DNA of 64,000 bases, taken from contig CM068748.1 in assembly GCA_035084275.1 (NCBI GenBank), forward strand, positions 16,492,001-16,556,000, in the 5' to 3' direction. This stretch comes from Hydrolagus colliei (lineage: Eukaryota). Made by a program: the position numbers and the translations under genes. Every line of letters begins with the position of its first letter. Positions within the stretch are counted from its first letter, which is position 1. Below are positions 1 through 64,000 of this stretch, in pieces. The notes below the pieces were generated by a model. The model was not told the DNA's origin, ran no database searches, and saw only the letters and a program-made list of their open reading frames with translations.

Positions 1-14
1 GTGAATTATAATGT

Positions 15-170
15 GCTGCGTTATGAAAACTATCATTCTTCGGATGAGGCGTTAAACCGCTTCTACTTGATGTTAGTGATCCCATTGTTTGAACAAAGAA
101 AAGTAAGTATCCCCTGGTGTCCAGGTCAAAAATCCCTCAATCGCAATGCTATGTGCTGTGCTGTTCATGG
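15..170 (+). mobile_element. Deu-domain SINE fragment (degraded)
   Basis: ctttcggatgaggcgttaaaccg...gatcccat...cccctggtgtccagg matches the Deu core also seen at 9720-9800 and 50120-50190. Confidence 0.6.
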
Positions 171-184
171 TGGTGAAGATAAAA

Positions 185-530
185 ATCATAACAAGACTTT
201 ACATTTGATATTTTATCTTTTACACAAGGAAGGACGTCTCAAAGCGCTTCACAGGGTCATACTGCAAAGCATAGTGACTGTATTTTGTAAGTGAACTCGG
301 CAGTCAGTTTGCTCACAGCAATGTCGTAAAGTGAATGACCAATTTTATTTGAGGGATCGCTGGCCAGGACACCGGAGAAACTCCCTCCGCTTTTATCAAA
401 CAACACTTTGACGATCTTTACTGTCCTCCTGAATAGGTAGAAGAGGTTGAACGTTTCATTCAAAGGATGGTATCCGACAGCAGCTCTGACAGCGCAGCCC
501 TCCTCCAGCACTACACTGTTGAGTAACTCA
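185..530 (-). mobile_element. Deu-domain SINE (core plus L2-like 3' tail)
   Basis: The reverse complement contains the Deu core (ccatcctttgaatgaaacgttcaacc...ttctccggtgtcctggcc) and the tail gtgaagcgctttgagacgtcc...atcaaatgtaaag. Confidence 0.75.
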
Positions 531-1974
531 TCCATTAGTGTGTATCTCCTTCTCTGTTCAGTAAACCACCCATTAATTCGAGCTGAGTAAACAAGCTGTG
601 ATATATCTGGCGTCCCACAATCCTTTGAGACCTTCCCCCCAAAGTGAACTCCCGTCATGCAATCCTTCTCTTTCAGTTTGAACTTCCAGCAGCTTTGGCT
701 GTGTTGTTTGATTAGGATTTAGCCTACTGCTGACAGATTGTATTAGGACAGGCCCCTGGCTGTGCCAAAAAGAACAAGCTAAGCAAAGGATTACCCAATA
801 ACCTCCCACCAATGCAGTCAATCTGTCACTGAGATCAAAGAGCTGCTCAGGAGATGAAACACACTTTCGGCAGGTGCTCAGTCATAAATTCAAGCTAATA
901 CAAATAGTTAATTAGAATGGTTAACTCCTAGATACTGTAGTTCAAATCATTTATTCCATTCTGTTGAACCTGGATGTGCAAACTGAGTCACAGTACTGTC
1001 AATTGTTACCTCTCCTCTTCCCCCTACCAGACACACACCCACACACATACACACCTACCAAATAAAGAACAGCGCATTTCCTTGTGATCACAAACTACCT
1101 TGTACTATTTGCCTCCAACTAATCGGGCAGCTTATGCAGACTTTACACATGAGCTTGAATCCAACAACTCATGACACCAGTTAAGCCGCAGTACACAAAT
1201 AAAGTGAGAAAGACATTGAAATTGGGACTAGTCAGACTTAGTCGAGATACAGCCTTGGTCTTCACTGAGGCTAGGTCCTTTGGGGTAAAAACACCAATAA
1301 AATCATCTGTGTCCTCAGTACGTTGTCAGTGCATCAAAATGAAAATGAAATTCAAAATGTCATTGAAAATAAAAAAGAACGCTTTTGGCTTTAATTACCT
1401 TTAAAAAGCCTATGAAAGGTATTTTTAGCTCAGGTTTTTAAACGTACATCACATAAAACGTTAGATGCATTTTTCATATCTTTATTAAAAAAGACATTTG
1501 GGCGTTTTTTTAACCTTTGATTCTATACTGCTGTCCTCAGTGGATTATCCCATACTAGTCTGGTTAATATGAATATTATCAAAATTACAAAATATTGTCT
1601 GTAACATGCTTGTTTGTAATTTTGCTTAAGTGGCATTTTTTCACCCTGGCCAGAGACCGTCCTCATTTCTGGAGATAGTCCAGATAGATTAGCAGTGCCA
1701 TAAATGTTTTGCGGGGCTAACAAGACTCACTGCTGGTCAGTCCAGGAATCTATCCAGACTTATGGACTCAGTAGCAGGAATTACATACTGTATTTCAACT
1801 TGCCTCAAAATGTCACTGTGCGGCTTTTTGGGGGTTTCGATACTGCAATGGGTGGAGCTAAATCCAACATTAATGGAAATAAAGTAATGCCTTTTCATCA
1901 TGAAATTTAGGCCTCCAAACTGATATTCAGTGTTGGAAAGTTGGATGCCCATTAAAATCCACGGGCTCCCACAA

Positions 1975-2365
1975 TGACTCAGTGAGGAAGGGCACCACCT
2001 GATACAAAACTATGCCATACAGGCCAGAAGGTCACCAGCTCAATTTCCAGTCTGTGCTCAGTTAGTTGATGTTGACCAAGGAGCAGTTGGGAGACTGGAA
2101 TTAGACTCACTGCCCTGGACTCAGGAGGTGTCTGTGTGTGGGGAGGAAGGTGGGGTGGGGAGAATGAGTCCCTCATGATTCCTGACCAGATCACTATGAT
2201 GGAAATGACACATATGTGGACTAGGATCAAACTCAGCTGCGGTGTCCTACAAAGGTTGAATAACCAACTCCCTCTCAGGCCACCCATGATGAATGGCCAC
2301 TTACGAAAGTGTCGGAGGGCAGTCACCCCGGAAGAGTCAATGTCTTCAGAGGAAGAACATAGGAG
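1975..2365 (+). mobile_element. Ancient tRNA-headed SINE, third family (near full length)
   Basis: gccatacaggccagaaggtcaccagctcaatttccagtctgtgctcagttagttgat...gaatggccactt...agagtcaatgtcttcag. Related segments occur at 10140-10390 (+) and 47690-47840 (-). The family name was not established. Confidence 0.55.
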
Positions 2366-4569
2366 GTTACTTTTAGTTAACACTAAAAGTTAACACTAAC
2401 TTTGCAGACATAATTGACTTGAAACAGCAAGCACAGTCAGAATTGCCACAAGAGCCCAATTCAAGTCACAGATGGCACAAGAAATAAGCTGAATAGCTTT
2501 ATGAGTCATTGTACACATCTCCAGCAATCCTATATCTTGTTTTCCTCCCATGTCAACTTTTCTGCACCTGCTTGAACATGCTGTTTGTCTGATCAGCTGC
2601 CAACTCGTATATTTATTATCACCTCAACCTGCCACTCGATAGATAGCCCACACAGGTTGCCCTTCATAATACTTCTTATTCTTTGTACCTCTCCAGTGAG
2701 CATGTCAAGTCCTATACTTAAACCTTGTGGCTACCACTGAGGAGATGAAAGGACAACCAGCCACCTCAAGGTAATACCTATTTCACTTAGTACGTAAGAA
2801 AATCAAAACTTTGCAAAACAACAAAACTATAGAAATCTACACTTTAAATGTTAAGTGCCAAAGACAAATATTGTCAGTTTCAATCTTCTGTACAGAGTAA
2901 ATCAAAACAATCCACATTCTTCCTCATGTATGTGGCAACCGCCTTTAAAACAAATGTACTCTATGTTACACATGCATTACTAAATAATCCTGAGAAAACA
3001 GTTCAGTAAGGGAGGTACAGTGTTATTAGTTTGATGTTATATTTATATGTAGGTACGTACATGTTTTCGGCAGGTAGATTTGCTTTGTTTTAAAGTTGAA
3101 GAGTGGTTTTGAACTCACAAAGCTTTAACATAGAAAACACAAATGCAAGCTAAGAGCATTCACTAATCTGAATTGAAGACAGCACATATTTTAAGATTAA
3201 GGTTAACAAAGTTTGGGAAAAATCTATTCCTAAATTTACAAACACAAATCCAGTTTTCATATAAATATATACCTTCAAAACATATTTGATTTTTAAAAAA
3301 AGTCAATATTCCTTCTACAAACCATACATTTTAATTATGTGTTTCAAAATCCCCACACGTCGCACATTTGTGTATATGACTGTAGATTTATCCCAATCCA
3401 AGTGCAACATTCCTAGGACAAGTCACAGCTTCACACACTATTTTAATTGCTTATTAAATTGAAAGGGGAGGTGCAGTTTTTATGAGCTAGATTTTAGATC
3501 ACTCAGTTCGTGTGTAAAAGTTTGAAACTGCACTGGAAAATTTTAATTCAATTTGGTGCTTTTAAAAAGTAAATGTAGCTGCAGGGTTTCGTAATTGAAC
3601 TCTTCAATTTTCCAAGAATGAACACTGTGATTAAGGTTTTTCACACACTTACTTTGCAATAACTTTGAGGGGACAGACAACACACACACACACATGTGGG
3701 CAAATGTTCCCTCTATTTTTCTCTCTTGATTTCTTTGGGCTACGTATGGCAATAAAAGCCAGCAAGGTTGGCAAGGAAAGAATTTGGTCCCAGGCTCCAA
3801 CCAATGTGGCTATAAATCAGCCACTCAGAGATTTACAAGAGTAGCCCAGGTGTAGCTTTTGCAATGATGTTCACTATATCTCTGGCCTTGATTCAACCCA
3901 TCCCCATACTGATACTGCACAGCTAAGATTAAAAACTCAGCAAGGCAAGAATTTCACTTGCTTCAAAAATTGACCATGGCACTCCGCACAGATGTTCTGC
4001 ATTCATCATTTAGCAATGGCAGGAGTGGGGATTGATTCCTAAAGTTTAATTATTTAATAATCCTCCAGTCTTCACCCACAATGGTGCAAAATAATGAGAG
4101 AGCAGCTAAACATAGATTGTATCAAATGTTCTTTATGTTCTCAAAATATGTCTCCAGAATGTTGTTACGTCACATAATTATGAATAATCCCATATGAATA
4201 ATATGTAAAGACACATATCTTTTAAGTCACTTCACTTAACAACAAGAAGTCTTTTCAATGTTTTAAGAATATAAATCTTTTCAATCAGGTCAAATTAACA
4301 TGCAACTGTGCTGGCATATTTTATCCTGCAGTGTAGGATGAATGAAAGAGAATCCTCAGGTGGATGTAAAAATGTAAAACCACTGTGTTCAGCCAGGCAG
4401 ATCACCTGATTATAGATATCTGTAGCCATACGATGTACAATTGTGAAACATCTACAATTTGAAGAATTAGCAAATTCTGAGAACACTATAAACATTTTCG
4501 GTAGGACTGCAAAGCACAGGCCTTCTCTATGGTGGAATCTAACACCTTATAAATTCAAAGTCCACTTAG

Positions 4570-4756
4570 AAAGTCATTTCTCCTGGGGTCCTAGCCAACA
4601 ATTCCCAAGATAAATTGGAACACTGCTGTATGCAAATGGATGGGTTTGCCTATAAGTCCAGTCACTGCCCTTCACAATAGATTCTGTGAAGCACTTTCAG
4701 TGTCTCTTCTGGCATGAAGGGGGTGTTATTAAATGTAAAGATTATTATTATTATAC
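4570..4756 (+). mobile_element. SINE 3' fragment
   Basis: ctcctggggtcctagcc (end of Deu core)...ttctgtgaagcacttt...aaatgtaaagattattattatt tail. Confidence 0.6.
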
Positions 4757-5209
4757 TGTAATGCATAAGTAGACAAGAAATTTTGCTGTAAATTAAATTT
4801 CTAATTTCTGGATAGCTCTGAGCTTCTGTGAAACTAATAGCAAAGGCGACTGTGCTGCCATATATTAACAAAACCAATGATTGCGATTCTTTACAAAGGT
4901 TCACTAGCATAATTTGCTCCACTTTTTCATCCTAATTTTTTTTAATGGAAATTTGGCAAAGGAATCGATTAAGGAACATGAGAAATAGATTTTATTTGTA
5001 AATCTCATGCATTTCCCTTCGGTTTATTTTCTCATTCAGTTTCCCAATTAATCAAGAATTTTGAAGTCTTGCAAATTATTTTTAGTATCTAATTTACCAG
5101 TCTCCCCTCCCAACCTTTGGATACTATCCCTTACTACTGACACTCAGTGACTTGTATTGTTCACAAAGAATGGTTACTTGGATTGTAACAAAGAGAGTAG
5201 TTAACTGTA

Positions 5210-5454
5210 ACAAAAACAGAAGTTGCTGGGAAAACTCAGCAGGTCAGGCAGCATCCATGGAGAAAGGAAAGTGAGTCAACGTTGAGGGTCCCCAAACCTT
5301 TGTTAGAACTGATTCTGACGAAGGGTCGTGGACCCGAAACGTTGACTCACTTTCCTTTCTCCATGGATGCTGCCTGACCTGCTGAGTTTTCCCAACAACT
5401 TCTGTTTTTGTTTCAGATTTCCAGCATCTGTAGTACAGTACTTTATGTTTTGTT
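5210..5454 (+). mobile_element. Non-autonomous Penelope-like palindromic retroelement with 14-bp TSD
   Basis: 75-bp inverted repeats 5209-5283 / 5338-5412 with 1 mismatch, a unique 3' extension ttcagatttccagcatctg, and the direct repeat AGTAGTTAACTGTA at 5196-5209 and 5455-5468. Confidence 0.8.
5310..5349 (+). ncRNA. Minimal type I hammerhead ribozyme motif (Penelope-type)
   Basis: CUGACGA (5315-5321), A, helix II GGGUC-GUG-GACCC, then GAAAC-GUU with the palindromic AACGUU helix III. Predicted cleavage is after U5343. Helix I is weak: UGAUU/GA(C)UCA. Confidence 0.7.
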
Positions 5455-8400
5455 AGTAGTTAACTGTACTCCAGCAAAGAATCACAACATCTTCAAACGA
5501 AAAGGCAAGAGAGAAAATATTAAGCCACATCTTCTAGAAATCCTTTCCTCCTGAAGAAGTCATCCCACAAGATCCGACTCCATTGGATCACCAGCTGTGA
5601 TACCTCTCTTCTCTTCGCAACAACAACAACAACCACAAAATTACAGCACCTTTCACTTCAGGAGAAACATTCAAGAAGATGCAGGAAATTAGGGTGATCA
5701 CCACAATTGATGTGAAATCTGCACACTGCTATTTTGTTATTGACCGCTGGGTTCCTATCCAGTTACTTTGGTGTTCATTTATTTGTGTACAGTACTTGTT
5801 TTTTCTATTTTTCTCAAGAAAAATGGCTTGCATATAAAACACAATGTCTGACCAATGGATTGCCTCATGCAAAAATACACAAGCAATTAATTGGCACAAG
5901 AAGCCAGTTTTACTGCATAGTTTCACTTGTATTAGAATTGAGCCCCCAGGAATCAACTGCTGTAATTCTAATGAAACCACTTGCATGAACACAATACATT
6001 GACTAAAGAGTTAACTGGATTCAAATGACTATTAAGTCATTTGTTGCTACAATGAGGAAAAGCAGGGTAATTCTTATTCTCTTACATGAATAATCATCTT
6101 GCATTATATTCGCAAAAACTTTCCAGCCCACTACCCATCTGCTTTAGTCTTTTAAACTTTTAGTGCTTGTGAAAGGAAGAGAGAACTGATTTCACATCAA
6201 AGTCCAAATCAATCTTGGAGCATTCAAAGCTTAGAACAGAGAGGTCTTTACATTTTTTGCCAAGTGCCACAATGACTGAATGCTGATGCCTTAAAGGCAC
6301 AGTAAAGAGGACGGATTTGGGAACCAGCAGTCACATTTGGGTCATGCTTTTCAACAAGTCAAACCACAAGAATGTCAGAATGAAAAAACGTATGCACGAA
6401 AATTAATGTCTGGCGTTCTAGGTCAACAAGTCATAAAATTGGCACTGACCAGCACATTTACTGTGTCTCCGATTGATTGTCTAGTTCAATGTAATTCTTC
6501 TTTGAGGACAGCCTGTAATTTTATTAATTTTGTTCCCCCATAAAAGAGTACTCTCTTGCTCCTCTTCCCTCCCCCTATAAAAAAGCACACTACAAAGATG
6601 AATTATGTTATGCACATGCAGCCATCAGCACCCTTCATTCAGAGCTCTCTGTTCTCCATTGAAAGCAACTATTATGCGTAGATTTTGCTTGACGCCAAAA
6701 AGGACAAATAATGATCACTTCAAGAGCACTGGTAATATTGTTGTTGGTGGTGGTTGTTGTTATATATTTATATCGAGTACAAAATATCCTGCAGGAGATT
6801 AACATTAGTGCAGTTTGCAAATTAGTCACAAGCTGATTCCCCATGTGCAAGCCTGAAATAACTTTTTCCTCAGTGTAATTTCAAAGTTCAATCCTCCCCC
6901 AAAATTAAATGAAACGTTGAGCACATATAATCTAAATGGGAGAACAGTTCACTTTTTTTTAAATTACAATTTCTGTTGTGTTGTCAGCCATGCTCATAAT
7001 TTCGCACAAACTTCAAAAGAATTTGCAATGCCTTCCGAAGTGAAAACAGTTTGAAAGCCTCATTGACCGTATTGGAGCTTTAACAAAATGGGAGTGTGGT
7101 TCAGTCACTCAGTAAACCAGTCAAGCGCAGCGGCAATAAGTGAGGCAAAGTACTTATCATTTTACCCTGGGGGATCCCAAGTTGCTTTTAAACTTTTTTG
7201 CTGCAAAAATAAATAATTTTATATTAGTTTCTTTGCATTGGAAGATATTTGCATTGGCGTTTGTGCAATCACATAAAATAAAGTCTTACACCTTGCCAGA
7301 CAGATATGCACAATCAATGGTAGACACAATTGCAGCAAAGCCACTCTTAAAATGCTTGGTTTTTAACTGGTTTCCATTAGAACTGAAATTCCCAACAGGT
7401 CAGACATAAAAGAAGCCAGCTGCAGTTCAACATTAGGTCTTCCAGCCAGTGTTGGGCTGGGCACAGATAGATGACATTTAAGTAAACTCCCAAACCTTTT
7501 TAGTCAACCGAAGTAGGTGATACTCCTATGGAGACAAATTATATGATTTCCAAGTTAGCAATTCAGTTAAATGCACCTTATAAACATAAGTTAACACGTT
7601 TCATTGAATATACTTAAGAAATTGAGAGCAGATCTCAAGGTCTGGGGGGCAGGGAGGTGGGGGTGAAAGTGCAAACACTTGTTCAATTTTAAAAGTGCCT
7701 GGGAATATCTGGAGATACTTTGCTTCAATGACAGCAGCAGTTGAAAAGACTTGGTGGAACTGAACCGGAAATATGACTTCAGAGTAGACAGTGGTTTCAT
7801 AGGATGTTAAAGACTTTACATGCACACTACTTTAAACAAGCATAAAATATCCTCATCACATAAATATAGCTGAATTTTAATTCTCGCATTAAAACTATTT
7901 GTGCAAGACATTTTAAGATACACTGAAAGTCAGGATTATACTTTGAGCCGAGTTTCTAATTGGAATCATCCCACATGACATCTACTGCTAGCACCAGAGA
8001 GATCAAGTGGATTTACCCACACACTAGCCTCTCTAGACCTATGACCCCAACCACTCACTCAGACTGAAACTCCACTGTGTATTTCAGTCACTGAGCAAAT
8101 CTGCGCAGACCAACAGGAAAAAGATGAGTTTAATCTCGACATCTATTTTCAGGCTGAATTCCAACAAGCTTAATGCATTTCAATGATAAATCATCTAAGG
8201 TTCCTCCAAACCCATCTGCATCCAAATATTTAAATTGACCAATTGTCAATTCATCTCACGTGCCCCGCTGGCCAAATCTGAGCAGTCAAAACTACACATT
8301 AAGCATTAATTATATAAATATATAAATCTTTTGCAATTTTGAGCAGTTTAGGAAAATTGTTGGATAAATGTTATATGAAAACTTGCTGTGATGTGTTAAT

Positions 8401-9525
8401 GCTTGTTTTTCTGGGGGGTTGGTGGGTTGATAGTACCTGTGTCTAGCCCATGGAAAGGTCCAGAGGTAAGCAAATACAATTAGCCCCATTATTGTGATAT
8501 CACTCATCAGCTCCCAATCTTGGTGGAAATGAGCAAAACATAAGAAGAAAAATTATGTGTAAAACACTGGCTCAGACATGTTAGCGAGAAACACAAATAA
8601 ATGTTATTCCCTTCATACCTTCAATTTTCTGACAAATGAAGTCACCACACTGCTGTCAGAAGATTGACTGTGAAACGTATTGAGACATTTTTGCATAACA
8701 GGCGGTATATCAAACTAGGACTGGTATTGAAACACAAAAACTCTACATTGCAAGGCTCTAGTATAGGTGTACCACATGTGTGGAATGAACTCTGCATACA
8801 AACACAGACATGGCACATATCTGGACCCCTGTACATTACCAGTGTACAGTGCTTCAATGATTTCTGATAGTTGGATGAGTCTAAGTCCTTCAGAAAATTT
8901 AAATCTTACTGGATTATAAGTCAGGGTATACTTTTGGGACAGGGCACTACATTCCAAGAAAACTCAGCACCAAGATTCTGCAGCAGAGCCTCGCACGCTA
9001 GGCTGCAGCCAGGTCAAGTAGCACCAACAATGAATGCCTGTTAAAGCAGAAAGGCCCCTTAATGTTCTTCTGCTTTCATACCTATAAATCATAGGCATTA
9101 CGCAGACATGGTTTAAAAAGATACATTAGTCGTTACAGTGGTCGATTTTCTAAATCAAACCTTAGGATTACTTTCCAACAACCCCTGCTCAGTCTTTTTC
9201 ATGTTGCTGCCTGGTGTGAAACCTTGTTTAGACAGCCAAAGGGTGGAGCTGCCAAACCTTCAAGCATGCCAGAAAACACAGGCCACCACAGAGCAGCAAA
9301 CAGGGGACCTTATATCAGAGCCAACACCACTTTGTCATCCCAAGAGTGTAGTTCCAACAAATTCTGCATACATATTCAATAAAGTAAAACTACCTTACTT
9401 TGAAGGAAAGCAACAGCACTAAATCCACCCAACAGATCAAGCTGGGGTATTCACATGTTTATTTTTAAAGCAAGCAAAGAGCTGCTGCAAAAGAAATTGT
9501 TTGTGCATCTTCAGCTATTCGTGTG

Positions 9526-9590
9526 CGACAACAACAACAACATTACATTCATAGAGCACCATTCACGTCGGGAGGATGTCCCAAGGCGAC
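9526..9590 (-). mobile_element. L2 LINE 3' tail fragment
   Basis: (caa)n-attacattcatagagcaccattcacgtcgggaggatgtcccaaggcg, the same tail as the L2 at 20971. Confidence 0.7.
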
Positions 9591-9595
9591 AAACT

Positions 9596-10095
9596 GGCTC
9601 AGCCGGAAGCACTTTCACCTCTGGGTCAGAAGGTTGGGGTCCAAGCCCCAAATCTTTCAATTTGTATTGTGTAGAATAGGCTGACATTAGTGTTGTTGTG
9701 GGGCATGCTACATTGTGGGAGGTGCTTTGCGTTTTGCATGAGATGGTAAACCGAGATTTCATTGACCCGTTCAGGTGGATGTTAAAGATCCATAGGAACT
9801 ATTTGAAAAGAGAAGCAAGTTTGTGTGACCACCAATCTCCAAATAGAATATCCCAGGTAGCAAGCCCATGTGGGGCCAATATGGGCATGGATCAACCCAA
9901 GTTGTCCCATATGGGGCCCATATGGGCTTGCTACCTGGGATGTCATTCACTTCATGGCTGTTTCCTGCGCACAAATTGGCCATCGCATTTGCCTACGAAG
10001 CACAGTCATTACTCGCTACAGTAATATCCTGTGCAGTTCATTAAGATGCCCTCCTGACATGAAAGGCTCTATATCATGTGGAAATATTATTATTG
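9596..10095 (+). mobile_element. Full-length Deu-domain SINE (tRNA head, Deu core, L2-like tail), interrupted by a MITE
   Basis: Head ggctcagccggaagcact...tcagaaggttggggtccaagccc, core ggaggtgc...gagatggtaaaccgag...ttcaggtggatgttaaagatcc, and tail gacatgaaaggctctatat...tattattatt. Confidence 0.75.
9852..9939. mobile_element. 88-bp MITE-like palindrome (CCCAG termini, putative 2-bp AT TSD, possibly CMC/EnSpm-type)
   Basis: cccaggtagcaagcccatgtggggccaatatggg / cccatatggggcccatatgggcttgctacctggg form ~34-bp inverted repeats, flanked by AT on both sides and lying inside a SINE. Confidence 0.7.
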
Positions 10096-10139
10096 TTTTC
10101 CACCCTTTATCCAAAACATGATTCTCTTGTGGCTTTTAT

Positions 10140-10390
10140 TCAGTGAACAACTGGACCACATGAAACAGGACGATCCCAATTTCATTCCCCAATCTGAAGC
10201 TATCTGATCTCAACAATGTTGGGTGGGGGATAATTACTCAAATTGGCAACAGTCCTAAAGGGGAAGGGATGGAAAAATTAGTCAAGATTCTGCTCCTGAA
10301 CATTATTCAAAGATTCGTGCCGGAGGAGTGTATTTGGACAATGCCATTCACATAAGTGTTCTTGACTGTGACACCCCCAACCTGCTGGCA
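10140..10390 (+). mobile_element. Ancient SINE (same family as 1975-2365), degraded
   Basis: accacatgaaacaggacgatcccaatttcattcc...agctatctgatctca...ggaaaaattagtcaagattctgctcctga. Confidence 0.45.
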
Positions 10391-13099
10391 TTCACCATGT
10401 AGAAATGCCCATAAAACTCATCAGTTCAGTGAGGAGCAGGGGGCAATTTGCAATTGTGGAACTATATCTAAAAGGAACAAAAAATGAGTCAAATGCCTTC
10501 CAAAAAGCAGACAAGTGGATAGGAGGAAAATTAGCAAGTGGTAAACCATTCCTTTTACCTTGCCTTTCTGGATAGGATACTTTTAGATTGAACATCAGCA
10601 AATAACCCGAGCGTTTGCCTGTGATTTATGCTGTCAATATCTCTTCAGTGCTCAGCTGAGAGGAGTTGTGTTTCCAGAGGGCAAGGCAGATGGAGTGTCA
10701 GTTATTAACACAACTTGGATCTCTCTCTCTTTCCCCCCTCCCAGGGTTGGGTTGAGACATGGCTAAACTTATCACACAGAATAGCTGCGGGTTCTAGTAC
10801 ATTATCAGTCATTGCTGGGACTTCAAGATATGCAAAGCAGCAGTCTTCACTATACTGCTGTGTTAGGCCACCTTCAAAACTGACCTTGTCAGCAACAAAA
10901 TCCGTCTGGTTATTGAAAGGCTTGTATCTAAAAAATCAGGAAAGGTTCCTCCATTCTAATCTGATGCAGATCTGTTTAAAGTTTGAATAATGGAATAAGC
11001 AAAGGGAAGAAAAGAGCTCCCAAACAAAACTTTTGAAACAGACTTTATCTGTTCAACCACCAGACTCCAGAGACAGCTAGCGGAACCCACAGATTCCACA
11101 AGATAAACAAAATATTCATACTACATGTTCTAGAAAATAGTGAACTACTCTATAAATAATAGAATAAACTGCAAAATCCCAATGAGAACCACAACTAGGT
11201 CTTAAATTACTCCCTCGACTTTGCCCCATAACATGTCATCGCCTGTACCATTTGAATGTCCTCTGACCTCACTTGCTTAATTCAATGGTTAGGAAAATGT
11301 ATTCAAATGGACCAAAATGCCCACAGCCGTGGTAGATTTTGATGCCAGACCTGTCACTTCTGCAGATCATATCTGTCCAACAAAATCATCCCCTGGACAG
11401 ATACCCAAACTTGCAGGACACATGCTACTCATTTACAAAAAGTTTGTTAGTTTACAAATACATCATCACTACATTTTAAAGCATATCTCATGAAGTGATT
11501 TGATCAAATACGAAAGGTAGCATATCAAATAATTATTATTAGCCTTATTATCGCTCATCAACAATGCAAATCTGATGAGCAGCACCAATTTATTTCTGTC
11601 CATCCATGATTAGGAGATTTTTTAAATACCTGCATCAATTCTTTCCATTAACACAGACTATCTTACAAGCTATTTTGAAGTAGATTACTGTTGCATGGGC
11701 TCATAAGGTTAGGATCAGGAATAGGGCTCATAAGATTTGATATGTGTTCCATAATAATGACCAAAATCAACCCTGTGAACATAACTCTGTTGTACCCTCA
11801 AGCTACTGTAAAATGTGGATTAGAAATTCAAAAATCATTCCTCTGATCATTGTGGTACTCCTACAATGTGTCTACAAGTGGGATCTTCCAATAAGCTGCT
11901 AAGATTCTCCAGTCCAACAAGAAAATCGTGCTGCCTAAACATTTCAATCCACTGTCTATTGCCCATTGTGCCATGTTACAGAAAGGTACAAGATCTACCC
12001 TACTGTTTATACAGTTTCTAAAAAGAGTATTCTATCATATTGAGGCTAAGTCAAAGGAAACCTGTACTGGTAGCACAGCCTTGTTTAACCACACATCTTT
12101 GAAAACCCTGGAAGCTTTCTCAGATGAAATTTTTAAAAAATGTAACTTTTTTGCTGCACAGTTAATCTCCTAACAATAGTCTTCGTAATCATAGCAAGTG
12201 ATATTTTGCATTTCTATACTGCATTTCTTCAAATGATAGTTAAAACACCTGAGGTGCACGACAGGATGAAAGACCATTGCAGGATGAGTGAGTGTTAGCA
12301 AGCATTTTTAGATAGATATTTGGTATATTCATGCCTAGGGGGACAGGTTGCAGAGTAACAGGCAGCAGTAAAGAGCATAAAGCACCTTTCACTAAATACT
12401 TTCTCTCCCTGGTGGGCATCATAGTCAGTCAACCGTAGATAATATTAGAAATACAAACTTTGAGCGTGTGTCTTGAGAGTGAAAGAAATATCAGGTTTCC
12501 ATGGGCCTGTGATCACAAGTGCAAGAGATGATACTGCACCACATGACATTGAACTTTAATTGTATTTTTGGAATGGAAGTATTCAAACAATTAGAGAGTT
12601 GAAGACAAATGTCATTCTGATCCTAGTTTGTGCTAATCGAATAGCCTTTGAGGTATTTAGGTTTGAACTTCCATCTGTCCCATGGATTTCGAAATTTTAG
12701 TAATTGGAAGTTGTTACGGTAAGCAAAATAACCAACATTACACAGGTGAAGATTGCTAGTCAAATATATCCTCTACCCTAGAAAATGAAACAATGGACCA
12801 TCATTCATGGATGCAAATTGCAATTGTATCTAACGTTGGATTCAACAAACAACCTGCATTTATATAGCGCCCTTCACGCGGGGTAACATCCCAGAGCTCT
12901 TCAGTGAAAGAATTTGAATTGTTGTCGTGCCAAAAGATCTCAAACACTTTACAGGCAGTTATAACCAAAAGTCGTGATTATGTGCAGAAGCAACATATCA
13001 CAAACATGAGATCAATTCATCTTTCAGCAAGTCAACTGCGGACTTCCCTACCACCTCCTAAGTGAGGCACCATGTCCCCAGGTGTTTGAAACATTCATC

Positions 13100-13230
13100 C
13101 ATATTGAAATAATTGCCTGGATAAACTTGGTCAATCCTATGGTGAACTTAAAAACTTCTATCACATCAAATGAGAGCAGCCCAGCTTTCTTAAACTTTCT
13201 TTGTGAGTGCGGTTTTTAAGATCTGTAAAG
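13100..13230 (-). mobile_element. Degraded CR1 LINE ORF2 3' fragment
   Basis: ttaaaaacttctatcacatca...gagagcagcccagctttcttaaactttc resembles the antisense of the CR1 'ERL..LGLFSLE..DLIEVFK' region. Confidence 0.4.
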
Positions 13231-13360
13231 TAAACAAAAATAAAGAATCTGGCCTCCCTCAATGGATGAATGTGCAAAATCACTGTTCAGTGTGAAACTG
13301 GGAGGAAAAACACGGGCAGTGCCCAAAGTTTGTTCTCCAGACTGTATTCTAAGTTAGCTG

Positions 13361-13595
13361 ATAATTATAATAATCCTGGCATCCGATATAATAATAATAA
13401 TCCTTCCATTTGATACAGTGCTTTTCAAGTCTTCTAGACATCTCAAAGCGCTTCACAGAATATACACTAAAATGAATTGACTGTATATTTGTGGGAAAAA
13501 CGTGGTCGCCAATTGCACACAGCAGTGTCCCACAAACAGTCGTGGATTGAATGACTAGGTTATTACTTTTTTTCTTGAGGAAATATTATCAGTGG
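13361..13595 (-). mobile_element. tRNA-derived short SINE (SINE2-1_CM-like), 3' part with duplicated tail
   Basis: (ata)n-tccttccatttgat...tctagacatctcaaagcgcttcacagaat...gccaattgcacacagcagtgtcccacaaacag. Confidence 0.85.
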
Positions 13596-13984
13596 ACACA
13601 GATACAGAAGCCAAATTCCTCAATTACAATAGCAGAGAAATTGTCTAACTGAAATATGTAATGGTATTTATATAAAGGTACAATCACACGATTCAGTTCT
13701 TTAAACTGAAGAGAATGTACATGGTAAAAATCTGCAATCAAACCCCCCAAAAATTCCTACAGTAACTTCTTAAATTGATATTTAATACATTATAATCCCA
13801 GGTAGATAATATTACATCCAACTCCATTTAAATGACAAAATACTAGTTTCCTACGTTGCAGTTAGCGTTTGCATATTTTTGTGAGGGTGAAATACACAGC
13901 AAGTTAAATGCAAGTAGCCTGTTGTGTGTTTCAACTGAGGATCAACCAGTTTGAATTGTTCTTCATAAGTACTGTTTAAACCTC

Positions 13985-14075
13985 CGATATAGCTCCTTAT
14001 CAAGTCGTCGAGACGACTCAAAGCACTTCACAGAATACACTGCAAGGTGTAGTGACTGTATATTTTGTGGGTGAA
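13985..14075 (-). mobile_element. SINE 3' fragment
   Basis: ctcaaagcacttcacagaatacactgcaagg...gactgtatattttgtggg. Confidence 0.7.
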
Positions 14076-14637
14076 ATCAAGCTGATCTCAATCAAGTGGG
14101 TGTGGTAATACTATAATTGAATCCATAATCCCTCAACTACTGTACGTGTTTGTATATGTTTGTATGTATGTGAGAGAGAATGAGCATGTTGTGTGTGTGA
14201 GAGAGAGAGAGATACAGAAAAAGGCGATGACAGAATCAGTCTTCATTGTCAAAACCTCTGTCAGCACTCACCATTTAAGTTCACACATGAAGAAAGGAGA
14301 CTTGGGCAATGCATTAAAAAGTGGCCGATGCTGTGGAATATAAGTGGGTGATCTGCAATAACCAGTTTGCCCCACTTTCTTTTGGCACAGGTATGGAACT
14401 GGTCAGCTTACGTAAACACCTTCAGATGAGGAGCAGAAGGGGAAAAAAACACAGCACTTCTTGTGAAATTAATCAAAATATCTGTTTTAAAGCCATTCGG
14501 GTTCCTGGCGTGTTTCAGTGAGCCACAGATATCCCCAGTTCAGACATTCTGCTTCACCATATTGCAGTTTGACAAATCACGAGTTCAGAAACCTATGATC
14601 AAAACTGAATTTATATGTACTTTGGTTTAACGACCAC

Positions 14638-14680
14638 TCCCCCCTACACCCCCCCCCCCCCCACACACACACACACACAC
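14638..14680. repeat. Poly-C followed by (CA)n microsatellite
   Basis: Read directly from the sequence. Confidence 0.9.
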
Positions 14681-17600
14681 ATTATATTATCAACTTTTTA
14701 AGATTTTATTCAATAATGAAACACACAGGATAATCAGCCACTTCCCAAATTCATCCGAACTTTGGAACATTCACCAACACAAGTTTGTTAACAATTAGCC
14801 TCGGGTATTAATGCACAAAATAAAAGGGGGCAAACTGGTTATTGCAGGTCACCTATTTCTGATCCTCACTGACATTTGCATATTGCGGTGAAGACGGCTC
14901 TTTAATAAAAACAGTGCCATGTTGGGATTTTTAAAAAAAATAAAAAAAACACATACACACACACATACACAGGAAAGCAACCAATTCATTTCTACAGCAT
15001 GAGGGATGTGTGGCCTCGTGTGAGAAGAGAACATGCCTAAGTTATTACCGCAGGAAAGCAATCTGTCAAAGCTGGCCCTTCTTGGCATGGTGAATACCAC
15101 TGGTGAGATCAGAGAGTCAGACTCTGCTTGCAATTACTGCAAAGGACCTTGGATACAGGCAGTCTGCTATCAATTATTTTACTGGCCCCAGACTTCTGGA
15201 CCTGTCAAATTCGCAGTGTCTTCGGCGTGGTAACAATAAGAAAAAGGCCCTTACATAAAAACTTGTGGAAGGCAACTTATATGTTTATGCTGTCCCAAGT
15301 GTCATTTGCATGAACATTTCAATTGAATCTTGAACTTCATCTCGGACTCTCTCGGCTTTTTCTGTTCACACAAGCAAGTCTTTATTAAACGTTTGCGTAC
15401 AATACATTTCTTATTCTAACTTCTGAAAGCATTTTTCAGATGAAAATTAAAGTTTTAACTTGAACCCTAAGGCCTTCTTCTCCCGAACGTTTCAATAGAT
15501 TCAGTCATGCAGGGAGAAGATGTTTTAAAGTAACCAGTGGCTCTTGTTTAAAATGTACGAAAACACAGATTGTCAGAATCTTTTGTGCAGAGCTTACTAC
15601 ATAAACCCATTCTGCTCACTACAATTGTGACCCCATTCTTTAAAATTCACCGGGTCCTTTCAACAGAAAACCCTTTTCTCTTTTTTGGGGGGAAGGATTA
15701 TCATCCGATTTCCTCTTAAGTAAAGGAGATTTAACGACCAGCTGCAAAAACTGACAGATGAAGAAAAAAAAGTTTAGTCACCATATTTATTAGGATTGGG
15801 CTGGCTTCTGTCAGGATCATTTTTCTTCCACACACTAATTAATAACATTAACCACTACCCCCAGGCTCCAGGCCTGTCTCCTCTTCCATGTGTCAGAAAC
15901 AAGATTTGACAGTTCAAGGCAAAAACGATTTGCATGTAAATCTTGATCAAAAGCAAGCCAGTGCTCTGAAGTCATCAAGTCTTGCTACAAATCTGACACA
16001 TACACTTGAACCAGCTTTGGCAAAACTAGGTTTGGATGGGAGACTGAATAAACAGGCTGCGTTCACAACACAGCAGTCAGGACTAATGTTGGTGAAAGCA
16101 ACTAAAATTCCATGGGGTTTTTTTTCGATACTTTAGAAGGATTTATTATTATCAAGACAAGTAAAAAATAAAAAGATTTCAAAAGGAAATAAACCAAAGA
16201 GCACAACGTAATATTCGGGGTGATTTGTGCCTTAGTCAAACGCAGTACACGCCAAGTGTCTTTCGGCTTGCATTTTGTTGTTACTCGTCTCCACGTCCAT
16301 TCAACCGTGCATATTGCTGTTGATGAGTTTGTAACAATGAAATGTCTAGTGAAGTCGGATATGTACTTCTATCCTCAAAGAAAGAAATATTCAATACGAA
16401 AAAAAATAACTGAAAGTAATGTGACCACTTCCATCAACTGCATCACTTTCTTAAAAAATAGCGCAAATAAATGTTTCTGAGCTAGGTGAAGCAATCTATT
16501 TAATGTGATAAATTGCACAGTGCAGTACTATTATTAATTTTAATGTAGTAACAGCACTGTGTAAAAAAAAGTCACACAAGAGCATGCTCTAGAGCATTTT
16601 AATAGTTTCACTATTTGAGAGGGCACCATAAACATGTTATATCAGAGGTCATGATGTGTCAGTGTATAATACTGTGGGGGTGCTGGATTATAAATCTGGT
16701 ACTTCAGCTTTGTAGAACCTCTATCCCATCTGAAGGAATGAATGGCATGGTCTATTTGCGGATGATCACAGGACCCTGTCTCTACAGGTCGCCTGTTACC
16801 ATTAATCACTGAGCAGCTGGCTTCTCTGACACTGCTTCCATTCATTAACTAGGCCTTTAATGTGGCCATCATAATTACGTTAAATGATCACTGAACACTG
16901 TTATCCCCTTCATAGAAAGGCTCAATTCGAGATCTGTCAGTCTAGCAGCTTGACTTACTCCAGGAAGACTCAAAAGCCTTGCATTATTTTTCATTTACGC
17001 AATGCATTTGAAATCTGAACATCCATCCCCACTCCAACTTAAACCAACCTAAATCAGATTTACAACAACTGTCAAAGATGCGGATGACAGATAAATTAAT
17101 CTTCCCTTCATGAGTTTACATCCTAGGCATCTGGACTGCTGATCTGGCCCTAACAAGCATAGCGTATCTATAAGCTATAGTTTAAAGCTGATGTTTTCAC
17201 GGCTGGAGATGAATTACCCTGTCATGTGCATCTATTTATTCAGTGGGTGTGGCTCTGGCTTTTGGACATGATGAATTTGTTCGCTGAAGTCTCCATAAAG
17301 CTCTTTTTTTAACCTTGTATCAATCTCAAGTATGTAAATTTAGTATGACAAATTTTCATGGAAGTACAGAAACATTTCTTTGAGACTCTAACAAAAGCCC
17401 TCAAGCCCCAGATTGTTTGAACAAATAGAGTTTAAGCTTACGTATGAAATGATACAAGATCACAAGGCGCATTCAACATCGAATTATAACCACAAAATGC
17501 AAGGAGAAGATTTGCAAGATATATTTTAAATATTTAAGAAATAAACTGCATACTCTCCTTCCAACCCTCAAACCAAATTTCATAGAGGTTGAATATTTTA

Positions 17601-17759
17601 ATTCTACCATTCTGATTTCCGTTTAATCCTTGAAAACGTAAACAAGTAAAATTAATTTACCTGCTGCAGACATTTTTTAGACATATTGAATTGTAAGTAA
17701 TACTATACTACAGGCATTGCTCACACCACCTCACCAAGCCAGTCAAGAACTTCAGTAAT

Positions 17760-18150
17760 GCTCAAGTTTGACCCTCAAGTGTCCTCTCTCCTTCACATCC
17801 GTGTCATGACCCCCTCTGCCTTCTCCCACCTCCGCAGCATTGCCCAACTCCACCACTGCCTCTCCTCTTAGGCTGCCAAAACCCTCATATCTGCCTTCAT
17901 TACAACCAGGCTCGTCTATGCCAACATTCTGCTTGTTAGCATTCCCAACTCTTTCCTCCACAAGTTGCACATCATCCGGAACTCTACACCTCATGTCCTC
18001 TCCTTTATCAGGCTCCGTGACTCCATCACACCCACCCTCGCCCAGCTCCACTGACTCCCCATCCTTCAGATGATAGAGTTCAAAATTCTCGTCTTCAACT
18101 TCAAGGCCCTCCATGTCCTTGCCCCATTGTACCTCTCTGGCCTGCTAACC
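17760..18150 (+). mobile_element. L2 LINE ORF2 C-terminal fragment (degenerate)
   Basis: Conceptual translation across frameshifts gives HLRSIAQL...AKTLISAFITTRL.YAN.LL...ITPTLAQLH.LPI.Q.IEFKILV..KALH.LAP.YL, which is typical of L2. Confidence 0.8.
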
Positions 18151-18224
18151 GCTTGCCAATCTGTCCGCTGCTACTGCTCAGCAGGCTCCATGTTTTCCGC
18201 CCGGCCCGCCAAACGATCAGCAAA

Positions 18225-18457
18225 CTATAATATGAATTGACTTTATATATGTGGGCAAACCGCAGCAGCCAATTGCGCACAGCAGTGTCCCACAAATAGT
18301 TGTGGATTGAAATTACCAATTCATTATTGTATTGTTCAAGGGATTATTATCAGTCGTGTAGGGTAAGGAAACTTGCCCAAGGTGTCATTCTGCCTGGAAT
18401 TAAACCCATGTCTCTCGCTTGCAAGATGAATGCTCTAACACTGAGCTACAGAACTCC
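18225..18457 (-). mobile_element. tRNA-derived short SINE with head, tail truncated
   Basis: The reverse complement starts ggagttctgtagctcagtgttagagcattc...gggtttaattccaggcag...ccttgggcaagtttccttac. Confidence 0.85.
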
Positions 18458-18984
18458 ACTGTTGTGTATATTAGGTGAACAATTAAAGAACTTTTAATTT
18501 GTCGAGTAGAAACACCTCAAAGTGGCATTCACAGGTAATTACTGTCAAGTATAGTAACTGTTTGATGGATAACCCATCAGTATGAATGTAAAATGCATTG
18601 CAAAGCACCAATATGAGACAATCATTTGGCCTCACCTATTCTATCACCCTGTTCTACTGTGTGAAGAAATCAAGTTTCGCTATTAACTATTATTTCACAT
18701 TGGATTCCTTTGATTGGAGTTAACAGCAGTTAACGACTAATGCAGAACATTCAACTTCCCGACTGGGACACATGTTAATATTTAAATTTAATTGCACTTT
18801 CCCAAAGTATATGTGGTGCAGAATTGTGCAATAATAAGAATGTTTTGTGAAATTTTGCCATTGAACAGCAAGGGATAATATTTCAGCTTGCCAGCTTCAC
18901 CAGAACAGACATGTTCTCGCTCAGATTGAGTGCAATTGCGCTTCATCATCGTTGGCAAGGGAAATGTCTTAAAAAGGCTAACCC

Positions 18985-19540
18985 AGTCAGGGGAGCTCTG
19001 CTTGAGGTGCCATCCTTCTGATGAGGAGTTAAACCAAGGTCCCATTTCCCATTTCAGGTGGACGTTTCATGGCACCACTTGAAAGAAGAAGGGCCTTTCC
19101 CTGGCCAATCCCCCCAATAACAAAGTTTCATTCACTTCACACCTGTTTGCGGGATACAAATATAATTTTGTTGCTGCATTCGCCTACAAATAGAGTCACA
19201 ACCCTCTACTGAAGTAATTGCCAAACCGTTGCCTGAGGGCCACACTTGGCCAACGGCGCACGTCAAGAATTCTCTCGCTGGAAACACGCATCAGTCCAGG
19301 CAAGTCCGGGTCAAATCAATACCTTGTTTTCAATGGCTTCCGAGTCTTGATACCTACGCAAGGCCGGTAATAAATGAAGAAATATTCCATAAATAAAAAA
19401 TTATTTGGTTGGTTAACCATAATGTTTAGTGACCACTGTTCTATAGTAATTATCATGTATGTTACTTACCTATAGTAAGTGCTTGAGGTGTTTTAATGAC
19501 ACGCTAAGACACTATATTAAATGCAAGGATAATTATAATC
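18985..19540 (+). mobile_element. Deu-domain SINE interrupted by a putative DNA-transposon insert
   Basis: Core gaggtgccatccttctgatgaggagttaaaccaagg...tcaggtggacg...atggcacc. The tail resumes at ~19470 (aagtgcttgagg...aaatgcaaggataatt). Confidence 0.7.
19212..19438. mobile_element. Putative hAT-type MITE remnant
   Basis: CpG-rich insert inside a SINE. The right end reads cagtggtcactaaac on the - strand and the left end has a gagggccacac motif. The flanks ctctactg / ttctatag resemble a decayed 8-bp TSD. Confidence 0.4.
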
Positions 19541-19659
19541 ATTACAATTAACCACTATAACCTGAAAGTTGCAATCATATTTAAAAATCGAGAAAAAGTA
19601 AACTGGTCTGACTTGGGGGGAAACTGATATCAATGTGATATAGTTTCACTCAGAATATA

Positions 19660-19750
19660 TACAGTTAACTCACTTTACAGTACATTCTGTAAAGCGCTTT
19701 GAGATGCTTTGAAGACACAATAAGGTGCTATATCAAATGCAAGGATCATG
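19660..19750 (+). mobile_element. SINE 3' tail fragment
   Basis: cactttacagtacattctgtaaagcgctttgagatg...tatcaaatgcaaggat. Confidence 0.75.
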
Positions 19751-20432
19751 GCAGTACAATCTGCAAGTGTCTTCATATTGTGCCATAGATTCTATGCAAG
19801 CTCTAACTTCTATAGTTTTGATAATGAGCACAGTTCCACTTAGAGGTAGATCAAACAAGAACAGTTATCTAAAATCTATTAACTGAAAGCTTTTCATTAG
19901 TTTCTGGCCAGTTTATTGAACTTTGGAGATTCAATAACCAATAAAGGAGGTTGTTTATTTCAACATAATGGACCAAGGTAATATGTTATTAAAAAAAATC
20001 TCGTCTCTTCATTATACTCTGATTCGTCTCGCTGGTAGACATGCTGCCATTTGGGAAATAGGGATAGAAATAAACTACTTTAGCATGGCTGTGTGCAACA
20101 CTTGTCAACCACAGAGGTTTGTTGCTTGTAATTGAAACAGTTGTTCTGTGTATGCTTTAAAAATTATTAACCCATAAAATTTTTTAATACACATCAGTCA
20201 CATGTTTATTTCACAGAGATTTTAGTTTCATTTCTTTTGAACTATTCTTTGCTGTGCATGTGTTTAGCACATGTTAAAATGAAAAGACAAAAGAATTGCA
20301 AACTTTGCTTTTAAATAATCCATCTTAAATTCACTAAAAGCTTTTAGCAGCTCCCAATATGTTCAGCAACTTGAACGAGGTGAGACACTACATTATGTAG
20401 ACAAGATGTCTTCATTGTTTGAATATAATGAA

Positions 20433-20550
20433 AGTGGTATCTCACAGATTGTGAGTTAAAACACCTGGTCCGTTCACATCTGGGACTCGAGTTTGAATCC
20501 TGCATGACAGATGGGATGAAAATCCCATCTCATCTCTGCCTCACTTGAAA
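20433..20550 (+). mobile_element. Ancient tRNA-like SINE head (LF-SINE/MER131-like)
   Basis: gttcacatctgggactcgagtttgaatcc...gatgggatgaaa, with a B-box-like motif. The family assignment is from memory. Confidence 0.4.
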
Positions 20551-20970
20551 GAGGATGAAGCACATTGACCTTGGGTATAATGAATACAGTTCTGATTGAG
20601 TGCAAATCAACAACACAAATCTGCTCATACTCGAGCCTTTATGGATAAATGTGCGGATGCTAAGAACCAACATTAAATTTTCGATCAGCAATGAACTAGC
20701 AAATCTCAACCTGAGCAATGTTGGCATCTAAAGGTATTCCCTTTTCACCGTGAGGCGGAAGAGAAAGCAACTCAGCCCCAGTTCCCAATTTTGATCTAGT
20801 GACCTGAGCTAATGAATGGTTTCAATGCTGTGATTCTTGGAGTGGGATTAAAAATATTTTCTCATTTTATTGGAGGTGGAAATCTTAACTATGTTGGGCA
20901 GCACCAGCGGTTGAGGCAAGAAAAGTGAGTCAGGGCTCAGAAGATCACATCAGCATTACCTTTGATTCAC

Positions 20971-21498
20971 CAACAACAACAACAACAACAAATTACATTT
21001 ATAGAGCGCCTTTCACGTCGGGAGGACGTCCCAAGGCGCTGCACAGGAGGCGTGTGACCCGAGCTGAGAGGGGAGTGTTTGGGAAGGGGTGAAACACGAA
21101 GGGGGGGTAAAAGAGTTCAGAGTGGAACAAAAGGCACGATCGAAGAGGAAAGTCTTCAAACCGGCCTTGAAAGAGGAAAGGGAAGAAACGAAACGGAGGG
21201 ATTGAGGGATGGCATTCCATAGGGTGGGAGCAGAGAAACTGAAGGTCCGGCCTCCGATGGTGGGGCGGTTCGGGCGGGGGGCTTGGAGCAGGCCAAGTCC
21301 TGTTGAACGGAGGGTCCGGGTGGGCGTGTAGGGGGAGAGTAAATCGGTTAAATAGGGCGGGGCAAGGCCGTGTAAGGCCTTGAGGTGAGGACAAGGATCT
21401 TGAACTCGATCCTCTGGAGGATGGGGAGCCAGTGGAGACGGGCGAGGGTGAGGGTTATGTGGTCGCGGAGGCGGGTGCGGGATAGTACACGGGCTGCA
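20971..21498 (-). mobile_element. Young L2 LINE 3' end with (TTG)n tail
   Basis: The - strand translates SAARVLSRTRLRDHITLTLARLHWLPILQRIEFKILVLT (L2 ORF2 C-terminus). It is CpG-rich and has an intact 3' stem-loop and tail. Confidence 0.92.
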
Positions 21499-23644
21499 GA
21501 AGAAGAGCCATTTGGGGAAATAGCTGGAACAATCTGGCTGTTGAGTTTGCCTACAACATACACAGTCACCACAGTTTACAGTACAAGGTTTAAAGTGTTT
21601 TTAGATATCAAATGCAAGGATTGCTGATTTTTGCTGAAGATCCAAATCCTGCTCAGCTGGAAACATATTGAAATACCTTCACCAACATATGCGGGTAAAT
21701 AAAACCGAGGAAACAAATCTGCATGGCTAAAATACATAGGTTTGCACAGAGAGAATGGACCATATTCATTTAAGTCAGCCTGGTATTCGTTGACCTTGAT
21801 TGATGGTGCGCTACAGGCAATAGAGGTGCTAAGAGATGCTATGGTCTAGAAAAGGATTTTCATTACAAAGCTTCATGCTCAATTGCTTGCCTGTTACAGT
21901 ACTCTTCCAATCATAATCTACCTATCACATCAGTATTAACAATGTATTTAAAATCTTCCAATTCCTCCAGCAATGTGTTTTTAAGTATAATGTAGCTGGG
22001 TGAATTGTTTCACGCTTTTCTACTCTTATTGCAAAATTTTGTTCAAAATGACTCAGATGTTTTTGCTTCAATAATTATGTCTAATTTGAAACCTAATGCG
22101 TTTTATCCACAGCATACATTATACAGTACAAACCCAACCTAAGCTGATAGGCAAATATATAGTGTAGGACTGACCAACTAATTATGGCTAAATGCATTTT
22201 TTTTTAAAAAACTTAACATACATTACTTCTGATAAAATAGGAAAAGTTAATTATGAAACAATCCTCTTAACCTTACGAGAAATATCCCATTGTGCAAAAT
22301 CAAGACATTCCCCCCTGCTTCGCCAGGCCAAAGTGGGCTTAAGTTAATGCCATTAACATCAATACATAGAGCAATAAAAACAAAAGAATTCTCACACACC
22401 AAGATAAATCACTGCAAGAGAGGATTCGTAAACTAAAAGTGTCTCAGTGAAACCGTCCCCAGGGAAAGCAAACTTGTTTTCTTCTGTAAGACAGCAAAAG
22501 ATTAACGATCTCGCTCTCTCTGAACCCACACAACTTCAGTAACTGTTGAGGAGTTTTCTATATTTCAGAGAACGTACAATTATAACAAATGAACCTTTCG
22601 TCAAAAAAAAGTCATGTTGTGAGTTGTATCATATAATCTTCACCGGAGTGTGGTTCAGTTGAAGAGGGTAGGTTTTAAAAGTTACTAGATCTCCAGCACT
22701 TCTGACAACTTCATAAAAAATGTGTTTTAAATAATTTCACTTTCTTTGAAGGTCTGAAAATCTTACAAATGAGAGGGACAGATCTCATCACACAGGCTCT
22801 TGTTATAGTTTTTAAAAAGGACTAAATTACAATTAGTGCACTTTTCTTTACTTTCTGAATAGCATTGATGTAAATACTGAGCAATGGTTGAAATTAATGT
22901 GAGGAGCTACTGAATCCAACAGAATCCGAACGCACACATGTGATTAAACTGATGCGGTTATTGAACTGCCCCAGTTTAAATGGTCATCTCATAATCCGGC
23001 TCATTTATTCAGTTCTCTTTTAGGGCTCTTTTATCTCATTATTATCAATTATTATCAATTCTTCAAATGTGCTATTCTGAAAAAGATTACAGTCCTAATT
23101 ATTTTTGTACATGGTGTACATTTGTCTTCGAGCAAATGGAAGTGCACTACAAAATACCAAACTGCTACTTCTGCAGTACAGATATTAACTGCATATCAGC
23201 ACTACAATAATAAAATATTACCCTGGGGTTAGAGATATGACAAAAAAAAAGGCAGTGGACATTATTGAGCACATTCCACATCCCTTCTAAACCCATTGTA
23301 CCAGTTATAATCTGAAAACTGCACTTGCTGGTTATTTTATTACACCTGTGGGTGAAATTCCATTAAACAAAATTCACAGGAAACTTTCAAATACAAGCTG
23401 AGTAGAAAAGTATTAATAAATGGAACTGGTCTGAAACGAGGTCTGCTGTTCCATTCCGTTTCCCCATGTTTGCCCTTATTTTCACTGTTTTCACTTTCTC
23501 TCTCCGATTTTAAAGGACTGTAAAACTTAAATGTGCAAGTTTTTTCTTCTTCTTTTCATTCCCCTGCGCTTCTTGTGACACGGTCACAAAGGGTTACATC
23601 TTGAAAATAATATGCATAGAAGCATCCTTGCAATTGATTATCAT

Positions 23645-23770
23645 GTCTACGAGGACGTCCCAAAGCGCTTTACAGGATTTGCTGTAAAGTGGTGTGACTG
23701 TGGTATATAGTGTGGTCTTCGTAATTGTGTTTTAAAAAAAGATTCCCAAAGCTGTGTCTCTGGTGACTGA
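23645..23770 (-). mobile_element. SINE/L2-type 3' fragment
   Basis: gaggacgtcccaaagcgctttacagg...gtgactgtg. Confidence 0.55.
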
Positions 23771-25194
23771 AACATTACAATTCTCAAACCAAACACAGAG
23801 GGCTTCCCACTCCCTGCCAGCTCCTGATAAATTAATAGGGTAAAAGCTACAAATGGTTTCACTGCTCAATCAATGTCACCTACCGATCTGAAGAGCACTC
23901 AGTGCTCACCCAGTCCGAGTGACTGGGTTTTAAAAAATCTCGCACTGCTCACGTCTTATACATTTAACATAAATGACAGTTATTTGCTGCTCCACCACAC
24001 TCTGGAGTGGGGTTAAAAAGCTAGAAGAAAAAATTACCAGTCGTCTCCCTTGTACATTTTGAGCGCTCAGACATCTAAAGCCCAATTATAAGTAAGACTT
24101 TGGAGCATTAGTGGAAATTCAAGCCACAATCCTGCAGGCTTTTTTTTTGAAGCAACACATTTCTGATGGTATTACAGCACAGCCATTCTATGCTGTTAAA
24201 GAGTTCAACTTCTTTGTTATTTTCTCTTTTTTTGTTCTGACTCAAACTGAAGTCAAGTTTGAATGACTATACATTCCCCTCCACCGCACCCCCACCCCAC
24301 CACCATTTTCCAGTGCAGAAATCATGATAATTTCAAAATTATACTGTAGCTTTTTCACTTTGATGTGAATTGCTTGACCTGGTTAATCCAGGCACCGGTC
24401 TCCGATCACAGGGCTTGTCTGGGTAATGAATTTTCCATTTATCTTGATAAATCATTGCATAATCTCCTTGATTCAATTGAACAAAGAATTTAGGAAAGCC
24501 ATTCAAATGCCTTTGTTTTACTTATACAACTCCTTAAAACCATAATATTACAATAAGCTTGTGAGCAGGGATCATTTCCAGAACACAGTGCTGCATGGAG
24601 TGGGGTGAGAGAGGAAATGCTGTGACATTTCCCAAAATGTTTTAAAAATAAAAGTTTTTTTGCAGTTGCTTGAAGTTCTGGTTCAGTTACATTCTCCAAC
24701 AGTATCTTAAACCAAATTACATCAGGTTCCCTTGAGAAAGTGCTTCAATGTTGGGGACATTATTAATAATAATCTTTACATTTAATGTAGCACCTTCTGC
24801 ATCAAAGTGCTGCACACAATAAACTATAAAGAGTATTTCGGGAACAAAAGCAGTAGCCAATTTGCACATAGCAATGTGTTTTTCTTAAGAATGGAAATAG
24901 CGTGCAGAGTCATGGGAAACAGTTTCTGTTGAGTGCAACATGTCCCTTTTAATCAGTTTTTTGTATTTTTAAAATAATTATTTGCTTCCTTTAAGATAAG
25001 GCATTAATCTCAATTGGAAGCCCCCTGTTGTCTCACAGGGCATTTTGAGTATCTGTGTGATGTTTGGACAACCCAGGCTGTTGCCAATAGCAACATCATC
25101 TATATGTATTCGATTTAGCTACAGAACTCTGATGGCATCTTTTTGTTAGTCTCTCTGCAAGGTCATCATTACTAACAATCCCAGCACTGTACAA

Positions 25195-25385
25195 AGAACG
25201 TGCAGGAGGCAGAGAAGGGAAGGAATTGGCGGAGGGCAAGTAGTTAAAAGCATAGTCAAAGTGGTCAATCTCCAAGCGGGCTTTAGAAAGAAGATGAGGA
25301 ACTGGCGAAGTGGAGGGTTCAGGCAAGAGTTCCAGTGGTAGGGACAGAGTGGGTGGGGAAAGCTATGTTGTACGTAGAGTAGATT
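25195..25385 (-). mobile_element. L2 LINE 3' fragment
   Basis: gcatagtcaaagtggtc...gctttagaaagaag...gagttccagtggtagggacagag parallels the L2 at 21130-21260. Confidence 0.6.
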
Positions 25386-25569
25386 TCCCGTGGCTGTGAA
25401 AGAACTAGACTTGATAGTATTAATGAAACTTTTCTCCTTCAGTGCTTTTTGATATTTCTGGTGGGTTATATTTACTATTAATGTCATCAAGTCAAATTAG
25501 AATCAAGGCATTGCACCAGAAAGCTGAACAAGCAGATTTAATAGAGAACACAGGCACAGATACTTGGGA

Positions 25570-25675
25570 TACGTGATGAAAGATCACGATATTGGGATTA
25601 AAGGGGTTGCTCAAATTTAATAAGATGATGGAACAGGCTTGATGGGTCTCTTTCTGTTCCTCTTTTCCTGTATTT
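25570..25675 (+). mobile_element. CR1 LINE 3' terminus
   Basis: gatggaacaggcttgatggg...tttctgttcct resembles the CR1 3' UTR end. Confidence 0.45.
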
Positions 25676-25821
25676 CACTGGGTTTGTTGAATGCCCTCCT
25701 AATGATTCAGTCAAACATTAACAGTGCCTGCAGAACAAGCTACTACAGATTAAGCGTCCAGCTCTGAAATGCTCGCATCGCCAAATTAATATGGCATAAC
25801 ATAATGCTCTGCAATGTATAC

Positions 25822-26180
25822 CTATGTCTCTTCCACCACATCCAAGCCATGACTCTCTCTACCTTCCTTCACCTCCACAATATTGCCTGACTCCGCCACT
25901 ACCTCAGCCCCCAGCCTACTGAAACCCTCATTCATGCCTTTATCAAATCCCAGCTCAACTACACCAATGCCCTGCTTGTCAGCCTTCCCAATTCCTCCCT
26001 CCATCATCCAGAGCTCTGTGACCCATGTCCTCCAATGCTCCAAGCTTCTTGACACCATCTCCCCCATGCTCCCCCGACTCCATTGGCTCCCCATCACCCA
26101 AAGGATTTAATTCCAACACCTTGAGACGTCCTCCTGATGTGAAAGGTGCTATGCAAGTATAATTTTGTGGTTGTTGTTGA
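25822..26180 (+). mobile_element. L2 LINE fragment with internal deletion joined to the 3' tail
   Basis: FLHLHNIA.LRHYLS...ETLIHAF...DTISPMLPRLHWLPITQRI, followed directly by ttgagacgtcctcctgatgtgaaaggtgct...(ttg)n. Confidence 0.8.
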
Positions 26181-26317
26181 TGTACAGAGACCAATAAATC
26201 CGCATCTAATGCTGGAAGCATTGAATATGATTGAACAGACTGATGAGATATTGACGAGATGCAAAGGTTTGAAAAATTTCCAAACGTACAAACTGAAAAG
26301 TTTAAAGGTGTTGCTAT

Positions 26318-26643
26318 GGAGTTATGCTACAGTTAGTACAGTGCTGGAGTTATGCTACAGATAGTACGCGCATTCCGGGTGCGCGCGCATTCGGGGCCTA
26401 TCTTCTCAGGAGGTAAATATCTTTCTCTCTCTGTGTCTCTCACTCTCTCCATCTCTGTTTTTTTCTGTCTGTGTGTCTGTGTGTCTCTCTTCCTCTCTCC
26501 TCTCTCACATCCCCCCCCATCTCTATCTATCTGTATATTATCACATCCACCCCGTCTCTCTCCCCCCCAGCCGTCTCTCTCCCCCTCACCCCCCCCCCCC
26601 AAGTACAGTGCGAGAGTTATGCTACAGTTAGTGTACAGTGCTG
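26318..26643. repeat. 28-bp minisatellite (3 units) split by a 234-bp insertion containing a (TC)n-rich tract
   Basis: The unit ggagttatgctacagttagtacagtgct occurs at 26318, 26346 (interrupted) and ~26613. The insert 26368-26601 is flanked by AGTAC. Confidence 0.8.
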
Positions 26644-26879
26644 AAGCAGTGCAAGACTACCTCCTGGAGATAGTTTCTCAGACCTTCTCTCAACCCAAAT
26701 CCGTTTCTTTTAAAAAACTGTGTTTATGCCACAGTATTTATTGTAGGAAAATTACATTAAACCAATATATAACCAGCCTATTCATTTCCAACTTCTTTTT
26801 AGTTCCCAGTTTGTACTGAAGGGACCAAAAGCTCCAGAACTCAGATCTAAATCTAAATTATTTGGACACACTCTCAAGA

Positions 26880-27045
26880 TCATGGTCATTCCCTTGATGG
26901 CTGTTTGTGGTTTCCTGCAGTTCATAAATTGGTTGCTGTGTTAGCCTGCAAAATACAGTCACTACACTTTACAATAAATACTTTGAAGTGCTTCGAGACA
27001 CCCTCACGATTTGAAAGACAATATATGAATTGCTAGGATTATTAT
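26880..27045 (+). mobile_element. SINE 3' half
   Basis: aattggttgctgtgttagcctgcaaaatacagtcactacactttac...ggattattata. Confidence 0.7.
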
Positions 27046-27117
27046 AAAGAGATGAATAGTAGCCAGATTGTAGCAAACTGAAAAAAAATATGAAGTGGAC
27101 AACTGTATTCATGAATT

Positions 27118-27338
27118 GAATTCGCTGGGATACTGCCTGACTCAGCAGGTCAGGCAGTATCTATGGCGAAAGGAAAAGTGAGTCAACGTTTCAGGTCCAC
27201 AAACTGATGAAAGGTCGTGGATCTGAAATGTTGACTCACTTTTTTCTTTTCTCCATAGATGCTGCCTGCCCTGCTGAGTCCTCCGAGCAATTTCTGTTTG
27301 TGTTTCAGATTTCCAGCATCTGTATTTTGCGTTTTTGG
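27118..27338 (+). mobile_element. Second Penelope-like palindromic retroelement with 11-bp TSD and hammerhead core
   Basis: The arms are homologous to the 5210 element. The core CUGAUGA-A-AGGUC-GUG-GAUCU-GAAAUGUU is at 27204-27232. ATTCATGAATT occurs at 27107-27117 and 27339-27349. Confidence 0.78.
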
Positions 27339-28957
27339 ATTCATGAATTACTGGGCAATCTAAGACAAGAAAAATAGATCTGTTCAAAGGCTGATCTAAA
27401 TCTGTACAGTGAGAGTGTGCTGTGCTGGGTGCGCTTTCAGTCGGTAAGACGCACATGAAGTACTCAGCGTTTCAAATTCAGTCACAAGACTTTCAACATC
27501 AGTAACATTCCAAGCACAGAAATAGCAAAAGCAGGAATTCAGAAAGTCATAAATCTTTTGACGTGATTACTACGCAACAACCAAATATTATTTTGCTCTA
27601 TACTGTTAGGCGTAATTATATGCATTTAATTATATACTGTAGCACCATGATTCTTCCCTATTGTAGGTATTCATGTTTTGGTTAGACGAGAGACTGCGCA
27701 AGAACATGTTCAACGCCACCTCACTGACCCAGAAAAGTGTTTTACAAGAAGGGTTTGTTATACAGTCCTTTGTCAGTGGCTCATCAATTTCCTCTGATGC
27801 TCGGAGAATCCCTACATGTGCAGAGGCACCAAGAAGCTCCAAGTGCCAGAGGAAATCAGATTTCCCAGTTCATGCAATCTTGAAATCTATGCACAACACA
27901 AGCAACTGGCCTGCAAGGTGGCAGAAAATAGCGAGACTCAGCAGATAGAAAATAGAATGGTTCTTACACCTATGACAATATATGGCATCTTCAGTTTCAG
28001 GGTACTACTACTAATAATAATCAATGCCTTTGATATAGTGATTATCATGTCATTGAAACATTTCAATGAATACACTATAAAGTGGATTGGTTGTGTATTT
28101 TGCAGGAGAAACATGGCATTCTTCTATATTATAAAAACATTACACAATGGTACATTCTATTATATTATAATATATTATAGATGGGAGTATTGTGCAAGTT
28201 CCAGCTGTTAATAGTTCAGCTAGAGTAACACTGCTTGATCATTGACATTGAGTTGCTAAAAGATGAGAATCTTGTGAGTTTTCATTCTAACTTATACTGC
28301 TATCAGTATGAATGCCACACTTGAAACCTGCATTAACTGAATGCTTTACAATTTGGTCGTACTAAGTTGGAACCAGCCAAACTGGCCTATTCTATTAGCA
28401 GAGTATGAACTTACATACGCAGCTTTCAGTTGCAAAGTCTATAGTAGTGAATTTTCAATCTGCGCAGCACATAAGTGTATCATCCCAGTGTGCCTCACTC
28501 AACCTTGTATGTAACATACCATCACATCACTGCACAACACCACACCAGCTAGCAGTTGTAACTGTGCTGACTTAAACCTGACAGAAAACAGAAAACAGCT
28601 GTTGTGGTCTTGGCCGGTTCAGAACCCAACTAAAACGGTTATAATTCATTTTGGGGAAACTGGACTTCAAAGATGTTTCAGTTCCCAAAAGGTTGGAATA
28701 TTGCAACTCAAGCCATAAGGAACAGACTTTTTATAAGTTTATTTCCTCCCTCCCACCCCCCAAAAAAAATCAATCACAGATCTCAACCTCACTGATACAG
28801 TGCTTCACAGCACTGCCTGACATTGGTCAGCCATGTCTCTTCAAGTGAGGTTATTTCAAGTGAGGTGGGTATTTCATATCTACAGAACATGTTTAAGAAA
28901 AGAAACCAATCCGAATGGTACAATTTAAATTTGATCTAAGGGCAAGGCTCACACTAC

Positions 28958-29065
28958 AATAATAATAATCCTTACATTTGTTATACTATCTTTCACATCG
29001 GTAGGACATCCCAAAGTGTTTCGATTACAGTACCGGATATACGGTAAAGTGTATTGACTGTGTGT
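28958..29065 (-). mobile_element. SINE/L2-type 3' fragment
   Basis: (aat)n-ccttacatttg...tttcacatcggtaggacatcccaaagtg. Confidence 0.65.
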
Positions 29066-32000
29066 TTAATAAAATGAAAACGAAAACCAGTTGGACGGGG
29101 CTTTGTTTTTCACGGGGAAGGGTAATTTGTGTCAAAGCTACACGTGGTTACACCCTCCTCCACTTACTGTATTGCTGACATTATTATACAATCACAAGAA
29201 ATGAATCACTGAGATATCTATTAAAGTCAGCTCTCTGCAGTAGTGTTTTAATTGTACTCGTACAGCCCAAACATGCACATCAGGGTTCGCTTTAACAATT
29301 CAGAAAGAACTGAATCAATGATATGCCTCGTCTCAGTTTGCTATTGTTCAGATACATTTAGAGAAATATATCAAAAGAACTATGCTTACAGATGGCAGAT
29401 GGAAAGAAAGTTAGTCACAGATCTAAAGCAAACACAGAGCAGCTTTAAAAACAATACTGCGTGATGAACCTCATTAGCAATCTTTTCTCCATAAAAGCTC
29501 TAATAAACTGTTCTGCTGCTCTTTTTGGTGGGGGTCTCAAAATGAATGAACCCATGTGGAGAGTGAAAAAAAATTGTGGGCAAAAGACGGGAAATGAAAG
29601 AAAACTACGATCAAACAAGGCAATTTTTTTTAAATCGGAAAGGAGAGGACGTAGGGAGGGTGTGGGGGTTGAGAGAAAAATCAGAGCAGAAGTGCATTAC
29701 ATACATCTTAAATTAAATGTTATTGTTGCAACAACAGAGAACTTCAAAATAACTGGTTGTAGCATTTGCATTCCAGACTAACCACCTTTAAAACAGAAAA
29801 CTCTGTGTTGAGCAAATCCAACAAACACACTCCACACTGTGTAGGAATTCAATTTGGAAACCATCATCTCAAGCATAGAGGAGGACAGGAAAGTCATATT
29901 GCTATAATGCTCAGATTATCAATCATTCTGACAGTTTATTGGCTTTATCACCGCACATACCATTAAAATGATGTCTGGCTCAGAATGTCATGAGACAACA
30001 TTAAACAGACCAGGATTAAAAAGCAGATACTAAACAGCATTCCAGCAACTTTCTCACTGAATTTTGTGCAAACCGCTGCTCCAGTACTGGCTCTGGACTT
30101 CGAAGAAATATACTGCCTACGAGACGCAGAGTCAACACAAGAGTTCACAAGCTGACAGGTCTCCTCATGCCACAGCAGTTACAAAATGTCCTGCCACGGT
30201 TTTATTGCATGCTGTACACAACAAGATTATTGCGAATGAATGGCAGGAGTTGGTAATGAATGGTGGGGGTTGGAGGAGGTAGGGGGGAGTTATGGAATTA
30301 GTTTCTCACAGAAATTTCATTGGAAGCCTGAGCCTGAAGAATTTATCCACCTTACTCATCGCTAGTTCACCCAAGGTCAGTTTGCAAGAAAACGTAAAGG
30401 AACAGTTCAACCTGTGTGTTACTAACTCAGACCTATCGATCACTTGATTATCTTCCACCAAAACTAGGCAGACGTCAGAACTAAAATGATTTTATCTTAA
30501 ATTGTAACAAAAGGAACCATGCATGTTCTTATTGGTGTCTTTTGCAACTGGTGGCTCAAGACAGTTTTCCTATCGGAATCACATAGAATTCCCAAAAATA
30601 TATTGAATGAGGAGATGACTACGGGGTCTCTGATACTCATGATGGGATTTCTACATGAAACATCTGACGCCTGATTGCCGCCAATTAGTTGTTTAAACTA
30701 AGCATCAAACTCCGCCATTGCTAAGTGATTCTACCCCATGTGAAGGGCACTATAAATATAAGTTGTTGTTGAGAGCAAAAAAACAAAAACAGTTTCATCA
30801 GCCAAATAAATCACCCTGATCACTGCACAGTTTATCCCTTTGCAGTAGTTACAATTTAAGCAGAAATTCAGTAGGATATTCTGGGTTAAAGATTTCACAC
30901 TTGCTCCGTGGCTCAGAAAAGAGGTCAGTAGTAATTGTAATAAAATGGTCCTGGTCCTAAACTCCTCCCATTCATTCTGTTTCACCCCCACTCCCCACAA
31001 AAAAGCTGTTAATCCTTAGAGCAATTCGGACAAGTTCATCACGTTTAAAATAGGTAGGTACTCTACTTTGAGGAGGCCCTTGTACACGAAAGGAGGTACG
31101 ATTTAAAATAAAACAGCAACCAAAGTCAAGCAAAAATAAATAGGCAACAGAGAAGACAGATAAAGAGAAACAAAAAAAGTGATTTTTCTGTGAACATTTG
31201 GCTTTATTGCATTAGTGTTAATCTTGCCATAGTGAAGCCATTATACATTTGTAACTTTATGAATGTATGATGGGGAGTGGAGATTCAGTGTCACAATACA
31301 TTAAATGGAAACCAAAAGGCCGTCCCAAAGACAGGAGTTTCTGTGGACCTGTCAACACTCTTGAGGGTTAGTTTTGAGGGTCAGATTTCAGTTTTAAACT
31401 TCTAACTTAAATTTTTTTATTAAGATTTAATACCTCCCCCTTTAATACATTTCATAAAATCATTACAATATTTGCAGTTGGAGTTGAATATCATCAAAAA
31501 ATATACTTGAAAACAGGCATAAGGTGGATCGACAAAAACATTGTCGGTTGTTAAAATTATTTTTTAAGAAGTTAGGTTTTAAAATGCAATTCTTGTGAAT
31601 TGAAATGTCATTAATTCAAAAGTTAATTTTGCCTCCAGGGGCACAATATACTCTGAAGATCTGTTTTATTCTCTGGAATTCATTTTGTGAAGAATGTTCG
31701 TTGTATTACTCAGACTTTTCATGCTTTCAATGCTTAACCATACAAGTTATGAATTTGGGAAACCAAGCAAGTTTATTCGCTTTTATATCAAATACCATAT
31801 CATATCAGATTTCAGAAACAGTTTAGGGATACCAATATGCCAGTATTATTACCTTATGTGTTTATATAAAGTTAAGTACTGGGACATTTGTGAGCCAAAT
31901 CAGTACCAGCCACTGGAATTCAGGTTCCAGATTCAGCAGAACAATATTTGCAGTTAAGGTGGACTAGGTTTGCGCAATATTAAAACGATGCTGAACAATT

Positions 32001-32382
32001 TATGGGATGAACATTGGGTACATAGATTACAATCACGGTTTGTTTGACAACCAAGTGTAATCGACGTATCAGGCAGATCGTGACCATGCAGCAGCATTGT
32101 GATCAGCTTATTCAACAGGTTGCTTCGGATTTGCATAGACAAATGCACACACAGAACTAAAGCAAACATATTGTTGAAGGGGAGTTTTGGAATATGAAGC
32201 AGTATCTGTTCATTATCTGGGAGGATTATGCATAAAAGGCTTTGACCTCTCACTCTTTCAAATATCATTCTTTTGGATTCTTTTGGCAATTCATAGTCAT
32301 AAACAATTAATTCAACCCTTCTTATTTTGCAAATTAACCTTCTGCTATGCTTATACCCCAGTACTTGGTCCAGATAACGTAT

Positions 32383-32427
32383 AACAACAACAACAATTTA
32401 CATTTATAGAGCGCCTTTCACGTCGGT
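32383..32427 (-). mobile_element. L2 extreme 3' tail
   Basis: (aac)n-aatttacatttatagagcgcctttcacgtcgg, nearly identical to the tail of the L2 at 20971. Confidence 0.8.
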
Positions 32428-34504
32428 ATAAGGCATGACCTTGAGCATGTGCTGGTTGTCTGACCAGGTAAAGGGGGCAAAGGGAATACACTGCCACAGA
32501 ATAATCCTGATCTCACTTAATGTCCACTCACCTTTTGCCAGGAGTTTGAATCTACCTGTTATCCCTATTACCGAGGCCAATTCGAGCACTTTAACTGCTG
32601 CCTCACTTGTAAAGAACTTCCTCAGCACTGAACCGAATGCAAACCTATGCTTTGAATGGGTGTACCCTGCACCCTTACAAATATTTCTTAAAGCAATTCA
32701 TATCGTGGACAGACATATATACATTTTTATCGATTTTCCTACCCTCACACTCAGTGCTCCGCTCAGAATTTCTCCCACCAGCTATGTTGAGGCCAGTTTA
32801 TTCGCCTGATAGTTGTGCAAAGAGACGTTTTTGAAGGAAAAAATAAGACATTTTTTGCAGTCCATTGCCTTTCTGAACCCAATTTGATAAATATCTTGTG
32901 CGATAAAATCATGACAGCAACTAGGTAAAAATATCTCTTAATATCCTATTAACTGAAAAAGCCATATCAAATACAGGGCTTAATTGCTTCAATGACATCA
33001 GCACAAGGAAAGCTCTGTGGCTGTGCTTTTGTTAATAATCACATAATTGGACAATTGATAACGTACTAAATGTTGCCCCATTGCATCCTAAACTTCTAAA
33101 TTTGATATGGACTACCTAAAAATGCTCCCAATTAGTTGTTCAGCTTGTGAAAGGTCAAAATATTTGTACAAATAGAAACCAGTATGGGTGCTTGTGCAAG
33201 CATTTATGCACTATTTACCAGGAAAACTGCCAGAAAGTAAGATTGCACAGTGCAACGCAACAGCAATTAGCTGGAGCCTGATTGCCGAGCCCACTTTTCA
33301 ACAGTTCCTTCATTTGCACCTCAACAGTGGAAATGTAGGAGGTGCAAATCCATTCGGGCACAAATAGTCCTGTAGAAATCCTTGATTGTTCCAACGGAAA
33401 GCACAAGAAACTTGTGAGGGGACCATTTAATAACGTTAACAAGGTCTGCAGGCACCTGACTCTTTAATGACATTAAATAAACCAGTGCAGCTCAATGCTC
33501 GATTGCTGAGAGCTTCCTTAACCCCATCCAAAAGGATTAGGAGCTGGGAGTGTAGGTCCATCTTTTTCACTCTTGAGCTCTCTATTGCTGGAAAGACTTA
33601 TTTTCAACAATACAAACTGGCCATTAACTGCCCATGGAACTAGGCAGACATGATGAGTCAAACAGCCTCCTTCAGTGCCGAAATCATCTCAGTTTTTTCT
33701 GCCAAAGTATATCAGCCATTTCACCATCGCATGGCTCCCGCAGTGCATTTCACTCATTGTTTAAACGTGGCAGCACATCATAGCCAGTGCAATATCTTCT
33801 ATTTATATCTTTGTCTGCATCTAATAAAACTGCGTGATAAATCGTAACTTCACCAACAAGGACATGCTATTTACTCCATGTATGTGAGGCAACAACCCAA
33901 CTGGAGTTAGTTTCGCAGAAGATGCTGCCAGTCAAAAAAAAAAATCCAATTCAAAACAGCTGTGTAGGGGTCCGTCCCAAGTACCAGCAAACATTTGGAG
34001 TAAACAGAGCAACTTGTATGCATGAAATATTACATTTCATGGTGCACTGTGGAACAACAAAACAGATAGGGCTATTTTAATTAAGAAATCAACTTGTGAC
34101 TCATCGGACTACAATCAGGGTCAGTGGTGTACTTTCAGCATTTATGTACAGTTATTCCTCTTTCTGATTCCAGGGACACATTGGTCAATCTGTTTCTCTG
34201 CTGTTCGAGGATAACATAATTCAATGATAACATAATTCAATACAGAGCAGAGTCTGAAACTGTTCATTTTCCTGGTACGTGCGGCTCTGCATAATATGGT
34301 GCTTTGCCCCAATAAGGATTTGGTGAAGCTGGACTTTTTGCAGAAACCCAGGGAGAATACAACAACAACAAAAATCATATCGGTAGAGCACATTTCATGT
34401 CGGGAGGACTTCCCAAGATGCTGAATATGGGAAAAATCAAGACAGCAAGTGTGCAAACCAAGGAGATTTTTTTGGAGATGGCAAAATCTGGAGTCAGTCA
34501 CGTA

Positions 34505-34828
34505 AATAATAATATTAATAATAATCATCCTTGCATTTGATATACTGCTTTATCACATCTTCTAGATGTCTCAAAGCACTTCACAGATTATAATATAAAG
34601 TAAATTGACTGTATATTTGTGGATAAAATGCAGCAGTCAATTGCACACAGCATAGCGGTGTTCCACAAACAGTGAGTTGATTTGATCAATTTATTATTGG
34701 GTTTTTTTGAGGGATTACTGTTAGATGTTTGGAGTAAGGAAACTTGCGCAAGGTTTCACCTTGCCTGGAATTGAACGCTGGTCTCTCACCTGTAAGACAA
34801 GTGCTCTAACCATTGAGCTTCAGGATTC
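34505..34828 (-). mobile_element. Full-length tRNA-derived short SINE
   Basis: Tail, body (ggaaacttgcgcaaggtttc) and tRNA head (gtgctctaaccattgagct) are all present. Confidence 0.9.
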
Positions 34829-37800
34829 AAATAAAAGATAAATTGCAATCTATTCCTGGTGAACACATGAATCTAGAATAGTGACAGAACTTACACCATT
34901 CAACTTTTTGGCACTTTTTATTACACCTATTGGTCCTGTTTTTGTCTCCTGTGGGTCACATGCCAACACTATTTTGTCCTGATGAAATTCATGGTAGCCT
35001 CAAAGCTAAAGACCTTAATTTAGGAGTGACGGAACTGCTATCAAACTTGGTTTAATTCAACTAAAATCAAGGCACAAACTACAACTTTGAGGGCAGGAAA
35101 TAAAAGATTGCATCATAATCACAAGATCATGAGTTGTTTCTTTATGTGGATGACACAATCATTAGGGATTTATTCAACTTTCAAGAATTACACCTAAATC
35201 AGCTTGGCTTATGAATGTTACTTGTGGTTTAAACGTATTGTTTAGCATTACATTCACTGTCAGAGATGTAAAAATTTATCCTGCATAATGGGAGTTGCTG
35301 TCATCCTCAAACATATCCAAAGACTTGAATCACAATTATCATTGCATACTTCATTCCAATGCATGGCTGAGCAACCACCATCATCCTCACATGACTGGCA
35401 TACAGATGTTGCAAAAAAAAAAAGTTTTGACCACAAAGCCCTCCAACCGATCCAAGCACAGCATCTCTCTGCTGGCTTCAGTAACAGGCAAGAGTACAGT
35501 CTCCTGGTTCAAACGAGACTAGTGGATGTTTTATGAACCCACTAATCGTGTGGGAGTCTTCTTATACACATGAATACAACTGCTATGCTATATCATAGTT
35601 CAGGTCTCCAAATCCATTGAATAATATATTGGATGTGATTTGGTTGGTACCATTTTAATGCTATATATGGTCATACGACCACAAGAATTTTTAAACAAGC
35701 TGTCAAAGTTTTTAACAGTCCCACATGACACAGACTCGCAGAGCACTACTTAGAACACTTCCTCCCAGTGCTTCCATAGCAACTCCACCAATAATTGCAC
35801 AACACGCCACTCACGATATTGAAACAAATGCTACAATCAAATTGATGCCCAGTCAGCATCATTTCAATTGGGGAAAAAATCTTTACTGATCAAAGCCATC
35901 CTTTTTTTGTAAAAGAGAAAAGAATAAAAATATCTACTTTTAAGCTGTGCTTCGTCGGGGAAGAAAGCATTGTTATCATTTTCTTGGTTAAGACAATTAT
36001 CGATCTAACAAATCTAACATGTATTGCTTTGCCATTTCTGTTTGCTGAATCCATTTGCTGGACAGTTGCTCTATCCAAAAGTATCCATCAGCAGATGTCC
36101 TATAACACAGGCTTGCATTTAAACGGTGCATAAATAGTTATCTTTCCGTAGGCTGTCAGCCCCTTAAACAGAATAAAAAGATTCAGTTAATCTCAAAATT
36201 GCATGATTGACTAGGGAGAGATATTTATCTCAAACTGCATAATTTCCTATTTTTTGCTCAGCACACTGCAAATTTCCATTCTAGCAATGCCTTGTAAAGC
36301 ATTAAATGCAAAAAAGAGAAAGATGTTTTGCATTGAGTTTACTCCAATCATCTCTTGGCATGAGATTACAAAAATTCAATTTGATATGTATTTATTTCCA
36401 AGGAGGTTATATCTTCGAAAATAATCCACATGATGAATAAGTGCACTCACCCGCCTGCCCTGCCACAAGATGTCAAGCTATAATTCCAAGAAATACCCCC
36501 ATCTTGAATGAGGCATTCGTAGAGTACCCTCAATTTCAGTCCCTTCCTCAGTTCCCCAGCCGAGATGTGGAATTTACCATATGAGAAAACCATCTGTGAC
36601 TCCAATGCATTGAACCATCATCTTTGGTCTTATGTGAAACTGGGCAGAGAATTTGTTTTTTTAATATGTATATTGCTTAAACTATTGCAAGTTTCATATG
36701 AAATGCATCGTTGTAAATTTACTTCAACCATGATCACATGCTGGAAAAACTAACATACAATGAATTAGTCTGCAATGCACGATTGAAATCATTTCATACT
36801 TTTGTTCCTCTTTATTGAAAGGATTTTTGTTGCATTTTCAGAGAAGCACGACATACACTGACACAGCCACTTGTTTATTGTTTGATTTTATCAAGCCATC
36901 ATATCATAAAAATATGTCTCTGTAAGCCTCTTTGTTGTTGAGAGTGTCTGTATGCTCTTGGCCAAGGGCTTTCATCAAACCTCTTGGGAGATCTCAGTTT
37001 TTCATTGCTTCAAGGTATTCCTGTTTCATCACCCTAGGATCCTTCCATTGTTTGCTTCTTCAAAATGCAGCTCATGAAAAAATCACGAGATCAGTGACAA
37101 GTGTCCCCACCCTGACAGTTTTCCCAACACCAAAGACTGAAATCAATTTCCTGCAAAAGGGAGAACGGTTTCCATTCCCAGAGGGATTAATGTTCCTAAC
37201 CAAGCCTGCAGGGTAGGTATAAAACCAATAAGATTTGATTTAGGGGTCTTGTCCAAATAAAAATATTTCAAAAACAGCAAACGGGTGGGTCAAGGCAGAC
37301 TATGAATTCTCAAAATGTAATGAATTCACAAAGTGATGTTTCTTGAAAGAAATGCCAATGCAATTTCTTCTTTCAAACATGTCAGTCTTCATTTTTGATT
37401 TGTTGTGATGTATGCAGCATTTTCTTACAAATTACAAAACACACAAATGATTGCCAATAATTAAACTTCACGCCAACCATGTGTTTTTGAACCACATGTG
37501 ATGTTTTCACTCTGATCTTCTATACCCCTCATCACTTCCAGTTAAATGATCAAAATCTACAGATTTTACACATGTTGCACTTGTTTAAGTCATAAACCTT
37601 TGTTGGCTTCATGCAGCTCACGTTTCATAGAGCATTTCTAAACAACAGATTGGGTGATTCGTAGCCAGGACTTGAAAACTCATACTTCCAATTAATTTTT
37701 TGTTTCATTCATTTGTACAAGTTCCTCAAACTTAATCTGCAAATACAAACAGTGTTAATTTAGGAAAATAACTCTTACTCATTTTTAAAGCTCAGGCCTA

Positions 37801-38129
37801 AAAGCGGTTCTCATTTCATCCACAATCAGCATTTTTCAGAGCCAATTTCTTCACTTTTTTTGTACTATTTGATGTCCTCAAAAATCTTTTTTTTTAAAAA
37901 GGCACAAAAAAAGCAGAAAAAATATACTTTTTAATTTAACTCAAATGAATAAACGGTCAGATGCATAGACAATGAATCTATGTTGGGTGGTGGTGGTGGG
38001 GAGGGAGGAGTTGGTAATATAGAAGGAAAGGAAACAGCTTTAATTTCAAAGATTTTGCCCCTTCTCAATTTGGTTTTGACAAAAAGATACTACTGTGTCC
38101 AGCTATCTTCCTGATCTCTGAAAGAAAAG

Positions 38130-38222
38130 CAGGAACATTGGATCATTGAGAGGTTATTCAGCCCATGGACCTTGTGCCACCAATTTATTAGTTCATGGTG
38201 GATTATTTAATCTCAATCCAAC
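38130..38222 (-). mobile_element. CR1 LINE 3' terminus
   Basis: aggttattcagcccatggaccttgtgccaccaatttattagttcatggtggat...tctcaatcca resembles the antisense of a CR1 3' end. Confidence 0.5.
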
Positions 38223-39899
38223 AGCAGGCATGTTTGAATAGAAAATGAAGGCACATCACCCTGTTAGTTTAGTCTTATTCCACATGAGTTGAAACTCACA
38301 CCTGGGGAGGGAAATTAAAAGCAAATTAGAATTTGGATGGAGTATTGACTCCAGGATTCCAGAATCATAGTGCAATGTTGCATCTTTCTGTCTAGTTTCC
38401 AAACCGTCACAAGGATAGATGTTTTTCTGACAGCTCTTGGAACACCTTTGTTCTATTGTGCTTAAGAAAGCAATGGAAGGAACTTTGCTTTGAGAAGGCA
38501 ATGCAGGTAAGCATTGAAAAGTCGCCTTTTGTTCAAGATGCTTGCCAACATGCAAACAAAAGGCAGAAAGCAGTGCTGTTTGCCTTCAAAAAGCTGTCCT
38601 TTCTCTGGCTTGATTACACTTCACTTATTTATTCAGCGCTCAGTGTTGAGTGATATTCATACACCTTAAAGCACATTTTTTTTGTCTCCTCCTGATGAGA
38701 GGCCATCCTTCAGCGTTTGCCCGCATGCACAATATCTGCTGACAGAGCTGCGGTTTCAAGAATAAGGTTGCTCAGTATTATACAGGTCTCTATGAAGTAG
38801 CAGAATGCCATGAAAATGATGGTGCAGGCATGACAACTGATAGCATGATCCCTCCTCCATGACTGCAAGATTATTTCATGTTGCATTCCTCAAAGTAAAA
38901 TCAAACTCCTCCATCAACACCAATACCACACCGACATGCACTTTGTCTGTTCAGATTGCCAGAAGGATAACCAGCAATGCACCGCCAGGTCTAGGGCTGA
39001 GGACATAAAATAATCGTGCTGAAATTTGGACCAAAATAGCTACACAAAGCTATCGATGAGTTCAAACATTAGGAGTTGAATTTGAAACTGCTTGGCAGGA
39101 ACTCAGGGATGCAAAAGAAAATATGTTGAGTTCAACTTAGGCTTGGAAAAATATCACTATGTTTTCATCCTTTGGAACTCCATTCGTCAAACATTTCAGG
39201 CTTCTCACCCCTGTCTCTATCAGTATCCAAAGGTCGCCTAAAATCTACCTCTTCGACTGTGCATATTCACCTCCTTCCTCCGTCATACCCCTGCTCAGTG
39301 TTCAGTACAGAGCTCCAAAATGTTTCTCTATAATATTCATGTTGTTGCTTGAGGTGTAACACTCGCTCACATTAACAAAGCTCTGCCCTTAGTCTACACA
39401 CAGGGCAAACATTTATCATTTCAAAATGACTACAGAAAACTGTAAGCAAATGAATTTAAAAATCTTAAAAATATAACACTTTAGAACAATGATCCTCAGG
39501 GTAAGACTATTAGAAATTACAGGACTCATGTCTGACCAAGCAAAATATTAACATAGTCAATCCAGATGCACTTGTACAAGCAGCAGTACTAGCCTGAAAG
39601 TGATTAAGTGCAAGCCAACCAAATATCCAACCAAACGTTCCCATCATGGTTTGTTTCTACAGGGTCCAATTGATCAGCAAACAGATTAATGGTCAACTCT
39701 TTGATACAGAGATGGAAGAGTCTTCCATCTCCTCTGGCATTTCTGCCATTACAATAACACTAGTAAATGCTTTAAAATTGTATTAAAAAGACAACAATGA
39801 AAGATACTGCACATGCCCATGCCATACAAACACAAAGAGAACAATTGTAGTTTATAACTGTGCTCGTTTCAGAGTGATATCAGCTTACTTTTACTAAAA

Positions 39900-40070
39900 A
39901 CCCTGCATTTAAAATAGATCATTTCATAAGGACGTATCAAAGTGCTTCATAGGATTCACTGTAGAATGGCATGACTGTGTATTCTATAGGCAAATGCGAC
40001 AGTCAATTTGCACAGTAATCATCCACAAATAGGCTTGAAGTAACCATTTATTTCTGTGGGGAGGTTGTTG
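39900..40070 (-). mobile_element. SINE 3' half
   Basis: ggacgtatcaaagtgcttcatagg...gactgtgtattc...cagtcaatttgcacag. Confidence 0.65.
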
Positions 40071-40129
40071 AAAATTAATATAGGAAAACTCATATAATTC
40101 TTATCTTCATCAATTGTATAATCGTTTAA

Positions 40130-40270
40130 GCCGTTCATGGCTGCCACATTTTGCCCACAAATATACAGTCAATTCACTTCACAGTATATTCTGTGAAGTG
40201 CTTTGAGATATCTAGAAGACGTGAAAAGCACTATACCAAATGCAAGGATTATTTGTTATTATTATTATAA
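40130..40270 (+). mobile_element. Short SINE 3' half
   Basis: tggctgccacattttgcccacaaatatacagtcaattcac...tctagaagacgtgaaaagcact...aaatgcaaggatt. Confidence 0.85.
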
Positions 40271-40539
40271 TTAACCTGAGTGCCATTTAGTTCCCTATCA
40301 AAACCAATCACACAATTCGTATTAATCATCTCCTAACTCGTAACGCCAGTCCCCTATCTACCTTTACTCCCATACATACCTGCTGCATCGAATCATGGGA
40401 AATGATCGGTCGACATATGAACACTTACCGGCTGGCTGCATTAAATGGATCCGTCGATGCATGTGCAGAAGAACTTCATTTCCTGCCATTCAATGCAATT
40501 CCAGCGCTTGTCGATATTTTCGCAATCAATGACGGGTCA

Positions 40540-40672
40540 AGACAGCACCTCCAACAATGCATGACACTGCATTAAAATGTCAGCCTAGACAATGTGAGTT
40601 CAAACTGCCAACGTGGGCCTTGAACTCACAATCTCCTGACTCAGAGGCAGGAGTGCTACCAACTGAGTCAAG
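40540..40672 (-). mobile_element. Deu-SINE tRNA head and start of core
   Basis: The reverse complement reads tgactcagttggtagcactcctgcctctgagtcaggagattgtgagttcaagg...ggaggtgctgtc. Confidence 0.75.
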
Positions 40673-41616
40673 CTTCTCACGCATAGCTAAAAGAGTTCAA
40701 ACAACTTAGACATGATTCCATTCTCAATGATATCTTGTGTTCAGTGAACCAAGTTCATATTTTGTTTTGCTCATTAGGATGAGAAGATACAGTCCTGGGA
40801 AATTCTGCTGTTATAATGGAGAATTTTACAGGAGTAAAATAAAAGCTATTATTGGCAAGTGAGAATGTTTGCATTTGGGAAGAGACTCAATTCCAGTCAA
40901 ATTTTTTGGCAGCTGTGAAGCACTTTGCCCCCACTGGGAGAAACTGAATGCAATTTCATTTCTAGAATCATAGAACCTCCAGCTCTATTATGTAGCTAGA
41001 GTTTTAATTCAACACACCGCTGCTCCATATGTGGAGTCCCAAGCAAACTAAACTTAAATTTGCCTAGTTCAAAAATATCCCCCAAAACGTTACATGTGGG
41101 ACAAGTAGGGTTTTGGGTGTAAATTCAATGCCTCGCTCCCTCTCGCACAGTAACCATTCTGAATATGATCCTATAGTGGGCATTACCAGTGCAGTAGTAA
41201 AATGAATTACAAAAGAATAAGCAACATACAATGTGTTAGGTCCCAATAGTAATAAAGCCAGAACAGCTTCTTACTGCCTCCGTCTTATGGTTCATTGAGG
41301 TTATCTAGTAACCATTTTAGTTACATGGACCCACCTTTAATCCCCAATGCATTAAATTAGCTAATCTCATCTGCAATGGTGGAAAAATGCTACAGTGTAT
41401 AATATATTCTCCATTTAGGGCCAAGATATCTTAGCTGATGTCAGACTAAAAGTTTCCAATGTTAACTAGAGAATGCACACTTAAAACAAAATGAGGAGGT
41501 CAGAACACAGGTTTCTCAGTTTACATAAAGATTATTTTGTGAGATTCACCAGAAATCTGAATTATTGTACATTCACCCATTCAATTCTTGTCACATACGA
41601 CATCGGCATTTACACA

Positions 41617-42050
41617 TAATAATAATAATCCTTGTACAGTATTTCATGTAGTGTCTTATCACGTCTTCTAGATGTCTCAAAGCACTTCACAGAATACTGT
41701 ATACTGTTAAAAAAATATTGTGGGCGAAACGTGGCAGCCAATTGTGCATAGCAATGTCCCACAAACAGTTGTGGATTGAAGTGACCAATTTTGGGGGGGA
41801 GGGATTATTATGTTTATATATGGGTAAGGAAACTGGCCTAAGATTTCGCCCTGCTTGCAATTGAACCTAGGTCTCTCGCTTGTCTAGGCCTTTGTGTTTC
41901 ATCCATAAATATACAGTCAATTCACTTTATATTCTATGAAGCGCTTTGAGATATCTAGAAGATGTGAAAAGCACTATATCAAATGTAGGGATTATTACTA
42001 TTATTATTATTGTAAGGCGAGTAATCTAATCACTGAGCTACAGGACTCCA
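41617..42050 (-). mobile_element. Full-length short SINE carrying a nested opposite-strand SINE fragment (41884-42009)
   Basis: The outer head is split at ...ctctcgcTTGT / TTGTaaggcgag.... The inner + strand fragment ends in (tta)n. Confidence 0.9.
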
Positions 42051-42721
42051 CATCAATAATTACATCACAATCATTACTGCAGACTGAATTCCTACAAATT
42101 ATGTAATACAGTACTATCAAGATTTGTCTCAAGACCTGCCTCTTTGACAGCGCTTTGAGTCATCTTTCCCTACCCATACCCTTAGCTAGCTCGGATACCC
42201 ACCCAGTACTGTTAAGTGCTTTGGGATGTCCTCCCTACTTGAAAGTCGCTACATAAATGTTAATTTGTATTGCATTGCACAAGGCAACAAGAGTTAACAG
42301 AGATTAGCTGTAAAAAGCAAGTCCTAACCATGCCTCAAATTTGTTGTACTTCAGATACTTTAAACGACTATAATGTTGCACCACTTAAAATGCTAAGTGT
42401 TGACCGAGTAGATGAGTCATGAAAACTGCTAGACCAAGATAATTTTTTTAAACTACTTTTAATTGCAGAATAAAAAAGTAAAATAAGTTAGAACCCACAG
42501 TCCTTAGACTTTGCAAATTGGCAAAGTGCCACAATTGCTGTTAATTTCAAATGTATTTGTTTGGACCAAGTTAAGTCAAATGGCCAAATTCACTGAAAGG
42601 CAGGATATTTCGGGAATTTAGGACATTTTTGACGGATGATGGAAACCCTTCACAATAAAAGTAAATCTGGTGTCAAACTTCTCATTGTTTGACCTTGCAG
42701 GTAGTATACCTTTGCACATTA

Positions 42722-42835
42722 TAATAACAATCCTTGCATTTGTTATAGTGCAGCTATTTTCACATATTCTAGACATCTCAAAGCGCTTCATAGAATATAC
42801 TGTAAAGTGAATTGACTGTATATTTGTGGCCAACA
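42722..42835 (-). mobile_element. Short SINE 3' fragment
   Basis: tccttgcatttg...tctagacatctcaaagcgcttcatagaatatactgtaaagtgaattgactg. Confidence 0.8.
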
Positions 42836-43539
42836 TAACACAATTTAAAGAAAACAAACTGTAAATGCTGCCAACACAAATAGTTTGAGTTAATGTTTCA
42901 CAATGTCCAGATAACTTCCACCCAAAAAATAGCACATACAGTATGGATAATCTTAACTTGGTTTCTTCAGGTTAGAATGATAAAAATAGGCACCTAGCTA
43001 AAGGCAACCCGGCGCCAACAAGATGTTATCTTCACCCTGTGGTAAAACATTAGGGTGCTACTGGCCTGCTAGCCGCCAGAGTAGGTGAGCATCAACTTAA
43101 GAACAAAACAATCATTGTTTCAGAAATGTAAAACATGGTTTCTTAACTTCAGAAGAGAGCCTCGCATTAAACCTACTTTAGATGTGTTTAAACTTTTACT
43201 TAAAATAGAAAGGGGTTGCTCAGAGCTGCATTATCTCCTCTAAGCTCTAAGCTCAGGGATGGGTTTTAAACATTAAAGATCGATAAGGTTTCCACCTCAG
43301 GTCATACTTCAGCACCACCGCTGTGTTGGTCACAGAGTGACAGTGACATTGGCTGGGGAGACATTTGCTATTGTCGACCTTCCTCATCTGTCAAAGAGCA
43401 TAGAATGCAATGACAGAACCTAAAGGAAAGTAAAATGATAATAGATAAACAAGAAGAACTGAAAACATTTTTTTTAAAAAAAGAAGTTGCCTTGAAAGCG
43501 ATTGCAAAGATTGGTTCAGTGTCACTCAGAAAGAAAGCA

Positions 43540-43665
43540 TTTCGCATACAAAATATACAGTCCATTCACTTTATGATATAGACACTTTATAGTATATTCT
43601 GTGAAGCTCTTTAAGACGCTTCGAAGACATGATAAGGCACTGCATCAAATGCAACGATTATTATT
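43540..43665 (+). mobile_element. Short SINE 3' fragment
   Basis: caaaatatacagtccattcactt...ttctgtgaagctc...atcaaatgcaacgattattatt. Confidence 0.75.
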
Positions 43666-43679
43666 TTGAGACCATTGCA

Positions 43680-44960
43680 GACCCTCTGGTTGTCCCCAAA
43701 AACATCGTAAAATACTATACACATGCTTTTATATCTTTCACATTTGTTCTCTTGATGTTTATCCAACTTTCTCTTGACTGTTTCAGCACTGTTGACACCA
43801 CTGTTGAGGCAGATTCTGTTCATCTTAGATGTGAAGCAGCTAAATCCAAATAATTGGTTCAAATTGACCACAGGACTGATGGTACTTTGTTCTGCTTCAG
43901 CATATCTGGGTGTGATTCTCCCTACTCAGGGTGACAAATGCGTCCTTAATGACAATTCCCAACTGCTTGTTGATCGAATTTCATGCATATTTATATACAA
44001 AATACTTTCTGAATGAAATGTCAATCATTCATTCTGACTGTCTGATAGCACAAATGCTCTCTTTTCATCAGCAGCCAAGCAAAATGCATACAGGAGAAAC
44101 TATGGTAATAACTAATTCAGAGAGCTTGATGTAAAATGTCTCAAAACATGGGTGCTGTCCACACATTGGTGTCAATGAACCATGGTTCTTATCACTGCTG
44201 TCACATTGCTGTCAATCCATCATGCTCTCACGTTGATGCAATGCATCACACTCACATTACTATCAATGCGTCAAGACTCTCACATTGCTCCAATGCATCA
44301 TGCCCTCATTTTGCCATCAATGCATTGCCCTCTTGACTGTTTGCTTCACATTGCTTCAATTCACAAGCCAATGACAGACCAAATACAATGGAACAAAAGA
44401 AAGTCTGCAAAATTGTCTCATCCCTCGCTTCAAAAACAAGCCACTTCACACCCACCCACAACAGACCTCCCACAATAAAAAGTGTTAAGTTATTGCCCAT
44501 CAACTGCTCCAACACCAACCTTATTGAAAGAGCACCCAATGCTTGTATTGCTTTATACTACATTGCCAGTTCTTGTAGCCAGTCCAATAGAATGTTTGTT
44601 ATGTCACAATTACAGCTTATCTTGTGTGCTACTTTTCTTCACAAAATTTAGTGTTAACAGACTGGAAGAAAGGAGTTGGATGAGCACCAGACCGCACTGA
44701 TGCCCAAGGCTCAATACTGCAGCCTCACATGCTGTGGGTATAGCTTAAGCACAATGCTTTCAATCAGGCTCTCGATTATGATCTATACCATGTTAAGAGG
44801 TTATCTTGGTAGTATATTTGCCACTCCTTTGCATAAAGCTCCCCCTGAACTGCAGATTCAGTTCCCTAGCCATCAGTAAATTGATCTGGAATCATTTAAG
44901 CACAGAGTGTTGCTAATATTAAATAGGTAATGGGTCCTGCAAACCATCAGAATATCAGAT
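43680..44960 (+). mobile_element. Highly degraded L2 reverse-transcriptase remnants (discontinuous)
   Basis: ctcttgactgtttcagcactgttgacacc resembles 'LLDLSAAFDT'. The segment 44770-44950 resembles the 'IY...LG..I...DI..WM' region. Confidence 0.35.
44201..44362. repeat. Degenerate ~26-27-bp minisatellite (~5-6 units)
   Basis: The unit tcacattgctntcaatgcatcatgctc recurs at ~44201, 44228, 44252, 44280 and 44306. Confidence 0.75.
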
Positions 44961-46029
44961 TTACTGCCAGGTTAACCTGTTACAAGAACTTGCATTCCAT
45001 CGCACGTTTGTATACATCTTGGAAGGCACTCAGAACTGGAGAGAGAGTCTGGACTAATAGATAATGGCAGTATGGTTACCTTACTGACAGAGATTATTTT
45101 GCTATATAAAAATAAACTAAGACATGCAGGGGTTCAATTCCACTAAGAGTGTTTTTTTGCCAAGCCTTTGTCAGACTTCATTATGAACTCCAAAATAAGC
45201 AATACCTGCTGTACTTTTATACCTCTCTCCTGTTACTTCAATGAGTTACATTAGTGTTATTGCCTAAAAACAGCTTGTTGAAAGGTAAACTGGTCACCTT
45301 TTGATCGAAGCTTCTTGAAGAGGAGAAAAAAGGTTTGACTGATTCACAGATAGCTTTACAGTTTTGAGAAAATGCTAGCTTTTCAATATGTTTCTTCTAT
45401 GATCTATGAATGTAAAATAAATTCAGAAATCCTGAACCAAGAAAAAGGGCACTAAAGCTCAAGAGAATAAATGTTGTGACCACTCAGGAACTCGATTCCT
45501 AAGTATCTGATACGTATGAACAAACTTAAAAATACAAATGCTTCATGAATCACAGAATACACATTTAAAACAAACCAGGAAAATAACTTAATTGGCAACT
45601 ATTAATTCTACAGATGAGACCTTGTTATATTGGTAGAGAAAAAAAATCAATCGTCCATTGTTAAATCAAAGGCTAACCAAATAAGGAACTAAGAACTTTG
45701 AGAACATCTATTGGTTACAAGGTTCAGGAAGAGGGTTGTACCATCTTAGAATTTGACCTGCCATATTTCAAAGAGAACGGAAATATATAATTTTCTAGCT
45801 CATTTAAGTCAAGTAATAGAATGAAAAGAGGCTATTGTGACAATGGGCAAATGAGATCAAAGTTTGGGTTGTGTTACTCTGTTGGAGTGAGTAAAGACCT
45901 AGCATTGTGGGATATGATCTGGAATTGCATCGAGACCATGCAAAGCTTTACAGAAATTTGCATCCTGAATATGGCAAACATGGCTTGCAAATGGCTTTCC
46001 ATGATGATAATATTATACTCCTCCCACCA

Positions 46030-46690
46030 CCCCTTTAACTTGAAAGGAAAAGTGAGGCATGCATCATTTCAATTGGTTCATAAAAACTTCTTAAAAATCC
46101 CTTCAAATAAGTTATACGGCATAGTAATTCTGATAAGTGCAAATTTTACAGAGTTGTATGAGGCAAAAAGCTTGGATAATATTTTTTGCAAAACTCGAAA
46201 TACAGGAAAGCATAGGGACCATCCCACACCATACTGATAATATTATGTATTAAACAAAAACCTCTTCAATGACTCTTAATCTTTATCTGCTTCACTGGCC
46301 TTAGTTGAAATAGGCTCAGTTACATTTCCTTGTAGATCTTTACCTAATAAATTATCCATCACTGAGCTTGGGCTGAAGCAATTGCAGGAGAACAACCAGT
46401 TGTCAAATGCACTGACTTAACAAAAAACAGTCATTGAAATTGACAAATCAGTGAACTTTAAGGTTTGGGGGAAAAGGTATTTACTGGTGTCAACACTGCA
46501 AATGACTTTCCACTGTGATCCTATTGCCCTTCCCCCTTAACTTGAAAGGGAAGGTGAGGGATGGATTGTTTAAACTGGATCCCAAAACATTCTTAAACAT
46601 TCTTAATCCTCCCTACAAATGAGGTACACAGCATGGTAGATCTGATGAGTGCAAATTTTACAGTAGTTCTGGGCTAAAAGCATGGGTAAA
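46030..46690 (+). repeat. Diverged ~150-bp direct repeat pair (46030-46180 and 46532-46690)
   Basis: Shared collinear blocks: ttaacttgaaagg.a.gtgagg, ttcttaa, tctgat.agtgcaaattt(t)tacag and aaaagc.tgg.taa. Confidence 0.8.
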
Positions 46691-47399
46691 ATACACTTCT
46701 TAAAAGTCACGCATTTTATTTAACAGATGGTATCCTGGGTGAAATTAGCTGGACTTTGGAGCATTACAGTAACTAAAGAGTAACAGACAAAGATGATGGG
46801 CATATGTTTAAAAAGGCCCCTTCAGCCAGGTAAATCTGAAGGTGGAAGTTTCTCCAGTTTAGATCAGTGTACAGAGCTTGGTGAACACCAGTATGACTAA
46901 AAATGGCTAGATTCACACTCAATAAATTTACTTTGGGAGATGCCAGACAGAAATAGACACATTCAATCACGTGCCATGGCCCCTTCCAAGTATTCAAAAT
47001 TATTGGCAGCGCATCTGCAGCATATGTCCAATGTTGAGGATTGTTCTATTCCAGAGAATCAACAGTGATTTTTATTGGAAGATTTTTATAACTTCCATTT
47101 CACTGCTGAAAAACACTGGTTTGACACTTGCCAAAGCAGTTTTTCTTGTATGATGGAAAGGACCTCCTCTGCCTTTGGAGGAATAAATCACTTTTCTGAA
47201 ACAATCTTTTGCAAATAGATATTGTTAAAGGCCCATATGGGTTATTGACCTTCCTTGAGAAATAGTACACTGTCATAGCTTTTTTTTAAAAAAAAATCAC
47301 AGTTCCTGCATTGTGTCCTCTCTTCTTCCAAGGCAGAGAATCATGCTGGGGTACATGTGAATGAACATTGTCTACAATTAGAAAGGATGGACAAGCCAA

Positions 47400-47582
47400 A
47401 TAATAAAATTGGTCATTTTTCAATCCACGACTGTTTCTGGGACACAGCTGTGCACAATTGGCTGCCACATTTCGCCCACAAATATACAGTCAATTCACCC
47501 TACAGTATATTCTTGAAGTGCTTTGAGATATCTAGAAGACATAAAAAGCGATATATCAAATGCACGGATTATTATTATTATG
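47400..47582 (+). mobile_element. Short SINE 3' two-thirds
   Basis: aattggtca...caatccacgactgtt...caattggctgccacatttcgcccac...tctagaagac...(tta)n. Confidence 0.88.
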
Positions 47583-47689
47583 CACATACACACCCACACC
47601 ACTCCCACACATACATGTACGCATACAGTCAAATCTTGCTGGATTCTGTACAGCAGAAATAATCATGGATGATTATCTTTTTCCTAGCC

Positions 47690-47840
47690 TGGAAGCATCG
47701 ATTGCAATTGTTATAATCTTGCAGCTCCCATCATAGAGTTTAGTCAATTCAGCACAGATCAGGAATCAAATTGGAAATCTTCTGGGCTGTATGGTTCAGA
47801 TCGGCAAAAGGTGATTCATTACATCCAATCAGCCATCAGT
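47690..47840 (-). mobile_element. Ancient SINE head (family of 1975-2365)
   Basis: aattcagcacagatcaggaatcaaa...cttctgggctgtatggttcag is the antisense of the head at 2015-2070. Confidence 0.5.
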
Positions 47841-50089
47841 TGAGCCTCAACATAGCTAATCATATCAATAACAGACAAGCAAGATGCAGGACCCCATTGC
47901 AACAATACAAATTGACATTAATACATCATCTTTCACATTGAGAGGACGTCCCAAGGCGCTTAAAGGTGTTATTATTTACTGATAATGAAAGAATGGTTCT
48001 TAATTATTCCATTACTTCAATATAAGGTTTGTGGACAATGTAGCGATAATTCCAAAGGCTACATTTTAAATTGTAAAATGTTCCCCTATGTTCATGCAAA
48101 GGACTGAAACAGTAAATACCTCTTTCATCTTGCCATATCAAAATACTGCCATGAATAACAAATTGAGGAGACGTGCGTAGTGCACCCATCTTTGCCAACC
48201 CAATCTGCAATCTTGAAGGCTACAATTGTGACTTCTTGTATTTCGGAGAAACTAAGATCTCAAAACTCTTCATAACAATTGTATGACTACTCACAGTGTG
48301 GGATAAATTTAGGTTATTTACTTTAGTGTACAGAAGACATCAATCTTGAAATGAAGATATATTCCACAGGAGAGCTAGTGGCGGCATTATTCAAAAAAAA
48401 TTCACAAATGCCTCTCCATTTAAGGTCCCCTTTCAGGCAGTTCAATATGAGCATTTTCATGTTCTTTCTACACTGCATGAACAGACCTCTGAATCTTCAG
48501 AACTTTTCAAGACCTCAGAACCTTTCAAGAACACCATTATTGGGTTATCAACAATTCGATAAATTGATATTTTACCTTTCAAAGGTAAAGGCAGCAGTGA
48601 AACTTGTCACAAAACTCTGCATTCAAGTTAATCGAACCAGTATGACGGTCAAATTTACAGAGCAAACCAGTTTTCATTTGTTGGCTCCCTCTACTCCCCA
48701 TAATGGCACTCAAATATGTTTGGTAACACCATGGTTTCTGTCTGATCTGTAAGGAACACTTGCAGCCAAATGGTTGAGAGAGTCTCAAAGCATCTTTTTG
48801 TGTGAGCATAATTTTTTTTTTCCATTCCACCCTCCATTCCCCTATACTTGCACTAAGCCAAGTACTTCCTATGCCCAAGAGATTGGACAAGGGATCAAGT
48901 GCTCCATCATACACAAATCAGCAACCCATACATGTGTCTCTCCCTCCAGGTTGTGGAGAAAAACTTGGCCTCTATTACCTCAGTACTGTTGAGATCCAGA
49001 ACGCATCTGAAGGAGATTTCAAATGCTGTATCTATCATTCGCATGATTATTTTTTCCCTTCCCACACTACATATGTCAACAGTTGATTAAGTGACTATAC
49101 GGCAGGCTTTGTACTCAAACAAACAACATTTTTTTTAAAAATTGTTCCAAACTTCCAAAATGGACTAAGTTTTAACACATGGAAACATTCAAGAAAAAAA
49201 ACTTTTGTGCAGATTAAAAAAGAGACAGAAAATATTAAATGGAAAAGAACAACTCGTGCACAGGAAGCTTTTTTCCCATTGACATCAAATTATACATTTG
49301 CATTTACAGTATTTTAGTGGATTAGGAATTTGACAGTAATAAAACAATTCTGGATTTGTTTGCTGATTTAATATTTCTGATCAGTGTCACAGTGCATGAG
49401 CTGAAAATGTGTGTATATAGTCAACTCCCAGAGACAAGCACCACCCATAGGAATTGATCTTGCACCAAACAAATAGTTATTATTTAGCCATCCAACATGT
49501 TAGACAAATATTATGTGGCCTTGATTACTGTGAGAAGGTGTGGGAATAATCTGTCTTTATTTGGCTTAGCTCATTAAATAGTATCTCCTGTCTAACCAGA
49601 AAATGCCACTGACTGTTGCTGTGGAGAACTCCGCAACCACTTGCTCTTGGGTAGACACAGGATATGTTGTGGCAAACAGGCCACAAGTGGGAGAAGGAGA
49701 GGTAGAGAAATGAAAGAATGTACATTAAGTACTGTAATACTGTATCAACATTTTAGAATTTCACTTTGATATTTGCATTTGTACAGTCTAAAATTCTAAC
49801 ATCCATGCCTTCTAGGTCACTCTCTTCCACAACTCCCTCTCCGTTATCCTTGATGCCCTTGCCCCTTAACTCCCTAATTGTCTCCTATTTAGTGGCTTGG
49901 GATGTCCTCCCAGTCCTATAGAAATGTAATTTGCTGCTGCTGTTGTAGTTGAGGATGATAGATTTGAAATTTTAACAACAGTGATGTCCATGGAACTATA
50001 TAAAGGTAAAAAAATGGAAGTCAGTACTTTTAGCCAAAATGGTCTGAAGATATTTACTGGGTCTTTGAACTCAGAATCTAGAATTGAAA

Positions 50090-50396
50090 CTTCACTGCAG
50101 TTTGGGGGAATGTTACATTCTCGGAGGTGTCAACCTGCGGATGATATGTTAAACCATGTTCCTGTCTGCCTGTTCAGGTGGACATCAAAAACCCTATAGT
50201 ACTATTAAAAAAAAGAGAATTTCTCAAGTCTCGTTGGCAATCCACTTGATAAAGTTGTTTTTTCACTTCTTGGCTGTTGTCAGATATTGCCAAAAACTGG
50301 TTGTCATGTTTGCCTACAAATACACAGTCACCACATTCTGTGAAGCACTGTGAGATGTCTCATTGATAAGGTGCTATGTCAAAATTCAAGGATTAT
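50090..50396 (+). mobile_element. Deu-domain SINE
   Basis: ggaggtgtc...cggatgatatgttaaacc...cctgtctgcctgttcaggtggacatcaaaaaccc, with tail ttctgtgaagcac...caaggattat. Confidence 0.8.
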
Positions 50397-53300
50397 CACA
50401 CAACAAACAAATTATATTTGTATAGTGCCTTTCACGTCGCAAAGCTATATTGCTTAACATTTGTTTTGTCTGGAAACACATATGATTTGAATAGGTTAAT
50501 TCAAAACAAAGATCCAATTTTCATATTTTTAAAAAAAAATTAAACCCACCAAGTTTATTCCTTTCTTATTTTCCAAAGAAGGTACTTGATGGAAGAGTAA
50601 GGAAATAATCCATATCCCACAAATGGTGGGTCGTGGATTGTATCAAAGTTACAATCACTCACAATCATTCACAATATCACACCACAGATGATTCATAAGT
50701 GGTAGAATACAATTAAAACATTTAGGGTAGGAGTGTGTCACTTCAATAAATCCTTTATCCACATTGCTATATATTCTCAAAGTTATTCGATAGCAAACAG
50801 AAGGGTTCTTAAGTATAAATTGATCCAAGGCAATTTGCTCCCTAAACTAAGTGTATTTTATAGCTGAGGCAAATTCAATCTATCCATTGTTTTGGTTGTA
50901 ACAGATTTACAATTATCTATCCAACATCCTTTGAATCTGCAGCAAACCCATTTGACTGTTACCTTACAGGGAGCCCTGGGAAAGTGTGCAGGCTTTGAAG
51001 TTGGGGTTGTTGTGTGCCTCACAAGCATGTGGGCTGTAAGGTCATTTTTAGGTCAGTATAGCAACAGCTCACAGGGTCTGAACACAAATGTGGGATTACT
51101 TCCACATTGTGCGATGAATTAGAAGTTTACATAATCCATACATTTTCAAACCTGCAAATCATATTGGTTGCAAAAATGCGTCAATAAGGTTAGGTAGAAT
51201 TGTGGAAAATTCTTAAATTCAGTCTTGAATGCGTTTAAGTTACAATGGAATTTAAAAGTATTAAAATCAGCAGATAAGCAAGTACAAGTCACGCCGAACA
51301 CTGGGTATTCTAGCCCAAGATACTTGGAAGGATCTCACCTTGCAGTGGTATTCCAGATTAGCATGATGGACATCTGCTCTCTGGCAGGAGTCAATGTTTA
51401 TCAATCCTTTCCGACTAACACACGAGTCGCAGTGTTAAAATAAAAGCAGGGTTGATTATAACAAGCTGTTGAGCTGTGCAGTGAGTGCCTTAGCCATTAA
51501 TGCTAGAGCCTGATTGGGGAGACCATCTTCAGAAGGTGGTCTTGGCAGCACAGTGATTGGCATTGCTGTAGTACAAATCAATTTGGCCTCTGCTCAACAA
51601 ATAATCTCTTGAAGACTTCTTCACGGACTTTTAAGGAACCAATTGTTTTTATTGTCACGTGACTTGTCTGCTCAATAAATCATTTTTAAAGATCAACGCT
51701 GAGTTAGATGACCTCAACCCTGGCGAGAACATGCTTCCTGCCCCGAATTGCATGTGTTCCAGTGGTGTAATGGAAGCATTTGGACCTAAGATCATGAGTA
51801 GCTGAACAGTGCAAAGCTCTGATTCGTGAAACCTAAACAGTGGGCATATTATTCAAAAAGAACCAAGTACAAAAGCGTCAATAAAGTTATTAAAGAAAGA
51901 ATCTCACTATCCATGCATCTCCAGCCCTCTCCCCACCACCCCCCAACACATACACAGATTAGTTCTGATACCATGAAACAGTCCAAAAAACACATATTTG
52001 TTTCAAAATTAAATTCTGTCTTATCTTAAAAAGGTTGAAACTAATACCAAGAATCCAAAATAGATATCACCCGGAACAAAGTCTTAAATTATTAAGGGAT
52101 TTTTAAAATATACGGGCTTCAAAAACAGAAAAAGCTTATCAGTCACACTATCTAGTCTATAAAATATTAACAACCTTTAAAATCCGCCCGTGATCAGGCA
52201 GACTCTGCAGCAACTTGTTCTCAGAAACTTTATAGCTTTCTTAGCTTTAAGGAGCTGTGAGTGATGTTGATATTCCTTTATAAAACCTTAGCAGATTTTT
52301 TTTCAGGCCCCCAGCATTTACAAAGCCAAGACCATCTCCCCAGTCTTGGCACAGAAACCACATCCCATTTCCCAACATATCTGTCTTCACTTGGGCTCAG
52401 CTCTCCAGGGGAAACTGTGCAGGAGACTTATGGAGGAAACGAGCCACAGAACAGAGACGTAAAGAAATTCTTTTCTTCCTTGTCCAACTCCTAACCTTTT
52501 TGGTTTACTTCCAGGGGAAGTTTAAAAAAAAGTATGGTAAGGCATTTCTAAAGATTTCTAATATGTTCCATGCCTCAAAGATACTCTAGCCATTAATCAG
52601 AAGGATGGCTTTGCGTGATAAGGGACATGAACTGGAAGTGCGCCATAAGCTCAGAGACCAGATTTAGCCCCATTGTTACCAGCACTAAAAACTTCAGACT
52701 TTGCAGCATACCTTTAACTCTGCATTATTAGAAAACATCAATCTACTTCATCTTTGAACCTGCTGATACATATGGAAACCCACACATTTAATGCTCCACC
52801 ATTATCAGAGTCGACAAGATAAACGACAACAGGTCAAAACTGACAGCATTTCAAAATCTGCTATCTAGTTGTATTTAATGCAGCGTCTTATTGTTAGGAT
52901 TATTATTATATATCCCATTCTCTTCATCCAAAGTGAGCCCTGTTCAAACCTTACATCAGTTAAAAACACGGTCTCGTTAATTTGTAATTGTGCATTATGG
53001 ATGCATGAAAATACTTTGGTTTGTAATGCTCACGAAGGGCCATTGCCACGTGCCAGATGTGCTGAGAAATATGAGCAGAGTGGTAAACATAAAATATTAA
53101 AATAACTGGGTTTCAAATGTTTGAAAAATGATGTCAGGCTCAATTCAACAAGTGCACAAATGTATTGAAGTTGGACGAATTTAGTGAGTGATAATTGAAA
53201 TCAGGAATTAAATTATTACCAATGACATGTTGCTTAAAATTACTCCTTGTATTTATCTGTTTCTGACTCTGTGACAGCTGGCATCGAACCATCACAAGAG

Positions 53301-54494
53301 ACAGAAACAGCTTCTCTCACGTATTTGACTTGACCCTGTTCAAAGCCAGTCCAACACCATGAGCTGTTTTTCAGACTGTTGGCTCTTTGTTAATGCATTC
53401 TTTAATGTAATGCAGAAAAACCTGAAGGTAGTAAATCTCCTTGGTTGGTAACATGCGATTAGTCTTGGAATGTAAAATGCATGCTACAGTTATAAAAAGG
53501 AATGGAATTGCTGCCGACGTTCCATGCCATAAATTTAATTTGCACAAGTATTTCAGTCAAAGATTATTTCTATAAGTGCAGTATTAATTTTTCTTCTTTC
53601 AAATATTTGATCTCCAAATAATATAACCAAGAATCACTGCACGCTCCAAGAAATCTTTATGCCACAATTGCAACCATAGATCAAAATCAAATATCTAAAT
53701 GCACTGTTGGGTTTTTTTTAAAAAGGAAAAAAATACATTTAGCAAAAGCCACCTTTATGCAGTACATTATGAAATTTCAAACACATTTTCCAATTCTGCA
53801 AAGGCTCAAGTTTAAACGAATGCATCCAATGAACAAATAGAAAATAGAACTTGTGTAGTCCAATTAATGGGATCAGTATTATCCAAATTAAATACAGATG
53901 GAGCAAGAAGAGGTGAAAACCTAAGTGGCATGCTAGCATGAACAGCTTGAAAATTTAAGTGAATGCAGAGCTGATACAAATCACAGCATTTTGGTACTAA
54001 ATTGAGTACCGAATAATTATTTTTGTTTTGAAATTATTTGTTGGGTTAAGCGGATTACATCAAACAGAGGATAAGTGCATAGGATCAATTTCTCTATGGA
54101 TTCTACATGATAATGCATTTACATCTGTACGGACCTATAATGCAAGTTAGCATTATTGGAAACTCTGCAGTCACCCACACCAAATCTCCAAGATATAAAT
54201 GGATTCACCTTTGAAATACACGTTCGATACACTATACAATAAAATCCTGTTAAGCGCTTTGAGACCCCTCAACAAGATGATAAGCGCTTTATTAACTGCA
54301 AGAATTGTACACGTGATCGTCATTGCATCATATGTGCAGGGTCAAATCCAATTTTGACCTTGCTCCAATCTAATGCATTAAAATGCCAGCTATGGAAACA
54401 CTTCACATGATTCATGCCAGTCAAACACATAGAATGCATGAACATATGCATGAAGAAGGATAGGTGTGTTGGGCTCCTGACTTGCATATTGGAC

Positions 54495-54660
54495 AGGAAA
54501 ATAATCCAGAAAAGAACCCCATCTGAAAGATGTTGATCTGAAAGATGGCTCAGGCTAGTACAAGCTACCCCTGAAAGCTTTACCCTTATCTTTCAGATGG
54601 TCATCAACTTGCTGTGCATTTCAAGAATTTTCTGGGTATATTTTTAGATGTGCAGCAATT
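54495..54660 (+). mobile_element. Old relic of a Penelope-like palindromic element
   Basis: Inverted repeat ccatctgaaagat (54519-54531) / atctttcagatgg (54588-54600). The 3' part cagatgg..acttgctgtgcatttc..attttctg..ttttagatgtgcagca resembles the tail of the 5210 element. Confidence 0.45.
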
Positions 54661-57600
54661 CATTTTCCCTTGTTTCTTTCCACTCAAACTCCAACATTTT
54701 ATGACAGGTGTTTAAATGCATTTTAAACCATTTTGTAACTTTCCATATTTGCCAGATTAGAAGAGAATGTTGGGTACAAAATGCATCTTTAATCGAAGAA
54801 CGATTCAAATTAAATCATAAGGCACACTGAACTCAACGCTTCCAACCATTCAAATAACATTTCACCAGGAGAAGTCTTTCATTCATGTAATTCAAGAAAG
54901 ATAAATTTATGGAAATGTCTGATCTGTTTGAACAAAGTCGTGAAGAAAAGTCATCACAATTTACAATTGTCCACCTTCCACTTCATATACATCACCCATC
55001 TTTCTATTATGAACCACTTTTGAGACACTCCTTCATATAAATGGTCCTGTATAAATGAAATTTGCTGCGTTATAGAGAAGCTGCACCATGTAAGATCACT
55101 TTCATATCAACTTCCATTTTATTCCTTAGGTTAGGAAGAAAGTGAGGCAGGTAGACAGACAGGTGACCTGTTTCTTGGTATCTGTTGAATCCTATTCCGA
55201 ACAAGCCTTCAGGAGATGTGCTCTCACAGCCCAGGGGGGGACTGATTCTACAATCCTCTCCACCCAAGAAATTTAATTGCAGAGTATCAGATGCACATTA
55301 ATATTAAATATCAAATTATTATTATTATTAAGACGCTGCATGGGATCAAACAAAACAAACAGAAAATGTACCATACATACTTGGCCTAAATTATGATTGC
55401 AAAATTATTATTAATCAGAGGTTCTGAACATTCTGTAATTTATCTGATTATGTTCAATATTTAAATTTACAATTTTTTTTTAAAGATTGTTGGATGTGTA
55501 CAGATTTTAAATTCCCAAAGTAAATCCAGTATTCAAAGCATAAAAGGATATTTTCCAGAGTCCAGTTACGATTGAAAGTGTCAGCAATTTTTTTTCATTA
55601 CAGCAATTTCTCGATAATATTTTTGTTGGATTTTTAAAAGACAAGACAGAAGGAGCCTAATCTGCCTTTACACACAAAAAAACTTAATCTGCACTACATG
55701 GGAAAGTTTAGCTTCATTTTATTATTGCTTTACATGATTCATCAACCTGTTGTAAAATGAGATCAGATCGAAGAAGGACAATTTCAATATACCAGCATGA
55801 TGCAAATCAACTCTAAAGAGATTCCACTGCATCTTTTTATTGCAGCAATTCCTTTTACTCGCCTAAAGGAGAATTCATAATAAATAACCTTATATCTTTT
55901 GAAGGTATATTTTTCTCCATCTTATAAACCTAATTAAGCTTGAAGAACAACATATTTTCCTAAACGCACGATAAACAGATCTAGTTACTCAAAAAATATT
56001 ACTTTTAAATAGAGCTGATGTATCTGAATTGAAATCTGCTGTGCACCAATTCCCAGGCCTACAATTCAAGTAATTCAAGGACTTCTTCTGGATACTTTCT
56101 CATATTCTTTTTAACTGACATTTTATCTTCATACAGGCATCTCACCAGATTGCACATACACTAAGACAATGACAAGCCTTCTTCAGCTGTCACTTCTTAT
56201 TTTGGCAAAGAGCGATGTCTTATACTGGCTTATGCCAATAATAGCTGCATCAAAAAACAGTGGAGACCTTCTCCCTCTGATGTAAAGACAGCAATTCACA
56301 TTTGTGACACTCATTTGTCAATTAACAGAACCCATCCAATGTTGACACTTGGGGCTTAAGAGATGCAGGCTAGTATTTGATGAATTAAAAAAGACAGATG
56401 AGCAAGCCATGAGCTGCAAAGTAATACTATAATGTGTTTTAGATATGAATATCAACTGACACCTTTGACAGGCCATACAAGGTTTTATTTTATTTTGCAC
56501 TGTATCTGTTGCCTCATACTTTATCTTCTTTGTTCTCTTTTCATCAAGCTTCTAATATCTCATTGTGACAGCAGAAAGACATTTGAGCTTTCCTGTTCCA
56601 AATGCAAGTCGCTGAACTTGATTTGTCATCAAAATGCAAAATGGTTCCTATTGCAGTTAAATGTGGCTCGCTTTCAAGACCCTCGTAGCGATTTTTTTTT
56701 AAAAAGCAAAAAAGCTCGCAATCACTTTGCCCACTTTTCCCACTGCCAAAATATAGATTTGCAGATGATGAAAAATATCGATATTACCATAGTACACAGC
56801 ATGCACGCATTTAAACGATATTCAAACAACAGGAGCTTTTAGCAGTTTACTCTTTTATTGTATCATTTATAAACTGGATTTGACAAAAAGCCAAATGCTA
56901 GGATAGGCATACCATGTAAAGACATTGAGCATTTACAAAGTTAATGTCTACACTTAAGAGTGATGATGTCTTTCCAAAGCTTGCATTAATATGCAATGTA
57001 CACCATCAGAACTACTCTGACTGCCAAAGTGATCTCAGCAGGGGGGTTTTGGAGCAGAAAAAAAGTTAAATAATAGTGCTTTCAACAGATAATTACTGGT
57101 ATGATTTAAATTTTCAAGTTTAATGTTTTTTTTTGCCTCCCATAGAAGGCTCAATGCACATATGCAACTGAAAATTGCCTCAATGATTTCAAAAGCAACT
57201 TAACCATCAAACATGTACACTGAGACCTGACATATTCAAAAGTACCCTATCTACTTGTCACGGGCAGCTTGGGAATCTGGCCATCAATAGTTTATAGTAA
57301 TTAAGTGTGATGAACATTTCAGAGAAAAACTTATGAGAATGAAACAATTGCCGAGAAACTGCCAACAATATTTTTTTTTGCAAACTACTTCAAAGCTGAG
57401 AATAGTAAGCTCTCTGCACAAAAAAGTTTTCCGCACCGGAGGCCACTTCAAAAAACCGACTCCTTTTCAATGCTATTATTGCAATTCAAGTAGCCCCACA
57501 GCTGTTTGCACTGTTAAGGAAATCTGTTTTTTGGAGCTCCATTCAGGTTAAATATTGGAACTATTAAAGTTCCAACCACTCAACAAAATTGAGTGGTTCC

Positions 57601-57800
57601 TTCATAAAATTGTCTAGCATTCGGAACATTTCTATCACCGCCTTTTAAAATGTAATTTTGAGTAGGTCGGCATACTCTTTCGGGTCAGTTGATCTTCAAC
57701 CGCACAATGGTCAACTTGCCCGAACACATTTCAGCAACTTTATGGAGACAGAAACAGATTGTTAGCTTGGCAAACAATTTAAGGGTTTCCTCCGGTTCTC

Positions 57801-57871
57801 CACCACCACCCCCCCACCCCCCCCCCCCACCCCCACCCCCCCCCCACCCCCATCCCACTTCCCCCCACCCC
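57801..57871 (-). repeat. C-rich low-complexity tract (potential G-quadruplex on the - strand)
   Basis: Many runs of 3 or more C separated by 1-3 nt. Confidence 0.7.
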
Positions 57872-58274
57872 AACATCCCACCTTGTCACATTCTTTTGTT
57901 CACCAGAATCTCACATTGTCTACTATGATGTGAGTTTCTTCAGTGCTTTTCAGTCCAATTAGAACAAAATAATTCAGAGTAAAAAAAAACCAAAGTGTTT
58001 GGGAAGGAAAACACACTGGTACACCAGCTATGAACAAATTCACATTCAAACTGGTTTTGTTCGAGACAAGACAGTTCACAGCAAAATGTTTTTTTTGTTG
58101 AATTTGTCTTACTACAATTCACCTTAATAGCTTTTGTGCCACAACCTGTTCTATGTGCAAAAATGCTAAATGAAATAGTTTGCATACCTTTCAAGGTTTG
58201 GCTTCTTGCCCCATTTCTGCCAATTTCATACTTCCTTTTCATTTAAGGGTTACTTCAAAAAGACAGTCACACTA

Positions 58275-58699
58275 TCATTAATTCTTGCATTTGATATAGT
58301 GCCTCATCACTGTCAAGATGTCTCAAAGTGCTTCACAGGATTTTACTTTGAAGAGTAGAGTCTATGTATTTGTAGGCGATTACAACTGCCAATTTACATA
58401 CAGCAATATCCCAGAAACAGCCATGAAATTAATGACTAATTTTATTTGGGGGATTGTTGGACATGGCACAGGAAGAAACTCCCTTCTTCTTTTCAAATAG
58501 TGCCATGAACAGTAATAAAGACCTGACCAGGCAGATGGGACCTTGGATTCCCATTTCATCCAAAGGACGTCACCTCCAACAATGTAGCATTCCTGCCGCA
58601 CTGCATTGGAGAGTCAGTTGAGAGTGCGAGTTCAAAATCCCAATGGGGATTGAATCAACAACCTTCTAACTCGGAGTTGAGAGTGCTACAAACTAAGCT
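58275..58699 (-). mobile_element. Full-length Deu-domain SINE
   Basis: Tail, Deu core (tttcaaatagtgccatg...tttcatccaaaggacgtcacctcc) and tRNA head (aaccttctaactcggag..gagtgctacaaactaagc). Confidence 0.85.
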
Positions 58700-60104
58700 G
58701 GTACATTAATATTTACACGGGCTTAAAGATGAAAATCTCAGCAGAGGACTACTGAATGTAGTTTCAAATTAGTTGTGTGTTCCACCAAAACACACTTAAG
58801 GTGGTGGTCCTGCCATATGGGAAATGATTGATTTCTTTTCAAGATAAGAAACTGATACAACACACCCATGTCCATTGCGTATCATGATTAACTCAATTAT
58901 TTGCAATATTCTCAAATCCTAAAGTTTTACATTTGTTTGTGTCATTGTAATCTTTTCACACACTATTCTAACTCTTGATTTAATAATGTAATACCTATGT
59001 TGAACTTTCAACCAGAAAGCTTGTACCTTCACCAAATTCCCAAACTAATTTTTATTCTCTGGCAAAAGATGGGAATGTCAATCTGAAAACTATCCTCTTC
59101 ATCAATATTTCATCAGTCATGGGTCTGTAAGTGGACATTTATCAAACCATCAAATATAGATAGAGAACAAGAATCTCCTTTCACTGCAGCCATTAGGGAG
59201 ATATGGTGAAAGAGGCTTTACCAATTTGGATGTGTTTCAATTAACAGTGGTGTGTAGAAAATTCAAACTGACTGACAGCAGATCACATAACCAATACACT
59301 GAATGCAATGTATTTTATTGCAAACCCTCAGAATTGATTCGTACCAAAATAAACTTTGTCATTCTTGATCATGATCAACATTTGCCAAGCGCAACATACT
59401 GAAAAAATTAGTTAATATGCAGTACAGATTGAGTAGTATCAACAACATCAGTTTGTGTACAATTGTTGTATCAACAGAATCAGGACAGGTATTCCGATTT
59501 CAAAAATTTAAAAATCCATTTGTATTGCACTCAAATCAATTAATAATAATAATATAATGATAGAGAGAAGGAAAAGTAGGTCAATATGAGAGTGCAAAAA
59601 GGAAAAGGCTGGAGGCTTTAAAAACAAGTGTTCCTTAAAAAAAGTAAATATGATATTGTAAAAGGCGCAAGAAACATAGACAAAGATAGTGAAGGCTGAT
59701 GCATTTTACAGGCATGAAATTGAGATACAAAATCATAGCATAAAAACAAATGCTACATAGATAGAGCATTGTTTTATCTCTAAACCTTTGTGAGTACTAA
59801 TTTGCACTTTATAGTCCCAATAAAGATACAGTTACAAACATCATCCTTGAGACAAATTTTGGTTTAGTTGTAAACCTGTTTAATACCTTTGCCAAATCTA
59901 GATGTTTCATCGGAATGATCTGAAAAGCAATAATCAAAGAGCAAATGGAAATCAAAATGGGTAACAAAGGTAACAAACGATAATGTACTTGAAAAACAAA
60001 TGACAGACAAGAGAGCAATATGTTTTCAAAGATACAAAAGCATGGAATAAGGCTATGCCATCCCCCAAACTCTCGTTTTGCAGACTGAGCAAAAACTATT
60101 CAAA

Positions 60105-60280
60105 CTATTGACTGCGCGCAATTGGTTGCCACATTTCGCCCACATATGTGCATACAGTCAATTCACCTTACAGTATATTCTGTGAAGCGTTTTGAGGCGT
60201 CTAGAAGATGTGAAAAGCGCTATATCAAATGCAAGGAGTATTATTATTAGCAGTAGTAGTACAGTAGTATTATTATTATT
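60105..60280 (+). mobile_element. Short SINE 3' half
   Basis: gcgcgcaattggttgccacatttcgccc...gcgtctagaagatgtgaaaagcgctatatcaaatgcaagg. Confidence 0.88.
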
Positions 60281-60459
60281 CAATCAAGGTCTTCATTATC
60301 CCCAGTATTTAATCGTACAACTCCATGGTATCCCTTAGCCATTCCTTAGCCTTGTGTCCTTCATAGACATTTACGAACAAAGTAAAAGTAATTTGAATCA
60401 TGTAATCAAGTAACAAAGTCAAACATTAGGTAAATATATAGCAGTAACAACAACTGAAA

Positions 60460-60757
60460 ATTCTGTAGCTCAGTAGTTAGAGCACTCTCCTCACAAGCGA
60501 GACACCTGGGTTTGATTTCTGACACGACAAAACCTTGGGCAAGTTTCCTTACTACACACGCCTGATAATAATACCACAAGAAAAAAAATTGGTTACTTCA
60601 ATCCACGACTATTTGTGGGACACTGATGTGTGTAGTTGGCTGCCGCGTTTCGCCACAAATATAGTCAATTCACTTTACAGTATATTCTGTGAAGCACTTT
60701 CAGACGTTTAGAGGACGTGAAAAGTGCTGTAACAAATGCAAGAATTATCATTATTAT
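60460..60757 (+). mobile_element. Full-length tRNA-derived short SINE (SINE2-1_CM-like)
   Basis: A box tagctcagtagttag, B box gggtttgatttc, body ccttgggcaagtttccttac, an L2-like tail and (tta)n. Confidence 0.92.
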
Positions 60758-61914
60758 AAACAAGGAGTCAAACAATGTGGAGTGTTTAAGGAATAAGATA
60801 CTCCGATGTGAACATTTTTAAACCAAACTGGCTGATTAAGCCTAGTTAACCACCCATGATCAAGGGTGAAATTGAAGTAAAACAGAAGTCATCTAAAACT
60901 TGGAAATGCACTATTGCAAACAGCAGCACCAGATGAGACACACAAGGAAAAAATACAACATTTGAAAGACGTTCACCAGAATGATTGATGGATCTCAAGG
61001 ACCACAGATGACTGCACTTCAGGTCCACTGTATGGAATTGCTGTCAAGAGATGGAGGGATAACAGATGATTACAGAAGCATAAAAAAGTTTTGAAAATAA
61101 ACCGTCTACAAAAAGGATTTGTAAATAATGAGATTTATTTCGCTATCCATATTACTAAATTCAGTAAGAATTGCTAACCCCCAAACCCAATTTCTGCAAA
61201 TCTCTGTGTCCCCTAATGAGATGGGTGAGTTATCATGGATTATGAAACAAATGCTCGTGAAGCATTGCAGGTTACGTCCAATTATCACAGTATAAAATGA
61301 AACATGGCTTGACAGTTGCAATGGGCAGCAATATCAAAGGAAGTAGAAAGTGAAGTTGTAGCCTTGTTGCATAAAATGCTGCCCTACATATAAAGAGGAA
61401 GATAAAATAAAGCATAGTACTGAGCGGGTTGCAATGTGGCTACTCCTGAAAAGCATCATAGAAATATGCAGTAAATGGGACAAGATCTGATTTACGTCCC
61501 CAGAAATCAACATCAAAAAACACCAAGACACATGGCACTTGTCACAATAAAACCTGTCACTGGATCATAGCAACTCGGCAAACTGAAATGTATCATTAAT
61601 TTATAAAAGCTATGTTTTAAAAAAAAATATTTGGGGTTTAACCAGAAGAATCTCAATGGCTTTTTACATCCTGTACATTCCTATGGAATTATTTTGGCAG
61701 CAGGATGTTTTATAAACTATACTGAGGAGATAGAAGCAGCAATGTTTCAGGGGACAATTGACATGGTGGCTGTACGTGATGTGAAAGCACTGGCTTTTCA
61801 TCTTCGACAGCAAAGGGACACAAGTTAATTTATTAAATCTTAAAATTTTCAATGAAGTTGATTTTTTTAAATAATAAACTTTTATATTAATCCCTTTAAA
61901 AGAAAATAAGACAG

Positions 61915-62085
61915 TAAATTGGTCCCTCGATCCACAACTGTTTGTGATATACTGCTGTGTGCAATTGGCTGCCAGAGTTTTGCCCACAAAATGCACAGCC
62001 ACTACACTTTACAGTATATTCTGTGAAGCACTTTGAGATATCTCAAAGGCATGATACGGTGTTGTATCAAATGCAAGGATTATTC
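61915..62085 (+). mobile_element. Short SINE 3' two-thirds
   Basis: atccacaactgtttgtg...gcaattggctgcc...ttctgtgaagcactttgag...aaatgcaaggattatt. Confidence 0.85.
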
Positions 62086-63408
62086 TAAACTTGAGTTTCA
62101 CCTGAAAGCATAAATTACCTAGATTTGATTAAATAGAAGGCAACCACTGCTAACAAAGGGATCTTTGTTATTTGAGATGAAAGAGGCATTAGGTGGTTTT
62201 TGAGTTATGAATTTTGAAAACTTAGGCATTGTAGCACTGAATAGGAGCACTAAGTTAATAGACATTAGCACCAACTTAGAACTAAACAATTTATGCAGCC
62301 CGACACGTCATTGTTCATGTGAAGAGGTCTGCTGCAAAATACTCGACGTTTGGAAATCTCTCAAAATCAAAGGTTTGACTTCAAAGAGAAACCCTTCACA
62401 CTGTTGGCATCTCATTTAGTATAAAGAAAGAGATCATTCTCAAGAGTTTGCATTTTCCTGCACTCTGTTTGTCAGAGAAGACACTCATCAACTGAGCTCC
62501 ATCGATGAGCACAAGCACTTGCACATGATTTAAGGACGTAAACTCACAGCGAAAGGCTGTGAGGAAGACAACAGCCCAAAGCAGTTTACAAATACAGGGT
62601 GTTAAAAAAATGTTCAATGCAAGTTAATAGGACAGAAAAAAACTAAGTAGTTTAATGTACCTATACTTCCTATTGAGAATTGTAATATATTGTGACAATA
62701 TGTTGGTAATGCTTTTTCAATCTTTTGCAACTAAATCTGGTATTTTGGTTCATTCTGCCAATGTTTTTCACTCTATTTTGCTGCAACTTCACCACTACAT
62801 GTTTGTCATGGACTTTTAGCTATTCTTTAATATGCAAGTCACTATGTAAGTGCAAATGCTTCTCGTTTCATAAAGATTCATCTCTTTTTGAAGAGAGTTT
62901 ATAGCATGTATTTAATCATGTTGAACCCAGTGATCAGAGCCCAGGATATCTGGTGTCCCCAGTGTTATTTATCACTTAACCAAAACACCCAAAAAAGAAA
63001 CACAGGTGTTGATTTATCCTTGCTTTTGCAGGGAATATAAATGGTATAACCGCCTACAAAATACACAATCACAACACTCTACAGTAAATCCTTATTTACT
63101 TATTTTGTATGTGTGAGAACTGTGAGCATAATTGAGAATAAACCCACTAAAATCCTAATACAATAAACCCCATATAAGTGATATCCGTCAGAACCATAAC
63201 ATTAACATGACTTATGGGAAGTTCGAGTTGCAGGTGAACTGTACAAGTGGTAGAAAATGCTATTTGATCAATAATCTACATTGTGCATGTGTTTCAAATG
63301 CACTTTCAACTCCCAAAAAGGACGGCAAAGAGTATTGAGGCATACTGTATTTAATTCTAGAATCTAAAGAACAAACACTTCTCAATAGCGTCATTCTTAC
63401 AGTTCTCC

Positions 63409-63488
63409 AGGTGTTAGGGCCAAGTATTTAAGGTGTTGGGGCCAAGTATTCAAGGTGTTGGGGCCAAGTATTCAAGGTGTTGGGGCCC
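63409..63488. repeat. 22-bp tandem repeat (~3.6 units)
   Basis: The unit aaggtgttggggccaagtattc repeats head-to-tail with no spacers. Confidence 0.92.
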
Positions 63489-64000
63489 ACTTCTTTAGCC
63501 AACCTTACATCACACATATGCACCACTTTCACAGATCTAGCTCGCAATGGTTCTCAGGCAAGTCATTTATTCCCATGGTTCACAAAACATAAACCCTTAC
63601 TGCATTGATATTTTTGTCCAATGGACTGCCAAATAATGCAAAATACCCTTGGTGACAAACGAGGGGAGGAGAGGGGAAGCATGAAAAAAAATCTTTGGAC
63701 AATCAAGATAGTTTAATTTCAATACAATAATATTGAGACTGATCCAGCACGTTTCACTTTGGGAGGCATGTCTCGATATCACTCAAATGCTGTTGAAGAT
63801 GCAGTAATTTTGAATGGGATTTCTTAATGAGTAACCTTGCAGTAACCTATACTGCGTTATACGGGGACATGAGGGAACACTGCTCCGAGAATACATTGCG
63901 TCAGGGTGGAACTCCCGCGGGACAAGCTTCCAGCTCTTTATTGGGAAAGCCCACTAGAAATCGCTGAACATGTGACCTCACTGTTGTTGTAATAATACCT

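What the first reader, a model, noticed from the sequence alone, without database searches (positions are those of the whole stretch)
5196..5468. TSD-flanked palindromic retroelement carrying an intact minimal hammerhead ribozyme core
Seen: a 245-bp insertion (5210-5454) lies between perfect 14-bp direct repeats AGTAGTTAACTGTA. It is almost entirely a palindrome centred at ~5310, with a short unique 3' extension. The right arm reads CUGACGA-A-GGGUC-GUG-GACCC-GAAAC-GUU, which supplies both conserved hammerhead boxes, a 5-bp helix II and the loop-less self-complementary AACGUU helix III. Established: such minimal type I hammerheads are characteristic of Penelope-like elements and related retrozymes, are thought to cleave as dimers, and long variable TSDs fit retrotransposition. 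Inference: this is a non-coding, ribozyme-bearing, non-autonomous retroelement that a naive annotation would miscall as a DNA MITE. I cannot tell whether this family is already described in this genome.
Basis: partly seen in the sequence, partly recalled or inferred. Interest (0 to 1): 0.8.

Follow-up and report, generated by a model that had tools for sequence, protein, structure and literature searches.

The report
Fold-back Penelope retroelement stub with hammerhead
This is a real hairpin-shaped insertion from a very abundant repeat family, likely the short end-piece of a Penelope-like jumping gene, whose ribozyme motif is predicted to be locked shut inside the hairpin, so it is probably an ordinary by-product and not a new kind of mobile RNA.

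Summary
Observation confirmed: a 245-bp insert (5210-5454) between exact 14-bp repeats, with 99-bp head-to-head arms, a 43-nt one-sided tail and a minimal type I hammerhead (5315-5343) fitting the published Penelope-like element (PLE) consensus. A second copy (27118-27338) has an 11-bp duplication and a different tip. Contigs from four public runs show a very abundant family with shared outer ends and variable tips. Inverted pLTR + direct pLTR + tail + variable duplication is the described insertion pattern of endonuclease-bearing PLEs. Most likely (0.75) each hairpin is made afresh by an autonomous PLE's reverse transcriptase-endonuclease from uncleaved RNA, not copied from a palindromic non-autonomous master. 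The ribozyme is predicted to be a passenger: helix II probability 0.0 in the whole transcript, 38 kcal/mol to force the fold; the inverted copy is mutated dead. The coding partner could not be found (no genome held). Not a DNA MITE, not a tandem retrozyme. The scan noted the same kind of element twice before on other DNA. Two leads: both duplications hold palindromes (2 of 2), and 7 of 8 arm mismatches cluster at the tip. New member of a known kind; interest 0.25.

The parts
5196..5209 (.). left target-site duplication, 14 bp, holding an 8-bp palindrome
5210..5308 (-). left arm: inverted copy of the presumed pLTR end, without tail; its hammerhead copy is inactivated (7 changes between 5284 and 5304, both core boxes hit)
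5309..5312 (.). 4-nt tip; read on the minus strand it continues the left arm into the letters that precede the ribozyme in other copies
   Evidence: table 7, place 5313
5313..5411 (+). right arm: direct copy of the presumed pLTR end
5310..5349 (+). minimal type I hammerhead: core 5315-5321, extra A5322, helix II 5323-5327/5331-5335, GAAA 5336-5339, C-G palindromic helix III stub, predicted cut 5343/5344, bulged helix I
   Evidence: fit to published consensus
5412..5454 (+). one-sided 43-nt extension, equivalent to the PLE 'tail' (about 39 nt in the family; this copy seems to carry a 5-nt duplication)
   Evidence: (loose ends at 5430, 5435); literature
5455..5468 (.). right target-site duplication, 14 bp
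27107..27349 (+). second, more diverged copy of the family: 11-bp duplications at 27107-27117 and 27339-27349, insert 27118-27338 (221 bp), left arm stopping at loop II, right arm starting at the core (27204), tail present

Best explanation
The insert is a head-to-head pair of short copies of one repeat end plus a one-sided tail between 14-bp duplications, and it is most likely a dead-on-arrival product of an autonomous Penelope-like retrotransposon, with the hammerhead predicted to be an inactive passenger. Shown: duplication, arms, tail, ribozyme motif, second copy, high abundance, shared outer ends, variable tips. Inferred mechanism: the PLE reverse transcriptase/GIY-YIG protein nicks both strands of an AT-rich site 14 nt apart; reverse transcription starts at internal sites of the PLE RNA, the far one giving the tail-bearing right arm (5454) and the near one giving the tail-less left arm (5210 = 5411); both copies stop near the 5' edge of the ribozyme and are joined head to head; fill-in makes the duplication. 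Because both arms run past the cut site (5343/5344) into the core, the template would be uncleaved RNA. Of the 0.75, I put about 0.45 on priming from both nicks and about 0.30 on one primed cDNA folding back and copying itself; either way the hairpin is made at insertion.
For: Architecture equals the described PLE pattern: inverted 5'-truncated copy next to a pLTR, 30-40-bp tail at one end, palindromes at the junction, TSDs of 8-10 bp (passages of PMC3846280; PMC8557442; PMC8969392). Ribozyme fits the metazoan PLE consensus, including features the authors list as not built into their descriptor: the extra base before helix II, the G-C closing pair and the C-G palindrome; that paper also reports minimal hammerheads 100-700 bp apart on opposite strands, ascribed to truncated PLEs. 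The anole PLE protein nicks and extends both strands at AT-rich sites, starts at two internal sites that delimit the tail, is predicted to be a dimer, and uses uncleaved RNA (PMC11167929). Family-wide fixed outer ends with unrelated AT-rich flanks: in run X5, 269 and 218 contigs leave the element at 5209 and 5212, 448 at 5435 (24 of 1372 rows shown). Tips differ: copy 1 against copy 2, and 13 of the 15 joint rows shown (of 373) lie inside the element with different break points. 865 contigs in X5 start at 5313 with upstream letters that do not match the element, so many direct arms have no adjacent inverted arm. Whole-insert transcript: helix II probability 0.0, forced ribozyme fold costs 38 kcal/mol; right arm alone forms helix II at 0.96-1.0. 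A contig of organism D resumes at 5462, inside the duplication and without the tail, as an empty site would (X13 record 1).
Against: No reverse transcriptase or GIY-YIG frame was linked to these ends: no genome is held, 0 of 254 window frames of 60 aa or more hit such a Pfam family, and the 36-aa frame through the tail found 0 relatives. No Rfam hammerhead match. Variable tips could also arise after insertion by rearrangement of a palindrome centre (recalled; only a search listing seen), and joints from short-word assemblies of palindromes at 80% likeness can be false; which arm looks complete is biased by this copy's mutated left tip. The empty site is not clean: 255 record bases lie between the aligned blocks where 149 are expected, and no joint row for it was shown. 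Only two full copies with flanks were read. The cluster of 7 of 8 arm mismatches at the tip is not explained by the model.
Confidence: 0.75

Rival explanations
1. A self-propagating non-autonomous PLE derivative: a palindromic master is transcribed and mobilised in trans as one unit, and its tips diversify afterwards by centre rearrangement.
For: Very high abundance and shared outer ends; 2 of 2 window copies are fold-backs of similar size, 245 and 221 bp; pLTR ends suffice for mobilisation in trans in rotifers; non-autonomous PLE derivatives exist. In each copy the two arms share one family variant.
Against: Tips of the two copies differ by about 20 nt; joints are heterogeneous and many direct arms lack an adjacent inverted arm; a -175 kcal/mol hairpin would bury both the ribozyme and the near start site; shared outer ends are equally predicted by fixed start sites.
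Confidence: 0.17
2. A DNA transposon of the MITE or fold-back type that happens to hold a hammerhead-like string.
For: Long inverted repeats, no coding frame, flanking duplication; the relaxed motif alone occurs in 29 of 200 Markov controls; no Rfam hammerhead match.
Against: The inverted repeat does not reach the right end (43-nt tail); duplications are 14 and 11 bp, not fixed; the motif is in both copies, and copy 2 keeps helix II through a two-sided G-C to A-U change and a G-U wobble; full fit to the PLE consensus.
Confidence: 0.04
3. A copy kept by the host as a small-RNA precursor or regulated ribozyme.
For: Near-perfect hairpin; right-arm core intact with 4 CpGs while the left tip keeps 1; splice-like signals in the arms (sequence); shared with organism B (X6 record 15).
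Against: Rfam miRNA matches are far below gathering score (44.7 against 100; 41.7 against 92); probably absent in organism D; ordinary member of a very large family; the outer arms differ at 1 of 75 positions, as for a young insert.
Confidence: 0.04

Closest known systems
Insertions of endonuclease-bearing Penelope-like elements (Penelope/Poseidon, Neptune): inverted pLTR + direct pLTR + tail (Arkhipova 2013 PMC3846280; Craig 2021 PMC8557442)
   Same: Head-to-head inverted copy, palindromic junction, one-sided tail of about 30-40 bp, variable TSD (passages).
   Different: Reduced to about 100 bp per arm with no coding part; TSDs of 14 and 11 bp against 8-10 bp in the rotifer examples; the coding partner is not identified.
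Minimal hammerheads of metazoan PLEs (Cervera and de la Pena 2014, PMC4209133)
   Same: Core boxes, extra base before helix II, G-C closing pair, C-G-U-U ending as in the Tetraodon, Schistosoma and C. briggsae rows; mostly dispersed single motifs; opposite-strand pairs reported.
   Different: No shark or chimaera term found in the supplement file searched (one file not searchable); here the second motif is mutated and helix I is a bulged chimera made at the tip.
Poseidon of Anolis carolinensis, PAc (Frangieh 2024, PMC11167929)
   Same: Two internal start sites delimit the tail; both strands nicked; AT-rich targets; uncleaved RNA used; start sites roughly 100-150 nt past the ribozyme.
   Different: In PAc the reading frame starts at helix II; here the only frame through the tail has no relatives. 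The parts read do not give a mechanism for inverted stubs.
Non-LTR retrozymes (Li, Clavereau, Pollet, bioRxiv 10.64898/2026.07.22.740005)
   Same: Non-coding, type I hammerhead, related to PLE pLTRs.
   Different: Defined as head-to-tail tandem units with two or more ribozymes; this is a dispersed head-to-head pair with one intact motif.

Membership tests
EN+ Penelope-like element insertion | Minimal type I hammerhead in the terminal repeat | tested here: met
   against the consensus; present in 2 of 2 window copies
EN+ Penelope-like element insertion | Inverted 5'-truncated copy head to head with the direct end | tested here: met
EN+ Penelope-like element insertion | 30-40-bp tail at one end only | tested here: met
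   43 nt in this copy; about 39 nt in the family from loose ends at 5435; also in copy 2
EN+ Penelope-like element insertion | Target-site duplication of variable length | tested here: met
   14 and 11 bp in 2 of 2 copies; empty site only probable
EN+ Penelope-like element insertion | Single frame with telomerase-like RT and GIY-YIG endonuclease bounded by the same pLTR | not testable with these tools
   no genome held; none in the window; collections hold no real copy; tail frame without relatives
EN+ Penelope-like element insertion | Self-cleavage as a dimer or with the PLE protein | not testable with these tools
   needs bench assay; folding only
Non-LTR retrozyme | Head-to-tail tandem units with two or more intact hammerheads | tested here: not met
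   no direct repeat of the unit near either copy
Non-LTR retrozyme | Circular RNA intermediate | not testable with these tools
   no RNA reads were laid
DNA MITE | Terminal inverted repeats at both ends | tested here: not met
   right arm ends 43 nt short of the right end
DNA MITE | Fixed TSD of a transposase superfamily and uniform size | tested here: not met
   14 and 11 bp; 245 and 221 bp; variable tips
Rfam hammerhead families | Covariance-model match | tested here: not met
   no hammerhead family among 9 matches at E up to 10, none at gathering score
Known microRNA precursor families | Score at Rfam gathering threshold | tested here: not met
   mir-641 44.7 of 100, mir-2131 41.7 of 92, mir-3150 38.3 of 100

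The most novel reading that the evidence does not exclude
These stubs are a genome-wide record of the unsolved PLE insertion step: a dimeric RT-endonuclease cuts symmetric (palindrome-centred) targets, primes from both nicks at two start sites and joins the cDNAs error-prone at the ribozyme's 5' edge; or they are a self-propagating MITE-like retroelement whose hairpin switches its ribozyme off. Thousands of copies would make this directly testable.
Probability: 0.2. Interest if true: 0.6.

Novelty: new member of a known kind. Interest (0 to 1): 0.25.

Why it matters
As it stands it matters for annotation: such hairpins would be miscalled as MITEs or microRNA precursors (one search shows sub-threshold miRNA matches), and they add many long double-stranded-RNA-forming inserts to the host genome. 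For specialists, how PLEs make inverted ends and the tail, and what their hammerhead is for, is still open. A family this abundant gives the statistics to test priming from both nicks against fold-back, a preference for symmetric targets, and whether cleaved RNA is ever copied (tips ending at 5344 or its mirror 5277).

Tried and rejected
Whole genome: none held, so no copy count, TSD table or partner search. Pattern scans: 0 loci in metagenome contigs, 0 in viral contigs; 3 loci in bacterial genomes matched only 20-22 bases and were dropped as chance. Pfam on 254 of 254 stop-to-stop frames of 60 aa or more: three weak matches below cut-off, none RT or GIY-YIG. Idea that the ATG at 5367 starts the PLE frame: open through the tail in 2 of 2 copies, but 0 hits among 1.84 billion representatives, weak for a 36-aa query; one search used another frame of copy 2 by mistake and says nothing on this. 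Rfam: no hammerhead. Sequencing runs: no RNA holder listed; 4 of 24 runs were laid, the fish-gut runs were not. Summed depth over the element (millions against 57-102 in flanks for X5) is not a copy number and was used only as a sign of abundance. The apparent asymmetry of joints (right arm complete, left arm short) was rejected as biology because this copy's mutated left tip biases placement. Co-folding two copies of 5305-5360 did not give the dimer ribozyme fold; nearest-neighbour models do not score the core, so this is uninformative. Earlier-finding look-ups by sequence and by place returned nothing. Lunse et al. 2017 is not held; only its title was seen.

Full report
OBSERVATION. The sequence is as described. 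An exact 14-bp direct repeat lies at 5196-5209 and 5455-5468; with 10 bases of slack at each end, 1 of 3000 random position pairs gave a repeat that long. Between them, 5210-5308 pairs without gaps with 5313-5411 around a 4-nt tip, with 8 mismatches in 100 positions; the RNA folds at -174.8 kcal/mol, z = -22.5. A 43-nt extension (5412-5454) has no partner. The right arm holds CUGACGA (5315-5321), an extra A, a 5-bp helix II, GAAA (5336-5339) and CGUU, with the predicted cut after U5343. The motif fits the consensus of metazoan PLE minimal hammerheads in Cervera and de la Pena 2014 (supplement), including the three features the authors say were not built into their descriptor. Against over-reading: my relaxed descriptor alone fires in 29 of 200 Markov controls of the window, and twice or more in 3 of 200, against 2 observed; no Rfam hammerhead model matches; the dimer helix III is ACGU, not AACGUU; helix I in this copy is 2 bp, a bulge and 3 bp, formed across the tip, whereas the left arm and the loose-end letters of other copies point to a plain 4-bp helix I in the family.

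THE FAMILY. The window holds one more copy: 27118-27338, 221 bp, between 11-bp duplications. It has the same tail, but its left arm stops at loop II and its right arm starts at the core, so the tip differs. It keeps helix II through one two-sided change and one wobble, but has lost the helix III palindrome. No genome is held, so I laid contigs of 4 of 24 listed runs on 4700-6000 at 80% likeness. Records laid: 27,942 of 9,293,879 (X5, organism A), 26,316 of 13,493,220 (X6, organism B), 9,639 of 4,521,633 (X7), 9,308 of 6,906,335 (X13, organism D); some belong to another repeat at 4700-4787. In all four runs many contigs leave the element at 5209/5212 and at 5435 into unrelated AT-rich flanks (X5: 269, 218, 448), the latter after about 15 shared letters, giving a family tail of about 39 nt. 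865 contigs in X5 start at 5313 with upstream letters foreign to the element, so direct arms without an adjacent inverted arm are common. Of 15 joint rows shown (373 in all), 13 lie inside the element with different break points. These are short-word assemblies of palindromes, so single joints may be false, and the side that looks complete is biased by this copy's mutated left tip. The insertion is in a second sample of organism A (records 7, 14) and its left junction is in organism B (record 15, 9 differences in 538 bases). In organism D one contig spans the locus and resumes at 5462, inside the duplication and without the tail, as an empty site would; but it has 255 bases between the blocks where a clean empty site predicts 149, and no joint row was shown, so this is probable, not proven. 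The host is likely a cartilaginous fish; this rests on my recall of similar repeats and on two earlier scan notes about other genomes, not on a test here.

WHAT IT IS. Inverted 5'-truncated copy, direct end, one-sided 30-40-bp tail and a variable duplication are the described insertion pattern of endonuclease-bearing PLEs (passages of PMC3846280; PMC8557442; PMC8969392). Cervera 2014 already reports opposite-strand pairs of minimal hammerheads 100-700 bp apart and ascribes dispersed motifs to truncated PLEs. DNA MITE fails on termini, TSD and size; non-LTR retrozyme fails on tandem arrangement. The one defining feature I could not test is the coding partner: 0 of 254 window frames hit RT or GIY-YIG, pattern scans found no real copy in prokaryotic, viral or metagenome collections, and the frame from the ATG at 5367 through the tail, open in both copies, has no relative among 1.84 billion representatives.

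HOW IT MOST LIKELY ARISES (inferred). Frangieh 2024 showed that the anole PLE protein nicks and extends both strands of AT-rich DNA, starts at two internal RNA sites that delimit the tail, is predicted to be a dimer, and inserts uncleaved RNA; its hammerhead cleaves only with protein and is dispensable in vitro. Mapped on this insert, the right end (5454) is the far start site and the left end (5210, mirror of 5411) the near one; two short cDNAs stop near the ribozyme's 5' edge and join head to head, and the 14-nt stagger becomes the duplication. Both arms of both copies extend 5' of the cut site, so the template would have been uncleaved. The alternative is self-priming of one cDNA, close to the proposal in Arkhipova 2013. 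Copy 2, where the tail-bearing arm reaches further 5', fits fold-back; copy 1, where the left arm reaches about 4 nt further, fits it less well. I put 0.45 on two primers, 0.30 on fold-back, 0.17 on a self-propagating palindromic master, 0.04 each on MITE and host co-option. The ribozyme is predicted to be silent here: in the whole insert helix II has probability 0.0 and forcing the fold costs 38 kcal/mol, while in the right arm alone helix II forms at 0.96-1.0; the minus-strand copy has lost both core boxes.

UNEXPLAINED. (1) 7 of 8 arm mismatches fall in the innermost 25 of 100 positions (hypergeometric 0.0002; 286 of 200,000 permutations for any 21-nt span), all read as changes in the left arm; 4 are transversions, and at the two such positions shown most other copies keep the intact letter. 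Error-prone joining, a second diverged template or later centre rearrangement could each explain it. (2) Both duplications hold palindromes, 8 bp in the 14-mer and 10 bp in the 11-mer; 3.4% and 0.3% of window words of those lengths do. This was noticed after the fact on two copies and is a lead only.

NOVELTY. The kind is known. Seven literature searches listed no title or abstract opening on fold-back PLE stubs in cartilaginous fish, but Repbase and Dfam could not be searched and the library lacks most subscription papers. The scan noted the same kind of element twice on other DNA (e1-7789271, e1-9866773); my reading was recorded before seeing them, the words 'stub' and 'passenger' are theirs, and they are not independent evidence. 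Papers as seen: PMC4209133 parts 1-2 of 4 and supplement file 2 (search and part 2 of 3; file 1 not searchable); PMC11167929 parts 1-2 of 4; bioRxiv 2026.07.22.740005 part 1 of 5 and passages (its supplements, which list one chondrichthyan species, were not seen and may hold related families); PMC6155905, PMC3846280, PMC8557442, PMC6765202, PMC8969392 passages; Lunse 2017 title only; palindrome centre-break work search listing and recall only.

VERDICT. Real; new member of a known kind; interest 0.25. Boldest reading not excluded (0.2; interest 0.6 if true): the family records symmetric-target double priming by a dimeric PLE enzyme, or is a self-propagating hairpin-switched retroelement.

Noticed in passing
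window 27107-27349: Second copy of the family with 11-bp duplication, different tip and a 7-nt extra stretch in its left arm.
   Followed up: yes
window 5196-5209 and 27107-27117: Both duplications contain palindromes (8 and 10 bp); background 3.4% and 0.3%. Possible symmetric target choice; two copies only.
   Followed up: partly
window 5284-5304: Cluster of 7 of the 8 arm mismatches at the left tip, including a 2-nt change that looks like a micro-inversion at 5284-5285.
   Followed up: partly
window 5184-5202: The left flank resembles the element's own left end 5206-5224 (84% over 19 nt): chance, or insertion into a pLTR-like site.
   Followed up: no
window 5271-5276, 5374-5378, 5400-5416: On the + strand a donor-like GTGAGT in the left arm, a branch-like CTGAC and a pyrimidine tract ending in CAG at the arm/tail border; PLE ends are known to hold introns, but no donor was seen in the direct arm.
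   Followed up: no
window 5367-5456 and 27259-27363: A frame from an ATG runs open through arm end and tail in both copies (29 and 34 codons); no relatives found.
   Followed up: yes
window 4700-4787: Another high-copy repeat ending in an (ATT)n run; a few contigs in three runs join its end (4754) to the start of the ribozyme arm (24 letters on the short side), perhaps insertions beside (ATT)n tails.
   Followed up: no
window 18385-18455 (-): tRNA match at Rfam gathering score (35.7 bits) at the edge of a repeated interval 18224-18453: probably a tRNA-derived SINE head.
   Followed up: no
window 13387-13593, 34495-34827, 40138-40282, 47393-47582, 60112-60249, 60459-60758, 61884-62084: An abundant dispersed repeat family with up to 13 overlapping self-matches; not classified.
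   Followed up: no
window 21016-21600 (-): 195-aa open frame that resembles the end of an L2 LINE protein (recalled; no Pfam match).
   Followed up: no
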